Shown: in pieces, positions 1 through 29,939 of the stretch | Position numbering within the stretch: the first letter of the stretch is position 1 | Layout: each line of letters begins with the position of its first letter | Source of the DNA: an uncultured bacterium | GTDB lineage: Bacteria; Patescibacteriota; Minisyncoccia; SW-4-49-11 | Reading direction: 5' to 3' | Length of the DNA: 29,939 nucleotides | NCBI GenBank assembly: GCA_913060955.1 | Contig: CAJXTH010000001.1 | Location: 1 to 29,939 of the forward strand | Made by a program: the position numbers and the translations under genes | The notes under the pieces: model-generated | What the model saw: the letters and a program-made list of their open reading frames with translations, nothing else | Databases searched by the model: none | Told to the model about the DNA's origin: nothing

Positions 1-441
1 GGGAAGCCTGGGTGGGAGCCCTCAAGAGGTCGTTATGTTCTGAGGCACTCTGTTGAGTCTCAAGGACTTGCGAGAGTGGTTCATTTTATTGGATGGACTG
101 CTCCAGAAAATCCGAATTTTCCACGTGCTGCTTGTAACGTTCAAGTGCTTCGAGCTGATGGACATCCTGCGGTTGCTCGAAAGCCTGACTTTTTTGTGAG
201 CTTTCATTCACAGCCTATTTCGTATCACCATAATTCGCTTCGCGCTTGCGCAGATGATGTTGGTGAGGACGAGGTTTTGCAACTGGAAGATCTTTTTCGT
301 CCAGGGCGCATTTCACATGGCTGTATTCGAATGCCTCTCAAATGGGCTCGTAGATTTTTCTGGATCGCATGGGAGTATCCTGTGAGACAATTGTATATTT
401 TGTGTAACTGGAGAGGCGTCTTTCCAGTTTTTCTTTTGTAG
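1..441 (+). CDS. L,D-transpeptidase (YkuD-like) family protein, 5'-truncated by window edge
   Basis: Frame 1 is open from base 1 (GKPGWEPSRGRY...) to TAG at 439-441. It contains FHS...SHGCIRM, matching the H-x(n)-SHGC catalytic motif, and the N-terminal GKPGW resembles the S/TG-K-x-G-x-x-TP-x-G segment of YkuD domains. Confidence 0.7.
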   Translation, partial: GKPGWEPSRGRYVLRHSVESQGLARVVHFIGWTAPENPNFPRAACNVQVLRADGHPAVARKPDFFVSFHSQPISYHHNSLRACADDVGEDEVLQLEDLFRPGRISHGCIRMPLKWARRFFWIAWEYPVRQLYILCNWRGVFPVFLL

Positions 442-448
442 ATATATT

Positions 449-475
449 TGAATAAGATGAGAAACATCGTGGACA
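449..475 (+). repeat. Left inverted repeat of IS (degenerate)
   Basis: TGAATAAGATGAGAAACATCGTGGACA versus reverse complement of the right end TGTACGAGATGAGG-ACATCGTGGACA: shared AGATGAG and ACATCGTGGACA blocks, one indel. Confidence 0.75.
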
Positions 476-486
476 AAGAGAAATAA

Positions 487-516
487 GAAGAGGGGTGGCC
501 TAGGCCACCCCTCTTC
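487..516. repeat. Perfect 30-bp palindrome (13-bp stem, CTAG loop) inside IS left end
   Basis: GAAGAGGGGTGGCCTAGGCCACCCCTCTTC is its own reverse complement. Confidence 0.95.
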
Positions 517-562
517 AGGTAGTATGGGAGTGAAAACATTACAAGTGTAATAGAACCCATAC

Positions 563-1579
563 ATGTTTAAGATACAGAAAAAAGAACTGTTAGACAAGTA
601 CTCTCGATGGAGAAAACAAGCGGAAGTAAGAAAGCTAAGTACAGAAGCAAGACTCAGACTTGAATGGATGATCCAACTTGATCAAGGAAAGTCTGTACAA
701 AGGATTTGTGCAGACTTTGGGATATCTCGTTCAGCACTCTACAAATGGAAGAAACGTTTTGTTTCAACCCATATTTCCTCTCTTGAGAGCCATGCACGAC
801 GACCGCACTCCGTGCGTTCTCGTCGTGCAACAGCACACCAAGATGAACGAGTGATCGCTTTGAGAAAGCACTATCCCTACTACGGGAAAGAAAAATTGAA
901 AGTAGTATACCAGAGAATATACCAAGAGAAGATTACTTCTTGGTATATTCAAAGAGTGATCCAAACCTACAAACTGTATCCAGCAAAACGAAAAGGGAAA
1001 GGTACTACACAAATAAGCCGAAAAAGGACTCCGAGAAAGAGAATAACTCACTTTACGGAGGAGAAGACCAGCTTCGGTCTTCTCCTGCATCTAGATACGA
1101 TAGAAGTCCGTATCCAAGGAAAGAAACGGTATATCCTCACAGCAGTAGATAGCTTTACTCGCGTAGGCTTTGCCTACGCGTATACCAATCACAGCTCAGC
1201 TTCAGCAAAAGATTTCTTGCTGAAGCTGTATGAGATCTTTGAAGGAAATATCCAGCATATCCATACAGATAATGGCTCTGAATTTGCTGGATATTTCGAG
1301 CGGGCTATCCAGAAATTAGAGTTAACTCATTGGTATTCACGGGTACGTGTAAGTAAAGATAATGCCAAGTGTGAAAGACTGAACAGGACTCTGCAAGATG
1401 AGATAAGCATGAGTCCTCACTACGGTTGGAGTTCGGATATTCAAGCCTTAAATGCTACACTAGGTGAATGGCTGTTAGAGTATCTCTACATTCGGCCTCA
1501 TGCCTCACTCTCATATGACACTCCTCTTCAATTTCTTGATAAAGTGTCCACGATGTCCTCATCTCGTACAGTCAATTGA
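563..1579 (+). CDS. IS481-family transposase (HTH + integrase core DDE)
   Basis: 338 aa. N-terminal HTH (SVQRICADFGISRSALYKWKKRF), DDE triad in HLDT / TDNGSEF / CERLNRT, and C-terminal YLYIRPHASL. The stop codon lies just beyond the right IR. Confidence 0.93.
   Translation: MFKIQKKELLDKYSRWRKQAEVRKLSTEARLRLEWMIQLDQGKSVQRICADFGISRSALYKWKKRFVSTHISSLESHARRPHSVRSRRATAHQDERVIALRKHYPYYGKEKLKVVYQRIYQEKITSWYIQRVIQTYKLYPAKRKGKGTTQISRKRTPRKRITHFTEEKTSFGLLLHLDTIEVRIQGKKRYILTAVDSFTRVGFAYAYTNHSSASAKDFLLKLYEIFEGNIQHIHTDNGSEFAGYFERAIQKLELTHWYSRVRVSKDNAKCERLNRTLQDEISMSPHYGWSSDIQALNATLGEWLLEYLYIRPHASLSYDTPLQFLDKVSTMSSSRTVN
1545..1570 (-). repeat. Right inverted repeat of IS
   Basis: TGTCCACGATGTCCTCATCTCGTACA; reads TGTACG... 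from the outside end. Confidence 0.8.
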
Positions 1580-1604
1580 CATTTAGTGATTTGCGTCATA
1601 TACT
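1576..1604 (+). promoter_or_regulatory. sigma70-type promoter of V/A-ATPase operon
   Basis: TTGACA (1576-1581), 17-bp spacer, TATACT (1599-1604), 23 bp upstream of the first operon ATG. Confidence 0.8.
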
Positions 1605-1627
1605 AGGGGCAAATGGTTAATTGATGT

Positions 1628-1897
1628 ATGAAAAAACTTACGCGTCTTGTCAATTTAGAAAAAAAGTACCAAGCTCAAGTCGCTGAGCTGGACGAGGAGT
1701 ACACCAAAAAGCAACTCGATCTCCAACAAGCAACTGTCAAAAAAATTGCTGATTTATCTGAAAAACTTTCAAAAAAAGAATCTATTATCAAATCAGAGGT
1801 CTCCAAACGAACCAAAAACCTGAAATCTGTCTCACCAAAACATCCACAGCTTGACGTATCAAAAGCTCGTCAAGTTCTTTTGAGTGAGCTTACCTAA
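1628..1897 (+). CDS. Probable V/A-type ATPase peripheral-stalk subunit H/G (NtpF-like)
   Basis: 89 aa, charged and coiled-coil-like. It occupies the first position of the canonical H-I-K-E-C-F-A-B-D order. Assigned by synteny, not by motif. Confidence 0.6.
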   Translation: MKKLTRLVNLEKKYQAQVAELDEEYTKKQLDLQQATVKKIADLSEKLSKKESIIKSEVSKRTKNLKSVSPKHPQLDVSKARQVLLSELT

Positions 1898-1937
1898 TCC
1901 GTTTTCAACAATAATCAAGTAGCCTAGCCGATCAACT

Positions 1938-3980
1938 ATGGGAGTTAAAGCGTCTAAACAAGTCCAAATTTCTATCGCCAATGACCACAAATTGGATCTT
2001 TTGCGATATCTTCAAACCTCTGAAATTGCTCAAATCATCGAAAACCCTCAGGCCGCCCACCTTGAGCCGGAATATCTGGAAGCCAAGGAGGAACTGCTTG
2101 AACAACTTGATGAGGTAAATAAGGCTCTTGATACACTTGATCACTACCAGCCTCAGAAGTCAGGGCTTTTGGCTGGATTGTTTGATAATCGGATTCGACT
2201 TTCGGACAAAGAATACGCTACTCTATCCAAGAATCAGGAAAAACTTCTTACTGCTGCCGTTGATCTCTATCAAAAAGCAGAGCAAAAAGAGACCCTTGAG
2301 CAACGAAATCGAACACTTTCTGATGTTATTACGAAATCAGAACCACTGAAAGATATTGAAATTGATATCTTTGGAGACTACAAGTTTGTTGCTTTTGTCC
2401 CATTTATGGTTGACACAGAGCGAGCGCATCACGTGGTTGATCAAATCACCAATGTATTTGATGATGCTGTAGTAGAGTCACTGAAAAAGGTTGGTACCGA
2501 GTATGTTTATGTAGCTGCTGTTCGGAAATCTCAGGAGAAAGAGGCTACAGATCTGATTGCCAACCAAGCAACTGTGCTTACCTTCCGAAACGAGATTTCT
2601 GGATCGTTTTACGACATGTACACCACTGCTGTTGAAGAGTCTAAAAACAACACCAAGCAGATTGCTGAGATTGAACATGCTATTGCTACTTCCAAGGTAG
2701 ATCGAACTGATCTGTATGCCCTGAAAGATGTAATTCAGTCCCACATTCAGATTTTGAACGGACTGCATGCCTTCCACACCGAGACTGACAGCCGGTCATA
2801 TCTGAAAGTTTGGATGGATGATGAGAGCTTGACAACCTTGAAGCGAGTTGTGTCTCGGAAGTTCGACGGATCAGACGTGATTGTCTTTGATACCGATTCA
2901 GAAGACGCACCGATTATTATGAAAAACACTGGGATCATTGCTCAGTTCGAAACGGTTACCCGAATTATGGGACTTCCCAAGGGAGACAGTATTGATCCTA
3001 CCCCATTTGTAGCAATCTTCTTTGGATTCATGTTTGGACTTGGATTTTCTGAGGCTGGATATGCCTTGTTGTTGCTTGCAATCTCTGGAGGGCTGCTTCT
3101 TTCACCAAAATTGAAACAAGGAGTACGCCGACTGATGTCAGTTATCTTCCTATCATCGATCGTTACCTTGATCGTAGGAGCCTTGTTTGGAAGCTGGTTT
3201 GGAGTTGTTCCAGAAGATGTTGTAGCCTCAGAGGCACTCCCTCACATGCAATTCTTGATCAATGTTGGAGTGATTCCATTCTTGCAACAATTGCAAGTCA
3301 TGAACCCGCTCGATAGCGTGGTTGCTTTGATGGGATTCACCGTTGCACTTGGTATTTTGCATCTTTTGATCGGACTTGTTCTTGGGTTTGTCCAGGAGTA
3401 TTCTCGAGGAAATGCTATCGGAGGAGCGCTTGATTCTCTCTCTTGGTTTGGACTGATCATCTTTGGTGGAGTGGTTGTTGGAGCCCAAACTGATCTGTTG
3501 GGAGATGGTCTCAGTATGATTGCAGAACCACTTACCATCGCTTTTTATGTATATGTAGCTGCTATGATCTTAGTTCTGGGACGAGCAGCAGGAAATGTGT
3601 TTGCAATGCTCGCGAAAGGAGCATACGACATGTTCTTTGGAGCCATTGGATATCTATCCGATTCTCTTTCGTATACTCGATTGGTAGCTTTGGGGCTTGC
3701 CACCGGTATTATTGCTGGAGTAGTAGGAACGCTTGCTCGATTGGCCGGAGAAGGACTTGTTGAACAGGGAGGAGCGGCTCTGATCCTCGGATACCTTTTG
3801 ATGGCTACCATCTTTGTAATCGGTCATTTGTTTAACATTGCCTTGAACGTACTGGGAACCTATATTAACGTAGGACGACTTCACTTCGTGGAGTTCTTCA
3901 GTAAGTTCTTTGAGTCAGGTGGTGTTGAGCTCGAGCCAATGAGCCGATCTCAAGAATACATTCGAATCGAGAAGAAGTAA
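1938..3980 (+). CDS. ntpI: V/A-type ATPase subunit I (a)
   Basis: 680 aa with a soluble N-half and multi-TM C-half. Motifs DPTPFVAIFFGFMFG, SYTRLVALGLA (essential Arg) and RLHFVEFFSKF. Confidence 0.95.
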   Translation: MGVKASKQVQISIANDHKLDLLRYLQTSEIAQIIENPQAAHLEPEYLEAKEELLEQLDEVNKALDTLDHYQPQKSGLLAGLFDNRIRLSDKEYATLSKNQEKLLTAAVDLYQKAEQKETLEQRNRTLSDVITKSEPLKDIEIDIFGDYKFVAFVPFMVDTERAHHVVDQITNVFDDAVVESLKKVGTEYVYVAAVRKSQEKEATDLIANQATVLTFRNEISGSFYDMYTTAVEESKNNTKQIAEIEHAIATSKVDRTDLYALKDVIQSHIQILNGLHAFHTETDSRSYLKVWMDDESLTTLKRVVSRKFDGSDVIVFDTDSEDAPIIMKNTGIIAQFETVTRIMGLPKGDSIDPTPFVAIFFGFMFGLGFSEAGYALLLLAISGGLLLSPKLKQGVRRLMSVIFLSSIVTLIVGALFGSWFGVVPEDVVASEALPHMQFLINVGVIPFLQQLQVMNPLDSVVALMGFTVALGILHLLIGLVLGFVQEYSRGNAIGGALDSLSWFGLIIFGGVVVGAQTDLLGDGLSMIAEPLTIAFYVYVAAMILVLGRAAGNVFAMLAKGAYDMFFGAIGYLSDSLSYTRLVALGLATGIIAGVVGTLARLAGEGLVEQGGAALILGYLLMATIFVIGHLFNIALNVLGTYINVGRLHFVEFFSKFFESGGVELEPMSRSQEYIRIEKK

Positions 3981-4260
3981 GATCCATTTGGATCTTCTCA
4001 GCTGGGTCCCTGTACCCACACACTCCACACCAGGGGCTCAGCTGAGAGGATACCAATGGTATAGGTACAACCTCAAGACCTCTTACGGAATACATTCCGT
4101 AACGAAAATTCCTGATTGTGAGCGAAAGGAAGTCAAAGATTTTGAGAAATATTGAGATATTTTGAAAAGTTTTTGACAAGTTGCAGCCACAACTCATGAA
4201 TTTGCAGTAGGAAGATTATTTCGTAAGCGGTCTAAACCATATAACTAACTAGACACCGAT
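3981..4260 (+). other. 280-bp hairpin-rich intercistronic spacer between subunits I and K
   Basis: 16-bp stem 3997-4012/4031-4046, 9-bp inverted repeat 4083-4102, short hairpins at 3981-3994, 4050-4062 and 4063-4073, and four phased TTGA units at 4142-4181. Confidence 0.6.
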
Positions 4261-4737
4261 ATGGAACTATTAGGAGTAAGCTTAGCAGTACTGGGAGCAG
4301 CATTGGCTGCAGGTCTCGCAGGAGCAGGATCAACCATGGGAGTGTCCAAAACCGGACAAACCGGAGCTGGACTTGTCTCAGAAGATGAATCGCAGTTCGG
4401 TAACGTTCTGTTGCTATCTGCACTTCCTGGATCCCAGGCAATTTATGGTCTTTTGGCCTCAATTATTATTTTGCAGAACACCGGAGTTTTGACCGGAGAG
4501 TTCGCTGCCGTACCATGGCAAAGCGGATTGATTCTTGCATTTGCTGGACTTCCAGTTGGAATCACCTGTCTTGCATCTGGAAAATTCCAGGGAGAAGTTC
4601 TTGCTTCTGGAATCCAAGTTATTGCTAAAGACAAATCCAAAATCGGACAAGTTATTATCTTGGCTGCTTTGGTTGAGACCTTCGCCGTATTCGGTCTCTT
4701 GATTTCTATCTTGATGATCAACGGAGTACAAATCTAA
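4261..4737 (+). CDS. ntpK: V/A-type ATPase proteolipid subunit K (c), 4-TM, Na+-type signature
   Basis: 158 aa duplicated hairpin: LPGSQAIYG (first hairpin, Gln), SGKFQG and LVETF (single Glu). Colinear with Enterococcus hirae NtpK. Confidence 0.95.
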   Translation: MELLGVSLAVLGAALAAGLAGAGSTMGVSKTGQTGAGLVSEDESQFGNVLLLSALPGSQAIYGLLASIIILQNTGVLTGEFAAVPWQSGLILAFAGLPVGITCLASGKFQGEVLASGIQVIAKDKSKIGQVIILAALVETFAVFGLLISILMINGVQI

Positions 4738-4750
4738 CCCTCCATTCACT

Positions 4751-5287
4751 ATGTCACTTGAACGCTTCGTAAAACAGGAGATCCAAAAAGAATTGGACGC
4801 AAAACAGGCTGCTCATAATCAGCAGCTCCAACAACTTGAGCGAGAATCCTCTCGTGAGGTTGCTACTATGGAGCGGGCCTACACCTCCGAAGTTGAGCGA
4901 GCAATTGAATCTCAGGTTAACCTGGAAGCTTTTCAGGGAAAGAAAGCTGCTACCTTTGAGTCGGCTACGTCTCTTAACGAGCAAATTGACACCCTCTACC
5001 GAGAGGCACTTCCTGAGATCCTTTCATCTCCATTTGGACAAGCTCAGGTAACAGAATTTTTGGCTCAGGCTGATAAGTCAACCAGCTTTACTGTTACTGG
5101 AACCAAATCTGAACTTCTGACCGGACTCTTGTCTGAATTTAAATCTTCTCAGATTTCTGTCGAGGAATCTGACGACCTTGGATTGATTACCTATACCACT
5201 GGAGATACCACGATTGAATTCTCTCTCGAGGATCTAATCGACGCCGCCAAGGCAAAAACCCTCACCAAAGTAACCGCTTGCATTTAG
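4751..5287 (+). CDS. ntpE: V/A-type ATPase subunit E (divergent)
   Basis: 178 aa with an N-terminal coiled coil and a C-terminal globular region, positioned after K. Assigned mainly by synteny and architecture. Confidence 0.65.
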   Translation: MSLERFVKQEIQKELDAKQAAHNQQLQQLERESSREVATMERAYTSEVERAIESQVNLEAFQGKKAATFESATSLNEQIDTLYREALPEILSSPFGQAQVTEFLAQADKSTSFTVTGTKSELLTGLLSEFKSSQISVEESDDLGLITYTTGDTTIEFSLEDLIDAAKAKTLTKVTACI

Positions 5288-5290
5288 CCT

Positions 5291-6226
5291 ATGTCTCTCG
5301 AGATCCCCGTCACTGGAATCGCTGGTAGCACCGTATACCGTCTTCATAGACTTCCCCGCTATGAAGATTTGGTGACGTTTTTAACATCTTCGGCCTTTCC
5401 TACCTCGCTTCGACCATTCTTGGACGAGCACCTTACGGGAGTTTCTGGAGACTCAGATATTGAGGCAATCAACACCTACTTTGATGCTGAAATGAGCCGA
5501 TTGATCAATGATCTCCCGGCAACAAGTCCGGCTCGCGTCTATCTTGCGCTGGGAAAAGACTTTGAGACCATCAAACGACATTCCCTCGAGAATAAAGAGC
5601 ACGGAAAAGAGTTCGGAGTCAAAGGACTCATGGCAACCTTGGATGCAGCTCGATCAGAACTTTATTACAGCCAAGAATTCCGATCTGAACTGTTGGCAAA
5701 AGAAGATCGGATTAGCAAATCTACCGAACTCTTTGGACTGATTTCTTATCTCGAAGAAGCCTACCTTGCAATTTTGTACCGACAGTTAAGTCAATCCAAC
5801 GACTACTTCCGGTCTGTAGCAGTTGCCAAGATCAACACCTACTCCTTTATGAGTGCTATCAAGCGAACCGAAAAAGGTCAGGCCAAAGATCATATTTTGG
5901 CTCACGCTCTTCCAATCCAAGGAGTACCGGCTATTACTGCCCTCAAGGCATTTGGTTTTGGTGATATTGTGGGAGAAATTGGATCGTTCTTGGAAATTCC
6001 AGGAACTGAAATCTCTGTTGCGCGCATCGAATCAGAACTATTGGCTCGAGAGATCCGAACCATCAACAAAGCTACCTACCACGGAGTAGCTGATGAGCGA
6101 ATTGTGCAGTACGCTGAGCAACTCTATCACCTGTTTGCCAACATAAAACTGGCCTATTTCCAGAAAATGTTTGCAGGATCAGAGGAAGAAACGGTACTTC
6201 GAATGATTAACTATACCCAACTGTAA
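5291..6226 (+). CDS. ntpC: V/A-type ATPase subunit C (d) (divergent)
   Basis: 311 aa alpha-helical protein between E and F. Size and position match subunit C. Confidence 0.7.
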   Translation: MSLEIPVTGIAGSTVYRLHRLPRYEDLVTFLTSSAFPTSLRPFLDEHLTGVSGDSDIEAINTYFDAEMSRLINDLPATSPARVYLALGKDFETIKRHSLENKEHGKEFGVKGLMATLDAARSELYYSQEFRSELLAKEDRISKSTELFGLISYLEEAYLAILYRQLSQSNDYFRSVAVAKINTYSFMSAIKRTEKGQAKDHILAHALPIQGVPAITALKAFGFGDIVGEIGSFLEIPGTEISVARIESELLAREIRTINKATYHGVADERIVQYAEQLYHLFANIKLAYFQKMFAGSEEETVLRMINYTQL

Positions 6227-6227
6227 T

Positions 6228-6551
6228 ATGGAAGCCTCCAAGAAGTCTATCTTAATCGGTCGAAACGACACAGCTACTCTCTTCAAAATCTTTGGATTTG
6301 AGACCTTTTCTATCGATACTCTGGAGCCCCAACAGATTCTCCAATCACTCCACGAGATGCAGTCAGAGCTCGGGATTATTCTCCGAACTTCCGAGGTGCA
6401 TTTTTCCGACAAACACGAACAGTTTCTCCAGCACTTGGACGTACCAATGATTACCATTCCAGTACAAGCCGGTGAGGGAAACGTAGCCGCCGACAAGTTC
6501 GAACGACTGGTAGAAAAAGCGGTCGGAATGAAGCTCGACTTTCTGAAATAA
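6228..6551 (+). CDS. ntpG: V/A-type ATPase subunit F
   Basis: 107 aa. ILIGRNDTATLFKIFG resembles IAVIGDxDTVxGFxLxG, and the C-terminal LVEKAVGMK matches the family. Confidence 0.85.
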   Translation: MEASKKSILIGRNDTATLFKIFGFETFSIDTLEPQQILQSLHEMQSELGIILRTSEVHFSDKHEQFLQHLDVPMITIPVQAGEGNVAADKFERLVEKAVGMKLDFLK

Positions 6552-6654
6552 CGAGCTCGTTGTTCCCGGACAGATGTGCCAGATTGGCCTATCTGCTCGA
6601 GAATAACCCAAAAGTTCTCGACAACAACGCAAATGAATTAAGCATACGAACGAT
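6552..6654 (+). promoter_or_regulatory. Structured leader (three-way junction candidate) upstream of subunit A
   Basis: P1 6558-6564/6623-6629; P2 6571-6575/6591-6595 with inner GCCA-GAT-TGGC; P3 6597-6604/6614-6621. Confidence 0.5.
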
Positions 6655-8466
6655 ATGGTTACAGGAACAATCATCAAGGTATCTGGACCGCTGGTAGTTG
6701 CTACTGGTATGGATGGAGCCAAAATGTATGACGTGGTCAAAGTTGGTCACCAAAAGTTGATGGGAGAAATCATCGAACTTCGGGGTGGCGATGCTTCGAT
6801 CCAGGTCTACGAGGAAACAACTGGAATGAAAGTTGGAGAGCCAGTAGAATCAACTGGAGAGCCGCTTTCTATTGAGCTCGGGCCGGGACTCTTGTCTTCA
6901 GGTCTCTTTGACGGAATCTTGCGCCCACTGAATGTTATTGCTCAAAAGGCCGAGGAACAAGGACTTCACTCAGGATATATCCCTCGAGGAGTTCAGATTC
7001 CATCTCTTGATCGAGAAATCAAGTGGCACTTTACCCCAACAGTCAAAGACGGAGACAGCGTTGTTGCCGGAGATATTTTGGGAACTGTTCAGGAAACTGA
7101 ACTTATTGAACACAAAATCATGGTGCCCTACGGCGTATCCGGAGAAGTCTCTGGAATTTCCGAAGGAGACTACACCGTGACCGAAGATATTGCCAAAGTT
7201 GGAGAAACACCAGTTCAGCTGATGCACCGATGGCCAGTGCGAGTCGCTCGACCCCGAAAGGAAAAGCTCTTGCCAAAGACCCCGCTTGTTACTCAACAGA
7301 GAATTGTTGATACCTTCTTTCCGGTACCCAAGGGAGGAGCAGCCTGTGTTCCCGGACCGTTTGGAGCTGGAAAGACCGTTATTCAGCAGCAGCTAGCCAA
7401 GTGGTCAGACGCTCAAGTTGTGATCTACGTAGGATGTGGAGAGCGAGGAAACGAGCTTACCGATATCTTGGTTGAGTTCCCTCACTTGAAAGATCCAAAG
7501 TCTGGACGACCATTGATGGAACGAACCTTGGTGATCGCCAATACTTCAAACATGCCGATCGCAGCCCGAGAAGCATCTGTCTACACCGGAATCACTCTTG
7601 CTGAGTACTACCGAGACATGGGATACGATGTCGCCATGATGGCTGACTCAACCTCACGATGGGCCGAGGCCATGCGAGAAATGTCAGGACGACTAGAAGA
7701 AATGCCCGGAGAAGAAGGATATCCAGCCTACCTAGGATCTCGAATCTCAGCGTTTTACGAGCGAGCCGGAGCAATCACATGTATCGGATCTGAGAAACGA
7801 CGAGGATCAGCAACCATTGTTGCCGCTGTTTCGCCTCCTGGAGGAGACCTTTCTGAGCCGGTATCCCAGGCTACTTTGAAAGTAACCAAAGCCTACTGGG
7901 GACTGGATGCCTCACTGGCAGCCAAGAAACACTTCCCTTCTATCCACTGGCTCAACAGTTACAGTTTGTACGGAAAGCAAGTAGAAGACTACTTTGTCAA
8001 AGAAGCCGGAGCCGACTGGCCGGAGCTTCGAGACTTAGCTATGGAAATTTTGCAAAAAGAATCTGAACTTGACGACATCATCAAGCTGGTTGGACTCGAC
8101 GCGCTTTCAGCCGAAGAAAAAGTTCTTCTGGACACCGCTCGAGGACTTCGAGAGGATTACCTGCAACAGAATGCATTTGACGACATTGATGCTTTTGCTT
8201 CAACTCGAAAAATGTACCTGATGATCAAGGCTATGATGACCTTCCACCGAGAAGCAATCAAGCTTGTCCGACAGACTCCAGACCTGGACGTATCCAAGAT
8301 CTCAGAACTAGATATTCGAGACCGAATTGCTCGATTGAAGCAAACTCCAGAGTCAGAAATCGAATCAGTAGTCGAGCTGATTGAGAACATCCCGAGCGCT
8401 CTTGCAACAGTGGCTGAGGCCGAGGCAGGAGACTTTGGAATCAACAAGACCGTTAACGGAATGTAA
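6655..8466 (+). CDS. ntpA: V/A-type ATPase catalytic subunit A
   Basis: 603 aa. P-loop [27 protein letters not shown] and [10 protein letters not shown]. No intein. Confidence 0.98.
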
Positions 8467-8471
8467 TCCCT

Positions 8472-9860
8472 ATGAAAACTTGGCACAAAACAATCAAAGA
8501 AGTCGCTGGATCGCTGGTCATCATCGAGAAAGTGCAAGACGTCGCCTACGAAGAGGTAGTTGAGGTCAAAGACGCCGAAGGAAATCTTCGAAAAGGACGA
8601 GTACTCGAGGTTCACAATGATACCGCTGTAGTACAGCTCTTCACCGGAACCCAAGGACTCGACACCAAGGATGCCCAAGCTGCATTCCTCGGAGAGACCT
8701 TGAAATTCGGAGTAAGCGAGCACATGCTTGGTCGAGTATTCACTGGAGCAGGAGATATCAAAGACGGAGGTCCAGAAATCATTGCTGACAAGTACCTCGA
8801 CATCAACGGAGCTCCGATTAACCCCGGAATGCGAGACTTTCCCGACCAATTTATCCAAACTGGAATTTCAACCATCGATGGACTCAACGCGTTGGTGCGA
8901 GGACAGAAGCTTCCGATCTTTTCTGGAGCTGGACTTCCCCACTCTGAACTTGCGGCGCAAATCGCCCAGCAAGCCGCTGCCGTATCGGTAGATGCCGACC
9001 AAAACGTGCAAAAATCCGACGAGAAGTTCGCAGTAATCTTTGCTGCAATGGGAGTAACCTTTGAGGAAGCTCAGTTCTTTATTGATTCATTTGAGTCAAC
9101 TGGAGCTATGGAAAACGCCGCTGTGTTCGTAAACACTGCCGATGATCCAATCGTAGAGCGAATCACCCTTCCTCGACTTGCCCTTACCCTGGGAGAATAC
9201 CTAGCCTTTGAAAAAGACATGCACGTGTTGGTGATCATGACCGACATGACCAATTACGCTGACGGACTTCGAGAGATCTCAGCATCTCGAAAAGAAATTC
9301 CCGGACGACGAGGATACCCAGGATACATGTATACCGACCTTGCTACCATGTATGAGCGAGCTGGACTGATCCAGGGACGAAAAGGATCTCTGACTCAGGT
9401 TCCAATTCTTACCATGCCGGACGACGACAAACAGCATCCAATTCCTGACCTTACCGGATATATTACCGAGGGACAGATCATGGTTGACCGAACTCTTCAC
9501 AACCAAGGAGTATACCCACCGGTCCAGCCGATTGGATCTCTTTCTCGAATCAAAGTAGACAAAAAAGCTACCCGAGAAGATATTGCCGCAGTACAAGATC
9601 AGATGTCAGCCTCATACGCCAAAGGACGAGAGATCAAAGAACTCGCCCTCATTTTGGGAGAATCTGCCCTCTCTGACACCGACCGAGCCTACATGAAGTT
9701 CGCGACTGAGTTCGAAAAACACTACATTACCCAGGGTCGAGGAGAAAACCGATCTATTATCGATACCCTGAACCTATCTTGGGAGCTTCTTTCAATCTTG
9801 CCAGTAAAAGAATTGAAAAAAGTAAAGCCTGAGTTCATTGAAAAGTACGGCAACCGCTAA
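8472..9860 (+). CDS. ntpB: V/A-type ATPase subunit B
   Basis: 462 aa. Motifs [28 protein letters not shown] and [15 protein letters not shown]. Confidence 0.98.
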
Positions 9861-9873
9861 GGGCATGTATTTG

Positions 9874-9963
9874 GTGAATTCCTGCGTTGTGTTCGTCGTA
9901 ATTCCCCTCACAATATGCCAGATATTGCTCACGGAAATTACTCCTCCACGCCTTGAACTTCAC
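9874..9963 (+). other. Long imperfect hairpin in B-D spacer
   Basis: Nested pairings GTGAA/TTCAC, GCGT/ACGC, GTAATT/AATTAC and CAATAT/ATATTG, with loop GCCAG. Confidence 0.5.
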
Positions 9964-9998
9964 TCAAATCCATAACCCTTAGTTAACAATATTGATTT

Positions 9999-10613
9999 AT
10001 GGCACAAATCAAACCCACCAGACAGGAGTTCCTCAAGCTGAAGAAAAAGGTCAAAACCGCTTCTCGAGGACATCGTTTGCTCAAAGATAAGCGAGACGGA
10101 TTGATTCAAAAGTTCTTGGCAATCGTTAAAGATGCTTTGACCTTGCGAAAAGAGATCGATGAATCTTTGGTAAAAGCCATTGAACTTTTCCGATACGCCG
10201 AAGCTAAAACTTCGGACCAATACTTAGCTTCTATTGCCGAGCAATCCGAGGCTCAGATTCGAATTGCCCTTGAGACCGCAAACTTTATGGGTGTACATGT
10301 GCCAAACCTTGAGTTTGAAGTCTCGGGAGATCCATTTAACTATGGAGTCCTCAATACACCCAAAGATCTCGACCAATCTCTAGTTACACTCCATCAACTC
10401 CTCCCAAAGCTCGTCAAGTTAGCAGAATTGGAGTATACAGCCCGGAAACTGGCAGAAGAGATCGAGAAGACCCGACGCCGAGTAAACGCCCTAGAACACG
10501 TAATTATCCCGGAAATGAAAGACGACATGGGATATATCAAAGGAGTACTCGAAGAACGATCCCGCCAAGAGAAAGTCACCATCATGAAGGTAAAAGAACT
10601 CCTTGGTCTGTAA
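9999..10613 (+). CDS. ntpD: V/A-type ATPase subunit D
   Basis: 204 aa. Motifs KPTRQEFLKLK, GHRLLKDKRD and EIEKTRRRVNALEHVIIP. Confidence 0.96.
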   Translation: MAQIKPTRQEFLKLKKKVKTASRGHRLLKDKRDGLIQKFLAIVKDALTLRKEIDESLVKAIELFRYAEAKTSDQYLASIAEQSEAQIRIALETANFMGVHVPNLEFEVSGDPFNYGVLNTPKDLDQSLVTLHQLLPKLVKLAELEYTARKLAEEIEKTRRRVNALEHVIIPEMKDDMGYIKGVLEERSRQEKVTIMKVKELLGL

Positions 10614-10620
10614 CTCACTT

Positions 10621-10641
10621 CCCCGCTCCGGCGGGGTTTTT
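10621..10641 (+). terminator. Intrinsic terminator of ATPase operon
   Basis: CCCCGC-TCCG-GCGGGG followed by TTTTT, 7 bp after the subunit D stop. Confidence 0.85.
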
Positions 10642-10660
10642 GGTTTCCTCTCAATATTCA

Positions 10661-10669
10661 TGATATACT
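10661..10669 (+). promoter_or_regulatory. Extended -10 promoter element (TG-A-TATACT)
   Basis: TGATATACT lies downstream of the operon terminator with no protein gene behind it on this strand. Confidence 0.55.
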
Positions 10670-10675
10670 AACCTT

Positions 10676-10888
10676 GAAGAAAGGTATTTGCCGGGCTCTT
10701 CATGGACATCCAGCTAGTTGGTGAGGTAAAAGCTCACCAAGGCCTAGAGCTAACTTCTCGATGGAGAATCTTCAATCTGAAGCGGAAAGGATATCTTTCT
10801 TTGTTATGTGCGATGCATGTAACTGTTTCTAGTGACTGGAGCTCTTCTATGCCTAACCTTCCCGTTGGAATGTTGGGCTTTTTCTTTT
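10676..10888 (+). ncRNA. Candidate structured non-coding RNA (~210 nt), family unknown
   Basis: Own extended -10 and own terminator, five or more consecutive hairpins and a long-range closing stem. There is no convincing ORF and no downstream gene on this strand. Confidence 0.5.
10851..10888 (+). terminator. Intrinsic terminator
   Basis: GCCTAAC-C-TTCC-CGTT-GGAA-T-GTTGGGC followed by TTTTTCTTTT. Confidence 0.75.
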
Positions 10889-10948
10889 AATTCAAAGTAA
10901 AATCTCTGACTTTATGTAGCCAGAGACTTTATTGTTGATACAAAGATC

Positions 10949-11512
10949 CTATACCTCCAAATAATGCTTTTGAACAGAATTAATCGGGTGACCATATCCA
11001 TTTTTCTGGATGTGAAGTCGATCTTCATCAAACACAGCTCGGGCAATTGCCGTCCAAGCAAGATACTCAACGCCTTTCATGAATGGATGCATTCGCTGAG
11101 ACTTAAATCCAACCAGATATTGTATCCGATTAAAGTTATGACAAACAGCTGACACATGACCATGTTCAATTTCGATTACTGCAACCTCCCAAAGAACGTT
11201 TTGAGTGTCGGGACATCGATATTTATGGAACCAAATCAAACCGTTTTTAACTGTTCCTTTACCAGTCACAGCTTCAAATGCAAGTTGTTCTGGACCCTCA
11301 GATGTAATCTGAATATCTTTGACAAACCGTCCATAAGTTCTTTTATGTACTCCTTTGTTCCCAACTCCATGGATATGGTCAAGACTGATCAACATGAATG
11401 GTCGAACCATAGCCGATGTTATAGGGACTACGCCTTGCACCCAAGTTATCTGATCAGACTGAAATAATCGCAGGTTTTGTAAAAGAAATTCTCTCACAGC
11501 ACTATCTCCCAA
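10949..11512 (-). CDS. Hypothetical protein (187 aa, start uncertain)
   Basis: Longest ORF in the interval. A TTGAAA-16-TAGTAT element lies at 11532-11559 on the same strand. No recognisable domain. Confidence 0.5.
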   Translation of the reverse strand: MGDSAVREFLLQNLRLFQSDQITWVQGVVPITSAMVRPFMLISLDHIHGVGNKGVHKRTYGRFVKDIQITSEGPEQLAFEAVTGKGTVKNGLIWFHKYRCPDTQNVLWEVAVIEIEHGHVSAVCHNFNRIQYLVGFKSQRMHPFMKGVEYLAWTAIARAVFDEDRLHIQKNGYGHPINSVQKHYLEV

Positions 11513-11568
11513 AAGGTGCTTTTACTTCTTTATACTACTGGTATTCCTGTGTTTTTCAAGATGTTTCC

Positions 11569-11946
11569 TCAGACCTCTTGAGATTTAAAGTAATACCCAA
11601 CTACAAATCCGAGTGGAGTTCCGAGTAACACCTGCAGTACCATGAGGGTATCCTCAATGTGAATGAGATACTCTACCATGTCGGGTTTGAAGAAAATGAT
11701 CACAAAGTTAAAGAGGACAATAATACCAAAGATAAACGGTATCAACGAAATATAGGCCCTCACAAACATTTGAGCGATACTGTTCCGAGTATCTGACTCT
11801 CGTTTTTTCAACGAGGCACTCAAGTCACTCAGAACTGCTTCCGCTGATCCTCCATCACTTAACACATCTTGAAATTCCTGCTCGATCTTTTCAAGTTCTA
11901 ATCTTTGTTGGTCCTGCTTTGATAGATATTCTTCTGTATCAGACAT
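11569..11946 (-). CDS. Hypothetical 2-TM membrane protein
   Basis: 125 aa with an acidic coiled N-terminus and two hydrophobic segments, ending LGFVVGYYFKS. Confidence 0.7.
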   Translation of the reverse strand: MSDTEEYLSKQDQQRLELEKIEQEFQDVLSDGGSAEAVLSDLSASLKKRESDTRNSIAQMFVRAYISLIPFIFGIIVLFNFVIIFFKPDMVEYLIHIEDTLMVLQVLLGTPLGFVVGYYFKSQEV

Positions 11947-11982
11947 GTTCTTTGTGATTCCGGTTCCCGAACTCGAGCACTG

Positions 11983-12225
11983 TTATTTCAATACTTCTGC
12001 ATACTTCTTCGCTTCTGGAACAAGGCGCTTCACCTCTTTTCCAAGCTCAGAATATTCTTTGAGAAGCTTTTGGTATACTTCCGGATTATCACGAAATTTT
12101 TCTATGTATTGTCGTGTTCTCTTTGCTTCAGCAAGTTTTTCTCGAAGCTGAGTATAGACTTCCCGAGCCTCAGCAATGTCTGAGGAAGATACATGCTTTT
12201 GTTTTCCAAATAATCCACCAACCAT
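11983..12225 (-). CDS. Hypothetical helical protein (80 aa)
   Basis: Amphipathic helical composition, directly downstream of a strong promoter, apparently co-transcribed with 11569-11946. Confidence 0.65.
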   Translation of the reverse strand: MVGGLFGKQKHVSSSDIAEAREVYTQLREKLAEAKRTRQYIEKFRDNPEVYQKLLKEYSELGKEVKRLVPEAKKYAEVLK

Positions 12226-12246
12226 ATTTTTCTATTAGATATTGTT

Positions 12247-12275
12247 ATTATACTCCGTATCACGCGCAATCTCAA
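12247..12275 (-). promoter_or_regulatory. sigma70-type promoter for the 80-aa/125-aa gene pair
   Basis: Minus strand TTGAGA-17-TATAAT, overlapping the stop codon of the P-type ATPase. Confidence 0.7.
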
Positions 12276-14944
12276 TCTTTTTTCCGATATCGTTCAGACT
12301 TGTATATCTCAAAAATCAGTGACGGAAGCAGAGAAAAGGCAATAATAATTATCCAATCCATGAGTCCGGGACTTGATAACCGGAATACGCCTCGAAGGAG
12401 TGGTGTCTCAAGGACAATAATCATCAGGATAATCGAAAATCCAATTCCCCAGTTTACTGATTTATTGGTCCACACTCCAATGGATAGTAGCGGTCGATGC
12501 AGTGAGCGGAGGACATACACACTGATGATCTGTGAGAAACAAATAATACCAAACAGAACCGTTCGAGCCATGAGTGGTTCATTTAAGTTATAGTAATACC
12601 AGAGGTACACTAACAGAATCGGAATGGTAGAACTTACGGTCAAAATCGTGATGGAAGGAGCGGTCATCCGGGAAATAATTCCTTGGTTCACGGGGAATGG
12701 AGGTCGCTTGAGAGCGTTTCCGTGACTTCCTTCAGTGGCTAGGACGATATCTGAGATACCGCTGGTAACCAGGTTAATCCAAAGTACTTGAGAGGCCAGT
12801 AACGGTGACGGGGTTCCCAAGATCATAGCCCCGACGATCAGGATACTTTGAGAAACACTTCCGACAATTAAGTTCACCGAGGTTTGAGCAATGTTTCGGG
12901 CGATGACTCTTCCCTCCTCGATTGCTTTGAGGATTGTAGAGAAATTGTCATCGGTCAAAATAATGTCACTCGCTTCTCGAGCAACGTCAGTTCCGACGAT
13001 TCCCATTGCAAATCCAATGTCCGCTTTTTTGAGAGCTGGGGCGTCATTTACGCCGTCTCCAGTCATCGTGATGACCTGCCCGTTGCTCTGGTATACATCG
13101 GCAATTTCAAGCTTCATATGAGGGGTGAGCCTGGCAAATACATTCGATTTCATCACTGCCTTTTCAAAGGCTTTGCTATCCAGCTGTTCGAGTTCAGCTC
13201 CCGAGTATACCTCGTCTAGAGTGGTTTCTGGTGGTTCAAGTCCAATTCGTTTGGCAACCGAAAGTGCTGTGGCCTTGTGGTCCCCAGTAGCCATGATAAC
13301 CTTGATTCCGGCTTCTTGTGCTTGGCGGATTGCTTCGGGAGTTTCGGGACGAATTGGGTCTTCCATGCCAATGATTCCAATCATCTGGATCTTTTGGATT
13401 TCTTTTTCATGAAGACCCTCGTGATCCTGGGCAATTTTCATACGTCCAACCCCAATCACGCGCATAGCATCCGAACTCCATTCTGTTGCCCGACTTATAA
13501 GAGTCTGCACTGCTTGGGTCTTACGGGACACCAACCCAGCGAGAGCCTCTGGTGCTCCGACGATGTATACCCAAGTATCATCTCCATGCTGAATCTTGGT
13601 TGCTCGGAACTTGCGGTCACTATTAAATGGTAAATCTTCAACAATCTTCCACTCCTGGGACAAGACTTCTTTTTTGAGTCCGGCTTTCTGACCGAGCACT
13701 GCCAAAGCGGCTTCGGTAGGATCTCCAATAACCTCAAAGTACGACTCCCCCGTCTCAGAAGTCTTGGAAACCACCTGAGCAGATTGCCCAAGTGTCGCAG
13801 CATGCAAAAGATCAGAGACCTGTTCGTTATCAAGCGGTGTCACCCGTACCTCGTCACGAACAAAGTCTCCCTGCGGACTCCAGCCTTCTCCCGTAACTGA
13901 AAGCTCCTCACCATCGGCAAGGGCAAGCTTGCGAACGGTCATGGTATTTTGCGTGAGAGTTCCGGTCTTGTCAGTTACAATTACTGAAGCTACTGCCAAA
14001 GATTCGGTAATCGGGAGCGATCGAATAATCGCATTTCGTGCTGCCATTCGGCGAGATCCAATTGCCAACACCACCGCCAAGATTGCAGGGAGACCTTCGG
14101 GAATTCCTCCAACCAACACGGCGATGGTAAACAAAATCAGCTCCACCGCTTCAACCCCTCGCAAGAATCCAACCACCAACACCATCAACGCTCCAGCAAA
14201 GGCAAGCACACTCAACTGAACTCCGAGCTGTCCGGTAATTTTATGAAAGTGGGTTTGCTGTTCCTCTACCGATGAGATATCCTGAGCAATCTGGCCGATT
14301 GCAGTCTGCATCCCGGTCCCAACCACAATTGCTTTGGCTGTCCCCCGAGCAACATAGGTTCCCATCCAGATCATGTTGATCTGATCGGCAATCGGTAGCT
14401 CCTCGTGAAGAACTTCAAGCTTTTTTTCTTCAGGAAGAGACTCTCCGGTAAGCGAAGATTCAACTGTTTTAAAATCGGTAATATCCAACAGTCGCGCATC
14501 GGCTGGAATTCGATCTCCCTCTTCCAAGGCAATAATATCTCCGGGAACCAACTCCTCCGTAAGGACTTCCTGGAGCTGGTTATCTCGAATCACCTTCGCC
14601 TTTTTCTTCACTGTTTTTTGAAGTGCTTGAACGGCTTGTTCAGCCCGATATTCTTGAAAGAATCCAATCCCGGCATTCACAATAATCACAATCAAAATAA
14701 CTACCGCATCAGTAGTTTTTCCGGCCACAAAAGAAATCAACACTGCTATTAACAAAATAATCACCAAGCTGTTGGCCAATTGATGAAGCAGCAACACCCA
14801 AATCGATTGACCTGATGTATCATCCAAGACATTTGGCCCGACCTCTTTTTGTCGCCGTAATACTTCTGCTTGAGTAAGACCAGAGATTGCCGAACGCTGC
14901 TCAGCTAACAAGTCTTTGATGCTAAGGGTAGACCAATGTTTCAT
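12272..14944 (-). CDS. P-type cation-transporting ATPase (P2-type, HAD-IC), non-canonical ion site
   Basis: 890 aa. Motifs LTGES, IPEGLP, DKTGTLT, DPIRPE, TGDH and MTGDGVNDAPALKKADIG; about 10 TM helices. Confidence 0.93.
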   Translation of the reverse strand: MKHWSTLSIKDLLAEQRSAISGLTQAEVLRRQKEVGPNVLDDTSGQSIWVLLLHQLANSLVIILLIAVLISFVAGKTTDAVVILIVIIVNAGIGFFQEYRAEQAVQALQKTVKKKAKVIRDNQLQEVLTEELVPGDIIALEEGDRIPADARLLDITDFKTVESSLTGESLPEEKKLEVLHEELPIADQINMIWMGTYVARGTAKAIVVGTGMQTAIGQIAQDISSVEEQQTHFHKITGQLGVQLSVLAFAGALMVLVVGFLRGVEAVELILFTIAVLVGGIPEGLPAILAVVLAIGSRRMAARNAIIRSLPITESLAVASVIVTDKTGTLTQNTMTVRKLALADGEELSVTGEGWSPQGDFVRDEVRVTPLDNEQVSDLLHAATLGQSAQVVSKTSETGESYFEVIGDPTEAALAVLGQKAGLKKEVLSQEWKIVEDLPFNSDRKFRATKIQHGDDTWVYIVGAPEALAGLVSRKTQAVQTLISRATEWSSDAMRVIGVGRMKIAQDHEGLHEKEIQKIQMIGIIGMEDPIRPETPEAIRQAQEAGIKVIMATGDHKATALSVAKRIGLEPPETTLDEVYSGAELEQLDSKAFEKAVMKSNVFARLTPHMKLEIADVYQSNGQVITMTGDGVNDAPALKKADIGFAMGIVGTDVAREASDIILTDDNFSTILKAIEEGRVIARNIAQTSVNLIVGSVSQSILIVGAMILGTPSPLLASQVLWINLVTSGISDIVLATEGSHGNALKRPPFPVNQGIISRMTAPSITILTVSSTIPILLVYLWYYYNLNEPLMARTVLFGIICFSQIISVYVLRSLHRPLLSIGVWTNKSVNWGIGFSIILMIIVLETPLLRGVFRLSSPGLMDWIIIIAFSLLPSLIFEIYKSERYRKKD

Positions 14945-14979
14945 AGATATTGTGTTTTTGTGTTGTGAACTCTATAGTC

Positions 14980-14988
14980 ATTGTATCA
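14980..14988 (-). promoter_or_regulatory. Extended -10 element upstream of P-type ATPase
   Basis: Minus strand TG-A-TACAAT, 35 bp upstream of the ATG. Confidence 0.5.
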
Positions 14989-15014
14989 AAAAAGAGTGAC
15001 TTGTGCTCACTCTT
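14988..15014 (-). terminator. Intrinsic terminator of the 239-aa membrane protein gene
   Basis: Minus strand AAGAGTGA-GCACAAG-TCACTCTT followed by TTTT. Confidence 0.75.
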
Positions 15015-15016
15015 GT

Positions 15017-15736
15017 CTATCGTACCTTGGGTGGATGAAACAGTATCGTCACGGACTTGATATGACACCGAAGATAATGCGTGCAGGCATACATAGCCAA
15101 AACCACTCCCATCATCTCCATAAACTCTTCGATATGAGCGAGCTCAATATACCAATCAGAAAGCCCCTGAGTTGAAAGACTATATCCTCCAATTGCCTCA
15201 ACTCCCACAGCTCCTCCGACATATACAATTCCTGCCAGGATAAAATAGAAAGCCACGAGTCGAGGAACCTTCCATAAGAATATAGAATAAATCAACCCAA
15301 ATAGTCCGACTAACGCAAGGCCCACCACGATCCAAGCCTGATATAACCAAGGAGGAAGGTCAAAGCTATTCCGAATTGGATCAATCACCAACTCATGAAG
15401 TCCTGACACTTCATCAAGAGAAATGTAGACAAAGATAATCGCAAGTCCTCGCCACCAAAAGTGAAGCCAATTTCCTCGGACTTTTTCGGTAGAAGCAATG
15501 ATTCCAGCCAAAAGTCCGGTATAGAGGGTGAGAAATCCCACAAACCAGGTAGGAATATTTACTTCCTGATCAATATTAAACAACCGACTCTGATCAGAAA
15601 GGACATTGTAATACTGACTTCCCTGCTCATTTAAGAGCTCCGTTGCTCTCGGTGCAGAAATAAAACTCACGACAACAAGAAATGTTACCGTAAGGGCACA
15701 GAGGAGAACAAATCGTTTGGTGAATAGGTGGATCAT
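15017..15736 (-). CDS. Hypothetical multi-pass membrane protein
   Basis: 239 aa with about 6-7 TM segments and polar motifs SLDEVSGLHE, GVEAIGG and HIEEFMEMMG. Confidence 0.8.
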   Translation of the reverse strand: MIHLFTKRFVLLCALTVTFLVVVSFISAPRATELLNEQGSQYYNVLSDQSRLFNIDQEVNIPTWFVGFLTLYTGLLAGIIASTEKVRGNWLHFWWRGLAIIFVYISLDEVSGLHELVIDPIRNSFDLPPWLYQAWIVVGLALVGLFGLIYSIFLWKVPRLVAFYFILAGIVYVGGAVGVEAIGGYSLSTQGLSDWYIELAHIEEFMEMMGVVLAMYACTHYLRCHIKSVTILFHPPKVR

Positions 15737-15813
15737 GAATTGCTATAACTACCGGGCTTCTGACACGCAGAAGTAGTATTATAGCGAAAAATTGCCAATT
15801 TGAAAAGATTTGC

Positions 15814-16254
15814 CTACCCTTCTAGAGATTGTTTCATGGACTCTAGATCAGATTTGAGCATCTTTTTCATTGATCCCGCCATGAGCGCTGCGAGTGGAGT
15901 GAAGATTTTAGCCATAAATGTCTGGGCAACTCCCGAGAACTTCATAGTGACTTCAGTTGCACCATCTCGCTCCTGAAATATATATTCAGTAGTATACAGG
16001 GTCCCAGCTGAATTTGAAGTAATTTCGATTAAGGTATTTTCTTGAGCTCCAGTGACTTCCATCTGCTCGGTTACTTCTTTTCCCATCATGACTCGGGTTT
16101 CTTTCCAGACAGTTCCTACTCCAGTTTGAGTATCAGAAATGACCTCAGTCTTTACGATCCCCGGGATCCGATTTCCAATTGCTTCAATATCCAAAAACGC
16201 GGGATAGACTTCGGAAACTGGCTTATTGATAGTTACTGACTCTGAGATCGTCAT
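15814..16254 (-). CDS. SRPBCC (polyketide cyclase/CoxG-like) family protein
   Basis: 146 aa. ISESVTINKPVSEVYPAF start, GVGTVWKETR and a C-terminal helix (KSDLESMKQSLE) typical of the START/SRPBCC fold. Confidence 0.85.
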   Translation of the reverse strand: MTISESVTINKPVSEVYPAFLDIEAIGNRIPGIVKTEVISDTQTGVGTVWKETRVMMGKEVTEQMEVTGAQENTLIEITSNSAGTLYTTEYIFQERDGATEVTMKFSGVAQTFMAKIFTPLAALMAGSMKKMLKSDLESMKQSLEG

Positions 16255-16299
16255 AGAATTATATTAGATTTTGATATAACTCTATTTTAGCACGACACC

Positions 16300-17265
16300 T
16301 CAACCTCGAATGATAAGACCTCCGATATAAACCACATAGGCAACTACAAAAATTGCTCCCTGCCAGCGCTCCAGTTGGTGTCGTTTTCCCACAAAGAGGT
16401 CAAGAAATAGTGCAAGCGTAGCGAGTACCGCCACAATAATATCCATGTTGGCAGACGGATCAAAAGGAAGCGGAGCGATCAGACTGGTAACTCCTAAAAT
16501 CCAGAACACGTTAAAAATATTGGATCCAATCACATTTCCGATGGCAATGTCAGTGTTTCCCTTGGAGGCTGCCACTGCCGAAGTAACCAGCTCCGGAAGA
16601 GAAGTTCCCACGGCCACAATGGTAAATCCTACCAAAGATTCAGACATTCCAAGGGTAGTTGCAATCGAGACCGCATTGGTTACCACCCAGTTACCTCCCA
16701 AAACAAGAGCTCCAATCCCCAGAACAATCATCCCCAAAGAAACCGGTAAACTCCGTTCAACAATCTCCTCTTCTGGCTCCATTTCCCCCGGAGATTCCTT
16801 AGCAATACCAAAGGTGTAATAGAGAAAAATTGCAAAGAATGCCAACAACGAAAGCCCATCAGCCCGAGTAAGCGAAGAAAATGACAGTCCATCAATCAGA
16901 CTATCGTTAGCCATGATCGCCAGCAAAACCACCGCCAGGAGGCTGAAGGGAATCTCTTTCCAAACGGTATTTTTGTGAACTTGCAGAGGATGAATTATCG
17001 AAGCAACCCCCAAGATCAAAAGTGTGTTGGCAATTGTACTTCCGAGCACGTTACCAATGGCAATATCGGTGTTGCCATTCACTGCCGAGATTACACCCAC
17101 TACCAACTCCGGGGCCGAGGTTCCAAAGGCCACAATAGTCAGTCCAATCACTAAATCTGAGACCTTGAGTTTCTTGGCAATGGAGGATGAATCCTCAACC
17201 ATCACGTCCGCTCCTTTGATCAAGAACACAAATCCGAGTAATAACAGTCCAATCGATACAATCAT
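16300..17265 (-). CDS. yrbG: Calcium/sodium antiporter (CaCA family, YrbG-like)
   Basis: 321 aa with two alpha-repeats, GTSAPE...IGNVLGS and GTSLPE...IGNVIGSN. Confidence 0.93.
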   Translation of the reverse strand: MIVSIGLLLLGFVFLIKGADVMVEDSSSIAKKLKVSDLVIGLTIVAFGTSAPELVVGVISAVNGNTDIAIGNVLGSTIANTLLILGVASIIHPLQVHKNTVWKEIPFSLLAVVLLAIMANDSLIDGLSFSSLTRADGLSLLAFFAIFLYYTFGIAKESPGEMEPEEEIVERSLPVSLGMIVLGIGALVLGGNWVVTNAVSIATTLGMSESLVGFTIVAVGTSLPELVTSAVAASKGNTDIAIGNVIGSNIFNVFWILGVTSLIAPLPFDPSANMDIIVAVLATLALFLDLFVGKRHQLERWQGAIFVVAYVVYIGGLIIRG

Positions 17266-17277
17266 ATTCTTTTATCG

Positions 17278-17829
17278 TTACTTACTGTCCAAATATAATT
17301 TCACCTTCCACAAGGCGGCGATGGATTGCGCGTCGGAGAACTCTCCGGACTCGATCATCTTGAGTACTTCAGCCCAGGTAAAGGATTGGTATTCTACAAT
17401 TCCATCTTCTTCTTTTTCGTCTTGTCCGGTCTGGTAGAGTCCGGTTGCATAGTAGACATGTGCCATCTGGGAGGATGCTCCATTGTAGGCCTGCATGTCA
17501 GGAAGTTTTACCCATTCTTGAGCGGAACATCCAGTTTCTTCCCACAATTCGCGCTTGGCAGCCTCGAAGATCCCTTCTTTCTCCGATCCTCCGGCCGGAA
17601 TTTCCCAGGACCACATCTGAGTTGGGTATCGGTATTGTCGGATCAAGACAATCTTTCCTTCGGGATCGACAGGTACGATAAAGACTGAAGGTTTGTTGAC
17701 GATTACATTGTAGACTCCATCAGCACCACTGGGGGTGATAACTTCGTCTCGTCGGATCTGATAAAACCCAGTATCCAGAACAATTTCTTGAGATTTGGTT
17801 TGCCAGGGGATTTTTTGTTCAGTACTCAT
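17278..17829 (-). CDS. Nudix hydrolase (ADP-ribose pyrophosphatase-like)
   Basis: 183 aa. RQYRYP...WEIPAGG...EAAKRELWEETG Nudix box. Confidence 0.9.
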   Translation of the reverse strand: MSTEQKIPWQTKSQEIVLDTGFYQIRRDEVITPSGADGVYNVIVNKPSVFIVPVDPEGKIVLIRQYRYPTQMWSWEIPAGGSEKEGIFEAAKRELWEETGCSAQEWVKLPDMQAYNGASSQMAHVYYATGLYQTGQDEKEEDGIVEYQSFTWAEVLKMIESGEFSDAQSIAALWKVKLYLDSK

Positions 17830-17844
17830 AGGGATAATATTATA

Positions 17845-18615
17845 TTAGGTTCGTAATCCAACTCCTCGGTTGAGAAGAATAATGTCTAAGGTTCCAAGAA
17901 TAACCACAAACACTGCCAGGATAATAAAGCTGGTCAGCACCGACACGTCCGAGAATCCAAAGAATCCAAATCGGAATCCATCGACCATGTACAGTACCGG
18001 ATTTACCTTGGACACGTTTTGCCAAAATTCTGGCAAGGTTTCGATCGAGTAAAACACTCCCCCAAGATATGTTAATGGAGTCAACACGAACGTCGGAACA
18101 ATCGAAACATGGTCAAATTTCTTAGCAAAGATTCCATTCAGTAGTCCCGCAAATGAAAAGACCAATGCTGTCAATATTGCAAAAGTAATCACCAAAACTG
18201 GATTCATAATTTGAATCTGAGTAAAGAAATAGGCAATCAGCAATACAAGTCCTCCCACAGCCAGTCCGCGTACGATTCCTCCCATAGAATACCCCAGTAA
18301 AATGACCCAGTTAGGAGTTGGCGATACGAGTAATTCTTCGATACTTTTCTGAAATTTATTTCCAAAGAACGAACTTACTACATTCATAAATGAGTTGGTG
18401 ACAATCGCCATCATGACAAGTCCCGGTACGATAAATTCCATGTAGGAAACTCCTCCGATGTCTCGGACCTGAGATCCAATAAACGCTCCAAAGATCAAAA
18501 AATAGAGACTGGTAGTTACGACTGAGGGGAGCAATGACTGGGTCCAGATACGAAAGATCCGAACCACTTCTTTTTTGGTTAAGGTGTAGAGTGGTACTGC
18601 GACGGGTGCTTTCAT
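17845..18615 (-). CDS. yadH: ABC-2 type transporter permease (YadH-like)
   Basis: 256 aa. YMEFIVPGLVMM, SIEELLVSP, LTPLTYLGGVFYS and NPVLYMVDGFR. Confidence 0.9.
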   Translation of the reverse strand: MKAPVAVPLYTLTKKEVVRIFRIWTQSLLPSVVTTSLYFLIFGAFIGSQVRDIGGVSYMEFIVPGLVMMAIVTNSFMNVVSSFFGNKFQKSIEELLVSPTPNWVILLGYSMGGIVRGLAVGGLVLLIAYFFTQIQIMNPVLVITFAILTALVFSFAGLLNGIFAKKFDHVSIVPTFVLTPLTYLGGVFYSIETLPEFWQNVSKVNPVLYMVDGFRFGFFGFSDVSVLTSFIILAVFVVILGTLDIILLNRGVGLRT

Positions 18616-18617
18616 AC

Positions 18618-19526
18618 TTATTTGTTAAATACTTTATTGACAAAGACTTCTTCCAGTCGATTGGTTTTGTTTCGGATACCGGTAATTTTAACTCCTTGGG
18701 AATGCAAATCCTCGGTGATCGTAAACAAGTCCTCCCCCTTCAACAGATCAGTCTCAACGGTACTTTGGTCGGTGACACGGTAGCGTTCTGGCAGATTTTC
18801 CAACCCACCATCAACAACATCCATAATCAAGGTATCTTTCTGAAGTTCTGATAACAGATCTTTCACGGTGCCGACTTCGATAAGCTCTCCTTGGGCGATA
18901 ATTCCTACTCGATCACACAGTGATTCTGCCTCTTCGAGGTAATGCGTGGTAAGGATAATTGTCTTTCCCGCTTGGTGCATTTCTTGGACAAATTCCCACA
19001 TCTCGCGCCGAAGTTCAACATCTACTCCTGCCGAGGGCTCATCCAAGATCAAAATTTCCGGTTCGTGAATCAAAGCTCGAACAATCATCAAGCGTCGCTT
19101 CATTCCTCCAGAAAGCTGCATGGCCTTGGCATTTCGTTTTTCCCAGAGACCCAAGCGTTTCAGATACTTTTCCGCTCGTTCTTTGGCAACCTTTGGTGGC
19201 ACACCGTAAAATCCAGCCTGCTGGACCACAATATCTTCTACCGATTCAAAAATATTAAAGTTAAACTCCTGAGGAACGACTCCCAGGTAGGTCTTTGCCT
19301 CAGACGGACTCGCATCAAAATCCTTCCCCATGACCTCAATTTGTCCTTGTGTTCGATTGGTAAGTGTGGTCACAATATTGATCATAGTAGACTTTCCGGC
19401 ACCGTTGGGCCCCAGAAGTCCAAAAATCTCACCTCGTTTCACCTCCAGAGAAACACTCTTCAGGGCTTGAACATCTGGCGGATAGGTCTTGGTCAGATTG
19501 GTAATTTTGAGTGCAATTTCAGACAT
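18618..19526 (-). CDS. yadG: ABC transporter ATP-binding protein (YadG-like)
   Basis: 302 aa. Walker A GPNGAGKST, signature LSGGMKRR, Walker B ILILDEP and H-loop TTHYLEEAE. Confidence 0.92.
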   Translation of the reverse strand: MSEIALKITNLTKTYPPDVQALKSVSLEVKRGEIFGLLGPNGAGKSTMINIVTTLTNRTQGQIEVMGKDFDASPSEAKTYLGVVPQEFNFNIFESVEDIVVQQAGFYGVPPKVAKERAEKYLKRLGLWEKRNAKAMQLSGGMKRRLMIVRALIHEPEILILDEPSAGVDVELRREMWEFVQEMHQAGKTIILTTHYLEEAESLCDRVGIIAQGELIEVGTVKDLLSELQKDTLIMDVVDGGLENLPERYRVTDQSTVETDLLKGEDLFTITEDLHSQGVKITGIRNKTNRLEEVFVNKVFNK

Positions 19527-19535
19527 ACGGTAAGA

Positions 19536-20447
19536 TTATTGAATGGATGGGGAAATTTTTTTCAACGAAACGACTGAGAGAATTCCCCCAATGACAAGTG
19601 CAAAAATCGCAACCATTTCCCCCAGAGGCAAGGTCGCAGGATTGATCCAGGCATCAGTAGCAACATCTCGAAACGGCCACATAACTCGAAGGGAAGCTAC
19701 CAAAAGCCCGGTCAAAAAGGCCATAAGCACTCCTCCAAAAGAAACCAAGGCTCGTTTGAGCAACCGAATGAACACCACAAATCCTCCAATAATTCCGACC
19801 ATAAACGCAGCCAAAGATGGAAGAACGGATGTATCCAAATCTGCTATCGCACGAACATCAGAAATAACGGCGTCGTACAACCCCATGACCAACAGAATCA
19901 ATGATCCGCTGATTCCGGGAAGAACCATCCCAGAGATTGCCAAGGCACCTCCACCAGCCAAGGTAAGCAAACTTGGATCTTCAATTGGTCCAGCCGGCTT
20001 CAACCCAAGCACCACCCAGAAGACCACACTCGAAGCGACCAGTATGAGGTAGTGTTTGATCCCCGCCTTCGGAATTTGCAACCAAGGAATAGACAGGGAC
20101 GCAAGAACCAACCCAAAGAAATATCCATACACGTATCGAGGATATTGGTCCAAGGCAACCTCTAACACTCCCGCAAGCCCCAGGATTGCAAGCCCCATAC
20201 CAATTACTAGGAAGACTCCAAACTTCCAGGGAATTGCTGTGAAAGAGTTTTTCAAGCGAGACCAGGAAGATCTCCCAATACAAAAGGCCGCCATCTCTTT
20301 GACGATTTGAGAAAATCCGTACAAAAGCTCAATAAACAGATCATAAATTCCAAAGATCAAGGCAATCGTTGCTCCACTAATTCCTGGGATCACTTGAGCC
20401 GCTCCCATAGCCATTCCTTGAAGCACATGCACTACCATTTGTTTCAT
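19536..20447 (-). CDS. DUF368 family membrane protein (putative undecaprenyl-phosphate translocase)
   Basis: 303 aa with the twin re-entrant motifs IPGISGATIA and LPGISGSLIL characteristic of DUF368. Confidence 0.88.
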   Translation of the reverse strand: MKQMVVHVLQGMAMGAAQVIPGISGATIALIFGIYDLFIELLYGFSQIVKEMAAFCIGRSSWSRLKNSFTAIPWKFGVFLVIGMGLAILGLAGVLEVALDQYPRYVYGYFFGLVLASLSIPWLQIPKAGIKHYLILVASSVVFWVVLGLKPAGPIEDPSLLTLAGGGALAISGMVLPGISGSLILLVMGLYDAVISDVRAIADLDTSVLPSLAAFMVGIIGGFVVFIRLLKRALVSFGGVLMAFLTGLLVASLRVMWPFRDVATDAWINPATLPLGEMVAIFALVIGGILSVVSLKKISPSIQ

Positions 20448-20503
20448 ATCAATTTCGTTCTAATTCTCGGTATATTTTAGCACAGCCACAGACAATCCCC
20501 AAG

Positions 20504-21250
20504 CTATAACCAACGCTCTAATTCTCGATATCCGGTCCATTCCAAGAGATCGTAGACTGTGCGAAGCAACCAGCCAAAATTATTGGTGATTAAAATAATT
20601 CCCAAAAGAATTAAGATTACACCACTCAGCTTTGAGATCCATGGTGTTGCCTGCTCTATGTGACGCAATAATCCTTTGGCGGATCCAATCAGTAGTGCGG
20701 TCAGTAAAAATGGTACTGCCAATCCAGCTGAGAAAACCAGCATCATTGCAACCCCAAGAAATGCGGTAGGAGCGTTTATGGTAAGGGTCAAAATACTTCC
20801 CAAGATTGGACCAATACAGGGACTCCATCCAAAGGCAAGCGAAACCCCTAGTAAAAATGAGCTGCGTTTACTCCCAGGAGTCATGTACCGAGGGAACCTG
20901 AGTCCAACTGTTTTCTGTAAGATCGGAAGCCGAAACACTCCCGCAAGGGATAATCCAAAAAATATCACTACAACCCCACCAATTCGGGAAAGTATCTCAC
21001 GATAATCCGGTCCCAACCAACGAGCAAAACTTACTGCAAACACCCCAAACCCTACAAAAACGACCGTAAATCCCAGGACAAAAAAGAGGCCGTTCATTAC
21101 AGCCGAGATTCGAGGCCGCTCATGATCCCCCATTTCTCCGGTAATAAATCCAAGATAAGCAGGAATCAACGGAAAGGTACACGGAGCAAGAAAGGTCAGC
21201 ACTCCTGCCACAAAACTTGCTCCGATAAATCCCCAGGTTATCTCAATCAT
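20504..21250 (-). CDS. ccdA: Cytochrome c biogenesis/thiol-disulfide transmembrane electron transporter CcdA
   Basis: 248 aa, 6 TM, with the two catalytic Cys in LAPCTFPLIPAY and WSPCIGPILGSIL. Confidence 0.92.
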   Translation of the reverse strand: MIEITWGFIGASFVAGVLTFLAPCTFPLIPAYLGFITGEMGDHERPRISAVMNGLFFVLGFTVVFVGFGVFAVSFARWLGPDYREILSRIGGVVVIFFGLSLAGVFRLPILQKTVGLRFPRYMTPGSKRSSFLLGVSLAFGWSPCIGPILGSILTLTINAPTAFLGVAMMLVFSAGLAVPFLLTALLIGSAKGLLRHIEQATPWISKLSGVILILLGIILITNNFGWLLRTVYDLLEWTGYRELERWL

Positions 21251-21257
21251 AGACGTG

Positions 21258-22433
21258 TTAGACCTTGGCCGCTCGAATTAAGGCTCCCCAAGCCAAGAGT
21301 CCAAGTCCAAGCCAGATAATGAAGCTAAGTCCAGGAACGAGCCCGACAACCATAGTTACTACATACACTCCCAAGGCCATAAAGAACAGACGAACATTGT
21401 TGGCCTCCATCTGCATTTGTGAATTCAAGAGATGGGACAGGAATAGAGCCGTAACACTTCCAGTAAAGAAAAGTCCAAATACATACAGAGCTCCGGCAAA
21501 CAATCCAATTGGAAGTCCAATAGTACTAATCAAAAGAGCCAAGATAGCCACTGGTGGCAAGAAGAGCGCAACCGATCCCCAGCCGAAGCTTGCTGCTACA
21601 TCTGATCCAGTGTGAAGTGACATAGATGCCTTGCGGAAGTATTTATTGAACAAAAGCATAATGGTTCCAATCACGACTGCAGCCCAGAGCAATCGGGTAA
21701 TCGTCCACAGGGTGAACAATGAAGCACCAACTGCCTTCCATTCGAAATCTTGTGCCATCTCTTCTCCAAGAGACTCATCATAGGAAACTTCTCCACCCAC
21801 TCGATTCTCCAAAGAAAGATCTTCTGGGGCATAGTACTTCAAATCCCCTTGAATCCGCTCAGCATCTCCCACAAGATCAAGGGTGTCAGAGACAACCACA
21901 GTCGCGTTTCCTGCAACAGCTCCCTCAAGGACAAGCTTGGTAGCGCGAACGTCAGCATCTCCACCTACCGTTCCGGTAAGTACCACTTGCTCTCCTCCAG
22001 CTCGGAGCATACCTTCAACATCACCGTCTACTTTTACGGTGGCGGCAGAGGCGACCAAATCTCCACCGATCGTGACTCCCTCCGCAACAGTAACGGTACT
22101 TGCAAAAGCGAGTACGTCTCCCTCGATATCTTCATTAATAGCAATGGTAGATCCCGCTACACGGACGTCGTCACCAACCGGAGCGTTAATCTGAATCGTC
22201 TCTCCAGCAACCGAAACATCTTCAACTACTTCCTTATCAACCGTAACTGTTTGAGCCGCTCCGATCAAATCTCCGTCCAACACAGACTCAAGATTTACCA
22301 ATGACCCCGCAAAATATGCATCGGCTGCATCAGGAAGATTGATCCGAAGAGTATCTCCGGAAAAAAATGTAGCCGCAGAAGCCGACGGGGCGAGGAGTCC
22401 CCAGACTAATGCTATCGCAAGTATTCGTTTCAT
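21258..22433 (-). CDS. Secreted bactofilin-like (polymer-forming cytoskeletal) beta-helix protein with C-terminal multi-TM domain
   Basis: 391 aa. Signal peptide, repeated V-x-G-D-V/L-x-A-x-G/A units, then 4-5 TM helices. Confidence 0.8.
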   Translation of the reverse strand: MKRILAIALVWGLLAPSASAATFFSGDTLRINLPDAADAYFAGSLVNLESVLDGDLIGAAQTVTVDKEVVEDVSVAGETIQINAPVGDDVRVAGSTIAINEDIEGDVLAFASTVTVAEGVTIGGDLVASAATVKVDGDVEGMLRAGGEQVVLTGTVGGDADVRATKLVLEGAVAGNATVVVSDTLDLVGDAERIQGDLKYYAPEDLSLENRVGGEVSYDESLGEEMAQDFEWKAVGASLFTLWTITRLLWAAVVIGTIMLLFNKYFRKASMSLHTGSDVAASFGWGSVALFLPPVAILALLISTIGLPIGLFAGALYVFGLFFTGSVTALFLSHLLNSQMQMEANNVRLFFMALGVYVVTMVVGLVPGLSFIIWLGLGLLAWGALIRAAKV

Positions 22434-22456
22434 ATTCTTGATATTACCTTAGCTTC

Positions 22457-22485
22457 ATTATACGCCTGATTTGTAAAAGCCTCAA
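22457..22485 (-). promoter_or_regulatory. sigma70-type promoter for the minus-strand gene run
   Basis: Minus strand TTGAGG-17-TATAAT. Confidence 0.65.
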
Positions 22486-22498
22486 ATAGCGGTAGAAT
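22471..22498 (+). promoter_or_regulatory. Overlapping divergent promoter for the dehydrogenase
   Basis: TTGTAA-16-TAGAAT. Confidence 0.5.
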
Positions 22499-22523
22499 AA
22501 AAATAAGTATTAACAAAACAGAT

Positions 22524-23531
22524 ATGCAGCCAGTCATCACCTGCTTCGAAATTGACGAATCCGAACGATCCTTTATGGATCCAAAGCTTCCCGAAGGAAC
22601 CAAGCATTATTATCCCAACGCCGTCTCCGTTGAACTTGCCGCACAGCATCCCGACACAACCCACCTGGTAGTCTTTGTATACTCCCAAGTAACCAAAGAA
22701 GTCTTGGATGCTCTGCCGAACTTGCAGGCCGTATTTACTATGTCTACCGGGTACGACCATATCGACCTCGAAACATGTAAAGAACGAGACATCACCGTCC
22801 ACAGCGTGCCCTTCTATGGAGAAAACACTGTCGCCGAACACACCTTTGCATTGATCTTGGCAATTTCCCGGCGTATCTACGAGTCAATCCAACGAACCGA
22901 AGGACTCAATTTCAACCCCGACGGCCTGGTAGGATTTGATCTCCAAGAAAAAACCCTCGGAATTATCGGCATGGGACACATTGGAGCTCACGTAGCCCGA
23001 ATCGCCAAAGGATTTGGAATGAACATTTTGGCCTATGACCCCTTCCCCAAGGAGGGCCTCGACTCTGAAATTGGCTTTGAATACGTGTCTCTTGATCACC
23101 TTCTCGAACATTCCGACATTGTATCCTTGCACACCGCCTACCGACCAGAAACCCACCACCTGATCAACTGTGAAAATATTCAGAAATTCAAGCGCGGATC
23201 CTATCTGATCAACACCGCCCGCGGAGGCCTGGTAGAAACTCAAGCCATCGTTGATGGACTAGAACACGGTATCCTGGCTGGAGCCGGACTCGACGTCCTC
23301 GAAGAAGAATGTGTAATCAAAGAAGACAAGCAAATTCTCACCCGCCAATACCAACAATCTTGTGATCTCACCACGGTACTCCAAAATCACATGCTGATCA
23401 AAGATCCTCGGGTTGTTGTTACCCCGCACAACGCCTTTAACTCCCAAGAGGCACTCCAGCGAATCATGGAAACCACCGTCCAAAACATCACCCAACAGCT
23501 CCAAGGAGAATTAGAAAATCAGGTGAAGTAA
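22524..23531 (+). CDS. ldhA: D-isomer-specific 2-hydroxyacid dehydrogenase (D-lactate dehydrogenase-like)
   Basis: 335 aa. Motifs STGYDHID, VAEHTFAL, GMGHIG, INTARGGLV, LDVLEEE and VTPHNAF. Confidence 0.85.
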   Translation: MQPVITCFEIDESERSFMDPKLPEGTKHYYPNAVSVELAAQHPDTTHLVVFVYSQVTKEVLDALPNLQAVFTMSTGYDHIDLETCKERDITVHSVPFYGENTVAEHTFALILAISRRIYESIQRTEGLNFNPDGLVGFDLQEKTLGIIGMGHIGAHVARIAKGFGMNILAYDPFPKEGLDSEIGFEYVSLDHLLEHSDIVSLHTAYRPETHHLINCENIQKFKRGSYLINTARGGLVETQAIVDGLEHGILAGAGLDVLEEECVIKEDKQILTRQYQQSCDLTTVLQNHMLIKDPRVVVTPHNAFNSQEALQRIMETTVQNITQQLQGELENQVK

Positions 23532-23560
23532 TTGACAACATACGTAATATTGTATAAACT
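23532..23560 (+). promoter_or_regulatory. sigma70-type promoter directly after the dehydrogenase stop, with no sense gene downstream
   Basis: TTGACA (23532-23537), 17-bp spacer, TAAACT (23555-23560). Confidence 0.65.
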
Positions 23561-23566
23561 CAGAGT

Positions 23567-23623
23567 ACAAATCGCCACATAGGCGCGACCCCAATCACCC
23601 AGGTGGTTGGGGGTCATTTTTTT
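23567..23623 (+). ncRNA. Candidate ~57-nt small RNA convergent with the PemK/MazF-like toxin gene
   Basis: Predicted +1 near 23567. CGCC-ACATA-GGCG hairpin followed by a terminator hairpin and T7. Confidence 0.45.
23587..23623 (+). terminator. Intrinsic terminator overlapping the toxin stop codon
   Basis: GACCCC-AATCAC-CCAG-GTGGTT-(G)-GGGGTC-A-TTTTTTT. Confidence 0.8.
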
Positions 23624-24027
23624 ATAAAAAGATCCAAAAACGAACTTTTGATAAGCTGAAAGTCATGTATTGATAATCTCCCCATACGATAATCCAATCG
23701 TTTTCCATCCATAACTCTCATTTGAGAAATCATAGCCGAACGAATTTTTCCTTTATGGGTAAATTCTATATAAAAGGGATTCTTGGGTTTGTTCTTTGTG
23801 CTTGTGGGAATACCAAAGAATAATCGTTTATTAAATTTTAGTAAGACAATTACTGGACGATGAAAAAAATCGTTCTTTCCGCTCGATTCAAATCCAACAT
23901 TTTCTCCAAAAGATGTCATCCACAAATCACGCTCTTTGAACCCAGGGATGTTTTGAGATGATTGGTCGAGAGACTTTTTGATTGGAAGCCATTGTTCAAA
24001 TCGTTTTACAAAAGGAATCTTTTTCAT
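23614..24027 (-). CDS. PemK/MazF-like endoribonuclease toxin (orphan)
   Basis: 137 aa. ERDLW...GENVGFE..GK...HRPVIVL...GIPTST...SQMRVMDGKRL pattern, with the MazF-type catalytic Arg (RP) and Thr/Ser present. Confidence 0.82.
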   Translation of the reverse strand: MKKIPFVKRFEQWLPIKKSLDQSSQNIPGFKERDLWMTSFGENVGFESSGKNDFFHRPVIVLLKFNKRLFFGIPTSTKNKPKNPFYIEFTHKGKIRSAMISQMRVMDGKRLDYRMGRLSIHDFQLIKSSFLDLFIKK

Positions 24028-24029
24028 AC

Positions 24030-24572
24030 CTATGAAAGCTCCTCCACAATCAAATCAGCCCATTTTTCGTCCAGAAAGTGATCAGAGTCAGGAACTGCGA
24101 CCAATCGAGCTCCCAACTCTGAAGCAATAACTTCTGACTGCTCAAATGGAATCCGCGAATCATCGAGAGATCCAATGACGATCCACTCTTTTGCCATGTC
24201 TCGGACCTTGGCAATATTGAGTTCTCGATCAAAAAAGTTAGCATAGGCGCCATCTCGAAAGGAAGCGTTGGATGTCCAGTTCGCAAACGGTCCCACCAAT
24301 ACTCCTCGATCAATTTGGATATCATGTTCTTCTAAAAATCGAATCAAGGCTCGAGTTCCTAAACTATGTCCAATCATCGTAACTAGATCATCAGACTGTT
24401 CGAGAGCATTGGCGATAATCGGCTCCCATTGGGTATATACAGGGCTTCGTCCGCCCGGAAAGTCGGGGGCAATCACCGTTTCTCCGGATTCTACCAACAA
24501 TTCTTTTAACCGAGGGTGCCAGTTTGATTCGGATGATCCGTTATATCCATGAATGTCGATTGTGGTTGCCAT
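24030..24572 (-). CDS. Alpha/beta hydrolase, RBBP9/YdeN family
   Basis: 180 aa. IHGYNG oxyanion loop, GHSLG nucleophile, SLDD and DHF triad residues. Confidence 0.88.
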   Translation of the reverse strand: MATTIDIHGYNGSSESNWHPRLKELLVESGETVIAPDFPGGRSPVYTQWEPIIANALEQSDDLVTMIGHSLGTRALIRFLEEHDIQIDRGVLVGPFANWTSNASFRDGAYANFFDRELNIAKVRDMAKEWIVIGSLDDSRIPFEQSEVIASELGARLVAVPDSDHFLDEKWADLIVEELS

Positions 24573-24579
24573 ATTTTTT

Positions 24580-24786
24580 CTAGGTATTAAATGTCTGCAT
24601 GACTGCTAATATAATTCCCCAAACAATCATTGCTCCACCAATTCCCATAATGATTGCCAAAATAATGGGAGCAAAGAGCATACCAAGTGCCGCTAACCCT
24701 GCTAAGACCAGTCCTCCAATAATAAACCATCGTGGATCACCTTGAGGCATCTTGCCGCCAGCTGGCTGTACAATTTTTACTTTCAT
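24580..24786 (-). CDS. Small 2-TM hypothetical membrane protein
   Basis: 68 aa with two hydrophobic segments, tightly packed between pepP and the hydrolase. Confidence 0.65.
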   Translation of the reverse strand: MKVKIVQPAGGKMPQGDPRWFIIGGLVLAGLAALGMLFAPIILAIIMGIGGAMIVWGIILAVMQTFNT

Positions 24787-24790
24787 AGAT

Positions 24791-26131
24791 TTATTGAATA
24801 AGTGATTCTAATTGGTCGATTTCTTTGGGAATTGCTTCGGTGAGATTTTCGATTCCTGAATCAGTCTTCACAATATCGTCTTCGATTCGGACTCCAATTC
24901 CCCGAAGTTCAGCCGGGACGGTTTCATCGTCAGCCGTAAAGTAGAGTCCCGGTTCGATGGTAATTGCCATCCCCGGCTCAAATGACACCGATGCTCTGGT
25001 GCCTTCCAAGGATCGATAGGTTCCGACGTCATGCACGTCTAGCCCAATATAGTGTCCCGTTCCGTGCATGTAGTACCGAGCGTATTCTCGATTCTCAATT
25101 AACTCATCAACATCTCCGGAAAGAACTCCAAGCTCCACCAACCCTTCGGTCAAAACCCGAATGGCTGTTTCGTGAATCGATCCGGTAGTACCCCCTTCTC
25201 GAGCAGCCTCGTCAAGAGCAGCATACTGAGCCTTGAGAACTGTGTTGTAGACTCGCTTTTGCGGTTCCGTGAATGTTCCAGAAGCAGGATAACATCGAGT
25301 AATATCTGAGGCATAATACCCATACTCACAACCAGCATCTACCAAAACAAGATCATTTTGTCCTACCTTGGCATCGTTAGCAGTGTAGTGAAGGGTACAG
25401 GCATTTGCTCCGGTAGCTACAATCGGAGGATAGGACCAAGGAGCTCCTTCTTTTCTAAATCCATACAAGAGTTCTGCTTCCAGCTGGTACTCGTAGACGT
25501 CTCCTTTTTTCATTCCCTCAACCAAAGCCCGATACATTCGCTCGTGAGCCTCCACCGCGATTCGGGCCGAGATCCGCATCTGCTCCCCTTCCCAATCTGA
25601 TTTAAACCCTCGTAATTGAGACATCATCAAGTTCGTCCGAGAAACAGATTCAATGCGTTCGGTAACTCCTCGTCGAGCATCGTCGGTGAGGTATCGTCCG
25701 AGTCGATTGCGTAATTCTCGATAGGACTGACCACCCAGGTCAACAAATACTTCCGTACCCCCCCCGAAGAGTTCCGGCCAATCCTGCTCGAATTGCGGGT
25801 GATCAGATACTGCTTCAATTCCACTGACTTCTGCAGCACCATCTTTTCCCAGTTTCTTTCCCGTCCATTGTTCTTTGGACGGATCAAATGGAGCAACATA
25901 GAGATACTCTTCCCGATTCCTGTCGTGATCAAGTTTCAAAACATAGACTCCGTCTTCTTCGTTGATCCCAGTCAGGTACCAAAAGTCACTATCCTGGCGA
26001 AATGGATATTCAGTATCTGCATTCCGGGTTTGGACTTCAGCAGAAAACAGAACCAATATGGAATTGGCTGGCATAAGCTCAGCAACTCGATCTCGTCGAG
26101 TCTGGAGTTCGGAAAGAGGAATCTTATACAT
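24791..26131 (-). CDS. pepP: Xaa-Pro aminopeptidase (aminopeptidase P, M24B); start moved to ATG 26131 (alternative 26161)
   Basis: FRQDSDFWYLTG, VDAGCEYGYYASDITR, HGTGHYIGLDVHD, TIEPGLY and GVRIEDD. ATG 26131 gives an 8-nt coupled overlap with the upstream ORF. Confidence 0.93.
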   Translation of the reverse strand: MYKIPLSELQTRRDRVAELMPANSILVLFSAEVQTRNADTEYPFRQDSDFWYLTGINEEDGVYVLKLDHDRNREEYLYVAPFDPSKEQWTGKKLGKDGAAEVSGIEAVSDHPQFEQDWPELFGGGTEVFVDLGGQSYRELRNRLGRYLTDDARRGVTERIESVSRTNLMMSQLRGFKSDWEGEQMRISARIAVEAHERMYRALVEGMKKGDVYEYQLEAELLYGFRKEGAPWSYPPIVATGANACTLHYTANDAKVGQNDLVLVDAGCEYGYYASDITRCYPASGTFTEPQKRVYNTVLKAQYAALDEAAREGGTTGSIHETAIRVLTEGLVELGVLSGDVDELIENREYARYYMHGTGHYIGLDVHDVGTYRSLEGTRASVSFEPGMAITIEPGLYFTADDETVPAELRGIGVRIEDDIVKTDSGIENLTEAIPKEIDQLESLIQ

Positions 26132-26336
26132 CGTCGAATCCGTCGTTAACTTCGTAGGCAAGCTCCATGATTTTTGCCTCGTATTCGTGTTCAGGAATCA
26201 CATCTCGCCACTCTTGGGCGAAGAGTTCTACCACCTGAGCAAACTCAGCTTCCGGCAATCGAATTTGGTTTTGTTTCAAAATCTGGCCGACCAGTTGTTC
26301 AACATCTTCTTCTTGTTGTAAAGTAAGGGTGTCCAT
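26124..26336 (-). CDS. Small acidic hypothetical protein (70 aa)
   Basis: 18 Asp/Glu versus 4 Lys/Arg. The stop overlaps the pepP start (ATGTATAA), and the start has the TATG context of other genes here. Confidence 0.6.
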   Translation of the reverse strand: MDTLTLQQEEDVEQLVGQILKQNQIRLPEAEFAQVVELFAQEWRDVIPEHEYEAKIMELAYEVNDGFDDV

Positions 26337-26376
26337 ATCGTATTCAGTTATCTTTCAGTCTTTATTGTACCAAGAT

Positions 26377-26937
26377 ATGCCAACCAACGACAAGACCTCT
26401 CTTCGAACCCACTATCGATCGCTCCGCAAACTTCCGACCACTCGGAACGTATTTATAGTACCAAAGTTAGAAACCATACCCCCTCGCCCACAAACACTCC
26501 ACACCTACCTATCGCTTCCGGGAGAGATCGATACCCACCCCATTCTTTCTTGGGCCTGGGACCATGATATCCAAACGTTCACTTCCATTCCTCAACCCAA
26601 CGGAGTCCTCACCCATCACCCTATCCTTCCCAATACTCAACTTAGTTGCCATGCCTGGGGAATGATGATTCCTGATACTCCGGCTACTGAGATTCCTGAT
26701 CTCGATTGGATTGTGGTTCCCGGTCTTGCCTTTGATTTGTCAGGAACTCGACTCGGATTTGGCGGCGGATATTACGATCGGTTTCTGGCTACGCACCCGG
26801 AATCTCATACCATTGGACTATGTTTTGATAGCCAACTCCACCCAGAACCGCTTCCCCGCGAACCTCACGATATTCCAGTAGACACAATCATAACAGAAAC
26901 CAGGGTTATAAACGCGAAAACGCCACCGCGAAGGTGA
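26377..26937 (+). CDS. ygfA: 5-formyltetrahydrofolate cyclo-ligase (start at ATG 26377)
   Basis: KTSLRTHYRSLR N-terminus, EIDTHPI, VPGLAFDLSGTRLGFGGGYYDRFL and HDIPVDTIITE. Confidence 0.92.
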   Translation: MPTNDKTSLRTHYRSLRKLPTTRNVFIVPKLETIPPRPQTLHTYLSLPGEIDTHPILSWAWDHDIQTFTSIPQPNGVLTHHPILPNTQLSCHAWGMMIPDTPATEIPDLDWIVVPGLAFDLSGTRLGFGGGYYDRFLATHPESHTIGLCFDSQLHPEPLPREPHDIPVDTIITETRVINAKTPPRR

Positions 26938-26966
26938 CGTTTTCTGTAACAGTCTGTGAAAGGTGC
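26910..26966 (-). ncRNA. Candidate ~55-nt small RNA
   Basis: Lies between a perfect minus-strand promoter and the hairpin at 26916-26944. No ORF. Confidence 0.4.
26916..26944. terminator. Bidirectional terminator-like hairpin containing the ygfA stop
   Basis: GAAAACGCCACC-GCGAA-GGTGACGTTTTC, with A/T runs on both sides. Confidence 0.65.
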
Positions 26967-26972
26967 GTTTGT

Positions 26973-27000
26973 ATTATACGCCCCCACCATAGATTGTCAA
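26973..27000 (-). promoter_or_regulatory. Consensus sigma70 promoter with no adjacent sense gene
   Basis: Minus strand TTGACA-16-TATAAT. Confidence 0.7.
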
Positions 27001-27002
27001 AT

Positions 27003-27034
27003 AAAAAATGGGAGAATCTATCACGACTCTCCCA
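27003..27034 (-). terminator. Intrinsic terminator
   Basis: Minus strand TGGGAGAGTC-GTGATA-GATTCTCCCA followed by TTTTTT. Confidence 0.8.
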
Positions 27035-27073
27035 ATGATACTCCTCTTCGTGTTAAAGTTCACCACACCCCGC

Positions 27074-27193
27074 CTAGAAAAACTTATAACCTCCTTGCAA
27101 ATACAGTATTACAGCAAATACTATTAGACTTGCAAGCAACATGCCAGTCTTAGTGGAGATTCGTTTCTTAAACTTAACCAGGGTATTTTTCAC
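27074..27193 (-). CDS. Unannotated 39-aa single-TM basic peptide
   Basis: GTG start preceded by GGAAGGA-TAACA. Translation MKNTLVKFKKRISTKTGMLLASLIVFAVILYLQGGYKFF*. A terminator follows 40 bp downstream. Confidence 0.55.
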   Translation of the reverse strand: MKNTLVKFKKRISTKTGMLLASLIVFAVILYLQGGYKFF

Positions 27194-27264
27194 TGTTATC
27201 CTTCCCGTAACAAAAAGCGGTCTACATTATTAGTAAACAGTATTTTTGAAAATTCGGCAAGTCC

Positions 27265-27912
27265 TTACTTCCGTACGACACTCACAGACTCAACGACCAC
27301 TGGTTCTAGGGGAAGATCTCGGGCGTCAGTCTCAACAGCTTCGATTGCTTCAACTACTTCCATTCCTTCGAGTACTCGTCCAAAGTTGGTGTGGGCTCCG
27401 TCAAGCCACGGAGTTGCCTCAGCGGTCACGATAAAGAATTGAGATCCGTTGGTGTTTGGTCCCGAGTTTGCCATAGCTACACTTCCTCGAACTAACGGTT
27501 CGTTGTTAAACTCATCAGCAAATTCAAAGTCAGGTCCTCCAGTTCCGTACCGAGCTTTGGCAGCCGGATCTTTGGTCAAAGGGTCTCCTCCTTGGATCAT
27601 AAAGTCAGCAATGACTCGATGAAATTGAGTCCCGTCATAATATCCTTGTTCCACAAAGTCCATAATGTATCCAACGGTATTCGGAGATTTATCTTGGAAG
27701 AGTTCCACCGTAATGTCTCCCTTCGTGGTTTCAAATTTGATAATTGGTCGTTCGCTCGGCGTTGTTGGTTCCATAGGTTCTGATTCGGTTAATTCAGTAA
27801 GTTGAGCATCCAGGGTTCGCTGTCCTTGGGAAGCAAACTGAGCATTCATTGCAAGACTAATTCCCCCAATGACTAACCCAATCCCCGCTGCCAGGTACAG
27901 ATATTGTTTCAT
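27265..27912 (-). CDS. Cyclophilin-type peptidyl-prolyl cis-trans isomerase with N-terminal signal/anchor
   Basis: 215 aa. YYDGTQFHRVIADFMIQGGDP, GSVAMANSGPNTNGSQFFI and WLDGAHTNFG. Confidence 0.93.
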   Translation of the reverse strand: MKQYLYLAAGIGLVIGGISLAMNAQFASQGQRTLDAQLTELTESEPMEPTTPSERPIIKFETTKGDITVELFQDKSPNTVGYIMDFVEQGYYDGTQFHRVIADFMIQGGDPLTKDPAAKARYGTGGPDFEFADEFNNEPLVRGSVAMANSGPNTNGSQFFIVTAEATPWLDGAHTNFGRVLEGMEVVEAIEAVETDARDLPLEPVVVESVSVVRK

Positions 27913-27950
27913 ATATTTTCGTTCTTAATCTATGTGTATCATACCATACA

Positions 27951-29360
27951 TTAGGCCATTTCTTCGAATGTTTTCGCCCCACCCCGGGCTTTCATTGGAC
28001 GAGTGGGGATCATTACGTAAAAGGTTGTTCCGTTATTTTCCCTACTCGAAAACCAAATGTCTCCATCAATTTGGAGTAAAATCTGGCGTACAAAATATAA
28101 TCCAAGTCCCGTCCCATTGGTGTCAATTTTCTTGACATTATCCGCTCGAAAGAGTTTTTTGAAAATATCATCTTGCTGACTTTGTGGAATCCCAATTCCT
28201 GAGTCTGATACTTTGAGTATAAATGATTCCCTTGGAACGGTTTTCCCGGCCACCTTTGCCCCTCTTTTTTTAACATTTAGTTTAATATCTACACTCCCTT
28301 TCGGGGTAGTATATTTGATAGCATTTGAAATTACGTTTTGAAAAATAATCCCTACTAACATAGGGTCTCCATGAAATGTATCCGGAAGCTTATCAGAAAT
28401 GGATACATTCAGCTGAAGCTTCTTGTCTTCAATCTGGCATTCAAATTCGGTCAATATTTCGTCGAGAAGTGATGGAACCTGAAAATCTTCAGGAGTAATG
28501 GCAAAGGTACCTAACTCTAATCGGGATATATTGAGAAGAGCATTGATGAGATCAATCATTCTTTTGTTTGCATGCTCTATTTCATCGAGAAAATCTTGTT
28601 GGGTATCAGATAAGTCTTCTTCCTTGAGAAGAGTGGCAAACCAACTAATAGAGGTTAACGGAGTTCGAAGTTGATGAGAAACAAGCGATACAAACTCGGT
28701 TTTGACACGATCAATCTCTATTTCTTCTGTAATATCAAAGGCCACTCCGAGCATTCTCTCAGGAGAGGACTCAATCGGCATACCCGTTACTTTAAAGTAG
28801 GTCTTGGTCTCAGACGACTTCCCAAACTCCACTATAGTGGTAAAACTTCTTCCTTTGGAAAGAGTAGCAAGGAATTCATCCCAAAAGTCCTGCGTAAGTT
28901 TTCCTTGGAGGAGTTTTTGGAGACGAACGAGTGGAATGATTTCCTCTTCCATAGGATCAATTCCGAGGTAATTTCGAAGCTCATCATTCAAGGCAAATTC
29001 CTGAGACTCACCCGACCACTCCCATACCCCGATATGCCCTACCCGAGTAGCGAGTGATAACCGTTCATGAAGTTGTTGCGAGTAGTCACGTTCTTTTTTC
29101 AAATCTTCCATGACGTTCATCATCGCTCGTCGAACGTCTTCCAAATCCGATACATGAGTTTCTAAGGATTCAGTCTTTTTCCCATAGAATTTTTGTATAT
29201 CCGAAGAGATGGTTTGAACACGTTGCTGAAGACTTTGAATCAATAAATTATCTTCCCGACTTTCTTCTTTTCGTCGAACAATCCGCATCCATTCAAATAT
29301 AACGATAATCAAAAATTCTATTAAGATTAAAATCAGTATTACTGTAGCTTGGATACTCAT
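27951..29360 (-). CDS. Membrane-anchored sensor histidine kinase (TM-coiled coil-PAS-like-HisKA-HATPase)
   Basis: 469 aa. H-box SHQLRTPL, N-box NVISNAIKYT, DSGIGIP, LFRADN and GTGLGL. Confidence 0.92.
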   Translation of the reverse strand: MSIQATVILILILIEFLIIVIFEWMRIVRRKEESREDNLLIQSLQQRVQTISSDIQKFYGKKTESLETHVSDLEDVRRAMMNVMEDLKKERDYSQQLHERLSLATRVGHIGVWEWSGESQEFALNDELRNYLGIDPMEEEIIPLVRLQKLLQGKLTQDFWDEFLATLSKGRSFTTIVEFGKSSETKTYFKVTGMPIESSPERMLGVAFDITEEIEIDRVKTEFVSLVSHQLRTPLTSISWFATLLKEEDLSDTQQDFLDEIEHANKRMIDLINALLNISRLELGTFAITPEDFQVPSLLDEILTEFECQIEDKKLQLNVSISDKLPDTFHGDPMLVGIIFQNVISNAIKYTTPKGSVDIKLNVKKRGAKVAGKTVPRESFILKVSDSGIGIPQSQQDDIFKKLFRADNVKKIDTNGTGLGLYFVRQILLQIDGDIWFSSRENNGTTFYVMIPTRPMKARGGAKTFEEMA

Positions 29361-29370
29361 AACCGTACTC

Positions 29371-29805
29371 TTATCGTATTAATTCAATTTCACTTTGCTC
29401 CGACTCTAACGCTCTCATACTTATTCTGTTGGTATTTGTGAGATACACTTCATACCCTGATCTTGACTCTTCTTTTCCTTTGAACAATGGATCTTGGGGA
29501 ATAGCCGATAAATATTGGGGAACTAAATCTCCCAGAAATAATAACCCCTGGGCTTCACATTGGTCTTGATCTACATGATCCACACACACTTCTGTTGGTT
29601 GAGATGTGACTCCCGCATACCCACCTTCTTCAATCGAATATTGATATATTGCATGCGAAAGCTCTTGAATCTCCGTTCTTCGCTCGCTATCCCGAGCAAT
29701 CTGAAGAGTATTTACGAGATTTCTTTGTAACACGACGGTAATCAGCAAAAATGCAATGATAATTGCTGCGAGTAAGAATTCGAGAAGAGTAAATCCTGGT
29801 TTCAT
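29371..29805 (-). CDS. Type IV pilin-like protein
   Basis: 144 aa. Prepilin cleavage motif G|FTLLE, hydrophobic helix, ARDSERRTEIQELSHAIYQY and a Cys pair. Confidence 0.85.
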   Translation of the reverse strand: MKPGFTLLEFLLAAIIIAFLLITVVLQRNLVNTLQIARDSERRTEIQELSHAIYQYSIEEGGYAGVTSQPTEVCVDHVDQDQCEAQGLLFLGDLVPQYLSAIPQDPLFKGKEESRSGYEVYLTNTNRISMRALESEQSEIELIR

Positions 29806-29812
29806 AGAGGTA

Positions 29813-29938
29813 TTATGATCTTATACGTTGCCATTCATCTAATTCAATTTGAGGCCCTGCAATGTCGATTTGTGCTCGATACAGCTGAACGTATCCGTCG
29901 GCAGCTACCTCGAACTCAATTTCGCTCGCCAAAGGACC
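29813..29938 (-). CDS. 3' end of a gene truncated by the window edge (product unknown)
   Basis: Open minus frame ...GPLASEIEFEVAADGYVQLYRAQIDIAGPQIELDEWQRIRS* ending 7 bp before the pilin ATG. Confidence 0.55.
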   Translation of the reverse strand, partial: GPLASEIEFEVAADGYVQLYRAQIDIAGPQIELDEWQRIRS

Positions 29939-29939
29939 G

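Follow-up and report, generated by a model that had tools for sequence, protein, structure and literature searches.

A putative small RNA carrying a copy of 16S rRNA helix 11 downstream of the V-ATPase operon of an uncultured SW-4-49-11 bacterium

The S15, S8 and L1 leaders mimic the rRNA binding sites of ribosomal proteins, and, to our knowledge, rRNA mimicry by other RNAs has been encountered mainly in such cis-acting leaders of ribosomal-protein operons. Among the helices of the small subunit, helix 11 of the 16S rRNA, which we take to span about nt 240-286 in E. coli numbering, is contacted in the 30S structure by the proteins uS17 and bS20. Here we describe a copy of this helix that lies outside any rRNA gene, in a gene-free stretch of the chromosome of an uncultured bacterium (SW-4-49-11), and we compare it with the helix-11 copies that we found in related genomes and in phages. 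The locus belongs to a stretch of 29,939 nt, analysed as a whole and hereafter called the window; the assembly from which it comes has a size of 742 kb and is 71% complete, and the genomes of its relatives measure 0.5-1.2 Mb. The original prediction for this locus, made from the letters of the DNA, had proposed a stand-alone, multi-hairpin RNA with its own promoter and terminator immediately after the V-ATPase operon. The gene for subunit D, the last gene of that operon, is directly followed by a 335-nt gap without genes, and the features of the gap and its surroundings are listed below.

1938-10613: operon for a V/A-type ATPase; the last gene, which encodes subunit D (identified by Pfam PF01813), ends at 10613
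10621-10636, plus strand: T1, the intrinsic terminator of the V-ATPase operon, with six G-C pairs followed by a T run (terminator scan; -13.7 kcal/mol)
10661-10669, plus strand: extended -10-like sequence TGATATACT, recognised from the sequence, with a weak -35
10676-10802, plus strand: predicted branched domain closed by stem P1, in the MFE and centroid folds (z of -3.9)
10702-10757, plus strand: helix-11 look-alike with its core at 10711-10743 and its hairpin at 10718-10740; the flanks are only loosely 16S-like
10702-10890, plus strand: 62-codon open reading frame with an ATG, judged not to be a gene
10803-10823, plus strand: 9-bp hairpin GTTATGTGC/GCATGTAAC (-8.2 kcal/mol)
10851-10888, plus strand: T2, a second intrinsic terminator, with an interrupted 11-bp stem followed by U5CU4 (-14.7 kcal/mol)
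10931-10898, minus strand: terminator of the convergent gene, with a 14-bp stem (-17.5 kcal/mol); right edge of the RNA unit
10949-11512, minus strand: convergent orphan gene of 187 aa (153/187 aa)
11569-11946, minus strand: gene for a 125-aa protein without family assignment

The bounds proposed for the RNA on its two sides were largely borne out. The operon is already closed by a terminator of its own, which the scan located as T1, and the second plus-strand terminator folds stably and runs into its U tract as predicted. These two terminators, both on the plus strand and 215 nt apart, flank a gene-free stretch, and no plus-strand gene lies downstream, the next gene (10949-11512) being on the minus strand with its own terminator. 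A cis-acting ribosomal-protein leader was rejected as a candidate because no plus-strand gene follows and the neighbours are the minus-strand orphan gene and the 125-aa gene. Neither of these two genes has a match in Pfam, NCBIfam or PADLOC, although a single PHROG, of unknown function, matches the 125-aa protein; the next gene beyond the two encodes a P-type ATPase.

The promoter fared less well. The extended -10 of the original prediction is present at 10661-10669, but, taken alone, the promoter lacks statistical support: TGNTATAMT occurs three times in the 30-kb window when both strands are counted, and by our own estimate about 1.8 occurrences are expected. The candidate -35, TTGGTT, matches the consensus at three of six positions and is separated from TGATATACT by an 18-nt spacer, and a promoter at 10661-10669 is absent from the list produced by a promoter scan of the window. 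The start predicted from this -10 falls near G10676, the first base of stem P1. The only other plus-strand occurrence of TGNTATACT in the window is at 12071, inside another gene-free gap (11946-12272, 325 nt) at the opposite edge of a low-GC island that spans 10949-12271.

In comparison with dinucleotide shuffles, the plus strand gave fold z scores of -2.9 (10661-10888), -3.6 (10676-10888) and -3.9 (10676-10803), and the minus strand scores of only -1.3 to -2.1; the plus strand therefore folds better. The branched domain is closed by P1, a predicted long-range stem of 14 bp in which the purine-rich 5′ end (10676-10689) pairs with 10789-10802 at a pair probability of ~0.6. Both the MFE and the centroid fold contain hairpins at 10718-10740, 10756-10769, 10771-10783 and 10803-10823, and the hairpins previously proposed at 10718-10740, TTCTC/GAGAA, CTTCA/TGAAG and 10803-10823 are all present in the MFE fold. 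Two further pairings that had been proposed were not recovered: the closing helix between 10709-10717 and 10829-10840 has a pair probability below 0.01, and the GAAAGG segment, assigned earlier to a local hairpin with TCTTTC, is predicted to take part in P1 instead (probability ~0.6).

What is the hairpin at the centre of this fold? The original prediction had noticed it without recognising that it is a copy of 16S rRNA helix 11. Positions 10711-10743 are identical at 30 of 33 positions (91%) to nt 244-276 of the genome's own 16S rRNA on contig C37, a segment that we assign to helix 11 on the assumption of the standard numbering, and in the predicted RNA the hairpin at 10718-10740 has pair probabilities of 0.8-1.0. 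The three mismatches all spare the 8-bp stem: the loop has two of them, and the third is immediately 5′ of the stem. Apart from this match, which has a genome-wide E value of 1e-4, and the rRNA gene itself, the 742-kb assembly contains no 16S-like sequence. The element shares with 16S helix 11 the 8-bp stem UUGGUGAG/CUCACCAA, a 7-nt loop of equal size, an AGCUAG flank on the 5′ side and an AAGGC flank on the 3′ side, and it thus presents the module UUGGUGRG-loop-CUYACCAA with AGCUAG and AAGG flanks at a non-rRNA location. It differs in its loop (GUAAAAG in the window, GUAAUGG in the 16S rRNA), in the 3′ strand of the lower helix, where GACG..UAGG is replaced by CUAGAGCU, and in not lying inside an rRNA gene. 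The 3′ internal loop GGCGAYGA, found in the 16S rRNA and in the phage cassettes described below, is not retained, the window having AAGGCCUAGAGCU; judged from the sequence, the absence of these internal-loop bases (GACGA), which phage copies and 16S keep, weakens the reading of the hairpin as a possible protein-binding mimic. A 16S rRNA gene or pseudogene was also considered and rejected, because the significant alignment covers just 33 nt, its extension is unconvincing and an intact 16S gene is present on contig C37; the Rfam SSU model gave no score for the helix-11 fragment of the window.

The same bases are crossed by the open frame at 10702-10890, and the original prediction had named the alternative that this frame is translated and conserved as a protein. 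An open frame with an ATG does exist. However, its product has no Pfam match and no homologue among 5.8 billion clustered proteins, and the frame was not called as a gene on the identical ENA contig; it passes through the T2 hairpin and stops in its T run. The most 'conserved' part of the peptide, QLVGEVKAHQG, corresponds to the helix-11 bases in translation, and most of the phage loci that we examined have the near-identical QLVGEVMAHQG or QLVGEVTAHQG within frames that are short and broken. We therefore consider a small protein very improbable, and on this count the RNA reading is not refuted.

Could the element belong to a known RNA family? Rfam 15 was searched with the whole window at gathering scores and with 10550-11000 at E values up to 10. 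The first search gave no match, including to 6S RNA, SRP RNA, riboswitches, T-boxes and introns, and the Rfam families matched in the window include no helix-11 mimic; the second gave only chance matches of ohsC and RsmY on the terminator hairpins. The original prediction had been unable to recognise a known family by eye, and with this outcome its suggestion of a new class is tenable; a riboswitch or T-box was rejected on the lack of a match to any Rfam model. Its other suggestion, a divergent 6S or SRP-type RNA, did not stand. Like 6S RNA (RF00013) and bacterial SRP RNA (RF00169, RF01854), the element would be a stand-alone RNA gene of about the right length, and the Rfam models detect neither 6S nor SRP RNA in the genome and no SRP RNA in the family, which would favour such an identity. 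In contrast to these RNAs, however, it is not matched by any of the three models even at an E value of 10, its fold is multi-branched and unlike the 6S rod with its central bubble, and searches of 16 family relatives, of which 13 have a completeness of at least 90%, did not recover it. The probability of a 6S or SRP RNA is in our judgement almost negligible, and that of a small protein and a 6S or SRP RNA taken jointly is still very small. As to the family in general, RF00169 detected no SRP RNA in any of 17 genomes (the source genome of the window and 16 others), many of them 98-100% complete, RF01854 detected none in five family genomes, and the 6S model detected none in the source genome. 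Current models may miss an SRP RNA that has diverged too far in this family.

Conservation in related genomes, where the original prediction had proposed to look for it, was not found, and no orthologue of the element was recovered in any genome searched. When the element was compared by blastn with 41 relatives, the matches were confined to 16S rRNA genes and all fell on query bases 72-104 (10711-10743); likewise, the single-sequence covariance model R1, run on the 17 family genomes, matched only the helix-11 part of 16S genes. The D subunit gene was located in 15 of the 16 other family genomes, where the DNA after it is unrelated to the window, and in every relative examined this sequence, short or unrelated, is a different one. 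A metagenome scan with the D protein returned only distant loci (35-49% identity), and an exact-protein look-up returned one other contig, which is 100% identical and so without variation. An RNA that was not found in 16 relatives of its family shows a pattern unlike that of a housekeeping RNA.

These comparisons bear on the possibility that the stretch is an extended 3′ UTR of the V-ATPase operon, in which T1 is read through, T2 serves as a fail-safe terminator that shields the convergent gene, and the structure stabilises the 3′ end. The element lies on the same strand as the operon, the evidence for a promoter is weak, and tandem terminators ahead of convergent genes are common. Nevertheless, T1, with its six G-C pairs and T run, is strong, fail-safe termination needs no structured spacer of 215 nt with an rRNA copy, and relatives have short or unrelated sequences after the D gene. 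We assign the extended 3′ UTR a small probability.

A more serious alternative is a non-functional relic, namely a piece of 16S rRNA, or of an RNA from a mobile element that contained such a piece, captured into a variable island and now decaying there, with the hairpins and T2 as leftovers or products of chance. The variability of the region after the D gene is in keeping with such an origin, as are the base composition of the neighbouring segment (39.8% GC in 10949-12271, against 45-47% on either side), its orphan genes, the fading of the 16S likeness in the flanks and the failure to find orthologues. The element adjoins the edge of this low-GC, strain-specific island of orphan genes; at the island borders, we found no meaningful direct repeats and no second copy of the end of the D gene. 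On the other hand, decay has touched none of the stem positions, all three differences from the 16S rRNA sparing the stem, the genome holds no other 16S fragment, and a plus-strand-specific fold together with a well-formed plus-strand terminator is unexpected of junk. In another genome, G002 (loci L039 and L040; contig C105), a second copy of the final 22 codons of the V-ATPase D gene lies ~2.5 kb past the end of the intact gene. This sequence arrangement suggests a possible insertion at the operon's 3′ end, which is where the window has its variable island.

The frequency of helix-11 copies in the lineage as a whole is also relevant to a relic. We searched 401 genomes of the class for the stem pattern TTGGTGRG, 5-9 nt, CTYACCAA, which in these marks, with few exceptions, a single locus per genome, in the 16S gene. 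RNA-like helix-11 loci outside rRNA were found in one family only, comprising the source genome of the window (G000), G010 and G004; this is one family out of more than 100 sampled, a clustering that speaks against a relic. Among the other extra loci, those in G016 and G024 were rejected as fragments of 16S, and that in G398 shows no 16S similarity past the stem pattern. The extra locus in G182 was rejected as a self-matching CRISPR spacer, in which 34 of 34 positions agree with helix 11 in the 16S rRNA gene of G182 itself; the array lies at about 1130-1400 of locus L191 (minus strand; contig C2) and has a 37-nt repeat and the 34-nt helix-11 spacer. This spacer counts in favour of a relic, as it indicates that DNA can acquire a helix-11 piece of 16S that has no function as an RNA. 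On balance, we hold a relic to be unlikely, although with a sizeable probability.

The loci in G010 and G004 correspond to an unannotated RNA gene of ~330 nt, located between typA and a cofD-family gene at the following positions.

L005, about 1285-1650 (G010, contig C1): unannotated ~330-nt RNA gene, G010 copy, with the RNA itself at about 1318-1650
L056, about 1490-1860, minus strand (G004, contig C8): unannotated ~330-nt RNA gene, G004 copy

This RNA carries two helix-11 hairpins, and its 11-bp closing stem begins at the predicted 5′ end. The G010 copy has the promoter TTGACA-16-TATAGT, kept in G004 as TTGACA..TATAAT, and its terminator is clearly recognisable; identity between the two copies amounts to 77%, and the base pairs are kept. 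No Rfam family matches the RNA, which is present in two of the 12 genomes of its genus and missing at the same locus in the other ten. The resemblance to the window has several aspects. First, the RNA occurs in the same bacterial family and stands alone between convergent genes. Second, its 5′ end forms part of a long closing stem, and it contains the helix-11 hairpin. Third, the G010 hairpin and the copy in the window both have the CTAG and AAAAGC variants. The RNA of G010 and G004 differs, however, in having two hairpins rather than one, a consensus promoter and another locus. The 3′ internal loop is lacking in G010, and G004 keeps a version of it with more of the 16S 3′ strand. Flank similarity between the window element and this RNA was not above that of shuffles in local or long-gap alignments. 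As far as the sequences allow a judgement, it is possible that the two are of common descent.

In the genus g5, the spacers between typA and the cofD-family gene (L063-L073) are hypervariable, with lengths of 280-1050 nt and differing small ORFs, one of which, in G004, has a weak CARF/HEPN-like match; these spacers share a conserved palindromic, promoter-like motif, AAATTGCAAG. A dispersed repeat of ~70 nt with internal hairpins was also observed in the source genome of the window, at 3380-3470 of contig C37 and on at least 15 other contigs (for example, C21 at 3170-3225, C2, C64 and C87). The repeat is not a tRNA by ARAGORN; one copy precedes the 16S gene and another closely follows the cofD-family gene.

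Helix-11 copies outside rRNA genes are not restricted to these bacteria. A blastn search of a phage collection gave non-rRNA matches in Shewanella phage vB_SbaS_Y11, where the match is intergenic, in Yersinia phage vB_YenM_30.14, where it lies outside an rRNA gene, and in Streptomyces phage Omar, which carries a non-coding, 118-nt miniature of 16S positions 106-311 that scores 68 bits against RF00177, above the gathering threshold. In the Omar miniature (L080, 550-667), internal 16S helices are swapped for a short hairpin, and a match to the type II hammerhead ribozyme (1717-1781; 47.8 bits) is found ~1 kb from it. An exact pattern scan of IMG/VR returned 107 stretches. All 80 of the 80 IMG/VR loci examined have only ~43 nt of 16S similarity and none is an rRNA gene; there is no consistent long reading frame over the helix-11 copy, and a scan of IMG/VR for the AAAAG loop variant gave none.

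The main phage group carries a cassette of ~150 nt (IMG/VR cassette loci L082-L204) whose conservation across 53 distinct sequences is 90% or more, against 30-60% in the flanks; judged from these sequences, the helix-11 module in phage leader RNAs is under strong conservation. The cassette ends with its own ribosome-binding site and ATG, after which 29 different first genes follow. In E. coli prophages, it follows the early-left promoter as part of the leader that precedes gam, bet and exo (L189, 3503-3783); of 5426 complete E. coli genomes, 127 were matched by megablast when the query was a 501-nt segment comprising the cassette together with its flanks. The leader upstream of the cassette corresponds to the part of phage HK639 (L190) that bears the annotation 'putL-like antiterminator RNA'; HK639 itself has, in the cassette slot, a tRNA-like acceptor/T-arm minihelix ending in CCA. 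The copy in E. coli phages has the form UUGGUGAGG...CUCACCAAGG, which is presumably not the form of E. coli's own helix 11, and this difference suggests a maintained module rather than a recent pick-up from the host. As proposed for the window, the phage cassette places a helix-11 copy in a non-coding RNA without other rRNA similarity. In contrast to the terminated small RNA proposed for the window, it is a cis leader with a ribosome-binding site before variable genes, it keeps the GGCGACGA internal loop, and its hosts are enterobacteria. The cassette has no Rfam family, and full-text literature searches yielded nothing relevant on phage mimics of helix 11 or of rRNA.

We therefore return to the small RNA itself. 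Our preferred reading, adopted tentatively and with slightly less than even confidence, is that 10676-10888 may encode an orphan, lineage-specific and independently terminated small RNA of ~210 nt that carries a helix-11 decoy; it draws on the sequence and on predicted structure. An independent non-coding RNA, as originally predicted, thus persists in its main part, being bounded by a terminator, structured on the plus strand and free of coding or known-family signals, and loses its proposed 6S or SRP identity. A stand-alone small RNA is favoured by its own terminator, by plus-strand-specific structure, by a 5′ end buried in a helix and by the intact rRNA hairpin, and it is further favoured by the RNA gene of G010 and G004, which is a clear case within the family and has the same architecture. 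Because helix 11 recurs in unrelated non-rRNA RNAs, the hairpin is a candidate for the functional part. We propose that transcription would begin from the RNA's own promoter at 10661-10669, with the 5′ end entering the long closing stem P1, and that the helix-11 hairpin would be the working part, an rRNA surface shown off the ribosome. Such a copy might bind, and so titrate or recruit, a factor that normally recognises helix 11; candidates would be primary assembly proteins such as uS17 or bS20. Protein-binding mimicry would be the most economical mechanism. The weak promoter, the singleton occurrence of the element and its position at the edge of a low-GC island count against a decoy, whereas the RNA of G010 and G004 has a consensus promoter.

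A broader proposal is that the element belongs to an undescribed RNA class, distributed over CPR chromosomes and phages of distant hosts, in which helix 11 would act as a decoy or recruitment site for a universally conserved factor that binds this helix, such as uS17 or bS20. We give this proposal a modest probability and regard it as unlikely. If it were true, the class would tie ribosome assembly or the levels of free ribosomal proteins to small-RNA function and to early phage expression. The presence of the module in conserved lambdoid leaders, for which we found neither an Rfam entry nor a published description, suggests an overlooked general function. Although the bacterium of the window is uncultured, the function of the helix-11 module is accessible in E. 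coli phages.

How does the element compare with the described cases of rRNA mimicry? As in the S15, S8 and L1 leaders, an RNA off the ribosome copies a protein-binding piece of rRNA. The leaders, however, are located 5′ of ribosomal-protein genes and act in cis, whereas no plus-strand gene follows the element of the window. A stand-alone small RNA with a helix-11 copy would therefore be a trans-acting version of the mimicry found in ribosomal-protein leaders, in organisms whose RNA biology is almost unknown.

What the first reader, a model, noticed from the sequence alone, without database searches (positions are those of the whole stretch)
23532..24027. Orphan PemK/MazF-like toxin faced by its own promoter-driven ~57-nt convergent RNA: candidate RNA-antitoxin system
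Seen: (i) the toxin keeps the MazF-type catalytic motifs (HRPV, GIPTST), but the gene directly upstream is a YdeN hydrolase and no antitoxin ORF flanks it; (ii) the base after the dehydrogenase stop begins a TTGACA-17-TAAACT promoter with no plus-strand gene for about 2.8 kb; (iii) this promoter would make ACAAAUCGCCACAUAGGCGC-GACCCCAAUCACCCAGGUGGUUGGGGGUCA-U7, a small 4-bp hairpin plus terminator; (iv) the toxin's last codons and TGA lie inside that terminator. Established: PemK/MazF RNases normally pair with protein antitoxins (type II). RNA antitoxins act either by antisense 3'-overlap (type I, e.g. txpA/RatA) or by binding the nuclease (type III, ToxIN, whose toxin has a MazF/Kid-like fold). 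Inference: this is an RNA-neutralised MazF-like module.
Basis: partly seen in the sequence, partly recalled or inferred. Interest (0 to 1): 0.78.

Follow-up and report, generated by a model that had tools for sequence, protein, structure and literature searches.

The report
MazF-like toxin with convergent small RNA
A MazF-type RNA-cutting toxin gene with no protein antidote sits tail-to-tail with a tiny, strongly promoted, two-hairpin RNA gene, and the same pair recurs across Patescibacteria, so the RNA is probably the antidote.

Summary
Window 23614-24027(-) encodes a 137-aa MazF/PemK-fold protein with the catalytic Arg-Pro and Thr/Ser motifs and a family-specific N-terminal helix. No antitoxin ORF flanks it.

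The facing element consists of:
- a TTGACA-17-TAAACT promoter;
- a short A/U leader;
- a 4-bp hairpin (P1);
- a GC-rich hairpin (P2);
- a U7 run that covers the toxin's stop codon.

This element is conserved. A covariance model finds it convergent to 85 of 95 homologous toxin genes, and to 27 of 29 in 41 related genomes. All 11 modelled base pairs show compensatory changes, and the promoter is near-consensus throughout.

A related genome has the two flanking host genes directly convergent, so the 496-bp pair is an inserted cassette. The same RNA occasionally faces zeta-toxin, NYN and DUF4143 genes.

A homologous toxin on C. jejuni plasmid pVir faces the Northern-detected sRNA CJpv3. This is probably the published type I pair CjrA/CjpT, but I could not verify that.

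Most likely this is a cis-antisense (type I-like) RNA antitoxin. Expression and neutralisation are untested here. This scan has found the same module before on other DNA.

The parts
23532..23537 (+). -35 hexamer TTGACA of the small-RNA promoter
   Evidence: Family-wide column frequencies are T100 T98 G98 A88 C85 A66.
23555..23560 (+). -10 hexamer TAAACT, 17 nt after the -35
   Evidence: aligned to the model's UAUAAU. Family columns are T98 A98 T68 A75 A75 T100. The -10 was not used to pick the sequences of alignment A3, where T, A and the final T are invariant.
23567..23623 (+). Predicted small RNA of about 57 nt. The start is inferred from promoter spacing and the end from the U-run.
   Evidence: Covariance model R2 scores 45.7 bits, E 1e-6 in the window and 2.7e-5 in the whole genome. 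Expression was not tested.
23573..23585 (+). P1 hairpin: CGCC / GGCG with a 5-nt loop
   Evidence: fold. P1 covaries on a MAFFT alignment that was not fitted to any model and on the model alignment.
23587..23615 (+). P2 GC-rich hairpin (12 pairs, one bulge, one G-U), which serves as the terminator stem
   Evidence: All 6 modelled P2 pairs show double changes and 98% of cells are paired.
23617..23623 (+). U7 tail of the terminator. Its complement encodes the toxin's last Lys-Lys-(Ile) codons.
   Evidence: T content after P2 averages 5.6 of 10 on this strand, against 1.9 of 10 after the same hairpin on the toxin-sense strand.
23614..24027 (-). MazF/PemK-fold toxin gene, 137 aa, with an N-terminal helix (residues 10-22) found throughout this subfamily
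   Evidence: Pfam. PDB profile match to B. subtilis EndoA/MazF at E 1e-8. AlphaFold model with pLDDT 93. Fold search top hits are all MazF, with TM 0.7-0.8 by target. Invariant residues are W13, K17, G41, N43, G45, E47, R57, P58 and R110.

Best explanation
Window 23532-24027 is a self-contained, inserted two-gene cassette. One gene encodes a MazF-family endoribonuclease with no protein antitoxin. The other is a convergent gene for a small RNA of about 57 nt. The RNA gene has a near-consensus sigma-70 promoter, a short A/U leader, a 4-5-bp hairpin (P1), a GC-rich terminator hairpin (P2) and a U-tail that ends on the toxin's stop codon.

The RNA is most likely the antitoxin or silencer. It would be made in large excess from a strong promoter. 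The toxin gene has no terminator of its own, so its mRNA would read through the RNA gene. The small RNA would then pair with that fully complementary 3' end, leading to duplex cleavage (RNase III type) or loss of the toxin message. That is a type I-like, cis-antisense mechanism.

Shown here:
- the anatomy;
- the family-wide linkage;
- the covariation;
- the promoter and terminator polarity;
- the cassette insertion.

Inferred:
- transcription in this organism;
- toxicity;
- read-through of the toxin mRNA;
- neutralisation by the RNA.
For: Toxin identity.

No conserved neighbouring ORF: in 95 loci the upstream and downstream genes differ in identity, size and strand. They include rpoC and tRNA-synthetase genes.

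Element conserved: it was first seen by eye in 73 or more of 95 loci. Model R2 finds a convergent hit within 120 nt of the stop in 85 of 95 toxin genes. Only 6-7 of 92 hits in 483 kb lie elsewhere.

Related genomes: in 41 genomes, all 9 toxin-bearing genomes have the RNA. 27 of 29 toxin matches have it adjacent, including truncated or stop-containing copies. 30 genomes have neither.

Covariation:
- P1 pairs on a MAFFT alignment are UA 23 / CG 8, GC 26 / CG 11 / AU 2, and CG 24 / GC 11.
- On the model alignment 96% of cells are paired, against 74.5% when shuffled.
- All 11 pairs show double changes.
- The covariation score is 0.548 against 0.183 shuffled, with 0 of 500 shuffles reaching it. Slid controls score 0.093 or less.

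Polarity: the consensus -35 and -10 and the U-run occur only on the strand antisense to the toxin.

Promoter strength: many toxin genes have only an extended -10 and no -35.

Cassette: in G002 the dehydrogenase and hydrolase genes are directly convergent with a 22-nt spacer. Other relatives carry an Hsp20 gene there.

Same RNA with unrelated toxin-like genes:
- zeta toxin operon;
- NYN RNase;
- AAA_14/DUF4143 ATPase in this same genome.
This argues for action at the RNA level rather than a specific fit to the MazF protein.

Homologous system: C. jejuni pVir0047 is 36% identical to the window toxin at E 2e-19 and carries the N-terminal extension. It faces sRNA CJpv3, which runs from 31119 to 31043, is 77 nt long, ends 5 nt from the toxin stop and was detected by Northern blot. 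Its TSS signal is 16164 against 28 for the toxin TSS (Dugar 2013, PMC3656092). An antisense RNA antitoxin, CjrA, of a type I system on pVir is on record.
Against: No transcript evidence exists for this organism. No run was listed for the window, and the runs found for a relative's locus were contigs, probably DNA, that did not cover the toxin.

Physical overlap with the coding region is only about 10 nt here, so antisense action needs read-through of the toxin mRNA, which is untested.

G-U versus A-C counts in the helices do not favour either strand (19 versus 20). The folding-energy difference between strands is marginal at p = 0.06. The strand assignment therefore rests on the promoter and the U-run.

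P1 and the linker are conserved beyond what pure cis-complementarity needs, which leaves room for a protein partner.

The subfamily-specific N-terminal helix with invariant Trp and Lys could be an RNA-binding or self-inhibiting part.

The covariance model contains the promoter, so hits are partly selected for it.

I could not verify that CjrA/CjpT equals CJpv3/pVir0047, because the paper is not held.
Confidence: 0.55

Rival explanations
1. The RNA is a type III-like antitoxin. The folded small RNA (leader plus P1 plus P2) binds the MazF-like dimer directly and blocks its RNA groove, perhaps through the family-specific N-terminal helix.
For: P1, the CGA linker and the CC-rich start of P2 are conserved in shape although their sequences drift. 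This subfamily alone has an extra N-terminal helix with invariant W13 and K17. Paralogous modules within one genome carry different P1/P2 combinations. ToxN-type toxins have a related fold (established knowledge).
Against: No tandem repeats are present, and the RNA is single-copy and convergent rather than upstream on the same strand. The same RNA type faces unrelated proteins: zeta toxin, NYN and DUF4143. The fold search returns MazF, not ToxN. The complex prediction was not run by the tool.
Confidence: 0.17
2. The RNA gene is real but is not the antitoxin. The toxin would instead be controlled by a protein encoded elsewhere (as MrpC controls the solitary M. xanthus MazF) or by its own N-terminal extension. 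The RNA would only set the mRNA 3' end, act as a terminator or insulator for the inserted cassette, or have an unrelated target.
For: Solitary MazF with a distant protein partner is a known case (PMC2701414). P2 also serves as the only visible terminator for the dehydrogenase gene in this window. The element also occurs after rpoC and after a GT-C membrane protein gene, which are not toxins.
Against: Linkage is near-obligate, at 85 of 95 and 27 of 29, and persists even beside decayed toxin genes. A terminator alone does not need a consensus promoter at fixed spacing. A homologous plasmid module in C. jejuni lies on a replicon for which an RNA antitoxin is reported.
Confidence: 0.15
3. The conserved hairpins act as DNA. 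They would be a recombination or insertion site, or a cassette boundary of a mobile element, and the promoter-like hexamers would be incidental.
For: The cassette is inserted at many unrelated sites, often flush with a host gene's stop codon. Arrays of cassettes occur. In L075 a second element copy lies on the other side of the toxin. Base-pair statistics show no strand bias.
Against: The -35 and -10 hexamers are nearly invariant with fixed 17-nt spacing, and the U-run has one polarity. No recombinase is linked to the cassette. Cassettes in arrays point both ways. In the C. jejuni homolog the RNA is seen on Northern blots.
Confidence: 0.08
4. Ordinary reading: the hairpin is just the intrinsic terminator of the convergent dehydrogenase gene, and the promoter match is chance.
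For: The terminator lies 56 nt after the dehydrogenase stop. Promoter-like sites are no more frequent here than in shuffles.
Against: The whole element travels with the toxin gene in loci where the downstream gene is on the toxin's own strand and no convergent gene exists. In G002 the dehydrogenase gene lacks it.
Confidence: 0.02

Closest known systems
C. jejuni 81-176 plasmid pVir: PemK/MazF-family gene CJJ81176_pVir0047 with convergent sRNA CJpv3 (Dugar et al. 2013, PMC3656092). This is probably the type I pair CjrA/CjpT of Shen et al. 2016 (Mol Microbiol 101:909), which I could not read.
   Same: The toxin is homologous (36% identity, E 2e-19) and carries the N-terminal extension with the F..W...K motif. 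No adjacent antitoxin ORF is annotated. The sRNA has its own promoter on the opposite strand and ends 5 nt from the toxin stop in a CCCC...GGGG hairpin. The sRNA TSS signal is about 500 times that of the toxin.
   Different: The RNA is 77 nt with three hairpins and a Campylobacter-type extended -10 promoter. Model R2 scores it only 15.3 bits, E 1.4, so RNA homology is not shown. It is plasmid-borne in Campylobacterota, whereas this module is chromosomal in Patescibacteria. I did not verify that CJpv3 is CjrA.
Type I toxin-antitoxin systems with 3'-convergent antisense RNAs (B. subtilis txpA/RatA, bsrG/SR4)
   Same: The RNA is cis-encoded with its own strong promoter, converges on the toxin gene's 3' end, and there is no protein antitoxin. 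This rests on the layout here plus established knowledge of those systems.
   Different: Those toxins are small membrane peptides and their RNAs are 160-220 nt, overlapping 75-120 nt. Here the toxin is a 137-aa RNase and the RNA is about 57 nt, touching only the last codons. Enzyme toxins under type I control do exist (SymE/SymR, RalR/RalA) but are targeted at the 5' or coding region.
Type II MazEF / PemIK (Kis-Kid)
   Same: The toxin fold and the catalytic Arg and Thr/Ser positions match.
   Different: There is no MazE/PemI-type gene next to it in any of 95 loci. The toxin has an extra N-terminal helix. It has an RNA partner instead.
Type III systems (ToxIN, CptIN, TenpIN)
   Same: An RNA partner accompanies an endoribonuclease of a related fold class.
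   Different: No tandem repeat array is present, the RNA is not upstream on the same strand, and the toxin is not of the ToxN/AbiQ family.
Rfam pemK RNA motif
   Same: An RNA element associated with pemK-annotated genes.
   Different: No match at the gathering threshold, nor at E up to 10 on the element itself or E up to 1 on five loci.

Membership tests
Type II MazEF/PemIK | MazF/PemK-fold endoribonuclease toxin | tested here: met
   Pfam PF02452, 30 bits against a 23.1-bit cut-off. Family profile against B. subtilis EndoA at E 1e-8. Model pLDDT 93, with all top fold matches MazF.
Type II MazEF/PemIK | Catalytic Arg (in the R-P motif) and Thr/Ser after the conserved Pro | tested here: met
   R57 and P58 are invariant, P74 is nearly invariant and is followed by T/S-T/S. 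They align to R25 and T48 of B. subtilis MazF.
Type II MazEF/PemIK | Adjacent, co-oriented protein antitoxin gene | tested here: not met
   Window: a hydrolase lies 2 nt upstream and the toxin's stop lies inside the RNA terminator. In 95 loci the neighbours vary in size, strand and identity.
Type I TA (3'-convergent class) | Cis-encoded RNA with its own promoter and terminator, convergent on the toxin 3' end | tested here: met
   Met at sequence level only.
Type I TA (3'-convergent class) | Toxin is a small hydrophobic peptide | tested here: not met
   The toxin is a 137-aa soluble MazF-fold protein.
Type I TA (3'-convergent class) | RNA-mRNA duplex lowers toxin expression | not testable with these tools
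   This needs 3' RACE of the toxin mRNA and genetics. No trans pairing to the toxin 5' region was found (mean z -0.44).
Type III TA (ToxIN-like) | Tandem direct-repeat RNA upstream of the toxin on the same strand | tested here: not met
   No tandem repeats in window 22000-26000. The RNA is single-copy and on the opposite strand.
Type III TA (ToxIN-like) | RNA binds and inhibits the toxin protein | not testable with these tools
   The complex job with RNA was not folded.
Rfam pemK motif | Match to the Rfam covariance model | tested here: not met
pVir0047/CJpv3-type module (probable CjpT/CjrA) | Homologous toxin with the N-terminal extension | tested here: met
   36% identity, E 2e-19, covering residues 9-110. 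PF02452.
pVir0047/CJpv3-type module (probable CjpT/CjrA) | Convergent sRNA ending at the toxin stop and expressed far above the toxin | tested here: inconclusive
   The layout is met in the window. Expression is known only for C. jejuni. No reads were available for this organism.
pVir0047/CJpv3-type module (probable CjpT/CjrA) | RNA homologous to CJpv3 | tested here: inconclusive
   R2 on pVir 31037-31156(-) gives 15.3 bits, E 1.4.

The most novel reading that the evidence does not exclude
The ~55-nt two-hairpin RNA is a portable, generic RNA antitoxin or silencer of Patescibacteria. One conserved RNA design, made from a consensus promoter, would be plugged tail-to-tail onto unrelated toxic genes (MazF-like RNase, zeta kinase, NYN RNase, DUF4143 ATPase). 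It would replace protein antitoxins throughout a phylum with tiny genomes.
Probability: 0.25. Interest if true: 0.85.

Novelty: new variant of a known kind. Interest (0 to 1): 0.68.

Why it matters
MazF/PemK toxins are the textbook type II toxins, neutralised by a protein. Here a whole MazF subfamily has an RNA gene in the antitoxin's place. It accounts for 402 loci in species-representative genomes, almost all Patescibacteria.

If the RNA is the antitoxin, three things follow:
- The type I / type II boundary is not tied to the toxin family.
- "Orphan" MazF genes in CPR genomes are explained.
- A compact, conserved and covarying small RNA family, absent from Rfam, becomes one of the few regulatory RNAs known for this uncultured phylum.

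The finding is directly testable in E. coli or in a cultured Saccharibacteria co-culture. If Shen et al. 2016's CjpT is pVir0047, the kind is already characterised in Campylobacter. The news would then be its breadth and the CPR form of the RNA, which would make this a new member rather than a new variant.

Tried and rejected
- RNA evidence: no run was listed for the window. Two "RNA?" metagenome runs found with a relative's locus were assembler contigs, flagged as probably DNA. They covered only L019 3434-3651, which is the 5' part of the RNA gene, its promoter and a neighbouring repeat, and none of the toxin gene. They are no evidence either way.
- Complex prediction with a toxin dimer plus the RNA was not folded by the tool and gives no verdict.
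- Strand test by G-U versus A-C pairs gave 19 versus 20, which is inconclusive. The energy difference between strands is small, at -16.7 against -16.3 kcal/mol, p = 0.06.
- Trans pairing of the RNA's 5' part with the toxin's 5' region is not above shuffles (mean z -0.44). The 7-nt match in the window (CAAAUCG against codons 8-10) is therefore treated as chance.
- Rfam gave nothing. NCBIfam and PADLOC gave no family for the toxin.
- Tandem repeats of the ToxI kind are absent.
- My first MAFFT seeds misaligned P1 and P2. A 7-sequence gap-free seed was used instead.
- The Shen et al. 2016 paper is not held. Word searches for cjpT returned only unrelated papers.
- Literature searches for Patescibacteria/CPR plus MazF plus antisense or small RNA found nothing relevant.

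Full report
**The locus**

Window 23614-24027(-) is a 137-aa ORF. Its start lies 2 nt after the stop of a YdeN-type serine hydrolase gene (24030-24572, -). Its stop lies inside a hairpin that follows the convergent 2-hydroxyacid dehydrogenase gene (22524-23531, +).

The plus strand between the two genes reads as follows:
- TTGACA at 23532-23537;
- a 17-nt spacer;
- TAAACT at 23555-23560;
- six bases;
- ACAAAU;
- a 4-bp hairpin, P1 (23573-23585);
- one base;
- a 12-pair GC-rich hairpin, P2 (23587-23615);
- A, then U7 (23617-23623).

The toxin's TGA is the complement of 23614-23616. The promoter match on its own is not above chance: 8 sites against 6.3 +/- 2.3 in shuffles.

**The protein**

- Pfam assigns PemK_toxin.
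- A profile of 79 family members matches B. subtilis EndoA/MazF at E 1e-8. The R-P motif aligns to the catalytic Arg25, and the Thr/Ser after the conserved Pro aligns to Thr48.
- The AlphaFold model has pLDDT 93. All of its top solved-structure matches are MazF proteins of S. aureus, M. tuberculosis, E. coli and Bacillus.
- The family carries an extra N-terminal helix (residues 10-22) with invariant W13 and K17.
- NCBIfam and PADLOC have no model for it.

**No protein antitoxin**

Homologs are 130-150 aa. They occur singly or in arrays of three to five copies in both orientations. In 95 family genes the neighbours on either side differ in identity, length, distance and strand. They include rpoC and aminoacyl-tRNA synthetase genes.

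The genome is 742 kb and 71% complete, and its relatives are Patescibacteria. It holds a second family member on contig 41, which is also without a partner ORF.

**The RNA element is conserved**

I printed the strand antisense to each toxin gene downstream of its stop. The same order appeared in nearly all of them, with different hairpin sequences: TTGACA, 17 nt, TAnAAT, about 6 nt, an A/U leader, P1, a CGA-like linker, P2, and a U-run at or inside the stop codon.

On a plain MAFFT alignment of 39 RNAs, RNAalifold recovers P1 with compensatory changes at all four pairs.

I built a covariance model from 7 gap-free seeds and rebuilt it from 66 hits. Its results are as follows:
- It finds a convergent match within 120 nt of the stop for 85 of 95 toxin genes.
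- Only 6-7 of 92 hits in 483 kb lie elsewhere.
- On the model alignment 96% of cells pair, against 74.5% shuffled.
- All 11 pairs show double changes.
- The covariation score is 0.548 against 0.183, with 0 of 500 shuffles reaching it. Slid controls stay at or below 0.093. This alignment is fitted to the model, so one search is the independent check.
- The window's own element scores 45.7 bits, E 2.7e-5 for the whole genome.

In 41 related genomes the toxin family occurs in 9 and the RNA in 11. All 9 toxin-bearing genomes have the RNA, and 30 genomes have neither. 27 of 29 toxin matches have the RNA next to their stop, including truncated copies and one with an internal stop. Related genomes are not independent samples, so I give counts only.

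**Which strand**

Promoter columns are close to consensus:
- -35: T100 T98 G98 A88 C85 A66;
- -10: T98 A98 T68 A75 A75 T100.

The model includes the promoter, which inflates these figures. The -10 was not used to pick the sequences of alignment A3, however, and it is invariant there at T, A and the final T.

The ten bases after P2 hold 5.6 T on average on the RNA strand. The same hairpin read on the toxin strand is followed by 1.9 T. G-U against A-C counts (19 against 20) and folding energies do not separate the strands. The assignment therefore rests on promoter and terminator polarity.

Many toxin genes have only an extended -10 upstream. This fits a weak toxin promoter facing a strong RNA promoter.

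**A cassette**

In relative G002 the dehydrogenase and hydrolase genes are directly convergent, 22 nt apart. Other relatives carry an Hsp20 gene or another insert at that spot. The 496 bp at 23532-24027 are therefore an insertion that exactly fills the gap between two host genes.

**Other partners of the same RNA**

Good model hits also face these genes:
- a zeta-toxin operon, made of a zeta gene plus a 56-59-aa ORF, in two genomes;
- an NYN-domain RNase;
- an AAA_14/DUF4143 ATPase on contig 57 of this very genome;
- a GT-C membrane protein;
- the end of rpoC, immediately upstream of a toxin gene.

A few copies stand alone, one of them beside a remnant of a toxin 3' end.

This spread argues against a lock-and-key fit between the RNA and the MazF protein. 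It favours action on RNA or on transcription.

**Known relatives**

Rfam has no matching family, and that includes its pemK motif.

Earlier notes of this scan describe the same module on other DNA and point to C. jejuni pVir. I checked that lead.
- The plasmid collection holds homologs only in Campylobacter, Helicobacter and Nitratiruptor.
- pVir0047 (NC_008770 30634-31038) is 36% identical to the window toxin, including the N-terminal motif.
- Dugar et al. 2013 list sRNA CJpv3 on the opposite strand, running from 31119 to 31043. It is 77 nt long and was detected by Northern blot.
- Its TSS value is 16164, against 28 for the toxin's TSS.
- CJpv3 ends in a CCCC...GGGG hairpin 5 nt from the toxin stop. 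It has three hairpins, and my model scores it only 15.3 bits.
- Two papers cite an antisense RNA antitoxin, CjrA, of a type I system on pVir. The original paper is not held, so the equation CjrA = CJpv3 remains probable but unverified.

**Mechanism**

I commit to a type I-like reading. A strong promoter makes an excess of a stable two-hairpin RNA. The toxin mRNA lacks a terminator in its own direction, so it reads through the RNA gene and carries the exact complement of the RNA in its 3' end. Duplex formation then leads to cleavage or decay of the toxin message.

I put this at about 0.55. The alternatives are:
- direct protein binding, about 0.17;
- a real RNA gene that is not the antitoxin, about 0.15;
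- a DNA-level role, about 0.08;
- the ordinary terminator-plus-chance reading, about 0.02.

No complementarity to the toxin's 5' region was found.

Transcription in this organism, toxicity and rescue are all untested. Read data were not available, and the complex prediction was not run by the tool.

Noticed in passing
window 26916-27002 (-): A second consensus promoter (TTGACA-16/17-TATAAT) drives a short RNA that ends in a terminator and converges on the 3' end of the 202-aa ORF at 26329-26937(+). It scores only 14.2 bits (E 1.6) with model R2, mostly from the promoter, so it is not a member of the family described here. An earlier first-reader note (e1-5285799) links it to the 39-aa peptide gene nearby.
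   Followed up: partly
G000 contig 57, 1926-2007 (+) = L089 1501-1582: This is the third copy of the RNA element in this genome (34 bits). Its U-run overlaps the stop codon of a convergent 382-aa AAA_14 + DUF4143 ATPase gene, not a MazF gene.
   Followed up: partly
G000 contig 41, 415-864 (+) with element at 861-958 (-) = L007: A paralogous 149-aa MazF-like gene sits between a tRNA-synthetase-like 3' end and an isochorismatase-like gene. It has its own divergent copy of the convergent RNA (23.5 bits). Its P1 is TGCGA/TCGCA.
   Followed up: partly
L004 4396-5601; L104 5538-6687: A zeta-toxin gene (273 aa) is followed by a 56-59-aa ORF with no Pfam match and then by the same convergent RNA element. 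In L004 two element copies lie in tandem.
   Followed up: partly
L075 2936-3018 (-): One copy of the element lies between the rpoC stop and the start codon of the MazF-like gene, and a second copy lies after the toxin. The toxin is thus bracketed by two copies, as in an earlier scan note about flanking repeats.
   Followed up: partly
L116 1454-1477; L115 947-1378; L120 2152-2583: The site between the dehydrogenase and hydrolase genes is variable among relatives. It is empty (22 nt) in G002, holds an Hsp20-like 143-aa gene in G008 and G012, and holds another insert with a 107-aa hydrophobic ORF in G004.
   Followed up: partly
G004:C8:108442-108651, G025:C6:30586-30792, G007:C3:71383-71793: Truncated or stop-containing copies of the toxin gene still have an intact, high-scoring RNA element next to them.
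   Followed up: no
L019 3602-3651; L001 and L104 intergenic regions: A GC-rich repeated sequence lies beside several cassettes in the Paceibacteria-type arrays. It also turned up in contigs of two metagenome runs labelled RNA. Its nature is unknown.
   Followed up: no
window 24580-24786 (-): A 68-aa ORF with two hydrophobic stretches and no significant Pfam match lies between the hydrolase and the Xaa-Pro aminopeptidase genes.
   Followed up: no
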